A stretch of DNA of 64,000 nt from Ascidiella aspersa (lineage: Eukaryota): NCBI GenBank assembly GCA_963924565.1, contig OZ004615.1, forward strand, positions 19,468,001-19,532,000. Reading direction: 5' to 3'. The position numbers and the translations under genes were made by a program. The notes below the pieces were generated by a model. The model ran no database searches. It had not been told where the DNA came from and worked only from the letters and a program-made list of their open reading frames with translations. Positions 1 to 64,000 of the stretch are shown here, in pieces (the first letter of the stretch is position 1; the number at the start of each line of letters is the position of its first letter).

Positions 1-12
1 GCCCAAATAGAC

Positions 13-90
13 GTTAAAAGCGACATGCATCACTGATGATGGCATTACAAATTGCCGAAACGTTTGAAAATAAAGCATGTCGCTTTTAAC
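13..90 (+). ncRNA. Putative minimal type I hammerhead ribozyme (Penelope-like element pLTR type)
   Basis: CTGATGA core at 33-39, stem II GGCA/TGCC (41-44/53-56), GAAA at 57-60, palindromic ACGT as stem III, stem I TCA/TGA, and a perfect 16-bp distal helix (13-28/75-90). Confidence 0.6.
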
Positions 91-2166
91 AACTTTAGGT
101 TTTTTATGTTTTTTTAAATAAGCACGGCCAATTTCGCTTTGCACCAATTTAAACGTAAGTGTCTAGAAATGTGTCAAGCCTACATTTTATTAACGTTTAG
201 ATCCTCTATTTTATTTTTTTAGGGTGTTGACGTGATTGATTTTTTTAATGATTCGCCCCGGATTGGGTAATTTTAAATACCTTATTACTATGAGCAACAC
301 TAGCAAACTTTCATTAACTTAAAACGGTGATTTTAATTTCACGCGTGATATTTGACTTTTTCGTGATATTTCACTCTCAAACGCTCGAAAGCAGGCTTGT
401 CGAGGTGACAGGATTGTCGCGTTACAAATCAAATGAACCTCGGTTTCCCACATATTTATTGTCTGGATTTTTCCGTCTGTACATAATTCACCTCACATAT
501 ACCCAACGTTACTGGGGTCAGGCAACCTCCTTTCGTTACTTTCATGCCGGCAATAAAGACACTTACAAAGTTTTTCGAAGAAGGTGTTTTCTACATACTT
601 TGATAACCAAGTCTAGATAACCCACCGCTATTTTTAAGGGGTGAAATTTGAAACGAATTCTTTTTAAACTTATTACCAAGATTAAATATGAATTACCAAC
701 CTTGTCAAACACAACTTTTCACCCCAGTGAACAACTGTGTTGTCTCATAGTCCACTTAATCCTTCATTTCCGTGCTTACTAGTATTTTAGCGAAGTATTA
801 AGTTGCATCCAAATCACTGCGGCGGATATTTACGCAAAACTTCACACTTAACCTCGAAAAAAATACGAAACCTCAGGCCACACAAGGCGATATAAACAGG
901 CGCACATAACTTGTAAAGGGACCCCTAAGGTGCAACAGAACTAATGTATTTTGGCTGTCGTTCTCGGGCAATTTTTTATTGAGGCCCACCCGTGCAGTTA
1001 TTTTAACAGTAAGGAAAACCGCTCGGTTACTCGTTTGCGAATGTCACTTTTGGCGTTGAAGGATTTACAGCGGTAAGTTTAACGGCCAAATAAAGTAACG
1101 GTTATACGTTCAAAAAACTCGCACGACAAAAAAAAATGAAAGTCAAAAACTGTCTAAATAATAATGACGGTTATTTGTAATGTTTTCCTGCTTCCTGGAT
1201 TTTAACGAGAGGTTTGCTAGAAGAATGTGTGCCGTGTTTTAGTTTTAGCACCTATACAATGATTCTGAACTGCCCAACTGATGTGTAGGACCAGGTTTAG
1301 TGAGAAGATACATATATTCTGTTATCAGGGTCACACGACTATAAATCCGACAAAACCAGATGTTGTTCTAATTCTGTAGTTAACCTCTGCGATTTGAGAT
1401 GGTGGATAATGTTGTCTAATCATTAAAAAATGTGCCGTGATACCGTGGCATAAAATATTTAAAACCAGTTGGCCTTTGATTATTAAAATGCAGGCAAGAC
1501 ATTGTCCTTCTGAAATAATTAGATTGATCTTCAGTTCCTTGACTTCGCCGCATCCTAGAAGCTGATTTTGCTTGTAATTATTATCGGCCATCTTGTCTAG
1601 GTTTGTGTCCCACTCCTGCATACGCTGTGTACTGTTAGAAAGTGGCCCATAATCGTTGACAATGTTAACTGTCAAACTAAAAAATATCAGGAATATTGTA
1701 TGCACACGTTTAAATATGTAACGTCAATAGTATAAAAAATAAATATCTAAAGAAATGTAAGTGTACGCTTGGCATCGGCTGTTGGGAAAAGGTAACCTGT
1801 TGAAAAATTCGAACTCATCACCTCAACTATACATGGCCGTCGATCTATCAAGTGTGGTATTTTGTGATAAAAGATAAGTCACTTCGTAATACACCCTTTA
1901 CGTCCTTAGAAACATGCTCTATAGCTTAAAACATTCTATAGACTTTCCTGTCGTAGTCAAAGTCAGTCATTATTAAGTTCTAGTCATTAAAAAGATGTTT
2001 TTCGCCGCAAAAAAATAAGTCATAATCAGTATCTTAAGAATGAATCAAACTCTTTTAATTTGAATGAAATCCAGGTCTTTTAATTCTAATGTAATTAAAC
2101 TCTTTTTTTTTCGAAACCATTTAAACCATTTACCTATCGCCTATAACAACCGCGTTATCTTCCCAG

Positions 2167-2360
2167 GACCGACAAACGATCCTCTTGGGAGTGCGGCTAC
2201 AACGGGACTCGCTCTACCTCGACTACTTCGGTCTTCCGCCGGGAAAGAACATCCGGGTGCAGAGTCCACGCTTAGGCGATGGCAAGTGGCACACAGTGGT
2301 CATCACAGTGACCAGACGGGAGGTCAAGTTTACCGTGGACTGCCTCGCAGCTGTCAACAT
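2167..2360 (+). CDS. TSPEAR: TSPEAR exon (LamG: DRQTILLGVRL...DGKWHTVVITV...VDC)
   Basis: ttcccag| acceptor, |gtaagt donor, phase 0 to 2. Confidence 0.9.
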
Positions 2361-5300
2361 GTAAGTCAGTGTTTCTTAATCAAGTGAATGGTTCACCCCA
2401 GGGTGTATAAATTTGTTGCAGGGGTGAACTAACCAAAAGGGGCGAATAAGGGTGAACCGTTAGAAATGGTTGATAGCTTGCGAGCAGGGCGGATATTCCG
2501 GGTGTTCAACCTGTTCAGTGAAATATAGACGAGATAGTTTTATCATATCATGATTGAGACAAGAGTGAATGAAATCTGACGATATATGCTATTGCTAGGG
2601 GTAAACAAAACTAAAAAAAGTTTAAGAAGCACTGATGTAAGTGACACGAAAATACTTGTTGCTTCCGGGCGTTGTTTCACTTGTAAAATGGTTCTTCCGA
2701 AAAAAATTGTTCTTGTAAGTGACACGTTTGGACTGCTTTGTGTTGGGCTGTTTATCGCAGGCGTTATGCTTTGCATCGCGGTAAACGCTTTTTTTTTAGG
2801 TATTGGTGATGTCCGATAATATCGGATCGTAGCCGATATCCGATATCAAATGATATATATCGATACTCTTCCAAAACTAGGGTGATATCGGTGCTGATCC
2901 GATACCAAATTAATTTGTATATTTCAGCCGCGGTTTGCGTTCCAAAGAAACGTTTACTACGCACCTCACAAAAGGTAAAATTTCTTAGCAAATGGTGAAC
3001 GAGCAGTAACTTAGTTATTAACACTAAGACAAACTTTAGATAAACAACATTGAAACCATTACATTTATACGTTAAGTTTCCTGCTAAATCACAGTAATGA
3101 TGTCATTTTTATTTTAGGATTAGATTAGACGGTCGTACTTTTGGGCCAAAATATCGGGTAACGGTATATATCGGGTAAATCTTTTGTACGTCACTGGTAA
3201 GAGAGTTCACTTTGGTGAGCGCCGGTCTTTCCATATAAAGATCGTTTCTCCCATTGCAAAAAAAGAGCCATTATATTCAAGAACCACCATATAAATAAAC
3301 TGACAACAATAGCGATTTGAAGGCAAAGGTTTCGGAACTATTAAAAGTACATTTGTACAGCTGCACAGAAACAAAGTGTTGTTATTTGAGACATTTCCCG
3401 TAACGAGCGACTCGCTACGGTGCACCCCGTTACCATAAGACCGTTTTTGTTTTAGAATTAAACGAGTTAAAGCGCAAAGCATGCCAAAACACTAAGTGTT
3501 ATCTCCACCGTGTGTCACAGTAAGTTTCACAGTAAGTAACAATAAAGTATCACTTATAAACTTCCGGCACCATTTTGTGCTTATTGTTTCAGCAGCCTAC
3601 ATTATTAACAATATTCGATTAAACTACAAGTAGAACACTTTGCTAAACTAATCTATGGAAAACTTTTTTTTAAGTTGAAAAACTTTGATTTTTGCAACTG
3701 AAAGGGGCGCAACTGAAATGTTTTTTTTTTTTTAACCCAAACTAGTTACAGCTTTTCTAAAAATAGTCTTTTTTTGGCTTTTAAAAGTCAAAACACCGGA
3801 AGTAAATGTGTACCCTCGCGGAACACCGCCGCCTTCAAAAGGGGCCACTTTGTCCAGGACCCCCCAAACCATGGCCCCCCACCCCTCGCTAAAACGCCCC
3901 TATTGTTCCGGAACCTAACAAAACGGTCCTGAGTGTGTTTGATGTTGTTCGATGAAACGTAAACAGCCCGAGCAGGTTCAGCCGGCGCAGGTGTTGTGCC
4001 CTTGTTTCGTCACAAACACGTGGCCGGTCGCGGTTCACTGAATACGCATCGGCTTACAGGCTAAAGACTACGCTTTGCTGGATATTGCGCATACTTGACG
4101 AGTCTAATGACTCTGTCTGAAAAAACACTGATTTTTGCGAACCATTCGACCTAATCAGTGAAACGTAAATACCTTTTATCGTTAGGCAGTAATATCGTAC
4201 TGTTGCACTTCGATAAAGAACGTGGCTGTTTAAAGTCCTTTTAAAAAAACGTTTTGAAAGAAAGAAAAACTTCGGTAAACAAATTGTTGTCAATCGTTTA
4301 AGTTGTATCCACTTATGGTGTTTAGATGTCGAACCAGTTGTTAACGAATTTAACAAAAAAATTGTCTTCTTTTTAAATGATTTGCCTTGAAAGCACAAAC
4401 AACGTAAATACCAAATACCGTGTCCGTGTTTTTCCCTTTTAAAAAAACACCCACCACAATCAGATTTCAACACAAAAGTACATTTATCCGCGAAAGTAGC
4501 AAAACATCACGTGTCCAGGAAACGGGATAGGCGACCCCGTTTTTCGATTTCGGTTTGACCCCTCGCCCCCAATTCGGAACACTCCTTGGGACCCCAATCG
4601 TGCCCCAATCGCGTTAAATAGACCCACAGCTGGCCCCAGAGAAAACTGGGGGCCGCGAAAAGGAAACGCGGCCCTCTGAAACAGGAAACGTGCTTGGCAT
4701 CGTAGCGACAACAACATTAAATGCTTTTTTAGAGCGAGATTACGTGTGCGATCCACGAAAGTGGGCCGGGGTTCGCGCTGGATAGAGCAGGTCACCCCCA
4801 TTGGTCTTGTTTTCGGAAACCGAATAGGAAGCCCAGTTGGTTTGGTACCATTTGCAAAGCGCAACGGGGGTTGAGTGATGCGTGATTGAATAATAGCTTT
4901 TCCGTTTTCGTGGGTACACCATGCACGGATCTGTAATGTAGCTTGATAATGAATTGCAAAGCTGAAAAGGTCGAGTAGATCGACATCATCTTGATTAAGA
5001 CGTTTCGATTCGAGCTTGTATCATCTACAGGTAATATGTTTCGTTTAAGGCAAATTTATAAAAATGATTGGCAGATTATTATTGACCAAGTCGTTGAAAA
5101 GGGTGTGGTTTGATTCTGAGGGGAAAATTCAACCGGTAAAATAGTTAAAATCATGGCGGCGAGTGCAGGGATTAATATTTCACGAGAAACAAGTTTCCAA
5201 TTGGGTATTATTTGAGTATTATCAAAAATCAAAACATGCGCATTTGTGACAGAATCCTAGTCAAAATAACTATTGAACCAAAAACATGTTTTTACATTTC

Positions 5301-8300
5301 TGTTTTGTAAAAAGTCAATTTCAATTCCAAAGCTGTCAACAAAACCAGCTTACAAAACAAACTGTTCAGACACTGCCATTTTCCGACTCCAGTAAAACAA
5401 TGTAAAACATGAAACGTAATTAGGCTTTAAAGTTTGTGATTGAAGACTCGTACCAGCTGATGGCTTACGAAAACACGCTCGGATCGTAGATCGCCGGTTG
5501 TTTTAGTCCAAAGTTGCCGCGCGCATCATTTACACTCACGCGTCGACCGAATGTCATTCGCAAACGCGCACAGCTGAAAATTCAACAAATGTCAACGACA
5601 GGGTCAGAACAATTCATCTTTTGACTACGCTTTTGAGCGAAATGGCTTGGATATTTAAAGGGTTTAGGTTGGCGGCTAAACGGCTGAATGTAGTAAGGTT
5701 TCAAGGCTAAAACTTAAAAAATTTGGTTAGGTTTCAAAACTTGGTTTGTTATGCTAATGTTTAACGGACTAAAAGTTTGGGGATTCGTCGAAACATTTGT
5801 CTTTATATTACAGGAAAATGTGGCGCTGGATAAGCAATTACATTTTCTAAAAAAACGCTTTGTTTCCGTAAAGTCACGTACTTCCTAATTCAGGGATGGA
5901 ACAACTGACCCGCTGGTCAAAACGTGGCCCATTAAAGTTTTAGCGAACCACTTATTATTTTCTAAACAACGTATTACAATGAATATACTACAAAAAGTAA
6001 AATGTGTAGGAATAAGCAAATGTTTGTAACAAGGTACTGCTGTTAAGTCATTTTAAAATACAAGGTACGGCGTGAAGCTCGCTGCCGAATTTTTGACACT
6101 GAATGGACTCGTTGTAGCGTTCACATATTTATTTGTTCTTACTATTCGTCCAAATATTAATTTTCATGACTGAACTTTGTACAAAAAATTACAGGGAATT
6201 GTCGCAATCAACTTTTGGGTCACCAGTCAAGAGTGATATTACCTGTATAGAAAATGCATCAGCATGTTTTGCATTAACATTAACATGCTGTCCAATGTAT
6301 GATCATTTGTGCATTTTTTAAATAATTAAAATCTTGTTTTCACCATACACAATAAAAAGGTTCGCCCTCCCTTTCCTATAGTGTCACACAGCTTGTTCGA
6401 AATTTTATCACAACATTGGTCAATGTATCTCTTGGAAGACCACGTTCTGACATAAAACTGAAAAACACTTTGATCGACCAACCGTCGCACAGCATTGATG
6501 TTGTTGCGTTTTGCTGTTGATCAAGCATATCTCAGCTGTAGAGGCGGCAAGTATAGGTTCTGAAACGCTTTAGTCTTGATCTCACGCACACACAAACACA
6601 AACAATCCCAAGCTTTGAAGGCCTTTATGCGACACAGTTGAAAACACAGTTAGCGGCCTTGATGTGACTGAGCCAAGCGTAAGCTCTGTGAAGCCAAGGA
6701 TGGGATAAGTGATATAATTGGCGTTTTTTTGTCAAAATGTGAGTTATTGGATGGTGCGGCACATCTGATCCTTAGAAGTCGGTGCATTTTCAAACGCCCG
6801 AAGATCCGGATTCAACTGAATCAGATAAACATTTTCAGCCTCCTGTTTTTGCGAAACGAGCTGGGATTTTCAAAATACCGCGGATGGAGTTAATGTTAAA
6901 CGGACACGACTTTTAAATAGATGAATTATCGTGTGTATATAAGATCAAACAAAGAACCACAAAGCTTAAAGCACTTCCTAAAAAAACTTGATTTAATTTC
7001 TGCAATTACGTTGAAATAATCACCTTTGTCAAAAGGCTGTTAATGTGTGTAGATATAATTTGGTACCGCTAAAATTATGAAAAAAATTACAATGTTGTTA
7101 ATAACAAGTTACGGGGTGCCTTAAACTTACACTATTCAATTTTAAGTACCTAACTCGGACGCACTGCTACCGAATCATTTGTGTCGTTAATTATTTCCAC
7201 AGTTAAGTATTTTTTGAGCTGCTGACTACGTGACACGCTCGATATTTGTCCGGAGTCCGACCACGGCCATATCCCGTGGCCCGCGATAACGCTTCGCGGA
7301 ATATTAACACAAGTATAGACCCTCTCTGTAAATTCGCCGTCGCAGCGTATCACCACCGCACACCGGCCGCCGCAGTCGCTCTCCCCGACCATTATCTGCA
7401 TAGGAAACGAACGGCAAGCCTTCTGTCGACTGGTCTGAGTCGGCTGTCTGGCTTGGTCAGCCGTCGCAACACCCGGGTTTATGGGAGTCTTCATATTGAC
7501 GCGCCTTGGAATCGTCGATTAAGCACACTTTGTCGAAACGAGGCTACTGACTGGTAACATCACATGGTGTAGTCGCGTGATAACTTTTCGTATGCGAAAG
7601 AAATCTCCCGCAGAGAATCAATGTTGTAGAGCAGGGGTTCTTAACTTTTTTTACCGCGGACCCCTAATTTCTTTCGGCCTCGCGTGAACCACGGTAGACT
7701 ACAAAACTCAAAAATGACGTGAAAAATTTACGTCACATATCATAAAGACTTTATGAGTCTGCTAATTTCGGTCAAAACATGTGAAAGTGAAATGGAGTCC
7801 TAAAGCGTTCAGTGCATAACCGTTTAATTTTCAATTAAACTGTTTCTTTAAAAAATTTATTACTTTTTAAATATACACTAATATTCACGCCTTAGCAAAA
7901 CGAGGCCAAATAAGTGGTTACACCACATGGAGTATTTTCGCATGACCACATCACTTTTCGCATCTCCTGCAAATTTCAAATGTTGTAGAGGGATTTTCCT
8001 TGAAGTTATACGAAATTAGACTGATTAACCGAATCAGATAGTTGCAGGAATCATTTCTTCAGACAAAACAGAAGTATCGTATTATACAGGTAATGTTCTT
8101 TTCTAAGATGCAGGGCATCCCTGTTTAGTAGGGTAAAAATAATATATGTCTTTTTATACCTAACACCCAAATATGCCTTGTAATTATTTGAAGATTCAAA
8201 CTACATTATGAAGACCCATAAAACAAGGCTGTAAGCCACAAATACTCCGCGCCCGAAAAACACGCAGTCAAAACAATTCGTAAATAGTACAATGGCATCG

Positions 8301-11300
8301 AAGTTTCTCTTCTCCAAGAACCACTTTTTATTCGTAAATGTGTGGAAAGCGGGGCAACGCCTGCGAGGGTATCTTACATGGAGGTCAATCATATTTCGTC
8401 GAGACATCGGTCAACGCCATGAACGTATCCGAATTTGCTCAACGTCAAAATTGCCCAATTTGCGAGTTGAACATTCACGCGTGTGCACCACAAAATTCCA
8501 GTCTCAAGCTCCAATCTCGGCAACCGACCGAAGGTCTAGCAAACTTCAGTTTGTCTTCTTGTTAAATGACCCTGAACTGCTTGTGCCAAAGCAAACTCGA
8601 TCGTGAGATCAGTTCTTTTCAGCAAGCGTGGGACAAAACTGCAGCAAAAATCGGGCCCTTACCATGTTTTGCGACAAACTTTGTACACGCCGGTTGTCCA
8701 ATTTTCGGCCTCGTTTGTACCTATCGATTAGCAACTGTTATAAGCACTAACGTGTCTGCAAACTATTTATTTAAGGCTTAAACGCCAAGGTTTTTAGCCT
8801 GTTTTGTAGTTTGGGTTTTAAACTAATGGTTTGGGTGTTTTGCTTGAACATATGTTCCGTGTTGGGGTAAACATTTCTTAAAAAATATATACGTAGCCTG
8901 TTTAACGCCAAGAGTTTGTGGACTTTTTTCCACTTGGTTAAATAGTTTATGTGTAAATAGGTGATCGACTCGCAATTTTTGTAATGAAGTAAGTTAATGA
9001 CTTGACTTAGCAACTGTTTTAATTTACTTGACTTAAGTCGTTTCGCTAAATTACATGACTTAACGTAAGTCTTAAAATAAATTACTTGAATTGGACTTGA
9101 GTGGAGTTTTCAATTACCATTTTTTATATAAAATAGGGAAATTTAGTTTAATTTGCACGTAAATCAATTAGCTTACTACATTTCAGGCATTTGTTATGCT
9201 TCAGATGAGTTATTACTCACAATAGGACGAGTTAACCAATTTAAATGGAGTTTAACGTTTAATTTTTATATCAATGACTTGACTTGCTTTCATAATGATT
9301 TGAACTGGGACTTGACTTGTCATTTTTTTAAACTTTACTTGATTTTAGGTGATTTTACAAATGACTTGGCTGGGACAAAAGTCTGTTCAAAATAACTTGT
9401 TTACAACACTGTAACAGGTATATTTCTAGATGTCAATGGCTAAATAACGTACTGCCACAAATTCTTACACTCGTAACCTTCACAAATGATCCTTCAAAAT
9501 GCGCCTAATCCATCGAACAAGAATTCTCATCCGGGAAAATTGCGACTCTTGGCGCACAACTCGCAGTTGCGAACGCAAATTAGAAATCCCGACACTTATC
9601 CCGGCAGCTTTGCAACGTCACACCCGGGCATTATTGCGTCACGGGAGGTCGAAAGCTGTCTTGTGATGTTTGACCCCGGGGTCAAGTGCATTGGACCTGA
9701 CGTCACAATTACTATACAGCGCGACATCGACACTTGCGTTTTAGCACGAGGGCAATTTCGCGAGTAATTTCGACCAGCATTGCCCGCTTTGATTTACTTC
9801 CGAGCAAAGGGGACCACTCAGACGTGATTGGACTTTTATCGGCGTCGATTTTCGTATCAAATAACTTGGCCAGTGATTTGCGTTTTGCGCGGCGTATAGC
9901 AGTAGAAACATATACGGGCGTAGGATAAGACGATGGCAAGTCAAAGTGTGCATTATGCGGGCAGCAAATTGTTTGTAATACAGCTGCCACATGATACCGT
10001 ACAATTTTGGTCGTGGTCTATTTTTGGTGCATTATCTGCGAAGCAGTTTCTCTGCAATCGATGTACCGCAGGATCTTGCTGAGTGTGCCCGTATCATGCC
10101 TATTGCACTGTCTAATAGTTCTAAACTCGGGCAGTAAGAGCGCGACAAAACCTAACACCCCTAAACGCCCAACGAAATATATAGCTAACCGATAGAAGTG
10201 CAAGTATTTTTTTTCAGACATTAAAACCACAAAAACATCGTTAAACTCTATTCGTGTACAGTCAAAAATAAAGGTGCTGAGCATTGATTCACATTGTATT
10301 TACGTAATTGCGATAGCCTGGGTGTTTAATTAAGCAAAGAGGGGAATCGAGAAACTGTTTAAAACAAAAAAAAAACGGTTAGGAATAAATTTACATCACT
10401 TGTCATTCCCGTATTGACTTGCCTGTTTGTCCTAATGTCCAAAAAAGATTAAAAAAAGACGTCATCAACAATTTTCCTGACGATTTTGTGCGTCAGACAA
10501 ATCCCCGTGAACAGCGCAGGAAGCTATTCTACAAAAAAGCTTATAGTTTAGGAGCTTTTAAACCCAAGACTGACAAATCGCCACCTAACGCTGCTATGAC
10601 CAATCCCGTCCAACCGCCGATATTTAAAACTGTGCGATTAGCGCCATCCTGTAAACATAAGCCCTGGAACTGACGTGTCGTTAGGAAAGCGACGGACTGG
10701 ATCCTTTCAGTCTCAATCAATCGTGAAAAGGTTTTCCAGTGGACGCGTTGACCAACGTTTTGACGATGTTTTCAACCCTTTTTGGACGAAAGATTTTTTA
10801 AATTTACACACACATAAGGTACCCAGTAAGAACATAAAAACAATTTGTTTAAGTTTACTGCTGCCAGTCTTCAGTGAACCAATCTGAATGGTTAAGAGCG
10901 AGTTATTTTTATGTCTTTATTCACAAACAATTGCCAATACTGCAAAGTGCAATATTTTTCGCCACTTTCCTGCTTTTTTTTATACAGGAAAAATAAACTT
11001 TAATTCAAATGAATTCTGCACTCCAAGAGTTTTGTGAGATACGTCTACTCCAATTTCGATTGCGACAGTTCATTAAGCGCTAAATAAAATATTTCATTAA
11101 ACCACTGAAGTCTTTAAGGTGGCAACGTTGGAGCTGTAGGTGCTATAGATATATGTAGCAGTATTATTGGTCGGTTTAACTTTAGAGGGGCCAGATTGGG
11201 TGTGTATTTTGCAATGCAAACAGTACTGTTATGCCACACTGGACTAAAACTGTGGAATGCTTTCCTTAAATTGCTTTTATCTTTTCGGTGACACCTTTCA

Positions 11301-14300
11301 ACAAAGCGAAGCTCCAGACTAAACGGACGCCATAAGGGCCGTAAGCCGCTTATTCCCCAGTGAGTTTAAAAAAACGAAGCGTGCGTGAATCACGATTGGA
11401 AAGCCGCCCGACAGCGCGCGACAGATTCGCCACTTTTCGTCCGAAATACCGAATGCAAAACGGATGACGTAATTCCGGGGATGTTTGATGTTGGGCGACA
11501 CCGAATGACCTTATCGTTAAGGACCGTTTCAAATGTGCACCGCGAGTGCCTTCGGGAACTGATTTCGGAAGAGCCTTTACGAAGGAACCTGGTGCACTGC
11601 AGTCACTGCGAGGTCACGGTATTAATAAACAGCACGCGTATATCTTCGGTTTCGCCATTTCCACTGTGATTTGCGTTTTCAATTTTTCGTGTTGAGTTTT
11701 ACAGTTCAACCATAGTTCAACTTGCTTTATCAGTGTTTGTTACGGTTTTTTGTTTCAACATTACGCCGCCCCTAAAAATCAATTCTGCCTTTACAGAATA
11801 TTGTATATACTTAAGGGTGTCAAAGTTTACCGTTGCAAGTAGTTCATGCCTGGAACCATTTTAGAAAACATTACAACAAGCGTATTGATCTAGGCGTAAT
11901 TTAATATATAATTTTTGTGAGGTTGCAGCGATTCAAACTTGAAAGATAAATTTATCGAAATAGTAACTGGAGGTAACTAAACTTCTCAACCTCAAAGCAA
12001 ATTTGGCCCAATAACTTAAAAAAGGGCCTTTGAATGTTTCGATTTCACCTATTTTGCTTGATGGAGCATAGCAATGACGTCATTTGGTATCGGAGGGAAT
12101 CGCAATTCTTTCTGAACTAAATATCGGGTATCGTTATCGGAATAAAATACGAAGTATCGGACACCCTCCTATTGACTCTGGCTGCTTGTGCTCGTACATT
12201 TATAGGAACACTTTTATTTCAAAATTGGTAAAAGTGATACAGTTTTAAATTGTAACTCAATAAGACCTCCCATATTCGTAAAATCTTCCCTAGATTACGT
12301 CATTTGGCAATCCCGCATATTTTCTCCTACAAGATCGCAGTCACGGTACATCCTCCCATAAAATATCCCTAAAGTTACGTAATGTTCAAGGCGACAAAAA
12401 AATCATAGAACCGCGTTAAATGCCACATTTATTCGCCCCCGCTGATCATGTGCATCAGACCAATTGACAAACACAGCTTGTTGTGTGACTCACTGCATAG
12501 TAAAAACACGGGGAATCAGACACATTTATCCGTCGGTTGGACGATGATTTATTGCGGTGGCGCGATTACATTAAGCTGTAATAGGTTTCCGCATAGGGTG
12601 ACCTTAGTTTTTCTGTGTGCGTAGTTGTCAACTACTGTGAAAGGTAATGCTGTGTTGTTATAGTTAGGTTCAAAAACAATCACACTGCTGCATATGCCTT
12701 CTTAGGGGTTTTATGCATTATCCCCTTCTTTCGTGTTGAATTGTATTGAAGTGTGCAGCGAGCGACGCGGTATAGCGGTTGGGTTACGAATTGAAATGCT
12801 TCGCGGTCTATCTAAGTTTTAAAATTAATACACAGTTAGTATAATTGGGGAATTTTTCCACACCGCATTTACCAACGGCAAGTTATTGAGTATCATTACG
12901 CTGGTCTTAAAAGTTAAAACGCTAACAAACTACTTGTGTAAAAAAATTCACTTCAAGGTGTTTAATATATATGGGTCATTCCATTGCTACTGGTACAGTG
13001 GTGGCACCCTATGTCATAGATTTTTTTTCAATTTTATATGTATAATCTCTCTGCAATTCTATGAAGAGTGATACCAATTTTACCGAAACTGGTCAAGTAC
13101 TTTTTGAGATATCAGCGACTGAAAATTTTGATAGCAGCAAGGCATAAACGTTAACATGCTGCAAAACTTCAAAATCGTTGCAGACTTGCACATTTCAATA
13201 CCATGTAAATTAAATTCTTCAGCGCAAAAGGAGGAAATTCCATTAATCGAATGCAATAAAAACTATAGTACAACCGAGTTTACTTTTCAGGTTTATTAAG
13301 TAGAAGTAACAAGTCTCTATCACCGTTACAAAATATAATGCAGAAACAATTGTTTTTGATAAAACTGCGCATATTTTATTTTAAAAGGTGGAAACATAAA
13401 TCTGTTGCAAAACATGCGTAACAGTTATATAGTGCGGATTTACAGGAATTGTTTCACGATAAATCCTTAAAAAAGTGTAAGATGCTCATTTGAAAAGCAA
13501 TAAAATCCGGTAGACTGCAGAACACGTTTTTTCTCCGCGGTGCCACATGTCACATATTTGCACTTATCTGTTTAAACAGCGATGTCGAACATGTGGCGTA
13601 AAAATGTTCCACGCAACCACGAGCCTATACATATTGCGGGCGTGCAGGGCGGGCCAGTTGCATTTGTAATAAGGGCGACATTCAAAGTTTAAATCAATAA
13701 AATTTGCAATATGCCTTTCGATGATTCATTACGCAAGTGAAAGCAGGATGAAATTGAAAATTACGCAAATACCAAGACACGGTTACGCAATGGAAAATCG
13801 CCGAATGTGCTATATTTAAAGGTCAAAAAGTCTGCCGTCACAGTTGTAAATTGTCACCTGGCCTTTAGTGCCCATCGGCCTTATCGAAAATATCCCAGGG
13901 AAAATATGACATCAGCTCCCAGAGTTATTAAACATTGTTGTTTGACCGCCAAACAAGAAGCTAATTAAATCACAGGGCTCGCTTCGGTTTGCTTAGGTAG
14001 GGAATCGTGCGCCTGGCATTCTACACATCACGCAAACTCCTATGTTCGTAGCTGGGGTAAGTTGCACAGGTGCACCAAGTACCTTGCCGCGTGCTACCAT
14101 CCAACGACCTTGCTATTGACCTTTCGGGCGTAACCGGCATGCAACGAGATTATAACTACTGTAGGCTACAGGAAAGGAACGATTATTTTTTACTGGGATT
14201 TATTTAACTAAGACTCGTGTAAATTGGCTACCGATTACATTGCGCAATTTTAGGCTTATTTTTGCTAGTTTGCTATTAACTCGATAAACGGAAATAACAG

Positions 14301-17300
14301 TTTAGGCGACAGTCAGCAATAATTCCAAATTTACGGCAAAACTGTTTCTATGATACACGCAAACATTTAAACAAAATAATAACTTTGATTTGAAAAAGTC
14401 AACAGAATTGCAACGTCGAAAAGTGTTTACCAAATTTCAAAAATGGTAATTTTAAAAACAAATAAAAAATACCATTTTGTGGCAAAGCTGGTCATTAACT
14501 GAAAAAAGACAAACGATAAATTGTTTTTAATCGTTTGCAGCATTTCTATGGCTACAATTTGTGAAAACATCATCGACATAGCCTAATTCCACTCGAGCGT
14601 GACTCACAGCGCGTGACCTTTGTGACCTTGCGGTAACACGTGGTCCAGGTGTCCGTCGCGAGTCGTCAATTTACAGGGTCGGTGGTGAGAGCGTTTTCCG
14701 GTCAACAGCCGCTGGTAATTTTGCCTTTTCCGCTCGCTAAAAACACAACGACCAGCGGAGCATTTAAATTATACGCGATCGCTTGGGCTTCTTGTCGCAA
14801 TAAATCTTTCCTGTGTTTGGGCGCGGACTTTCCGTTTCGTGATTTCCAGCTGAATGTGTTATTTTAATGTAACCTTCAAAGCTTTATTTCTAGTGAAGCT
14901 ATTTAGATGGGAACATCGCCCGGAAACATTCTACCCTTTAGAAAACCTTAGGGTACAATAAAACTTAAATGTCAGTAACTAAGAATCTGTTCGGTCCATA
15001 ACGAGAATCCTGTTACAAGAATGCCATGTTTCTAAAAACAATGAGAATTTACCCAAATTCTATTACAAGAATGACGTGAAATTTCTGTTGCAAGAATGAA
15101 AATAACTGTTTCAAGAATGAAATATTCATAACGAAAATCGTATGTTGTGTAAATGCCTCGACTATTAATAATTGTCTTCTAAATTATAAATAGAGTTGCA
15201 CAAATAATGCTACCGTATTGTTTTATTCGAAATGTAGTTTTGCTTCACTATTCGACCTAAACTTTATTTTTTTGCAGTGATTTGGACAAGCCTTTCCCGC
15301 GCCGAATTAACACCAGAGGCGCCAGATTCCACATTGCAAGCAGAAGAAGAAAAAGGAACAGGTTCACCGTAAGTGCTGTAAATTACAGTTGTGTCAGACC
15401 GTTCAGTGCTGATAACCAAGATTCAGTCGTGTGCATTATACACTTTATTACCGGGTTGGTTCACATCAGCAGTAACATTGGTCCAAGGTAATGGCTCACA
15501 CATCTAATGGTACATCGCATTGCGTCTCAAAGGCTAACCGAAATCTGTCGGCCATCGGAGATTTAAGTGCAAGCAAGGCCTTTAACAAACTACCGCGCGG
15601 TAAGAAAACTACTCACGGCATCAGCCACATTGGGGCCGTTACTTATCGGTTGGTCCAAGATTGCGTCTGGATTTCTATGAAGGCTCCCAGTGTGTAAACA
15701 TGAAAGTGCCAGAAGTCACGCAACTATGTGCAAAGAAAACGCAAAATGGAAAAATCATTGTCGATAGATACTAATCGCGATATTTTGGGGTGGTAATGCC
15801 CAGTTTCGCTAAAACTACCGTTTTAACGGTGGCATAACTCACACTGAGCACGATATTGGTACGCTTTGAACGCTTTTAAAATTATCTGCAGCTATTCTAG
15901 TGACATAAAAGAGTCGTACAGTGCCCATTTACGATTTACACAAGCTTGCGATAATAATACCTCTGAAAAACACCGGGTTAAAGTATAATGTTAAATTGAT
16001 GAGCACTTTAAAAACTATATAGGATTTAGCCGATGTATTCCGTTTGTTCTCGTTTGTCTTGTTTTTTTAAAGACAGGTAATGCAACGTAAGGTCGAAATT
16101 ATTTTTAACATGTCCCCCAAATGACCTACTTGGAGTAGGTTTTTTTGGTGGGGCGGGACAGTTCTTAGTTGTCGAATCTCGACTAATTTACGATAGAGAA
16201 TAGATTTCTTCGAATGAAGATCAAGGCATAAATGCTAACAAGTAGCAAAAGCTCAAATTTGTTGCAGACTTGAACCTTTCAACACTATGTAAATTAAATT
16301 CTTCAGCGCAAAAGGAGGAAATTCACCGATTAATCGAATGCAATAAAAACTAGTGCAACCAAGTTTACTTTTTAAGTTCATGAAGTAGAAGTACCAAGTC
16401 TCTATCGTCCTTACAAAATAGCAAGCAAAGGCAACAGTGTTTGATAAAATTACACATATGTCATTTAAAACCTCAGATATGTTGCAAAACAGGCCATATA
16501 CTGTTCCATATTGCGGATTTAGAAGAAATCAAATTTCCTTCATGTTAAATCCTGGAAACAATTTTAAGACTTATTTGGAAAGCATTGAAATCCGGCGGAC
16601 TGCAGATTACGTTGTTTGTGCTTGTTTGCCGTATTTTTTTCAAGGCAGGCAATGCAATATAAGGGCGATTCCTTTAACATGTCCCCAAATGACCTGCTTG
16701 GAGTATGTTTTCGAAAATTTGCTGCACGTAAGGTAACAATTTTAAATAAAGGCCGATTTTCCCCTTATGCTCAGCAGTCAAAGGCACATGCGGCTAAAAT
16801 TATGACAAAAAACGCAACGAAATGGCGCTTTTAAGACAGGCGAAGTAGATCAGTCTGACTGGCTGCTGCGTTTCCGACGACAAACCCCAATCGCACACAT
16901 TGCGAACTCATCCACTTTAGAAAAGTCGCTTTAAAGCTCAGGCTCCCCATTTGAACTTCGACTTTAATTCGACTTAGGGTCAGAAACAGGAACCAGTAAG
17001 TTCAGGGTTCAGATGTTACGATAGCACTCTATATTGGGCTCCACTTACCCCATCGGCTAATCTATTGTGATGGTAATTTGGCATGAAGCCACTTTGGTGG
17101 CCCGTAAGCAAACAAAAGGAATCAAAAACAAGATAAAATTACAACATTATATATATATGCGTAAATGCTTAGAACTGTCATCGATGTAGTATAGATATTT
17201 CAATTGACAAGACAAAAATTAGGCGTGAGAAAACAGGGCGGTGCGACAAGGGTTTGATCGACAGGTGGAAGCGTGACGACGTATATGACAAGCACTGACC

Positions 17301-20300
17301 AAAAGGCACTCGACTATAGGCTCGCGAATTTTCTAACTTGTGGCTTTAAGTAGGCCGGCGGTCTATTGGCGGTCGCCGTAAGTACCTTGATGACATAGAT
17401 AAACCCCCGAATAGCCTATTTGGCTGGCGCGAGCGAAAAGCGTTAAGGGTGCGACCGATCCATACTTTTTGTAAGATAAAGCGCCTCTCGATTTTAGCTA
17501 CACATTCATCTAAAAACCTCCGGTTTATATTTAATAACTCGCTTTAAAATGGTACTACAGGACAGATATTAGTTACATTTTACGGTTCTAAACCGAATTC
17601 GGAAATGTTTTGCACTGAATAACTCAAAATCTACAAAAAAAAACAACCAATTGAGTAAAACATGCACGCACATATGTGTTAAAGAACTCTAAACTAGCCC
17701 TTCTGAGGGTTTTTGGCCAACGTTTACCGCTTCGTATCATAATACGCCGAAAGCCATGTGAGCGATGGCTTTCAGTGTACAATTGACGTGACTGAGGGTT
17801 TCACGAGTTGATTTTGTGTTGGCATGTGTACAACATAGTGCGCCCAATTTCATAAAAACGGAATACAAACCATATGGTGCTGTTTTAACACGAAAAAAAT
17901 CGCTTTAACTGAAACTTAATGACTACCATTGCCTCTGCAAGGCGGTGCTGTGTCGCCCCCTGGCGGATATTGGTAACAATGATTATAACCGCTTTGTGTT
18001 GTCACTTTCAGGGTTTATTACGTCAAGTAAAGTTGTTTCCTGGTTCTGACGCGTCAATTCCACTCTGCGCTAAACCCCAAGAAAACAACTACTTTCCGTC
18101 GTGGCTCAGCACCGTTCAACCTAGTAAAGGTAAGTTTGTTGTTCCATCTTAGCGCCAATAACTTTGTGACATCTATAGATAAGTGGTTCTTATTCGCAGG
18201 TCCACAGTAAAAGTTTTCTTTATTTATGCAGGTAAAACTTTAACTGCGAAGGGGAAAAAATGTTTTGCGCATTGAGATACTGTTTCAGTATGTTAGGCCT
18301 TTTTTCGAGAGTCCGTTCAGCACAAAAACGCCCCTGGTAGTTGGTGAGACTCCAGGTCTAAATCGTGCCTTCGAAATTACGCTTACCTTGATTTTTGCTT
18401 TTTCTACCGGACCACAAGTTATCAATTTTTACGAACAGGGCAAAACTTGCGTTGGATTAACGGTAACACTTGCCTGTGAAAAATATCAAGTTTCTATACA
18501 GGGTAGTTAAATTTTTACGTTAAAAAGCATTAAAGCAAAGCGTGTAGTCAACATTTAAAAATTTAAAATAAACCCCCATGCATTTTTAATCCGTAGTTGT
18601 TAACTATTGCTGTGTTTCGAGACTAATCCTATTTTTTTAACGTTTCTTAGCTACTGAACCGGCTCGCGTTCAAATTAGCGACGATTTCGATGAAGAAGCG
18701 ACTTGCAACGAGGAGAACGAGGGCCGACTGATTTACACGAGGAACATGGGCCAGCTGCAGATGTGCGATCGAGACAGGTGGAAGCGATTAGCGACAAGTA
18801 AGTGTGCTTTAAAGTATACAAAGGTATTCATAAAGCAGAAGGTTAGGCACAAAACTGCTGTCGCTGTAGGAATTGTTACGGACCGATTCGCACCAGGCAA
18901 GACGCTGCTCTTTTTTCTCGCTAAAGAGTTTTTGCACTAACAAACCAAAGTCATTTGGCTACAAAATCACTTTTTTATTTGTGATCTCTACACTGGAAAA
19001 TCCCGCTTGCACGACACACCTGCATCGTGGACAATAATTCCAACCTAACTTTATATTTATAAAATAAGCAATAGGCAATCTGCTTCAATATATTTCTTCA
19101 CTTTAGTTTGTAGTGTTTGACAGTGCATTTTTACGCAGTGTTGCAATTGACTTCAGTTTACAACTACGATCAATTAGCACTGAACCTTATACTTAAATAT
19201 ATCATTAGTATTAGGGATGTCCGATAATATCGGATCGCAGCCGATACACGATGCCAAGTGGTCGTATCGGTACTCGTCCGATGTTATAGGGTGGTATCTG
19301 TGCCGATCCGTTACCAAATCAATATAAGGAATTTCAGCCATAATTTGCGATACAACGCAGTGAAGCTAAATGTATCGAAAATTATAGTAGGTTAACAACT
19401 GAAGTTCACTAAACTTTTTTACCCTAAAGCTAAAGCAAATTTTGGCGTAATCACCTGAAAAAGTAACCTTCGAGTGTTTCGATTTCATCTGTTTTCGCTT
19501 GATAACGGATCGCGATAGTTTTGTCCAAAATATCGGGTATCGGCATCGGAACAAAATATCAAGCATCAGACGTCCCTAATTAGCATCCACTTTGCAGCCA
19601 CGGAGCGACTGGATTACGTTAGTGACTACAGTGACCTGGTCACCAAGAGCAAGACACTGGACGTTGAGATCTTTCGCATCCCGGAGGAGGGACTCTTCCT
19701 GGCCGCCGCCAACCAGGGGAGGAACAAAAGCATGGACTCAACGCTCTACAGGTGGGACGACGCCAAGAGGAACTTCGTCCTGCATCAAACCATCAAAACC
19801 GACACGGCGAGGGACTGGGAGTTCTTCACCATTGAAAGCGAGGTAAGGAAAACAAATTTGTCGTCTTTTAAATCAATATTTTTCATAATTTTTTTTAAGT
19901 TGGCGCTTTCCTAAAAAAATTAGTCTGTTAGGTCGTTTTTATTTTTTTAAATCTTTTCGAAAGTTTAAATAACCTGGGGGTAGTATATATTTTTTTTGAG
20001 TGCCGCAACCAGTCGTTTAAAAATGGTACGTCAGTTTAACTTTGACTCAATCACCTTTCAATGACTTGTTGAATTTTGTAAGTAGCATATTTCGTCTAAA
20101 TCTAAATCAACCAATCATAGCCTGGTTCAAAGCTATAAAACGTTACTTAACTTAGAAAGACTAACCCACAACCTAAGCATAGAATTAAGAGTAAATTAGT
20201 AGAAACATCGACTTTTTGTCTATTAATTACAAGTGACGAAATGGTTGAGATTCACTGCTTGCCTAGAAACTATAGCTAAGCGCCCAATTTGGTGTGTTAA

Positions 20301-23300
20301 CGGCAGGGAGTCCCTAGTCCGGCCCTGACTTTACAGCCTGTATTCCGCCAATTTACGTAACTAAAACACCGTGGACAGTCAGCAACCCACTTATAGAGAT
20401 GTCGTATAACTTACTCAATCACAATAAATGGTTGAAAAATATTCCATTATATGCTATTTCACCTTTACAATATCAGTTTTAAAATTTGGTACTGCGCATG
20501 CGCATGTCGGACTCGGGACTCTGGTAGTTTTGCAAGGGCTTACTCGAGTCCTGAGTCCAACTCCAGCAAACAAACCGACTCTTAGAGTCCCGAGTCCGAC
20601 TCCGACTCCGCAGCCCTGGTTAGCAGCAAAAACCGAACCAACTAATCCTCTCGGGGAACAGCTAATAAACCGCTTTGTTATCATCTTCAGTACTTCCTAG
20701 CTGTGGCAAATCAAGGCACCGACGAGGCAACGCCGACCTCGACCAGCGTCATATTTAAGTGGGATCGCAAACGAAGGAAGTTCAGGCCGTTCCAGTACAT
20801 CCAGACCTACTCGGCCAGGTGCTGGGAGAGCTTTGAGATCGACGGCAGCCATTACCTCGCAGTGGCAAACTTCGCCGGACGTAAGCAAAGAAGATTTCAT
20901 TCGATGATTCTAGATTATAATCTTTAGAGCGAAATGCCTGGAGGTTTTAGTTAGACGTAGCAACGAAATCAAAGACAATATGATGTTGAAAATAAATAAA
21001 GAGATATTAGAAACGTTCAAAATGACATACTTGTTTGTATACTGGCTTTGATATTCTTACTATGTTTAGATTTACATTGTCTGCGTTCGAAATAATTTGA
21101 TTTCTGCGGAATTTTTCTCTCTTGTCCCCCCTTTACACAGGGTTATGTGATTGAGCTGGGGACAAGTTGGGCATGATGAGTTGTTTATGTTTGTGTTTAG
21201 TGATATTTTTTTTATATTTTATATTTTATACACAAAACCCGCCAAACATGTAACACTATATAGAAAAAGTTTATTAAGCAAAAATATTTAAGAGTCAAAG
21301 TGTATAGGTTAACTGCTGCGGTGCAGTGCATATATCGTCGAAGCTAAAAAATCGACAAACGAACTTAAATATAATTTTAATCGCCAGTTGATGGCCAAAA
21401 GCAAGCAAGTTGGATATTCCGATGGGTTCCCGCCACAGGAACGTTTGTGCAATATCAGGTAAGCGCGGCTTCACTTTGATGGCGTTTTTGTTGATTTCAT
21501 AAACCAGTGGTCGGCAAACTGTGGACCGAGGCTCATATGTGGCCCACGAGGCAAATCTGGTCCTGAGAGCCTGTCGAACTATATTTTTTGCCAACTTTAA
21601 CTATATGTAAACGAAAAATTTTTCGCGCCACGCGCGTACTTTTTTCTTTTATAGTATGTTTTACTTTATGACATGGCAGTGTTTTGGGCATCAAGGCGCC
21701 GTGTAATATTTCACTTTAAAATCCAATATTCTGAATCCGGCACTCTTTCGTAGTGGTTTTACGTAGTGGGCCTTCAATAGCTCTGAAAAGAGTACTTTGG
21801 GACGCGACAGAAGAAGTTCGCCGTGAACTATCTAAAAAACTTCTTTAATTTTTCGATTTGCAGTCGCTAGAAACCATAGGAGCATACGACTTCGAGTACT
21901 TTCGAATCGGAACTCAGCACTACCTCGCCGTCGCCAACTCGTTCGACGGAACCAAGACCAACATAGACAGCGTGATTTACAACTGGAGACTGGCAAACTT
22001 TGTCCCGCTGCATTACGTTGAGGTAAACGACGAGTGTTGCAAATTTTCAACTGTTTGTGCTTAGTTTAACTTCGCTTTTAGTATGACTTGAGACAGATTT
22101 ATATTTCTTTTATATTTAGTAACATAGAGAAATGCTACTTAATTATGCTTTCCTAGTTAAAACGGCCAAAGCTGATAAAAATGTAATTAGGCAACAGTAC
22201 GAAAGGCAAGCAGCCGACTAACATTGCTAAACGAAAAGAAACGGTATTTTTCAAACCATTTGATAAATTTTTATTCATTTATTCGAAATGAGACACACAA
22301 ACAGGCATGACTAACATTTGCAATTCACTTTTGAAAGTAAATACTAAATTTTAATTATCTACAGTTGCCCAAGTACTTATAGTTTTCTCATGATTTCGTG
22401 TTGTTTTAGCTTGGGGTTATTTCGCTGTATCATCAGCGAAAAAATTTGTTCTTTGAGAAAACTTTCACTGAAAAAAAGTTCACCAAAAAATAGGACTGTC
22501 TTTGCATTACTTTGTTTCTAATTTTTTTCACTCACCGCAGACACACGGAGCAACCGACTGGGAGCATTTCGAAATAGCGGGTCGCCACTTTCTCGTGGTG
22601 GCCAACTACTACGACCTGAAGCCGCACTACCACACCTACTTCGTCGACTCGTGTGTGTACGAAATGGGACCCGACCGAAATCAACTCAAGAAAGTGCAAG
22701 ATATACCCACGCAAGGGTAAGAACGCGCCGATTATGGGCTATTGATAAAACAATTTGCAAAACCATTGTAATTTTATATTTACACAATGAACTGATATAA
22801 CACAGTAACACAATATCAAAATCTGAGTTAGTTTTACATTTAACTGATCTAAGTAATAAATTACCGTAATACATTTTCTGTGTCTGATTCAGCATCCCCG
22901 CACCCCCTTGGAACATTTCGCAGCGCACCCGGTTAAGAGACCCTAGTTTAAACGATTTAAAAGTGGCCCCCAACCGAAAAATATAATCGGTGCAACAATA
23001 AGTGTTTAAATTTGAGATGTCCGATATTTGATATTTTATTCCTGGACCGATACCTGATACTTTGAGGCGAGAACTAGAGCCGTCCGATCCAATTGATTAA
23101 AATTTTATAAATTTGAAACTGCTAAGGGTTTTTTTCAGGTTATTAAACCAAAATTTTAAATTTCGTTAAAAAATTGCATTTACTGTCGTTTGTTACTTCT
23201 ATTACCTGATAAATTTTACCTTTCAATTGTTTTATTGGGTCGAAGTGCATCGATATAATGTTAATATCAATTTGGTATCGGGTCTAGGCACCGCTCCGAT

Positions 23301-24090
23301 ATTATCTATAATTTAAGGCGTACATATTTGCAACCATTTTTATTTGAAGTTAAACATCTACATGTGAAAGGCGTCCTAAATGATTTATATACTTCTTTTT
23401 AATGCAGGGCCTTGGACTTTGAATTCTTCACCGTTGGTCGCGACTCCTATTTGATATCGGCAAGTTCGAGTGACAACAATAACAACCACATAAGTACCAT
23501 TTACAGGTGGGCGAAAGAGTGGCATTAATATGTATTGCTCAAATCGTGCTTCATCAGGTCATCACTTTGACCTACTGGCGAAGCACGGTTGTGCGAGAGC
23601 TTGTTAAGATTTCTATTTTTTCGTTAAAAATTTTTTCCAGATTTAGAATCAGACAAATACGGCTTCAAGTAAAAATTGTTGTATTACTAGCAAATAGAAA
23701 ACGTTACAGTTGATTTGTTATATAAGTTACTAATCTTATGAAAGTCAAATACATTGCTAAAAAATAGATTTTGTGATAAGTTAGATCAGTCTACAATACG
23801 TTACAGGGGTACAGGTTAATAAAAAATTTTACATTCTTTTTATAATCACGGTATTTCTAACATTGCGGTTGACATTGGATAGAATTAAAGATAGATTTGC
23901 TCTATTTTGTTAATAATTTTTTTTTTTCGCCAGGTGGCAGGGCATCGAACAATTTGTTCCCGTTCACAACGTTTCGACCGGTCCGTGTGCAGACTGGGAG
24001 TCGTTCAGCACGAACCGTGGTGAACACTTCCTGGTTTCGGCCAACATCAATTCGCGAAAGAGCAAAGTGGTGCAACTGCAAACCTACTGA
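2167..24090 (+). CDS. TSPEAR: TSPEAR (thrombospondin-type laminin G domain and EAR repeats), 5'-partial; join(2167-2360,15278-15368,18012-18129,18651-18797,19598-19842,20691-20880,21388-21458,21864-22022,22541-22716,23408-23506,23934-24090)
   Basis: Manual splicing gives 1647 nt in one open frame with all GT-AG introns and consistent phases. The protein has LamG motifs (LGDGKWHTVVITV..TVDC; PFPRRINTRGARFHIASRRR; GLLRQVKLFPGSDA) followed by seven EAR repeats ending WQGIEQFVPVH..CADWESFST..SKVVQLQTY*. It is collinear with vertebrate TSPEAR as I recall it. Confidence 0.95.
2367..2634 (+). mobile_element. hAT (Buster/Charlie-type) MITE, family A
   Basis: TIR cagtgtttcttaa/ttaagaagcactg; perfect 8-bp TSD atgtaagt; second copy at 62928-63143. 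Confidence 0.88.
2804..3180 (+). mobile_element. Family B MITE, degenerate
   Basis: gatgtccgataatatcggatcg..ccgata shared with the 19212 copy; right end approximate. Confidence 0.7.
5891..6373. mobile_element. Degenerate hAT-type MITE
   Basis: cagggatggaacaac / ggttcgccctccct ends; weak TSD tccta.. Confidence 0.5.
7632..7982. mobile_element. hAT-type MITE lacking its right TIR
   Basis: caggggttcttaac start; ttgtagag on both flanks. Confidence 0.58.
8973..9411. mobile_element. Family D MITE (opposite orientation)
   Basis: gactt arrays and terminus ttacaacactg; left end approximate. Confidence 0.7.
13138..13527 (+). repeat. About 400-bp dispersed repeat, copy 1
   Basis: atgtaaattaaattcttcagcgcaaaaggaggaaattc and flanks shared with 16222-16612. 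Confidence 0.85.
15278..15368 (+). CDS. TSPEAR: TSPEAR exon (DLDKPFPRRINTRGARFHIASRRRKRNRFT)
   Basis: tttgcag| ... |gtaagt, phase 2 to 0. Confidence 0.9.
16222..16612 (+). repeat. About 400-bp dispersed repeat, copy 2
   Basis: Direct copy of 13138-13527; bracketed by a separate ~60-bp direct repeat at about 16080-16140 and 16650-16710. Confidence 0.85.
18012..18129 (+). CDS. TSPEAR: TSPEAR exon (GLLRQVKLFPGSDASIPLC...)
   Basis: ctttcag| ... |gtaagt, phase 0 to 1. Confidence 0.9.
18651..18797 (+). CDS. TSPEAR: TSPEAR linker exon (ATCNEENEGRLIY...QMCDRDRWKRLA)
   Basis: ttcttag| ... |gtaagt, phase 1 to 1; conserved C...C...W pattern. Confidence 0.85.
19212..19578 (+). mobile_element. hAT MITE, family B (TAGGGATGTCCGAT ends, atcgg/ccgat subterminal repeats)
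   Basis: TIRs present; TSD attagtat/attagcat. Confidence 0.82.
19598..19842 (+). CDS. TSPEAR: TSPEAR exon (ERLDYV...; EAR1-2)
   Basis: tttgcag| ... |gtaagg, phase 1 to 0. Confidence 0.93.
20304..20618 (-). mobile_element. Family C MITE, inverted, with one end internally deleted
   Basis: High identity to 52089-52400; TSD gttaacgg/gttagcag. Confidence 0.8.
20691..20880 (+). CDS. TSPEAR: TSPEAR exon (EAR2-3)
   Basis: tcttcag| ... |gtaagc, phase 0 to 1. Confidence 0.93.
21388..21458 (+). CDS. TSPEAR: TSPEAR exon (LDGQKQASWIFRWVPATGTFVQYQ)
   Basis: tcgccag| ... |gtaagc, phase 1 to 0; supplies the otherwise missing EAR3/4 junction. Confidence 0.88.
21505..21810. mobile_element. Degenerate hAT-type MITE
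   Basis: cagtggtcggcaaact start, ggccc motifs; right end approximate. Confidence 0.55.
21864..22022 (+). CDS. TSPEAR: TSPEAR exon (EAR4)
   Basis: tttgcag| ... |gtaaac, phase 0 to 0. Confidence 0.93.
22541..22716 (+). CDS. TSPEAR: TSPEAR exon (EAR5)
   Basis: accgcag| ... |gtaaga, phase 0 to 2. Confidence 0.93.
23012..23306 (-). mobile_element. Family B MITE, inverted and degenerate
   Basis: Matches the reverse complement of the right end of the 19212 copy. Confidence 0.68.
23408..23506 (+). CDS. TSPEAR: TSPEAR exon (ALDFEFFTVGRDSYL..., EAR6)
   Basis: aatgcag| ... |gtgggc, phase 2 to 2. Confidence 0.9.
23934..24090 (+). CDS. TSPEAR: TSPEAR terminal coding exon (EAR7, stop TGA)
   Basis: tcgccag| acceptor; WQGIEQFVPVHNVSTGPCADWESF...QTY*. 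Confidence 0.93.
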
Positions 24091-24348
24091 AACTGAGCCT
24101 TAATCGTACAAGTGCAACTAGTGAATTGCGTTGGCAAGGCGGATATCCCGAAAGTAGAGGAAGGCCTTTGCGTTAGGGGATCTGGATAAAGGACGGCTGG
24201 ACATATCTCTAACTAAAGCTGTTTGAAAACGGTATTACGAGCATTTTGGCGATTTTTCAAACCTTGTTGAATCACAAGGCAACTCGTTTAGCTATGCCGA
24301 TCTAGGCTTAGTTGTCTGTGCTTTTCCAGCGGCTATTTTAATTTAGAT

Positions 24349-24653
24349 CAGTGTTTCTCAAAAACTGGGTCGCCGTTTGACTTGGTTGGATGGTTGGGTC
24401 GTCGACTGCACTAGTTTACATGGTTAGATATATTGAAATTGGGTTGAAGCAAGATTTCTACCATATTTGAAAACAGTGTGCAAGCAATCCGAAGATAGGT
24501 CAAACAATAATTAAATTCGAACTTATAAAGGTTAATGTCGTATGATTTGTTGCTTACTAAAAGTTTATTAAAGAGAATTGGGTCGCCACTGTTTCTCTGT
24601 TATACTTAAGATTAGTAATAGGGTCGCAGCGTAAAAAAGGTTGAAAAACACCA
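24349..24653. mobile_element. hAT-type MITE in presumed TSPEAR 3' UTR
   Basis: cagtgtttctcaa/ttgaaaaacacca ends, gggtcgc motifs; TSD atttagat/agttagac. Confidence 0.72.
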
Positions 24654-26177
24654 AGTTAGACGAACAAAGCAACTACACAAGTACCTTTAAGAAAATGCAA
24701 TTTTTATCACGATATTCTGTAAAACAAACAAGAAATACTGAAAAATCTGTCCTGCTAAGGACGTGTTGTTGCTAAACGAGACTGAAAAACGCAAAATATA
24801 TACGAAGATTGCAATAAGCTTTTGTTTTATTAGCTGGCTTGCTTTACATTGTAACCTCGTATTAGGTTGAATGCAAGTGTAGGTTAAGTGGCGTTTTATT
24901 TTGTTTCAACTTGTTTCTATTTCCACAGATTTCCCGCCTTTTCTTATAGTATTTATATTTTCATACGTTATTGACACATGTTTTTGAATCGTTGCTTTTT
25001 ATGTGATGTGCCATTGTTTGCCGATATGTTCCCCATTCAGCATATTTTTGTACGATTTCGTCTTAATTTGTCAGCATATTAAAGGTGCATAGGTGCGTTA
25101 CTATAGTATCTGTGCATTTTCGTTCTGTCACTGGCATACGATCAAGAAATATCCGGATAAATAGCTTACAACTAATTAAATGTTACTTTGTAAAAAAGGG
25201 AAACAAAACCGAAAAGCGAATTGGAATCGAATCAATATAAGTAACCTTATAACTTAACGTTTTAGATAATTTAACCCTTGTTCTGTAAAAATATACTGGA
25301 AAATATTAGCAATCCGAAAGTTAAAAAAAAAAATATAAGCCTTTTTTTAGAACCTCTCAATGCAATTTTTCACTTGCTCTTTGACTAATTCCTAACTGCT
25401 TTTTATTTGTTAGTCCTTTGTCAACATATATAAGCCAGTTTATATGATCTGGTTTTGATTTCACATTTTAATGCTAGAAAACTGAAAAAACAGTTATAGG
25501 ACCCAGATGTTTTACTGTTCGTCAAAGCAATTTTTAGCAATTTTTTAGAAAAATGTTGAAGTTTTTTTAGGAAATGCAACTTTAATCGAAATCGTAAATA
25601 GTCGAAAGTGGACCAAGTATTTGACTGTAGGATGTGCATTTCGTTTCCGAAAGAATACTGAAAAAAAAAACTGTGTAAATACACACGCTGTTGCGTAAAA
25701 ACAAAACTTTTTAGGAACTCCTATGAATTTATGGACGTTTTTAATCATTATATATTGATGCATCGTAGTTTCTCAGGGTTTTTGACGTTTTTGTTTCGTC
25801 CTGTATATTTCTTATCCTTAGCATTGAGTATTCAGTTGTTGTTATTGTGCGCGAAATTTGATGCTTTCGTGATGCGTCATACCAACGAAAGGGTGAAACG
25901 CAAAAACATCCAAATTGTGTGCACTGTATTACTTGAAAACAAACGGATCCCCAATTCAGTATTTCACTTCATTCGACTTTGAACTGATCGTACCAATAAA
26001 AGTAAACAGAAAATACCGACGGTCGTGCTTAATACTTTCTAACGTTATATTTGCTGTTCATAAGGTCACACATTTTTTCCATAATGTACATGTTTAGCAC
26101 TATTAAACGAGAACTCGCTAGTTAAAAAAACTAGAAGTACGCGAATGCTAAAATGTCCGGTAATTGTTGGTTTAAAT

Positions 26178-26485
26178 CAGAGATGTCCAACATTTTATTA
26201 TAGTGGGCCGCATTGACACTTGAAATAATTTAATGGGCTGCAGAACCTATTAAGTTTCAAGATTTAGTATTGCTCTTTAGAGTTATAACGGGCCTTTGGA
26301 GTTATATATATATATTTTACCTATATTATACTATTATTGCGCCCCTAAAAGCTGACTGGTACATTTTAATTAGGCTAATATTGAACGTTTAAAATATTAC
26401 TTGGGAGTGAAAATGGCTAGCGGGCCGCTGAAAAATTTCAGACGGGCCGCAATGTGGCCCGCGGGCCGCAGGTTGGACATCCCTG
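26178..26485. mobile_element. hAT Buster/Charlie-type MITE
   Basis: TIR cagagatgtccaac/gttggacatccctg; perfect TSD gtttaaat. Confidence 0.88.
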
Positions 26486-26503
26486 GTTTAAATGGTAACG
26501 ATT

Positions 26504-26790
26504 TAGGGCTGTGGGGCCGGTTTATTCTGCTGAAGCTGGACTCGAGTAATACCATGTGATGACTACCTGAGTCCGGCTTCCACATTTGAAATAGGCTGCA
26601 AATTGTAAAGATTGATTAGCATAATATGGTGGAATATTTTCTAACCGCGTATGGTGGGTGGACGAATTATATGACACCTTTATCAGTGTATTTCTGTATA
26701 TCCAATCTAAATTACGTAAATGGGTGAAATACAGGTTGTAGAGTCGGAGCCGGACTCGTAACTCGGTTGTAGGGTACGAAGCCCCACACT
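26504..26790 (+). mobile_element. Family C MITE, degenerate
   Basis: ttacgtaaat..gtgaaatacagg.tgtagagtc.gagccggactcg shared with 52340-52390. Confidence 0.65.
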
Positions 26791-26912
26791 AAGCGAATCT
26801 TCTATCAAATCAGTAATACAGATTACTTTTAAAGGTTCAAGGTCCTTTCTATTTGTCTGCGATTTCATACATCTGCGGTACCAAGACACAACAAAGCTAA
26901 ATTCGTACTCGT

Positions 26913-26918
26913 TTTATT
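26913..26918 (-). terminator. Candidate poly(A) signal of the SPATS2-like gene (3' UTR about 2.7 kb)
   Basis: AATAAA on the - strand followed about 17 nt later by GU-rich tttgttgtgtcttgg. Confidence 0.45.
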
Positions 26919-29603
26919 GAGAGTATATTTTACGCTATAGAGCCTTAAAATCCAGCGCTACATTTGCGAGTTGCAACAAACAAGGACAACGCCACCAGTG
27001 CAGAGCATGAAAGTACTATGTAGATTTACAAGAGAATTTTCCAACTTTTGTTTCCATTAGACATTTTTTCAACCAATTATGAGCAAAAAATTCAAATACA
27101 GAATCAAAGTTTCTTTGAAAAATTAAATCTGATAACGTTAATGTGACGTACAACTTTTCAATTTGCAACGTTTTCACAGCATTTAAATTGAAGTTAGGAG
27201 CCACCGCTCTACACTATCAGCATTTAATTTACTAATATTACTTTTTTAACAATTATAGAAGGCAAAATAGAATATACAATCAACAAGGTTTAACCACAAA
27301 CACAGGAAAACTATTTAACATATTTTTCAACATTTTTAAAACGCATTTGTTCGAAGCAAGTCGCAGTGACGGCGATTACAACCAAAAGAGGTTATGGCTA
27401 TTTTTAGTTAAAGTCGAAATGAAATTATAGGACTGGAAAGGCACCAAGGCGAAAAAATAACAGCAAAAACACGCGTATAATGGTTAATTGTTGGTGAGTT
27501 GAGCGGCGAGGCGAAAAAGTCACGGTTATGAACAAAACAAAAAAAACATGCAACTTGCTTTTTTTAAGTTAAAATACCTATATAGCTGTATTTCGGCGGT
27601 AACACTACAGTTTTGCAATCAACTATCACTTTGCTTCACAAGAAGAGCACGTAAAAAAGTGAAACTCACCTTAAACGTCGCTGAAAAAACAATTACAGAA
27701 AGACCAATCAACAGAATAGAAAAAAACGAACTTTTCGTTTACCAAATACATTCGGTTGAGTGTAAATTACGCAGATAACGAGGAAAATGTAGAAAATTTG
27801 TTTCGATAAGGACAATTTAACCTCAAAACAAGAATTCGAACGCAAAGCACAAAGTTTAGGATTATTGTTAGTTTTTATTAATACATAGAAATTCAATATT
27901 CACGAACACCAATTCTATAGATAAAGGCGAACCGCTAACTACCCCTAAACGAGAATTTAGAAAGCGAACTATATGTGGCTCATAAATTTTTCTGTTTCGA
28001 ATTTAATTATATTTTTGCGCGGTTTTTTGTGGGTATTTTTCTAAAATTCGGTGAAACACGCGGGTAGAGTGATTCTTTGGCGACTAACGCTTGCTATACG
28101 AGCACTAACTAAGGGCCACCCCAAAAACTCTATATTCGTGCGAGAAAAAACGAGAACGCTGGAAAAAATGCGAGGAAAAAAGACGAAACGTAGTGAAGAT
28201 ACGAGATCGCAGTGAAGTTTTCAACGTTTTACTACGGGCCAGGCTACTAACGACAGAGCTTTGAAAAAAGGGGGGCTGGGGGGCCAAAGTACCCCTAAAT
28301 GCACCCATCCAAACACACAGACACTCGTCGGCCCATGTTAAACTACATTCAAGCTACCAATGTTCAATTGCACGGTCTGCTTTAGGTATTTACCTACACA
28401 CATACACTATGCGTAAAAAACTAACTAAGCATTTTGGGGAGAAAAATACATTTTCTATAGCACAACTGTCGATTTTTGTAGCGAATATGGGAGCGCGCTA
28501 GTTAATGTACAAGTTTTGTGAGGTCCCAGGACCTGACATCAAAAGGAATAATGACCAGAACCGGCTTGCAATTCATCGGGTGTCGTGATAAAATGATATG
28601 CTCTAACGCGGTCGCTATTTATCGAAGTGAAACCATTTCCACCTTAGGATCATAATGGCTATATAGAGGTTGTATACAGACGTAAAATGAATGTCAAAGC
28701 TTATACAGAAGAAGGTAACATTTTGTAAAAGTTTTCAATCAGTATTTGAACACAATCCGAAAAAAACTAATTCCTTTAAATTAAGTTCGAAGCGTCACAA
28801 AATGCTACCTACTTACGCATGAGCTTTGACAATCTATTTTTTACCTTTTTTGCGCACACGTAATACTGACGTCACAAAGGAATAACAATCGACGTATGAC
28901 GCGGTGGGTCAGCGAGAACCAGAAAGAATAAAAAAGTAGGTAATTGCTAATTAAGTGGCGGGATAAACAATAGAAGTAATAAAGTTTAGAATTAACCTTT
29001 GGATCAAAAAAAAATTCACCAATAGTAAAATAAATTTATCAAGGTGTTTCAAGATTGGGTTTGTGATGCTTGTAAAAGCACAACTCCACGTAAACTACCA
29101 AGAATTGCAATTCTGAATCACCACAATGGCTTTTAATTTTCGTATAAGGCAAAAAACTTAACCTAATGATTGTCGTTTGCACATAACGAGAATTGCAGCT
29201 AGTTCTTATCTTTCGGGACAGTGTAAACATTTATTTCCAGTCCAATACTGGACAACATTTTTACAGGGGCTTACAAACAGCGATCGAAAATGTTTTGATG
29301 ACTTTTCGGGGGCATTTCGAAAAACTTCCCGCAAAGATTTTGCGTACAACAGTCTTCTGGTAACTTATGCAAGAAAGTGGGGAAATAGAGGAAGGGAAAA
29401 TTTTGCGGTGTCTAAGGAAAAAGAGTTCGTAAACAGTTAACGAGCGAAAAACGAACGAACAAAAACGACATCGGTTTAAAATTGCTAGAGATGAGAAATA
29501 TTGCGAACAATTTGCTACAAAACGACGATACTTTTGGGATAATAAATGTCGCATCACTTAGCTTCACACCTATACAGAGATATATTCTTTGGTCGCGACT
29601 GTT

Positions 29604-29627
29604 TCACTCGCTTTTTGATGGATTCGT
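29604..29627 (-). CDS. SPATS2: SPATS2-like terminal coding exon (TNPSKSE*)
   Basis: Strong acceptor ttttcttttgcag, phase 0. Confidence 0.65.
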   Translation of the reverse strand, partial: TNPSKSE

Positions 29628-32600
29628 CTGCAAAAGAAAACGGACATTAACAACGCACCGATGTTCGCAAATTCACTACAAGATAAGAAATAAAAAGTGT
29701 TGAGGTATCTAAATTGTTTAAGTGTCCTATGTTTTCCTATCTATCATGTGGTATAATTCATGTGTTGGGCTCATGTGATTTTAATCTTGGTTTGTCCTTC
29801 ATTTTGTGTTTCTTCAAGCAGTAAGGAGCTATAGCCTTTTTACAGTGCTTATATGTTTATTATTATCATTATTAAATTTACTTGTTTTATATAACATTGT
29901 TATTTTATATTCATTCTAATTAAGTTGCACATGTCACTGTGGTATAAGTTAATATGATAAGTGTTAAGCAAAGATATAAAAAATGTTGCGAAACAAGAGT
30001 TCCGCTATCAGGGAAAACTTAAATCGTGCACTGCACTAGGATCGGGGTTTATCTGTTTTAACCGAGCGATTTTATCTCAGCAAATTGTGTTGTTTAAATG
30101 CCGTAAAATGCAGAATGAAAGACCGGTTAGAACCGCTGGATTAAACAATAAAAAAAGTTGAATCTAAATTCTATACCAGCTGTGTAATACGAACTCTCGT
30201 AACGACAAATTTCCATTTTATTAAAGATTTTTCTCAGATCGTTTAACGGGTATTATTAAAACCAAGTTGAATCTGAATTTAACATGGCTCTATAATACGA
30301 TATTTTGTTCTTGTTTAAAACTTCACCAAAAAGTCTCATATCATAAACGATTTTTCACAATATTACAATTCTCTTACCCTAAAAGACCAATTTTATCGCT
30401 GCAAATTATAATTTTCAAAGGTCCTAAAATGTTGAATGAAAGACAGGCTAGACCAGTGGTTCTCAACCTTTTTTCTCTCGTGGACCATTTTCGTTGCACA
30501 AAAGTTCTATGGCCCAATAATTTTGATGAAAGAACAAACTATAAAAAATGTTTACAACAAAAAATAACCGAGCATATGTCCAAACGGATTATTTATTCAA
30601 CCGTGTATTAGTGAGGTACTTGCTTCTGAACAATAAATTTACGTTTCATTTACACCGAGATTAAACTAAATTCTTTAATAAATCTAGCTTTTTTAAATTG
30701 GTCTGTGGCCCATCTAAAATGTTCTTATGGCCCACCAGTGAGCCATGGCCCACTGCTTGGGAACCGCTGGGCTAGACTAAACTGGTATTTTATGAATTAT
30801 AAATGTTAAATCTGAGTTCTAACTCGGCTGTATAATATAATCTTTTGTTTAAAATTTCAGCAAAAGTCGCATATCATTACATATTTTTCACAGAATTACA
30901 ATTCTCTTACCCTAGCTTTGGCGTTGGTAGTGTCACCCGACGACTTTGAGTCTTTGTATGCCGCTTGTGAAGGTTGCTTGTTGTCGAACTTGTGCTGGGG
31001 CTGCTTGCTGTAACCCCCAGCACCCCTTGGGCGACCCTCAAAGTTCCTCGCGCCCCTACCCCTGTTCCCGTAATCGTTCGATCGGTCGTTGAATGGCTTC
31101 TGGGGGTTATTGAAATCCCCCTCGCCACCCTTGGGGCCCCTATATCCGCCCCTGTTCATCCCGCCCCGGTAACCCCCTCTGAAACCCCGGTTACCCCCTC
31201 GGGGACGGTCCCTCGGGGTGTTTCCCCGGAACTCGCGGGTTTTGGCCTGGGCCCCGGAGTCGTTGCTGTTGTTGTTGTTGTAATGCTGATGCGGCCTAGG
31301 CTGGGTGAGGTCGTTCTTGTTTTGGGGGATTTTCTGGGGCGGCGGCATCATGTCCTTGTCCTGCAGGGTACACGGATGGGGTAAGTGGGTGAAACGAGAG
31401 AGCAAAGTGGATGGTTAAATTGCATTTCGTGTTTTTACCTGAAAGCGATCCGGAATTTCGGAGGAAAATCTTTAACGGAAATTGTAGCATGCAAACTATG
31501 TACTTTGATCAGGTAAAAGAAGATCATTGTGTTAATCAACGTTAACAGGCTTTCAGAAAAGCAAAATAAGACTGCATCAATTAAAACTTTTGAAAAAACA
31601 TGCAGAGGCAACTTCTCCGATAAACTTTTTTTTTTTTTTGAAAGCTTAGTGAAACTTGTATTGCTCGCATTTCTCTGAACACTAAAATACTGTTTTTACA
31701 TGCTTGTTAAAAAAGATGAGATTAAAATCCATGAGCTGTGCTGTTAGTAATAACGGGTTAGGCAGCATCTGAAATACATTTAACAAATATATTTCACACA
31801 AACAACTAGTATCAAGTAGTTAGTAAATTAGCAAAGGGTGTGTTTGAAACACTTTGAACATTATTTTTACTTGTTGTGATAAAATAAGCTTTATAATACG
31901 AAAACGTTAGTCAATCACGTAACAGATTATACATTTTAAAATTCCTTTTTAGATTAGGAGACGAAAGAGGTAAAAAAAGGTTTAACTTAACGAATATGAA
32001 CAAAGTATTCCAGTATTCCAACAAATATTTATCATAAGGAACACAAGTCTGACAGAGTCGGAACCGCAAAGCTGAGTATCAATTTAACTAAAGACAGAAA
32101 GGCTATACTGCGCCCTATTCCTAATAAATGTCAGAACTTGTGCAACAGAGGCCCACAGTTACACGTCAATATCTGCGGAATCTATCATCTCCCACTTTAC
32201 TCTGACGCAGTCTCGTGTATTAACAACGGCTTTTCGTCGCGACCGCCAATATATTGCGCAAGGAAGCGAAAAGGCACGTTTCTACGCGAAGCGAAAACCG
32301 CAGAAAGGGATTTGACGTTAAAGTAATATTTCGAGGTATAGGTTCAAGGTGAGGTAGAAGAGCGAATTGATTTAGTTTGATAGATATCGGTTAGTTGATT
32401 CTCCGTGATATTTTGAAGATATGGTACATTAGGCTCAGTACAACAGGGTGCCTGAACTTTAAAAAGAAGTGGCTCTAAAACGTTTTCTCAATCGACACAA
32501 AACGTAGAAACTAGCAATATTAAAATAATATAAGTGTTGAGCAATATGATTTAACAGAAGGTATTACAGTATATAGTTTGACCCATATGGCACATTGGAC

Positions 32601-35600
32601 AACAAAACATGGGGATTCCCTAAGTTTTAAAGTGGCTTAAAAATTTCATCCTTATTCAATCCCCAAAACACACGAAAACTAGACGTATGTAAGTGTCTGT
32701 GTGTGCGCAACTGCGCATGTTTTAACAGCCACATTTCATTTCAACATAACAATGAAAACCTGTAAGTAACTGAGCTGCTTTAATACTGTGTACACCAACA
32801 GAATGATCGTTGTACTATTTGTCTTATGGATCCAAACATTTTTTTACACAACCATTAAGGCGTAACACTTCCAGCTCACAAACAGCCGGCAAAAAAACGC
32901 TTCACGCAAGGCTAATTGGCGGTAGCATGCATGATCAATAGGCAAACATTGGAATGCAACCAACCTTATCGGAGCTCGTTGAATACTTGTTGTTCCTGCC
33001 TCTCCTTTGAGATCTGAGCGCGAAACATTTTCAGAGATTAGAAATTTGAACTTGTTAGAAACTGTAGGACACATTTATTTCTATTGCCGAAAAGAAAAAA
33101 AAAAAAACTACATTTTATTTTTATTTAGGGCCTACCTGAAATTACCATACATTTTTATACTTCGGAGAACACACAAATATATTTTTAGTTTTTTTAGGTT
33201 TGATACAGTCTGAAACTATCAGCCACATCAATTCCTGAGGTTAAACCGTTTAAGAACTATATATATGTGGATGTGATGTACGTACAAAGTATCTGTAACT
33301 AAATAGCGTTAAGCCGTATTCGGTTTTGTCGGAAACTCCCAAGCGCCTATTTTCATACTTTGCAGAACACGTACAGAGGTAAATTGTAAAAACGGCTTTC
33401 ATAGTAAAGCTGTGTGCGTTTGGCTCATACCTAATGTAGCGTTCAAGCCACGTTAGAGATTTAGCGCGCGATTACCAAAGACTTGGATTTGGGGGTTTTC
33501 ATTTTAGATCGTGCCATTCCAATTATTTGAAAGAAAACAATATTTTCAGTTTTGATCGCGCAACGACATAAAACTTTCCACATTGTGGAAGTTATTTTGT
33601 CGCCTTTGACTAAAATTCCTTAAGGGATCAACGTCGTACGGGCACCCTAGTTTTCAATATACAGTAACAGTTGTCCGTAACAGAAAAAAATATTTTGAGT
33701 AAAACGACTGATATTTCCCGACAAAAGAAAGTGGCTTTGTGCCAAGGGTCGTGAATATCTTGAAGGGCTGTATGCCGTTTGCAGTAGCCGCGAATCATCA
33801 ACTTTTGTGGCTAAGTGATTAAAGTTGAAATAAACTTTACAAAGACCACTTTGATAATTGGCCGAAAAACTATAATCTAACAGAAGTCATCAGAATTGCT
33901 ACTTTTATTATCCCTTTCTGTTTTAAATATTAAAAACATCGATTTTTTTTATTTTTTTTCCCTGTTTTAAAATTTTATTCCCGGTGGTGACAGACTTGAT
34001 CACACCATAGTATGTCTAGTATAGGTTATCGGATATTTCGTAGTTTAAAACCGATCCCTGAAATTCAAAAAAGTATGCCGCAAAACATGGTTAAAATACC
34101 TTAATTCTTGATATCGGATTGACACCGACGTCACTCTGAGAATTAAACAAGCAGTTGTACTGTATCGCTTCTGATCTGATAAGTTTGGACAGTACATACT
34201 AACAACAACAACAATGTGAAGCAGCATACTCACCGTTGCGGTTTAGCAAAAGCCAGGTCGCTGTTTTCCTTTGAGGTTCCGTCCGGGGTCATCATTGGGG
34301 TGCTGCTCGCCCAGGAAGCGGGACTTTCCTGTAGACAAATAACCACAGTGAGGACAATTCTCAGCAAGCGAATGCGCTTACAGTGGGCAACAGTCTACGA
34401 TCGGCTATACGTATCATGTCGGTGTCAGCTCATTAAAAAAAATTTGCCTTGCTTGATTTAAATGATTAGGTTATAATTGCCTGACTTCGGGTTGTAAAAC
34501 AACTTGAATAAAATTTTTGACTTGAAATTTGTATTTTTGATTTTGTTCTGGTGATTTTTACAATTATCCAGTGCTCAAACCCTGTTTGCTGCAGCTATGA
34601 ACAGTTTTGAGTTTCGTTATGCGAAGTGAATTAATAAATAAAAAAACAAAAATACGCGAAACATGATGTTAAATACAATAAAGGGAACTTTGATTGCCCC
34701 GAGATTTTTCTGGCGAAACTTTTAAAAGTTTTCGGAAACAGGTAAGACTTGGATACAAGACGACTTTAATTGGACTTGTAGTTTAACAAAAATTAATTTG
34801 GCCTGGTGTAAATTTATTGAAAAGAGAGGATTTGACACTTCTGCATAGCGTTTAAAGTAAAGGGACTAAACTGTAAACAGTTGTTACTCTTTAGGGGTAG
34901 GCGTATTTCGAATTCCGTTTCAGAAAATCAAGTAGTACTATTAGCGACAAATTGGATTACATTAAAATCTTTACAATATTTCGCACAACCCTGCTTCTTC
35001 AGGTCAAATTTTAAAGCTTTGTACTGATAAGGCACGGTGGTGCGAAAGCTTGTTTTTAATTTTACAAAGTTGGGGGTGGTATAAATACTTGAAAAAGCCA
35101 GCCCATCACTTACGGGAAGCGGCAGGTCTGAAGACTCTTCCGCCCAATTCTCGACATGGCCGTTTGTTGTCAACGCCAGGTCTTTACCTGCGAAAGGCAA
35201 CATGGTTAGTTTAGTTAATAGGTAATGGAATAAGATTATGGAAAAGTGGTAGTAAATGTATAGCAGCACACCAAACAGCATTGCCAGTTGTTATTGGCCG
35301 CATTGCTAATTGGCTGTAGTTTCTTCAATCGTGCGCGTGTATAGTTAAAAATCACTTATACGTATATTTTGTATGACCCTGATGCAAGTAACATCTCTTC
35401 CAAAATGTCTTCAAATAAACTTTAAAAGTATATTAAAATAAAACGATTAAGCCTTCCCTAAAATATTTTCATCAAGCAGGGCACGGGCTAAAAAATTCTC
35501 GCCTCGGTTATATGCGAAACAAACGACAACAGTAATTCTTGCGCAAAGCACTAAGCGTTAGTGGACGGGAAAATGTTATCGCCATAAGCCAATTCCAGAA

Positions 35601-38600
35601 GCAAACGAAGTCAAACAAGAGTCATGTTGACAGAAATTGAACAGGGCAAATGCGTTTAGGCGCCGAGTGGCACAGACATTGCATTTTAATGCTGGGTTAA
35701 CAACAGGATCCGTTTAACAAAAACACGACGCTCCGCCTTACATTTGTTTAATGTGCAACTATTGCGGGCAACCTGTTGGTTTGATTTGAGCTTTGCCGGC
35801 GCCGCGGCGGTTCCCCATTGTTTGCACGCATTATGACGCGCACAATGCCGGGGCCAAAGGTCACCGCCACGTCACGAACGGGGGAATGCCCATCGGCGTG
35901 ACGCTTGTACCGGCGAAGTCGAAATAGGTTTAGCGTTGTTCCGCCCACGCGTTATATGGGAGGTTTGTAACCGCTGTGGTTTGACGTTACGGCTGTTTTT
36001 AGTACTGAGAAGCCCGGCTCAAAACGCGGCATATAATTACAGGACTGATAGCTGAATATAACGTTACAAAGTTCTTCCAAGCCACTTGAAAACACAAAAA
36101 TTAATCAATAATTGTGTTGTTGTATTTTTGTCTGAAACCACCGGCAAAACATTTCCCCACAACTGTACACCATCTAGGAAAAATTGCCCTTTGTCAAACA
36201 GTTTTTTTGCAAAAAAATATTTAGTTGATATAAGTTTAAAGGTGTTATCTTTTACTGATTTCGGTAAGCCTCTTCGAAGGCATCCGCTGTTGTGTTTGGT
36301 AAATGCTTTGACAGTTTGAATTATGAGTGAAATAATCGATAGTTGTTAACGGCAAGCCAAATTTGAATACAAAAACTTTAGTTGACTCCTTTAACCCTAT
36401 GCGGGTCGCAGGTTTCTCATACCAGAATAAAATTTTCTGGCGGGTTCACATGAAAAATCAGCACGGGGGTGTCGCAGCACACTATAATCAATTACAGTTA
36501 CACGTAATACAAAGTTGAAACTGTCAATGATTCGGTTAAAAACATACAACCAATAAACTAAACGGTAAAATAGGCAATATTTGTGGTTGGTAGTTATATT
36601 AGTGTCCAGGAGGGCATATACACTACAGGGTTGTCACACAATTTTATGAAAAAATGTTGACGACATTTAAATATGGAACTTCTCAGACACGTTACTTAAG
36701 ATGGTATTAAGGAATTTTTCAATACGTAAATCAATTTAAGTGCAGTTAGGGATTCAAAGACTCGGGTGATATTGCACGACCTTGCCAGTTATTATATTCA
36801 TATAATAATATGCGGTTACTTACTAATATCGCTTTCCTTGTTAGCTTTTCCATTTGAAACAGCATTTGATTTGCCTTCCTTAGCAGAATGCGACTGGCCG
36901 CTTGAAGAGGTGGCAGGTTTAAGGGGATTGACAATGGGCAGCTGGCGAGGTGGCGCTTTGACACTGGCAGATGCCGCTGAGGAAGCTTTTGCATTGGCAC
37001 GTGGGGCGGACGGCGGCGCCACTGGCTGTGGCACCTTGGCAGTGGCAGGTGCCATTGGAGGGTTGGACGAGGTTGACATCTCTGACTCGGTGCGTTGTCT
37101 CGGGTGTGCCGAGTAGGAGTTCTTTATTGCAGTAACTGTTAAAGTTAATTAATAATTCACACAGTTATACTTTGTAGGCCAAATACTTTTTCAACCAGGA
37201 TTGGCTTGGTTTTTTATCTGCACCTGGAATACTCCGGCTGAATGATAGAATACAATACAGCTGATGTTGGAATTGTCTTTAAGGCAGGTTTTTCAAAGAG
37301 GGGAAATACAAAACCAAAAACGAGTGAGGGGCGCAAGAATAAAAATTATCAACTGCCATTTAGTTTGCAGACTTTTTGTTACATTACCACAAAACAGGTA
37401 AGCTGGTTTGAACCAGAAACACGATGTCCAGATGAAAATATAACAAGTAAATACAATGTGAAAACAAACTATCTATAGCACCAATGCACCAAGGTTGTGT
37501 GCTGTATACGTTCTGACATGGTTAAGGCAGTGCTTCCCAACCAGTGGGACGCGAAGGTATGAGGTGGGGCGCGAAGCATTTCTAAATGTTACAGTTTCCT
37601 ATTATATCGGGAAATTATTGCATTATCATTACACAAGATTTATGGAACGATATCACAAATACGTAACAATTAGATGTGTTGTGTCGCAATAACTATTTCA
37701 GTACGTACGCCAGTAGTAAAGATGCAGGTTTTATGTAACTGTTAATCTTATTTCCTCGATAATTTGTTCTTTATTCGTTTGGTCATATCTTATTGTCGCA
37801 CAATAACACTTGCATTAAAAGTGAGTCGCGAACTGAAAAAGGTTGGGAAACACTAGTTTAAGGCACAATAGTAAAAGTCAGTCAGCTTTTACTAATGTCA
37901 TGTGATGGTTTTATTGTGTTTAACCATGCAAAAAGACACAACTTCAAGAATCTCCTTATAAGCCCCTTCAAGAAGGAAAAGGCGATTGCCTAATAGATCA
38001 ATTAAAAACCAGAAGCAATCAACGTGTATTACGATCAAACAAGGAAACAATAAGGAGTGGTGCACCTCAATGGAATCCTTTACAAAAACTACAACCTTGG
38101 ATTGAATTTAAAGACTTGCGTTTTTGAGTTTCAAAAAGGGGTGTAAGTTGTCAATTATGTCAACAAAATATTGTAACTTTACGATTCATTTCGGTGGGTG
38201 TCACTTAACTGCCAAAAGTACCATCTTAGCCAGGGGCGGGCAACCTTTTCCTAGTCGCGGGCCAAACCCAAACCCAGAAAGGTCTCAGCGGGCCGATAAA
38301 TTATAACTGTGTAGATCTTAATATAGGAACTGCAACGACTGTTAATAACGGATAAAAATTTGAGTACTTTGCAATTTGGAAAGGCTCTAACTACATGTTA
38401 CACAAAGCGCAAAAAAAATCCTTTTACAATGTTCAAATAACCAAATAATAAAAAGAATGGCCTCAAGCCTAGTTTGGGAAGTAGGTCGCGGGCCGGATGA
38501 TTTTCGTTTGGCGGGACCGAGGCCGTAGGTTGCCCGTACCCCTAATCTAAACACTCAAGTTACCACTTACTTTCTCCGATGGTTGGAATGACATTGGTGA

Positions 38601-41600
38601 GGATTTCTCGGTTGAAAATGAACCGTGATGTTCTTCCCAACTCTTCGTCGTATTTCCTCTCGGCGACAAAGTGCTTTATCTCGTTGCGAAGTTCGTTGAG
38701 TTGCTGGTGGCTCATGGAGGCGGCGCGATCCGTCTGTCGCTTTAGTTCGTGAGCTTGTGTCTCTCGTTTTTCCATGAGGCTGACTGCAAAGAGGTCAAGC
38801 GCTTAGTCGATGTTTGTAAATACCAGTGTTATAATGAGTTTGACTTGACTTTAGCGCACTTGAACTTAGCTGAAGTCTTTTGGACAAGGGTTGAAACGAA
38901 AAGTTTTGTTAAGCATTATTTTTTGTAAAATTGGGTTATTTATCTTAAGTTATGCAGATAAAACAGTTTGCTTGCTTTATGTCGCATTTTTGTCATTTTT
39001 TAGTTGAGGTACTGTTCATAATCAAAAGAGTTTACCTGTTCATTTTTATGACAAGGATTTAACTTGAAACTGACTCGCTCTAACTATAAATGGACTGGAC
39101 TTGTTATTTATTTAAAAAAACTCCATTTTGACAAAGGTTCTTTTACAAACGACTTAACTGGGACTTACGTCATTCATTTTATAAAAAATAACAGTGTTTG
39201 TAATAAAGAAAATGTGATATTTATTCCAATTGCGTGATTTTCTAGTATAGTTTAATTACTCTACTCTTAAGTGGATTCTTACATGCTTCTGTTTTCATTT
39301 CATCCAGTTTCCTTATTAATTCAACTTCCCTGTCAATCAAGGCAGTGTTCAAGTCTTCAAAAGTCTAAAAGAAATCAGAAAACCCTTTCAAGCAACACAA
39401 AAGAATGTAAAAATCCTATTTAAGGTCGAAACTGTGAAGTTAGTTTAAAAGCCGCAAAACCTATTTTTAAATTATAATTAGTGTTTTAAAAATAAAATAA
39501 TTTGTGTTTTAAAGTTTCAGATGGAAAACCCAATTTAGTTAAATGAGTGTGGTAGCATTTGTAAATTTATCTACTTTAGGCCTACAAAACGATTTTGTTG
39601 ATAAAAAAAGTATTTTACTTGTTTAATCCTTTTGTATGAATCTTGTATTTCGTCGTTGAGTAAGGTTTTGTACCTTCCAAACGACACAGAGCAACGCTGC
39701 AAGTCTTTCACAGCCTTTTCGATACCTGGAAAACAAGAAGCAGGTTGCCCTTGTGTACGAAATCTTATTTGAGTAGTGTGCTTAAGTGGAAATAACCTAC
39801 AATCACCTATGAATTGTATGGCTGTTTTCCTTTGAACCAGCGTTGCCCAATCTAGGGTCCGTACAGCAGTTTCAGAGTGTCCGAAATGAGAAAATAGTCT
39901 TTAAGTTTTAAGCATTAGGCTTTAGCGAATGTTTTTTAACATTAGACTATGTTTTCAACATTATCTATCATCATTATTGGTCGTTAGTTATGCTTTATTG
40001 TTCGATAAAATAGCGCGTTTTATGATGTCTATTGTGACATCATAAAGCATATATCATGCTGTATTACGGTACCTGCTTTTAGTGAATCGTTTGCATTAGT
40101 CATAAAGTTGTCACATTAGAAAAAGTAGTGACTGTGTACTACAAGAAACATGGGTCAACTGACCCTTGGAATTTATAGGGCCGCGAAATATCAAAAAAAT
40201 TGCAAAAGGTTCACCAGGCAATTTTTTTAGATTAGTTTGGGAACCGCTGCTTTAAACGTTTGACTTCAAAACCTTGTGTAAATGGGTTACACATGTTTTA
40301 GACTGGGTGGCTGTATAGTTCTTAAGCAGTAACTTGTAATACTGGAATTGCCTTACTACAGATGTGTGTCACATATAAATATAGCATCAAACAGTCAGTA
40401 CCAGCTCCTACGTGGACATATTCATGAATCACATAGCCTGTGGCAAAATGCAAGAATATTGTGTGAGTGCTATCTGCAAAATCATACATGTTCATTTTCT
40501 TGGAAAATTATTTTCGTTGTAGCACACATTTTTGTGCAATAAAAACTTGGGGTAGAAAGGTTGGCAAAACATTTTTCACAGGAGTCATTCTAAAAAGTGA
40601 GTGCAGCATTTAGTTAAACAGAAAGACAAATGAAATGTCATGTCATGCTTTCAAAACGTTTGCTAAATGTCAGTCACTACTTACTCATTTATGATGCATG
40701 TAAAATAATTATAAATAGCTATGGCAACTGTGTAACAGTAAGGTGAAAGTTCACGCTTTACATTAATTAATCATTGATATCTACCACCCCACTGGTATTG
40801 TAAGGCCTTTATCAACATACTAAAGCAAATTCCTAATGACAATATGCTATTTCTATATTAACTGAAATGCATACTTACTTTTTTTATTGGCATGAATTTG
40901 GGCATTTGCACTATGATCGATCTGCAAGTGGAAATATTATTGGTTTAACAGAAGTTATTAATATGACCAATTTAAAAAATTTTTTTACACGACAATGTAT
41001 GGTATAATAACAGATTATTTTGAATAAAACCCAATGATATTTAGACCTATTAAGCAGCATTTTGTCTAATTTAGGGCCAAAAATAAACAAGTGAGCATAA
41101 TAAATTACAAATTTATTCAATGTTTTTGAATATTAATCACCTGAACTTGACTGGATTGCACATTGGTGTCAGCTTGATTACCTAAAGTTTACAAAAAAAA
41201 ATTGTAAAATGGTCACAACATTTATCACCAAACATAGCAATGTTAGCATACAAAAATTTGACAACTGAAATTCACAAAACTTTGCTTTATTAATGAGTTA
41301 CAATTGCTCTTACAAGAATTCAGCAACACAAGTTTTTCTAATTAAGGAATATTGTCACTTAGCTGTTATTTTTTTGGTGCATTTTTTTATTGAATATAAC
41401 TAGTTAATAAAAATATAAATCAAAATGACTAGAATAAGTTAATTGTATAAGAAAAAATATATATAAGAAATAAGTAGGTATCACTTTCACTGTTTCAAAC
41501 AACTCTCTATTCATTTTGAACATCTTATTCATTTGGAGTTTTCAAAATAATACATATTTCTGTAATGGCTTTTATGTGCTTATTACATCTAGTGTTGTTT

Positions 41601-43008
41601 AATATTCAGAAATATCACCGACCTTGCGATGCCAGATGGCTCGGCGGATGCTGTTTGTGTTTCTTCTTGTTAACGGAGCGAGTGCTTGTTTCCGATGAGG
41701 TTCGCGATCGCCTGCCACTATGGTAGAGGTTATGTTGCTGCTTTATCGCCTTGGCAACCTCTGCGGAATCAACGTGGTGCTCTGTGCCATTTACCATTGG
41801 CGTTTTTTCTCGGCTTTCTTGCTCCGCAGATGGAGGAGTTACAAGGCCAGAAACGTGATTTGCAGTGGTTGGGGGTGCTGTGTAATTGCTTGGTGCTCTA
41901 CTGTCCGTCAGCATGTGTTTTAGAGCTGCCGCAGCGGTGGTTGATGACTTGGTCGCTGCAGCGTTGTAAGCTTCGTCTGTGCCATTCTTTTCTGACGGAA
42001 TGTCTTCAGTTCCATTCTTTGAAAGAAGGTTAAGTTACGGTACAAGTAAAATTGGAAGCTTGGAATTAACTTTTTTGTTTTATGGAATCAAAACAAAACA
42101 GATTTTACAATATTCTCTGGAAAGCCCTAGGTTTTCTTGGAAAAGCTCATCAAAATCAGTTAAACTTCTGAAAGGTATTGGTACAACCATATAAAAGTTA
42201 CTAAATAAATTAACTTTATTTTTTTATATATTTAGGTTGAGGAAGAGGGGGGGGGGGGGCTAAAACCAACAAACCTAAAAATACTCAGAACTAGCATATC
42301 CAACTGTTTTCAAACTGTCTCCTTGACAGGCTTTTTTCTGGCTTTAAAATAAATATTGAAAGTGACAGAAACTTACAGTTAGTTGTTCTGGTTTATGATT
42401 GGCAGCATCGACAGCCAGTTCTGCAGCTTGAGCTTGTTTTGCCTTCTTCAGGGCAGCTTTCTTTTTGCGCTTTTTGGCACTGTTTTTGGACTTGACGGGT
42501 CCCGCATGTTTCCATTCTGTAAGGATGTGATCGGCACGACCTGGAAAATTACAATTACAATAGATAATTTTAAAATGATACACTTGATAATCCTAGCATA
42601 AGTTTACGTGCTTTATACCAAATGATTAATACCTAAAACTTAACAGTAAATTCAATACAGTTATAGTTGCACTTCTAGGGCATTTCTATTAAAGACTTTA
42701 GAAAGCAAATAATGCAAATTAAACTTTACCTTCAACAAAGTCAGAAATGGTTTTATCAATATCCTCATCGTGATGTTGAAGGACAAGAACAATTTCATCG
42801 TTGCTGCGGTCTGTCACCACAGTCCGAACTGCATTTATCTGTAAGGAAAAACAAAATGCTTTAAAAATAAAATAAAATGTTAAAAAATAGCGTACGGCTG
42901 TAATCACTGAAATATAACAAGAGTAATTTTTTTATGTAACTTTCATAGGTAATCTATATCAGTATTACTTGCATAGCTTACCTTCTCTTTAACAGATGTC
43001 ATTTTCAT
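29604..43008 (-). CDS. SPATS2: SPATS2/SPATS2L-like protein (DUF1387), about 727 aa; complement(join(29604-29627,30911-31360,32965-33013,34234-34328,35114-35187,36824-37135,38571-38783,39283-39364,39619-39725,40879-40921,41141-41181,41623-42016,42377-42540,42730-42838,42982-43008))
   Basis: N-terminus MKMTSVKEKINAVRTVVTDRSNDEIVLVLQHHDEDIDKTISDFVEG..ILTEW..KKRKKK and core IEKAVKDLQRCSVS..DREVEL..ELRNEIKHFVAERKYDEELGR..KNSYS match the SPATS2 family. The 2184 nt join in frame with consistent phases, and there is an in-frame stop upstream of the ATG. The small and low-complexity exons rest on splice signals and phase only. Confidence 0.9.
30454..30769. mobile_element. hAT Buster/Charlie-type MITE
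   Basis: cagtggttctcaac/gggaaccgctg; perfect TSD ggctagac. Confidence 0.88.
30911..31360 (-). CDS. SPATS2: SPATS2-like RGG-rich exon
   Basis: GC-rich 150-codon open exon; cctgcag| ... |gtaaga. Confidence 0.85.
32965..33013 (-). CDS. SPATS2: SPATS2-like small exon (SQRRGRNNKYSTSSDK)
   Basis: gctcag| ... |gttggt; phase 2 to 0, needed to restore the frame. Confidence 0.68.
34234..34328 (-). CDS. SPATS2: SPATS2-like exon (ESPASWASSTP...KPQR)
   Basis: tctacag| ... |gtgagt; phase 0 to 2. Confidence 0.75.
35114..35187 (-). CDS. SPATS2: SPATS2-like exon (KDLALTTNGHVENWAEE...)
   Basis: ttcgcag| ... |gtaagt; phase 1 to 0. Confidence 0.75.
36824..37135 (-). CDS. SPATS2: SPATS2-like exon (KNSYS.. then Pro/Ala/Ser-rich)
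   Basis: ttaacag| ... |gtaagt; phase 1 to 1. Confidence 0.87.
37528..37855. mobile_element. hAT-type MITE
   Basis: cagtgcttcccaacc/ggttgggaaacacta; TSD ggttaagg/gtttaagg. Confidence 0.82.
38231..38544. mobile_element. hAT-type MITE
   Basis: caggggcgggcaacc/ggttgcccgtaccccta; TSD atcttagc/atctaaac. Confidence 0.78.
38571..38783 (-). CDS. SPATS2: SPATS2-like exon (IKHFVAERKYDEELGR)
   Basis: DUF1387 core; phase 1 to 1. Confidence 0.94.
38824..39196. mobile_element. Family D MITE, degenerate
   Basis: cagtgttataa start and gactt arrays; right end approximate. Confidence 0.62.
39283..39364 (-). CDS. SPATS2: SPATS2-like exon (TFEDLNTALIDREVEL...)
   Basis: DUF1387 core; phase 0 to 1. Confidence 0.9.
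39619..39725 (-). CDS. SPATS2: SPATS2-like exon (IEKAVKDLQRCSVS...)
   Basis: DUF1387 core; phase 1 to 0. Confidence 0.93.
39838..40249. mobile_element. hAT-type MITE
   Basis: cagcgttgcccaa/ttgggaaccgctg; TSD ctttgaac/ctttaaac. Confidence 0.78.
40879..40921 (-). CDS. SPATS2: SPATS2-like small exon (IDHSANAQIHANKK)
   Basis: cttgcag| ... |gtaagt; phase 0 to 1. Confidence 0.65.
41141..41181 (-). CDS. SPATS2: SPATS2-like small exon (GNQADTNVQSSQVQ)
   Basis: ctttag| ... |gtgatt; phase 1 to 0. Confidence 0.6.
41623..42016 (-). CDS. SPATS2: SPATS2-like low-complexity exon
   Basis: Open frame containing ORF 41615-41914; phase 0 to 1. Confidence 0.8.
42377..42540 (-). CDS. SPATS2: SPATS2-like exon (ILTEW..KKRKKK basic patch)
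   Basis: ttccag| ... |gtaagt; phase 1 to 0. Confidence 0.9.
42730..42838 (-). CDS. SPATS2: SPATS2-like exon (INAVRTVV...FVEG)
   Basis: Family-conserved sequence; phase 0 to 1. Confidence 0.93.
42982..43008 (-). CDS. SPATS2: SPATS2-like first coding exon (MKMTSVKEK)
   Basis: ATG at 43008 (alternative 43002); donor gtaagc; exon acceptor at 43070-43071. Confidence 0.82.
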
Positions 43009-46000
43009 TAAAATCAAAGTATGTGCTGAATATTAAATAAATTTCTTGCCTAAAATTGTTAAAAAAATCCTGAAATAAAGTACAATAGAGTAAGTCAAAC
43101 TTCATTAAGAACTACATACTTTCTTTCAAGTCTAAAAATTAAAGTTAGTTTTCGCGTAACATTGCATACCACATCAAGAACCTGACAATGAGTTCAATGA
43201 AAAGAAATATTTTTATATGAGATTAAGGCACTTGAATTCAGTGGGGCATAAACAACGGCATTAGTGGAAGGTGCCTACACCCAGATAAACAAAGGGGAAA
43301 AACAATAGGCACGGTCCCTGGCGGATCGCCAGGTGCTCAACAAAATATTGTTATGTCGGTATGACAACTATTGAGTGTAAAAACACACAAAAAATAATCT
43401 TACTTCTTTGTTTAACTAATGAAACATTTCGAAGTTTGATTGGTAAAATAACAAGCTGTAAAGAAAGAGACTATCAGTCATTTTGTGTTTATAATTAATT
43501 ACTACACTTCCACTTAAAGTGATTAGGTAATAAATCTTTGTGTATGTTCTGACAAATTTGGCATTGCAACATTTGAAGTAAATTACCTGTTTCAATGATT
43601 AAAAATTAGCAGGATTAAAAAAACACATCTTAAGAATCCATTATTTATTCTTAAGTATTTTAGAAACTTTCTAACATTGTTGTGATAAGCAATTGAACTA
43701 AAAATGCAAAATAGGACCAAAAATCGTAGTAACTTTTTGATTTATAACATATGCAATGTCCAAATTATATGTAATTTGCAATATAAAACCATATTTCCAT
43801 TGGTTTTCAAAATATTTCCAATAAATACTGTTGCAAATGTAATCTTTTTCTGTTTTTCTTTCTGACATTTCATAGATTCAAACTTTAAGCAACATAATTA
43901 AATAACAGACAATTAGATTTGTAAACCTTTCTAAAACTGTGCTACCTAAGACTGATGATAAGCAGAACCATTTGTTTTGATGGTTGAACTGTAACTAGGA
44001 GTAGACTTTGCACTGAAGAAAATTCACATGTTGCTTGCCTGCTGGGCAGCCTAGTTGCTGATACTGTTATTTTTGTAAATAGGATTTGTTGCACTACTTA
44101 GCATTGACCACTAAAAGAAGTGCAAACCTATATGTTGCATAACATTGCTGTTGTATACCACATAACTGTAAATTTGCTGATTCCAACAAGGTTTGAAAAG
44201 ATAAAGCCTTAAGTTGTATTGTTAACATACAACTTGGTACACAATATTTTCCATAATATGTCAAATAAGCAAAAACTCTCTAAGTTTCACATAAAAAACT
44301 GGCCTGGCACAAAAAGCAGTTGGTCCATACAATGCCGCTTCTTAAAAAATGCTGAACATACCTGACCAGGTAGACAGGCACCTGTTGTTATCAGCTTTCG
44401 GGGCGTATGTACACAAACTACACCACGAAGTTTTAGTTTAAACTTTGGGCAGACTTGCCGGAGTACACGTTAATAGGTTAGTAATCGAACAAGGGGCACT
44501 AGAGCTGTGCAAACACTGGGAGATGGTCACTTCCTATTTGAAAAAAGGAGGCAGAATTGCGTTGCATAACATGGCAAATTTTGAGTAAACAAAAATAGTT
44601 GTACACAACACATATCAAACACAGTTATATAAATGTAATAACTATGGAAGCTTTACCATATTAATTAGATTACTGAAGTTGTGAAATCTAGTAAATACTA
44701 ATCAAGACAGAGTATAAACATTCCAAAATAAACTGAATTACAATTTTCTCCAAAAATATATTGTTTTGAAAATTTAGAACTTAATATCAATAAAGTTACG
44801 CTAAGACTTGGGATAAATATTTTGATTTGTTTGTTTCAAATCTGTACTCAAAAAAATTTAAAGTTTAATAAGTTTGAGCAAATATAAATATTTAAACAAA
44901 TATATAAACAAAATCCTAAAAAGTCAACATATATATATACTAACTTGGTTTACCATGCTGTGACAGTCCTCCCAAAACTTAGAGCAATAATTCACCTTTA
45001 AAATTGAGTCTAACAATAAAATAGGAGCATAATAAATGCAGAAAAACGACCTCACTTAACTACAAAGCGGTTAAAACAATGACAACAAACCGCAACATTA
45101 GGCAGAAGCAGGAAAAATCAAGTTCAGGTATTGCACAGAGACATCATTGCTACAGTGCTGTCATCGTCAGTAGCACACATGTACAAAGTAACGATTGATC
45201 GTTGAAAACCGGAAAACTGCCCGTACCAGGATGTGATTGAACAAGCTGTGTATGAAGTGTAGTGCTCTCTATAACATCGCACTTCACAGCAGACAAAAAC
45301 ATAAAGCAGAGGGAGCACCATTACTTCAATTTGACAGATGGCAAAACTTGGCATGTGTGGTTTGATGAATAGTGGGATTGATCGCGATTGCTCAGTTATA
45401 CAAATAGAGCAGGTAAAAGGAAGCACATTATAATTTGTGAATTCTGTACGATTTCCAGACCAAACATCATAAAATAAAGGTTCAGCAAATATTAAAGTTA
45501 AATGTTCATATCAAAAACTTTTTTGTATGTCCACTAAGTTAAAAAACACATTGCTCCTCATATTTATACACCTGGAAAGTCATTATTAACTGTTATGAGG
45601 GAAGACAGATCACTTGCTATCCTTTCTATCAGTTGCCAGAAAATAAGAAACAACACGGTCAAACAAAGTATACTTTCTTACTTTTATTATTGTGTTCTAT
45701 CTTGGATATTGTTGCTATTAAGATTTAGGACCACAAACCGAGTTTGTGAAAATATATTAAAAGAGAAAATTACCTCCCATGATTCCTAATTTTATATTAG
45801 ATTCAGATAAATTACCAAATTTTTATAGCTGTTACTTACCAAACACCTACTCAAAACAGTAGTTACACTTGCCCAACATCATTTGCGTCATTCAATGATT
45901 ATCGTTCACCCACTGAAAAGGATTAACTACATCAGAGTTTTTCCTGACCTTTGTGTTCTTTTATGCCACTTGGGCATTCTGAAAGGTCACCATCCACAGT

Positions 46001-46882
46001 CCAAATAAAGCTTTAAAGTCATCAGAAGCAATTGTTACAGAGCAAAAAAAATTAAATTTCAACAGAAAGGTTGGCTTTTTAAAATATAATGTTTCACCAG
46101 AAAGTTATTTCTAAAGAGGCTTAATTCTTAACACAATTGTCACTAATTTACAAGGGATTAATGCCTTAAACTGCACAAAACATGACACTTTATGGCTATT
46201 TGGCGCCACTGGTAGCTCTTTAAATACCATAACTAGGCGAATTAAGCTGGAAAATAAATTACTTATTTACTTATATCAACATTTATGTTAACAAAATGTT
46301 TTTTTAAATGCTTTCACACCTGGCTGCCTAACAATGGACAACAATTATGGCATAAGGTATCCTTTGATGACATAGGTATATAGTACATAAGATTTTAGAA
46401 AAGTGTTGAACAAAGTACATAGATTCAGTCTGGTTTGAACCTAATAAGCCCAAAAGTTTGTCTTATAATAGCCAATACATTTAAGGTGTTACAGAAATAC
46501 TGCTCTTTCACAGGTGTCAGGCAACACAGGTTAATTGTGTCAATATATATTAAGCAATGGACAAAATGGGACAGTGCTGAGGAACAAGGAAAAAGGACGT
46601 TTAAGAACTTTTAGGAATACTGAATCTTTTCACGTACTGTTGTTTAGGTTGACACTATCCAAAAAAACATTTAACATTCAAACATAAAATTGGAATCAAA
46701 CTCTTTCCCGGGTTATTAACCTGTAGTACAATGTGCAAGTGATAGAAATCTTGTCAACAGTAGAAATATTGAAAGTTAGGTGCCAACAGTTTTGATTCAA
46801 TATTGATAACTAGGATTTGCTTTTTCAAATGCTTCACAGATATTTGCATAAATCTGTGTGTGACAAATTTTATCGTTTAGAT

Positions 46883-47283
46883 TAGGACTTTCTAAACTAG
46901 GGGCGCGTAACTAATTAAATGGATCCCGAAACAAAATTTACACAATATAGGTACACCAATGTACTTCTTATCAACAGTAATTTCAAAATTTCAAAACGCA
47001 ATTCTAACAATTGTTGTAATTTATATTATTGTTAACCAAGCTGTAGGATTTACGAAGGCTGGCCTACCCCTAGTCTTAAATAGTGGGACTTTGTTAAAGT
47101 CTGGCTACATGTAAAATCACAAGTTTAGAATTTCGGTAGCTTGTTTTAGTTTTGGTTCAAATTAAGCTTTTCAATAAATATCACAAATAAATATTTTGGG
47201 CTTTGTATCAATTTATCCATGAGGGTTGCGGAAAATTTGTGACAATAAAAGGGGTTGCAAGCAAAAAAGTTTGGGAAGCCCTG
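46883..47283. mobile_element. Degenerate hAT-type MITE
   Basis: taggactttctaaact / agtttgggaagccctg. Confidence 0.55.
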
Positions 47284-48679
47284 CTTTAGTCAATACAAAC
47301 ATCCACAATGTTGTGTGTGTTCGGCAAATAAAATATGGTATTTGGCAGAAGGCTTATAATAGTTTAATATCCACCAAAATTTAACATCTCAAAGAACTTA
47401 AAATAATAACAAGCTATGTAAAAACTTACATAAAATGCACACACTTTCTGCACAACCAAAGTATAAGCAAGCAAGATGATGAGTTTAGTACAGAAAATGT
47501 TATCAATAAATACACAAAATTGGTGGCTTAGAAAACCAAAGACTTTTTTACCTGTTATGAAATATCAGTAAGGTTTCCAACCACAATAAACACACAACCC
47601 TATAAGTGGTTAGATGCACCCGCAATATTTTTCACAGACTAAATCTTCACCCCAAAAATATGAAAATGCACCCGATTTTCTTATATGTTATAGTAGCAGG
47701 GAGCAAATTTGACCTTGCAGTTAAAACAGGTAACGCGATTTTTTAGACCGTGCACTCGCGAGATCTCATCGGTACCTGCCATACTGTCCAGACAGGCCAG
47801 TGGGGATGCAGGATTTATTTTAAGCTGAGAAAAATCAAAAAAAAAAATTTGATGAATCTATGTCAAAACAAAGCTACCTTATAAAATTTGTCCTAAAACC
47901 GCCTTTCCTAAACTGCAGAAGTGAAAAAAATGCATATATACATATATATGGTTTGAATCGTCAAAACTGTTGTTTTGAAAGGCAAACCAGAATCTACTAT
48001 TGCTTAATATAATGTCATTACTTGACCAATATAACAAAAAATTGCATTCTGTAGATTTTAAGACAAAACGCAAACAGTAAAGAGTTCATAAACACACACA
48101 GTAAGAGGTCACACAAACAGGAAAAAATCATAATTACATCGTCAACATTGGCAAAAAATCAAGTCTGGTGGCCTTCAACCTTCTTCACATTTCTATACGA
48201 AAAGGTTCTGCAAACAAACTGACTTCATCCCACAGCTGGCTCTAATCCTACAAATCTCAAATCCTATATAAGCTGTGTGCGAAAACTAAAAAAGTGTGGA
48301 GAACCTTCCCAATTTATAGGTTTACACATGTACAACTTTGACATAAAAACCTGAAATTGCACAAATAAATGCTAACTAACATTTATCAACCTATAGAAAT
48401 GAGTTAAATTTACATACGCCAAACTACTAATTGAACTGATGTATAACAACTAATTTTAAAAGATAAATGACAAAAATTCACTTACAGTACCTAATCCGCA
48501 ATTAAGTTTGTTAATAAATATGCTGATGCTAGCTCAGGCAACGGTTCAACAACTTATAATTTTTATTTTTTTATTTTTTAGCTTTTTAATTTAAACCTAT
48601 ATAAGCCTACTTTCATTCCAATACAGCAAAAGTTAGTGGAGGCTGTGGCAGGATTTAACAATACTGTAATGCATTTTGT

Positions 48680-50100
48680 TGCGAAGTGAGCGCCTTTATG
48701 CTTTTCAGCATTCCACTCCCGAACTGTATTCGGTTACCCCGAGCCGCGCGCAAAAGTTAGGAAACCAAATTACAAGTTTTGCTACAATCAGTATATTTGG
48801 AACTGCAAAACGTCTGCAACACGAAATGACTCGAGTGTGACGTTTCGGATGACACGTGCGTAATAACATTCACAGGTTTTCTTGATTCGCGAAATTTCGA
48901 GAAATAAAACAAGTGCGGATTGATTGCTGTTGCTCTTACTAAATAAAGAATCGACTTTTAAAAGGGAAAGTATTTGATATGCAGATATTTCCCAGCCCAA
49001 ACCTTTTTTTTACTTGTAATGTAAACATTGGTAGTACAACTTTCCTCGTTGTATTGTATTCCGATTGCCACATCTAAAAGCCCCAATGGAATGTCATAGT
49101 TGTCATAACTCGACTACAAACAAGGCACACTTATAAAGCATCTAATCTGCTTTTTTTTTGCATCTAGTATTTGCGTTGTACCATAAATCGTCATAAACCA
49201 ACGCGTGACTAAAAACTTGCAAAAGAAAAACAAACGTGAAATATTGGGAAGGGATGTCTGGTGCTTTTGGTACCGAGCCGGTGCCTGTCGGTAAGTGGGT
49301 AGTATTCCAATACGAGGATGTCAACGGCGTCGATCTGATACCGAAGTAGTATATGCGAATTGCGATTCCATGCTTTTTTTATTTTATCTTGAACGAGAGA
49401 TTGAATTTTCAGAAATAACCCGTTTATGCCTCCATTTGACCAAATTAACATTGTTTAACATATTAAAGACGCCAGTTGTTGTTGGATTGAACTGGTGTGC
49501 TATTCAGACAAAGAATTCGTGATAGAAAGATGATACAAGTATCGACATTCCTAAATTTAATCAAAGGTTTTAAGTGTAAAATATATTCAGTTGAATCGGT
49601 TTTAAAAACTGACTGAATCTGTTTTGTGGAGGCTACACTTAATGGAGGTAAGACCCTTTTAAGGCTTATTGAAAATTGTAATTGATCAAAAACTGAAAAA
49701 TAGCACAACCTTCCTTTTAATGACTTTTACCAATTAGGCCTAAGACAGTCAATGGTATGGAATTTTTATACATAAAACTTTTTAGAGATGACGTTACAAA
49801 GTTACGTCAAAAGAGTAGGCCTACATCACACAGTTACATCTAAAAGTGATGTTCTTACCTTATCAATTTCTTTTTTACTGAAGTTTGAAGTTTGAGAGGT
49901 GTTTTAGCGATACAAAAGCTACATAACAAATATGTTATCGATTCGCGCAGATAAAAACTTCTTAATGTTGTTTAAAAAAGCTAAAAGGTCGGGGAAACGG
50001 CGTTCCGGTAAAACAGGTAGGCAACGCCGTACTAGCAAAAAAAAGGCATTTCTGTATTTAAAATAGGCAAAAAGTTCAGTTTAGTTGGGGGGACTGGTAT
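48680..50100 (-). promoter_or_regulatory. Candidate SPATS2-like promoter / first non-coding exon region
   Basis: CpG reappears abruptly at about 48680; donor AAG|gtaaga at 49859; ETS-like ccggaa at about 50003; CRE-like half sites at about 49789-49809. Confidence 0.35.
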
Positions 50101-52088
50101 AGGTTACGTTTCTGCACCCCTTAGATGCGCCCCTTTTCTGAGATACCATTATGTTTACTCATTCCATTTTATGGTAGTAAAAAAACTTTCTTTTCTTTTT
50201 TCTACGCATTTCAATTTCATTGTGTTTTGTCGTTATTTCAAAAGCTACACTTGCTGAGCGTAAGTCTATTTGCAATAACAAAATTGAGCCTCGCGGATCG
50301 CCAATCAAATACCGATTTTACCGTTTGTTCTTATTCAGTCTGCTCTGCTTGTTAACCATTGAGATATTTTGCTACAATTCAAACTGATAAGCGTGCTGGG
50401 TCGTTTCAATAGAATTAGCCTAAGATGGAAGGGTTGAACAGCCAGTATCGTTCTTGTTTACACGACCACTTCGTTTAGTGCCGGCCTCTCCAGGTTCGAC
50501 AATGCCTTTGTTCGTTTTCCACTCGTTGGTCAGTTTCTGTGCAACTTCAAAAAGACAAAGGACTTTTCTTTTGACTGACACCAAAAGAGAGCTTTCAAAA
50601 GTTTTAAACTGCACGACCTTTCGACTGTGATTAACAGGGCGCTTTCATTTTCGTTATGCGCTTACGTATAACTCAGGGGGGTTGCGCCTATTTTTACATA
50701 AAAACATATGCAATTTATGTAGATTTACTACTCGTGAACGCTATAATTGCCTGACCTCCCAAGTTTGCAAACTTCTGCAACTAAACAATGGTTCTTATAG
50801 CCGCCGTTTCGCGGTCGGGTGCCCGTTCGCAAAAAAATATTTGCCGATCCGTCAAAATGTTCGAAAACAACTAATCCATAAAATTTAGAAGTTTGTAGGG
50901 AGATTTGGCTGTCCACCAGAAAAATGTTCCTTGTTTGTTATAGGCCTACCTTACCTTCCTCTAGTCTAGGATTAGGCTATGCCTAAATATATTTTCCCTA
51001 AAATGTCCGATTTTCTTACTAAAACGAACTTCAGCCATAGGACCAAAATTAGAATAACCTCAACGCCAGAATAAATCACAGCTCCAAAAAATACATAAAT
51101 AGGTTAATAACTAATTAGTTGTCGAAATGAGATCTAAATCGGAATAAGACCTAAACCCGTCGAAATAACCTTTTACCTAACCCAAACCACACCCCTTATA
51201 GCTTTATAACTGAATCCCCTAATAATTTCGCTCTAACTCAATTCCTAACCCCACCAATAATCCCTATTTTCCCAAACAGGGAAAACAATCCGGTGCCAAA
51301 ACAGCGGGAGCCCGAAACGTTAACACCAAAACGGCCAAAGCCAGATAGGTGTCCCCAATGGTCCCACATCCTCTCTTCAAAAGTCTAGGACTTCGGAGCT
51401 GTTTTGTTTATTTATGACTTATTGCGACATGTTTTAGATCTTTTTCTGTCATGTGGCTTTATTATGTCGCAGGTCTTAATGCTATGGTATTATAGGTTAA
51501 TCTGATTTAAAAAAATGGTTTGTTTAGCTTTTACTCTGTGTTCCCACCAGAACCTAGAGTAACACTATATAATAGGTTACCAGTGGTGGGATTAAAATCG
51601 CGATGCGAGAAGAAAAGCGTAATCAAAATTGGCAAGAGATTCGCATATTTCTCGATATAACAAACATTTATACAGAAATTGAACTGTATAAAGTCTGTGA
51701 GTCAAAGGCGCAACATTCCAAAGTATGCATATCGCCTTTGAACTGAATAAATCTTATTTTAATGAAGCAACATAGTACAAACAGATAACAGTTCGCGCCA
51801 AGGCGGCTTTCGGCTGAATAAAAAAAATCTTAATCCTCGTTCGAGCATAAAAACACAAATAGTTTAGTTAGTAATTATATAAGCTTCACTGCACGCGGAT
51901 TATCTTCTTTGGTAAAAACTACAACTGGTAACCCTATGTTAAATGATTATATTGGGTTAATTAGGTGTTCTCTGAGGAAGTTTGCCTGGAACCGGTTCTG
52001 CGAACTTTTTACTTTGAGTAAGCGGTACGCGCGAACCGGTACCAACCGCATGAATCCCACAGCAGTTCGTAACCTGTATACTTCATAC

Positions 52089-52496
52089 CAGGGTTGCGGA
52101 GTCGGACTCGGGTTTGTTTTTGCTGGAGTCGGACTCGGGACTCGAGTAAGACCTTGTAAAACTACCCGAGTCCCGAGTCCGACATGCGCAGTACCGAATT
52201 TTTAAACTGATATGACCGCCAAATGAAAATTGTAAAGGTGGAATATTATATGGAGGAACATTTTCCAACCATGTATTGTGAGTGAATGAATTATACGACA
52301 ACCCTATGTGGATTGCTGAATATCCACGTTTTTCTAGTTACGTAAATTAGTGAAATACAGGCTGTAGAGTCCGAGCCGGACTCGGGACTCGACAAAATCG
52401 CACATTTGATCGGAGTCGGACTCGGGACTCTGACTTGGGTTTATTTTTTTGGCCGGAGTCGGACTCGGGTTATTTTTAACCGACTCCGCAGCCCTG
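52089..52496 (+). mobile_element. hAT MITE, family C (gagtcggactcgg repeats)
   Basis: TIR cagggttgcggagtcgg/ccgactccgcagccctg; TSD cttcatac/ctacatac. Confidence 0.88.
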
Positions 52497-52511
52497 CTAC
52501 ATACTCCTTTG

Positions 52512-52801
52512 CAGTGTTGTAAACAGTAGATTTTTTTACTTAAGTCCCAAGGAAGTGAATAACTTAATTCCAAGTCAAGTCTTTCTTTTTTGTGTGAGCA
52601 TTAAACTTAACTAAAAATAAAAAAAACGTAACATTTAGCACGAAAATTGTTTTATGCATAAAAAATAAAATAAACACCCCAATTTAGTTAAAGCCAAGTC
52701 GAGTAATTTTGACCAAAAGACTTAAGTCAAGACAAGTCATTTGAAAACAGTGACTTAAGTGCACCTAAGTTAAGTCATTAACTTAAGTCACTACAACACT
52801 T
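52512..52801. mobile_element. hAT MITE, family D (aagtc/gactt-rich)
   Basis: TIR cagtgttgtaa/ctacaacact; TSD ctcctttg/cttctttg. Confidence 0.8.
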
Positions 52802-53768
52802 CTTCTTTGTAAGTGGATTTTTAACGACTATAGCCTTAGTTGTCTGAGTAAAAAAAAATCGTGCTTACACAGTTGTGGTTACCGGTCCGTGGCAGCATTT
52901 TTGTATGTTTACGGGTCAAAAGGTTAAAAAAAAATTTAACTGATTGAGCACCGAGTAATTCGAACAAAATCCATTAACGCAGTCCAAGGTAAAGTGAAAA
53001 TAACATCATTTAATAATAATTCTTTCGTATAAGCTGTTGAGAAAACGATTTCAACGAAGCGTTCGATAATAATCACCGTACAAACAAATCGACAAAAAAG
53101 AGGACACAAAAATACACAGAAATACAGTTTACGCAGAAGGATGAGATGAAACTAGTGAGCGTTTACTACGTGAAGTAAAGAAAATTAAAGGACGACGCAA
53201 AAGATGAAAATTATTCGTAAACAATAGATATAACTACAACTACAAGCAAAGGGTTAGGGTTGAAGGTGATAAGGAACTCGAGAAGGTTGTTTAAATTCAT
53301 GTTACCTCTCGAATAAAACTATTTTATTAGACTCCCAAAAAGTCGACTTATCTTTCAGGCCTTAACTGCGCGTTGCAGTAAAGAACAACCGCGATATTTC
53401 ATGCCACGCGCGCAGAACAGCCATGGCGGTAGCGCTAGTATATCTAAAACTGACTGCTCTTTTAATGCTACAAATTACAAGTTTTAACTGTTTGTAAATT
53501 TCATTACGACGAAAACGATACATGGTTTTGCCTCTGTGCGCGGCGTTGAAAGTGTGACAAAAATAGTTAATAAAAAGCAGGAATTTTAGAAAAAAAATGT
53601 TAGTTTATCATTGGTTGGCTTGCAACGCGCATGGAAGTTGAGTTTTGCAAAAGGAACAAAAATCTAAACATGGATGTTTATAGGAAATGCATGTATACCA
53701 AGCATTTCTGGCATTCACTGATAAAATCATTGTGGGGACCCGCGTAGACACAACAAAGATTTCGGAAC

Positions 53769-53873
53769 TAACGAAGTAAAGCTATTTGTATTACGGTGAA
53801 GTGTAACGAAGTAAAGCTATTTGTATTACGGTGAAGTGTAACGAAGTAAAGCTATTTGTATTACGGTGAAGTG
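53769..53873. repeat. Perfect tandem repeat, 3 x 35 bp
   Basis: (taacgaagtaaagctatttgtattacggtgaagtg)x3 with no spacers. Confidence 0.97.
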
Positions 53874-55518
53874 TCTAATTAATGCCGAACGTCATTAAGT
53901 TTGGGTCGGTTTGAGAATGTTTTCCGCGCAGAAATAGTCTCCGATAAAATTTATTCGTATAAAATAAACTAAACCATTGCACCAGACCATCTAAAACGAT
54001 AGAGGGAGGTTAGAAAATAATTGGGTAGAAGACTTAAGCTACGAGAAACGAAATCATGAATTGCATTTAAGCCCTAACTTTAATTCGGTATTTCATGGTA
54101 AATATGTCGCTTTTTAGATTTTCAATTTTGCCAGAAAACGATAACAGCGGGTTAATATTTTCAGTTTTTACAGCTTTTATTACAGCGGTGTACAGTAAAG
54201 ACGAAACACAACTCCTGCGATACTGCGAGCCGACAGCCAAACCATAATCACCAGCGACTGTATAGCTGTATAGCGTTGTGCGCTGTAATTGACGTGCACT
54301 GCGCCGAAGCGGTGGGAGTCTTAGCGTTTAAGTGGCGCATTTTGATTTGTGATGCAGTCGTTAAGGGTGGCCGACGGCAAAATGAAAAACGGAAAATTAG
54401 TGGAAAACGGGTTACAAACCCTTTCATAGATCACTTGTTTACAATTTTACAAAAAAATAAACGCGTAGAGATATCCGATATTGTCCCTTAGATGCCTAAT
54501 ACCAGGTGGTAGCACCAGTGCTGGTGGTCTGGCACCAAACTAATATTTAGATTTTTAGACACATTTTCCGCTCTTCAAGCAGTGTTTTTATAGCTGGATA
54601 TGATCCTTTATTATGAAATAAAGCTAACGCTATAGCAAGTCAACTAGTTGTCGGTATCAGACTCCTGGCTGTAAATTTTGCCCACAAATTAGGATTGGTA
54701 TCGCAAGAAACTTAACGTCCTACTCGAACGTGCCCTGCGTAAATCAACACCTAAACTTGGTAAGTTAACTGCAAAGCATTTACAAATATGCACAAGAAAG
54801 CAAATACAACTTAAATGAATTAAAGCTCGTTTTTGCGTTCGGCCAAGAAAGTAATCAATTGATTTCGCGAAGCACTTATAATCAGAAAAAAAGTACAAAA
54901 AAGACGCTTAAAATACTCTGTGTTTTTGATTGGGAGTATAAAAATGCTCTTTATCTGCGATATAGTTTCAAAATCAAAGATTATGGACAGTAAACGTGTG
55001 TTTAAAAAACATTGTTAAGAAGCGAGAACAAAACTATAGCTTTTAGGCGTAAAAATAAATATTTTTTGTGGTTCAAAACACGGAAACGTTTTCGTTGCTA
55101 ATTGAAACCAGCTTACGTATAGTAAAGTGCCAGTTACTACTGTAGTAAAACGACGAGTTACTTAAAATTACAATTACATTTTCGCAGTCGCAAAGGGAAA
55201 AAAACGACAAAACGTTTTCGCCTTGTACGGGAAAAAAAGCACAAGAAAAATAAGAACGCGTCAATATTTTCCTATTTGGGGACACCGGAGAAATGCAAAT
55301 ATATTGCCCATAAGAGGAATTTGCCTCTTTATTCAAAATATTTATAGCTTAATAAACACTTACCCGTAGTCGATTTGCATGTAACAAAAACGCATGCAAT
55401 TCACGAGTTTGGTGGCGATTTTTCGCAACAAGCAGAATCGTTGCTGTATTGCTGTTGTTTGTTTGTTTGTTTGTATGTTTTTCTGTTGTGCGGCGACGAG
55501 GTACCAAGCGTAGATGGA

Positions 55519-63366
<7,848 letters not shown>

Positions 63367-63416
63367 CTGGAACAATATATGTCAGATTTGTTTATGTAAA
63401 TAGAACAGATTTGGAA

Positions 63417-63682
63417 AAATTGTTAACAGTCCAATAGAGGTAAAATTTTGTAATTTGTAATACTACTGGCGATATCTTAATATAGTTTTAATAATCCAAT
63501 AGAGGTAAAATTTTATGATTTGTAATACTATTGGCGATATTTTAATAAATTGTTAACAGTCCAATAGAGATAGAGGTACAATTTTGTAGGTTGTAATACG
63601 ACTTGGGATATCTTAATAAATTGTTAACAGTCCAATAGAGATAAAATTTTGATTTGTTATAGTACTGAGGATAGCTTAATAA
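63417..63682. repeat. Minisatellite, about 4 x 65-70 bp
   Basis: aattgttaacagtccaatagag.taaaattttg...gatatcttaata units. Confidence 0.9.
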
Positions 63683-64000
63683 TATCTAATCACATACAAT
63701 GACCAACATTTTAAAATTTTGATTGATAACCAATACTAGGGTATCGCCTATGCTGATAATATTTAAGGCGGCAGCAGTAGACCTGCTTAACAAATAAAAT
63801 TAATCTCATGCAACTCAATAAATTTGACAGATTCGCATTAGCATTTTAATTAATCAGAAACAGTTTGTATTTGACAGCTGATATGTACTGTTTATTATAT
63901 TATTTCCTATAAAAGTATAGCTGGTAGTAAATTAAAAAAATATGTCAACTTTATGACAAAGCTGCACAGAGATTAGTTTAGTGCAACTGTATGTACTATA

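Follow-up and report, generated by a model that had tools for sequence, protein, structure and literature searches.

A very probable Penelope-like pseudo-LTR fragment with a predicted minimal hammerhead, inserted head to head in an intron of a TSPEAR-like gene of Ascidiella aspersa

Analysis of a 64,000-nucleotide stretch of Ascidiella aspersa contig OZ004615.1 (positions 19,468,001 to 19,532,000, forward strand; hereafter the window) located a short insertion at its left edge, within an intron of a host gene. The intron, of phase 0 and about 2.6 kb, runs from the GT at L001:1068, left of the window, to the AG at window positions 2165-2166. It separates an upstream exon (L001:918-1067) from the next exon (2167..2358, + strand), which encodes a Laminin G domain, and EPTP repeats lie downstream in the same gene (19519-19911). 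We take this gene to be TSPEAR or TSPEAR-like, a name that goes by its LamG plus EPTP domain architecture. A preliminary description, made from the window alone, had suggested that a hammerhead motif lies in sense orientation within a TSPEAR intron, and inspection of the sequence to the left bore this out: the motif is intronic and sense to the host gene, and the insert begins 46 nt left of the window. An expression look-up found no RNA holder in the index listing. RNA run X7, of which about 6% was read, gave 0 reads on the two flanking exons and matches on repeats alone, and it therefore says nothing on the host transcript. Other high-copy repeats, marked by raised read depth, occur at about 2380-2530 and 1850-1960 in the same intron and the next, and a third family has a hammerhead stub (L087, − strand near 792) about 9.2 kb to the left of the window, on the strand opposite to the host gene and either close to that gene or within it.

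The insert is 132 bp long and consists of an antisense arm of 74 nt and a sense arm of 58 nt, joined bluntly and head to head. Element positions are counted from the first base after the predicted ribozyme cut, which is position 0 (window 65), such that a window position equals the element position plus 65. The left arm (L001:1455-1528, − strand; its visible part at 1..28 of the window) is an antisense copy of element +83 to +10 and carries the Penelope 'tail'. The right arm (29..86, +) is a sense copy of −36 to +21, or to +25 with the 4 nt common to the target, and it begins at the commonest 5′ end point of the family, the putative transcription start. This arm is short, since the usual tail-less arm ends near +56 and that in the window stops about 30 nt earlier, at the 4-nt target match; either unusual priming or a subsequent microhomology deletion would account for its length. 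Element segment +10..+25 is present in both arms and gives the perfect 16-bp inverted repeat at 13-28/75-90. The preliminary description had seen this repeat as enclosing the motif, but, judging by the arms, it is a by-product of head-to-head insertion, the overlap of two copied arms, and not part of the ribozyme. The right arm also contains AATAAA (69..74, +; element +4..+9), which is altered in subfamilies and related families and for which we found no evidence of use, and the first codons of the element ORF (77..86, +), with the ATG at +12.

A 12-bp target-site duplication flanks the insert, with one copy just outside the left arm (L001:1443-1454) and the other at 87..98 (+). Contigs of runs X1, possibly the assembled sample, and X2, another sample of the same study, contain an empty allele in which the insert is skipped and a single target copy is present, and the insert is therefore polymorphic; DNA run X6 was too shallow at this locus for genotyping. 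The T-rich tract noted after the motif in the preliminary description is indeed present, at 99-116, but it is host DNA because the empty allele contains it. In carriers, the element AATAAA and the host U-rich tract (window 69-116) resemble a cryptic intronic poly(A) site.

Re-reading of the window found the hammerhead boxes, AATAAA and the inverted repeat each at the place claimed from the sequence. The motif (30..67, +) comprises helix I, formed by TCA 30-32 and TGA 65-67; the core CTGATGA (33-39); an extra U (T40); helix II, in which GGCA 41-44 pairs with TGCC 53-56; and GAAA (57-60), followed by CG (61-62) and TT (63-64). A palindromic helix III remnant spans 58-65, and the predicted cut falls between 64 and 65. 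The available text of PMC4209133 gives as hallmarks of the minimal hammerheads of Penelope-like elements (PLEs) the core boxes, an extra base before helix II, G10.1-C11.1 and a palindromic helix III remnant, and all four are present in the window motif (extra base between 9 and 10.1; palindromic 15.2-16.2). Both searches proposed in the preliminary description were run, with divided results: a minimal type I descriptor with filters for helix I, helix II and the palindrome gave a single match in the 64-kb window and 0 in 100 dinucleotide shuffles, whereas Rfam, applied to window 1-2000, gave 6 weak matches at E <= 10 and listed no hammerhead family. A looser core pattern had 2 matches with at most 1 mismatch, exact only at 30..67 (0.12 expected). 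Window bases 1-130 fold at z = −3.9, because of the inverted repeat. On its sequence features, the window motif is a predicted minimal type I hammerhead.

The conservation of the core on which the preliminary description had staked its reading was found across families. The core is intact in 122 of 140 family arms that span the hammerhead, and three other families among the fetched loci keep the core and GUU and alter helix I in compensating fashion. GUU had been called a suboptimal cleavage triplet; it is the norm here, being kept in 4 of 4 families aligned. Across 6 distinct sequences, 42 of 42 helix cells were paired and 2 helix I pairs showed double changes, a covariation score reached by 2 of 500 shuffles in a set that is small and related and with a structure modelled on the window copy. 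Subfamily differences of the element are located in loop II (window 45-52), where variants at −19 and −16 switch together from T/A to G/C, the G form also introducing a stop into the upstream reading frame. The helix III duplex has a nearest-neighbour energy of −6.1 kcal/mol. A nearest-neighbour model that ignores non-canonical core pairs puts the open-core monomer fold at about 0.4% and prefers a mis-paired core. Cleavage by the hammerhead is predicted to require dimer formation or assistance from a protein; monomeric minimal hammerheads were not cleaved in vitro in the experiments covered by the accessible part of PMC4209133, and the Anolis PLE hammerhead required protein (PMC11167929). At L173 (− strand near 267) we saw a fourth type of hammerhead, in which the helix II region is longer and helix I is ACC/GGT.

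The insert is multicopy. A 19-mer motif from the arms had 628 exact genome matches compared to 0 for its reversed control, and a first-look genome search returned 743 candidates. The preliminary description had seen neither a second copy nor an RT/GIY-YIG ORF in the window, and both were found elsewhere in the genome. Walking upstream through longer copies led to the longest one, L086, which lies about 3.9 Mb from the window on the same contig. In it, a broken ORF with a reverse transcriptase (RT) and a C-terminal nuclease is followed by the pseudo-LTR that carries the hammerhead, and a truncated copy of 1.2 kb, in inverted orientation, precedes them. L086 is 5′-truncated, frameshifted and interrupted; about 1.5 kb of foreign, partly repetitive DNA (L086:3950-5400) splits its RT region. 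A 124-aa piece of L086 matched RVT_1 at E 6e-6 (26.5 bits, below the Pfam curated cut-off of 29.6), and the RT piece showed 32% identity to an 836-aa RT protein. The nuclease contains the conserved series Y-C-C-Y-G-T-R-H-H-E-N, in which C193, C195, H214 and H225 form the CCHH and the catalytic-type Y, R, E and N are also conserved. Pfam and PDB sequence searches with the L086 nuclease itself gave no match, and a 3-sequence fold likewise gave no identification. Pfam GIY-YIG (PF01541) was matched by 30 of 60 aligned nuclease relatives, and a nuclease model of pLDDT 92 had the UvrC GIY-YIG as its top fold match (probability 1.00; E 9e-3, weaker than E 0.001) and also matched the I-TevI GIY-YIG domain. 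By inspection, the linker of the L086 protein is without a CxxC motif, which would fit Penelope/Poseidon by a criterion given in the part of PMC8557442 available to us. A search with the 5′ part of L086 found no other long copy among the best-scoring candidates, genome searches that scored the best candidates found no intact or tandem full-length copy, and the part of the ORF beyond the tail was unseen in the copies found.

Because L086 joins the pseudo-LTR to both RT and GIY-YIG, we identify the element as an endonuclease-bearing (EN+) PLE and not as a retrozyme, MITE or host ribozyme. The insert is very probably a recent, polymorphic pseudo-LTR fragment of such an element, and the locus in the window is unremarkable mobile DNA. 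Three families have a Met at +12/+13 and similar N-termini, which would place the hammerhead in the 5′ leader. In a second PLE family (L093, − strand near 2433; L094, + strand near 3072; and L095) the core is the same and helix I differs; a TATA-like box and TCACTT lie upstream, the helix II ATG shares the reading frame of the ORF, and the tail seemingly ends at the same codons.

Family statistics came chiefly from a non-random main sample, for which we fetched every locus behind the first 100 entries in the list of 628 matches; these lie on contig 1 and the beginning of contig 2. We dropped 4 loci that duplicated pattern-sampled ones, overlapping loci, 12 of 138 inserts as flank duplicates (perhaps mistakenly in two cases), which left 126 unique inserts, and, in a third set, 6 of 80 as point mutants. 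Most parsed copies are 60-440 bp long. The 67 unique inserts of the main sample comprised 53 head-to-head, 12 single and 2 other arrangements, and 51 of the 53 head-to-head inserts paired one tailed arm (ending near +88) with one tail-less arm (near +56; p 3e-13 against 0.5), with 2 tail-less pairs and 0 tailed pairs. Among 44 inserts of a second set, drawn from 59 obtained with other queries, 38 were tailed plus tail-less, 2 tailed plus short and 4 tail-less pairs; in the third set these pairings numbered 46 of 53 tailed plus tail-less, 4 short plus tailed and 2 tail-less, with 1 tailed pair. The tail-less arm end is fixed near +50..+59. Target duplications of at least 11 bp flanked 76 of 89 inserts, compared to 3 of 440 mismatched controls; their mode is 12, most are 11-13 bp, and they are 79% AT with a tendency to AA..TT. 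The two arms of one insert carry the same subfamily markers (22/23, 25/28 and 33/35), and in many inserts each arm has sequence absent from its partner. Primer microhomology, the match between target and template, averaged 2.7 nt, a value that is uncontrolled. One region (L157-L163; G000:C1 37.57-37.73 Mb) has one insertion every ~20 kb, in both orientations, and is a segmental array of host DNA. Short templated pieces of upstream element sequence lie between the arms at L044/L054, L045, L059 and L125, which suggests several template jumps.

The 5′ ends of arms were concentrated at one hot spot. Positions −39..−33 held 27 of 122 ends (Fisher p 7e-15 vs downstream positions), and they fall sharply on two adenines, each preceded by a pyrimidine and located 29 and 31 nt downstream of a TATAAA at −67; few ends lie at −37 or −39. 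Genome-wide pattern matching gave 71 ends at −36, 70 at −38 and 4 at the cut; the 70 are an overcount because 6 of 40 fetched '−38' matches were point mutants within longer arms. DNA reads from another individual fell in depth from ~1490 to 590 across −36; a drop was also seen near +4, where a subfamily insertion and variants private to the reference copy act as confounders. The cut site was spanned by 85 of 122 arms, and ends near it were not enriched (p 0.29). We had considered cut RNA as the main template and rejected it: the 4 cut-site ends in the first sample were insignificant at that p value, and there were just 4 such ends genome-wide, as counted with the main subfamily pattern. Of 53 inserts in which an arm terminates at the hot spot, 1 has a partner arm that extends beyond it and 1 a partner that likewise terminates there; 25 of 52 arms reaching the hot spot continue upstream. 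RNA run X7 contained 129 element reads on both strands, with no pile-up of ends.

Extra bases at hot-spot junctions form a palindromic ladder, G/TG/GTG/CAGTG, of 1-7 nt and starting with G: one-base inserts are G in 8 of 9, and 29 of the 36 junctions with G have T in second place. The junction in the window is blunt, without palindromic addition. We at first favoured the cap as the only origin of the extra G, on a comparison of 18/34 with 29/106 in a set partly pre-seen by eye and against a background unstratified by excluded base; this explanation was weakened because the extra bases continue as a palindrome. The ladder matches snap-back synthesis, and a cap-derived C and snap-back are inseparable on these junctions.

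Together these patterns suggest that twin priming on uncut RNA is likely. The element protein, probably as a dimer, would cut the target at AT-rich AA..TT sites, with a stagger of about 12 nt between the two strands, and each 3′ overhang would prime reverse transcription on uncut element RNA, one start being at the tail end (~+88) and the other at an inner site (~+56). One cDNA would often reach the RNA 5′ end, 36 or 38 nt upstream of the cut and thus at the start of helix I, gain a few palindromic bases there by snap-back and then be joined to its shorter counterpart. The hammerhead of the parent element would lie within the first 40 nt of the transcript, just before the ORF start, where its cut would remove the capped leader. 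A transcription start at −36/−38 is inferred from DNA ends only; longer arms that pass the hot spot would be expected because of read-through into the 3′ pseudo-LTR. These steps have a counterpart in the Anolis PLE protein, a predicted dimer that cleaves and extends the two strands, with uncut RNA as template and with two internal start sites that delimit the tail (PMC11167929). We lean slightly towards this detailed model of twin priming from a transcription start. More tentatively, with a little less than even confidence, we propose that integration is concerted, with a dimer, a fixed 12-nt stagger, each RT start used once per event and uncut RNA capped at the hammerhead's first base, and that the ribozyme is a 5′-leader switch that would remove the cap and upstream AUGs and not a template processor.

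One-sided tails could also arise by self-priming, in which a single tailed cDNA folds back at the −36/−38 palindrome and is copied to a full hairpin, central deletions then trimming the arms, as proposed in the accessible sections of PMC3846280. The palindromic additions of 1-7 nt at the hot spot, with T so often second, and the subfamily markers common to both arms fit such a path, and both arms ending at the hot spot in just one insert would be expected if perfect hairpins were purged. However, in many inserts each arm has sequence missing from the other, so that an extra deletion would be needed every time; the tail-less end is fixed at about +50..+59, matching a known type of RT start site (PMC11167929); and the window junction is blunt. 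We therefore regard self-priming as rather unlikely. The hot spot itself could be a stall of the RT at the base of helix I or at a small palindrome instead of a transcription start, and it does coincide with helix I and an imperfect inverted repeat, about half of the arms reaching it going on upstream. Against this stand the sharpness of the ends at two A's at a set distance from TATAAA, a related family with a TATA-like box and TCACTT at similar spacing, and the longer arms that read-through into the 3′ pseudo-LTR would itself produce; we consider a stall unlikely.

Two further readings set aside a PLE origin or give the insert a host role. A non-LTR retrozyme, or a MITE-like DNA transposon with terminal inverted repeats, would be short, non-coding and high in copy number, with inverted ends and a target duplication, as here. 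Yet the 126 unique inserts that we parsed included no head-to-tail hammerhead array, the tail sets the two ends apart, the centre varies from copy to copy, and the long copies continue into RT-EN sequence. Linkage to the ORF and asymmetric ends refute this reading, to which we give next to no credence. The phrase 'PLE/retrozyme terminus' in the preliminary description accordingly holds for its first half, a PLE pseudo-LTR with a minimal type I hammerhead, and fails for its second, the copies being head-to-head and ORF-linked, without tandem arrays. The intronic copy could instead act on the host transcript, by self-cleavage or by cryptic poly(A) addition, and lower TSPEAR output in carriers: it has an intact core in sense orientation, helix I might be kept closed by the 16-bp stem, and AATAAA (69-74) precedes the U-rich tract. 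Nothing supports a host function for the insert, because it is polymorphic. With no partner copy in the window, the open-core monomer disfavoured by the nearest-neighbour model and the failure of monomeric minimal hammerheads and the protein requirement in Anolis noted above, an effect on the host appears very unlikely.

The closest kin of the element, as far as the available parts of the sources extend, are EN+ PLEs with inverted pseudo-LTRs, namely Penelope/Poseidon and Adineta Pen2/Pen2a (PMC3846280; PMC8557442 Fig. 2). Common to these and to the element described here are an RT, a C-terminal GIY-YIG with CCHH, a hammerhead in a pseudo-LTR downstream of the ORF, an inverted 5′-truncated copy, a target duplication, TATA and Inr-like motifs in the pseudo-LTR and a tail on one end, of 30-40 bp in EN+ PLEs and about 32 bp here. 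In contrast to these elements as described there, most copies here are the short fragments noted above and no intact copy was found, and the duplications are 11-13 bp compared to 8-10 bp in Adineta (PMC3846280) and 'variable' lengths (PMC8557442). PAc, a Poseidon element of Anolis carolinensis (PMC11167929), is alike in having two start sites bounding a tail in the first codons of the ORF, AT-rich targets, an uncut RNA template and a helix II ATG 26 nt before the cut. Unlike in PAc, the helix II ATG here either lies outside the ORF's frame or is followed immediately by a stop, and the common Met at +12/+13 comes after the cut; PAc initiation was reported as non-homologous, whereas short, uncontrolled target-template matches are present here. 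The sections of PMC4209133 at hand describe metazoan minimal hammerheads as sharing the core boxes, extra base, G10.1-C11.1 and palindromic 15.2-16.2, mostly in solo copies or close inverted pairs; the helices here are 4 bp (II) and 3 bp (I), compared to 7-8 and 4-5 bp in the Schistosoma families.

The value of the family is statistical, as its hundreds of copies hint at a likely mode of PLE insertion. One-tailed inverted insertion and the role of the hammerhead are stated as open in PMC11167929 and in the available portions of PMC8557442 and PMC4209133, and tail pairing, narrow duplications and cut-avoiding ends make sharp predictions for the existing in vitro system. In the literature searched, we found no paper quantifying tail pairing, duplication length and end points; older Penelope papers (Pyatkov 2004, Arkhipova 2006, Schostak 2008) and supplements may cover part of this.

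Two further systems resemble single aspects of the family, to the extent that the accessible text of each describes them. At the snap-back 5′ junctions of R2 (PMC11204384), the cDNA 3′ end likewise primes extra self-synthesis before joining, but R2 is a site-specific non-LTR element with one cDNA, whereas here 1-7 nt are added and a second, opposed cDNA is joined. Animal non-LTR retrozymes (10.64898/2026.07.22.740005) carry a type I hammerhead related to that of PLE pseudo-LTRs, but consist of tandem non-coding units, in contrast to the head-to-head stub of a coding element found here.
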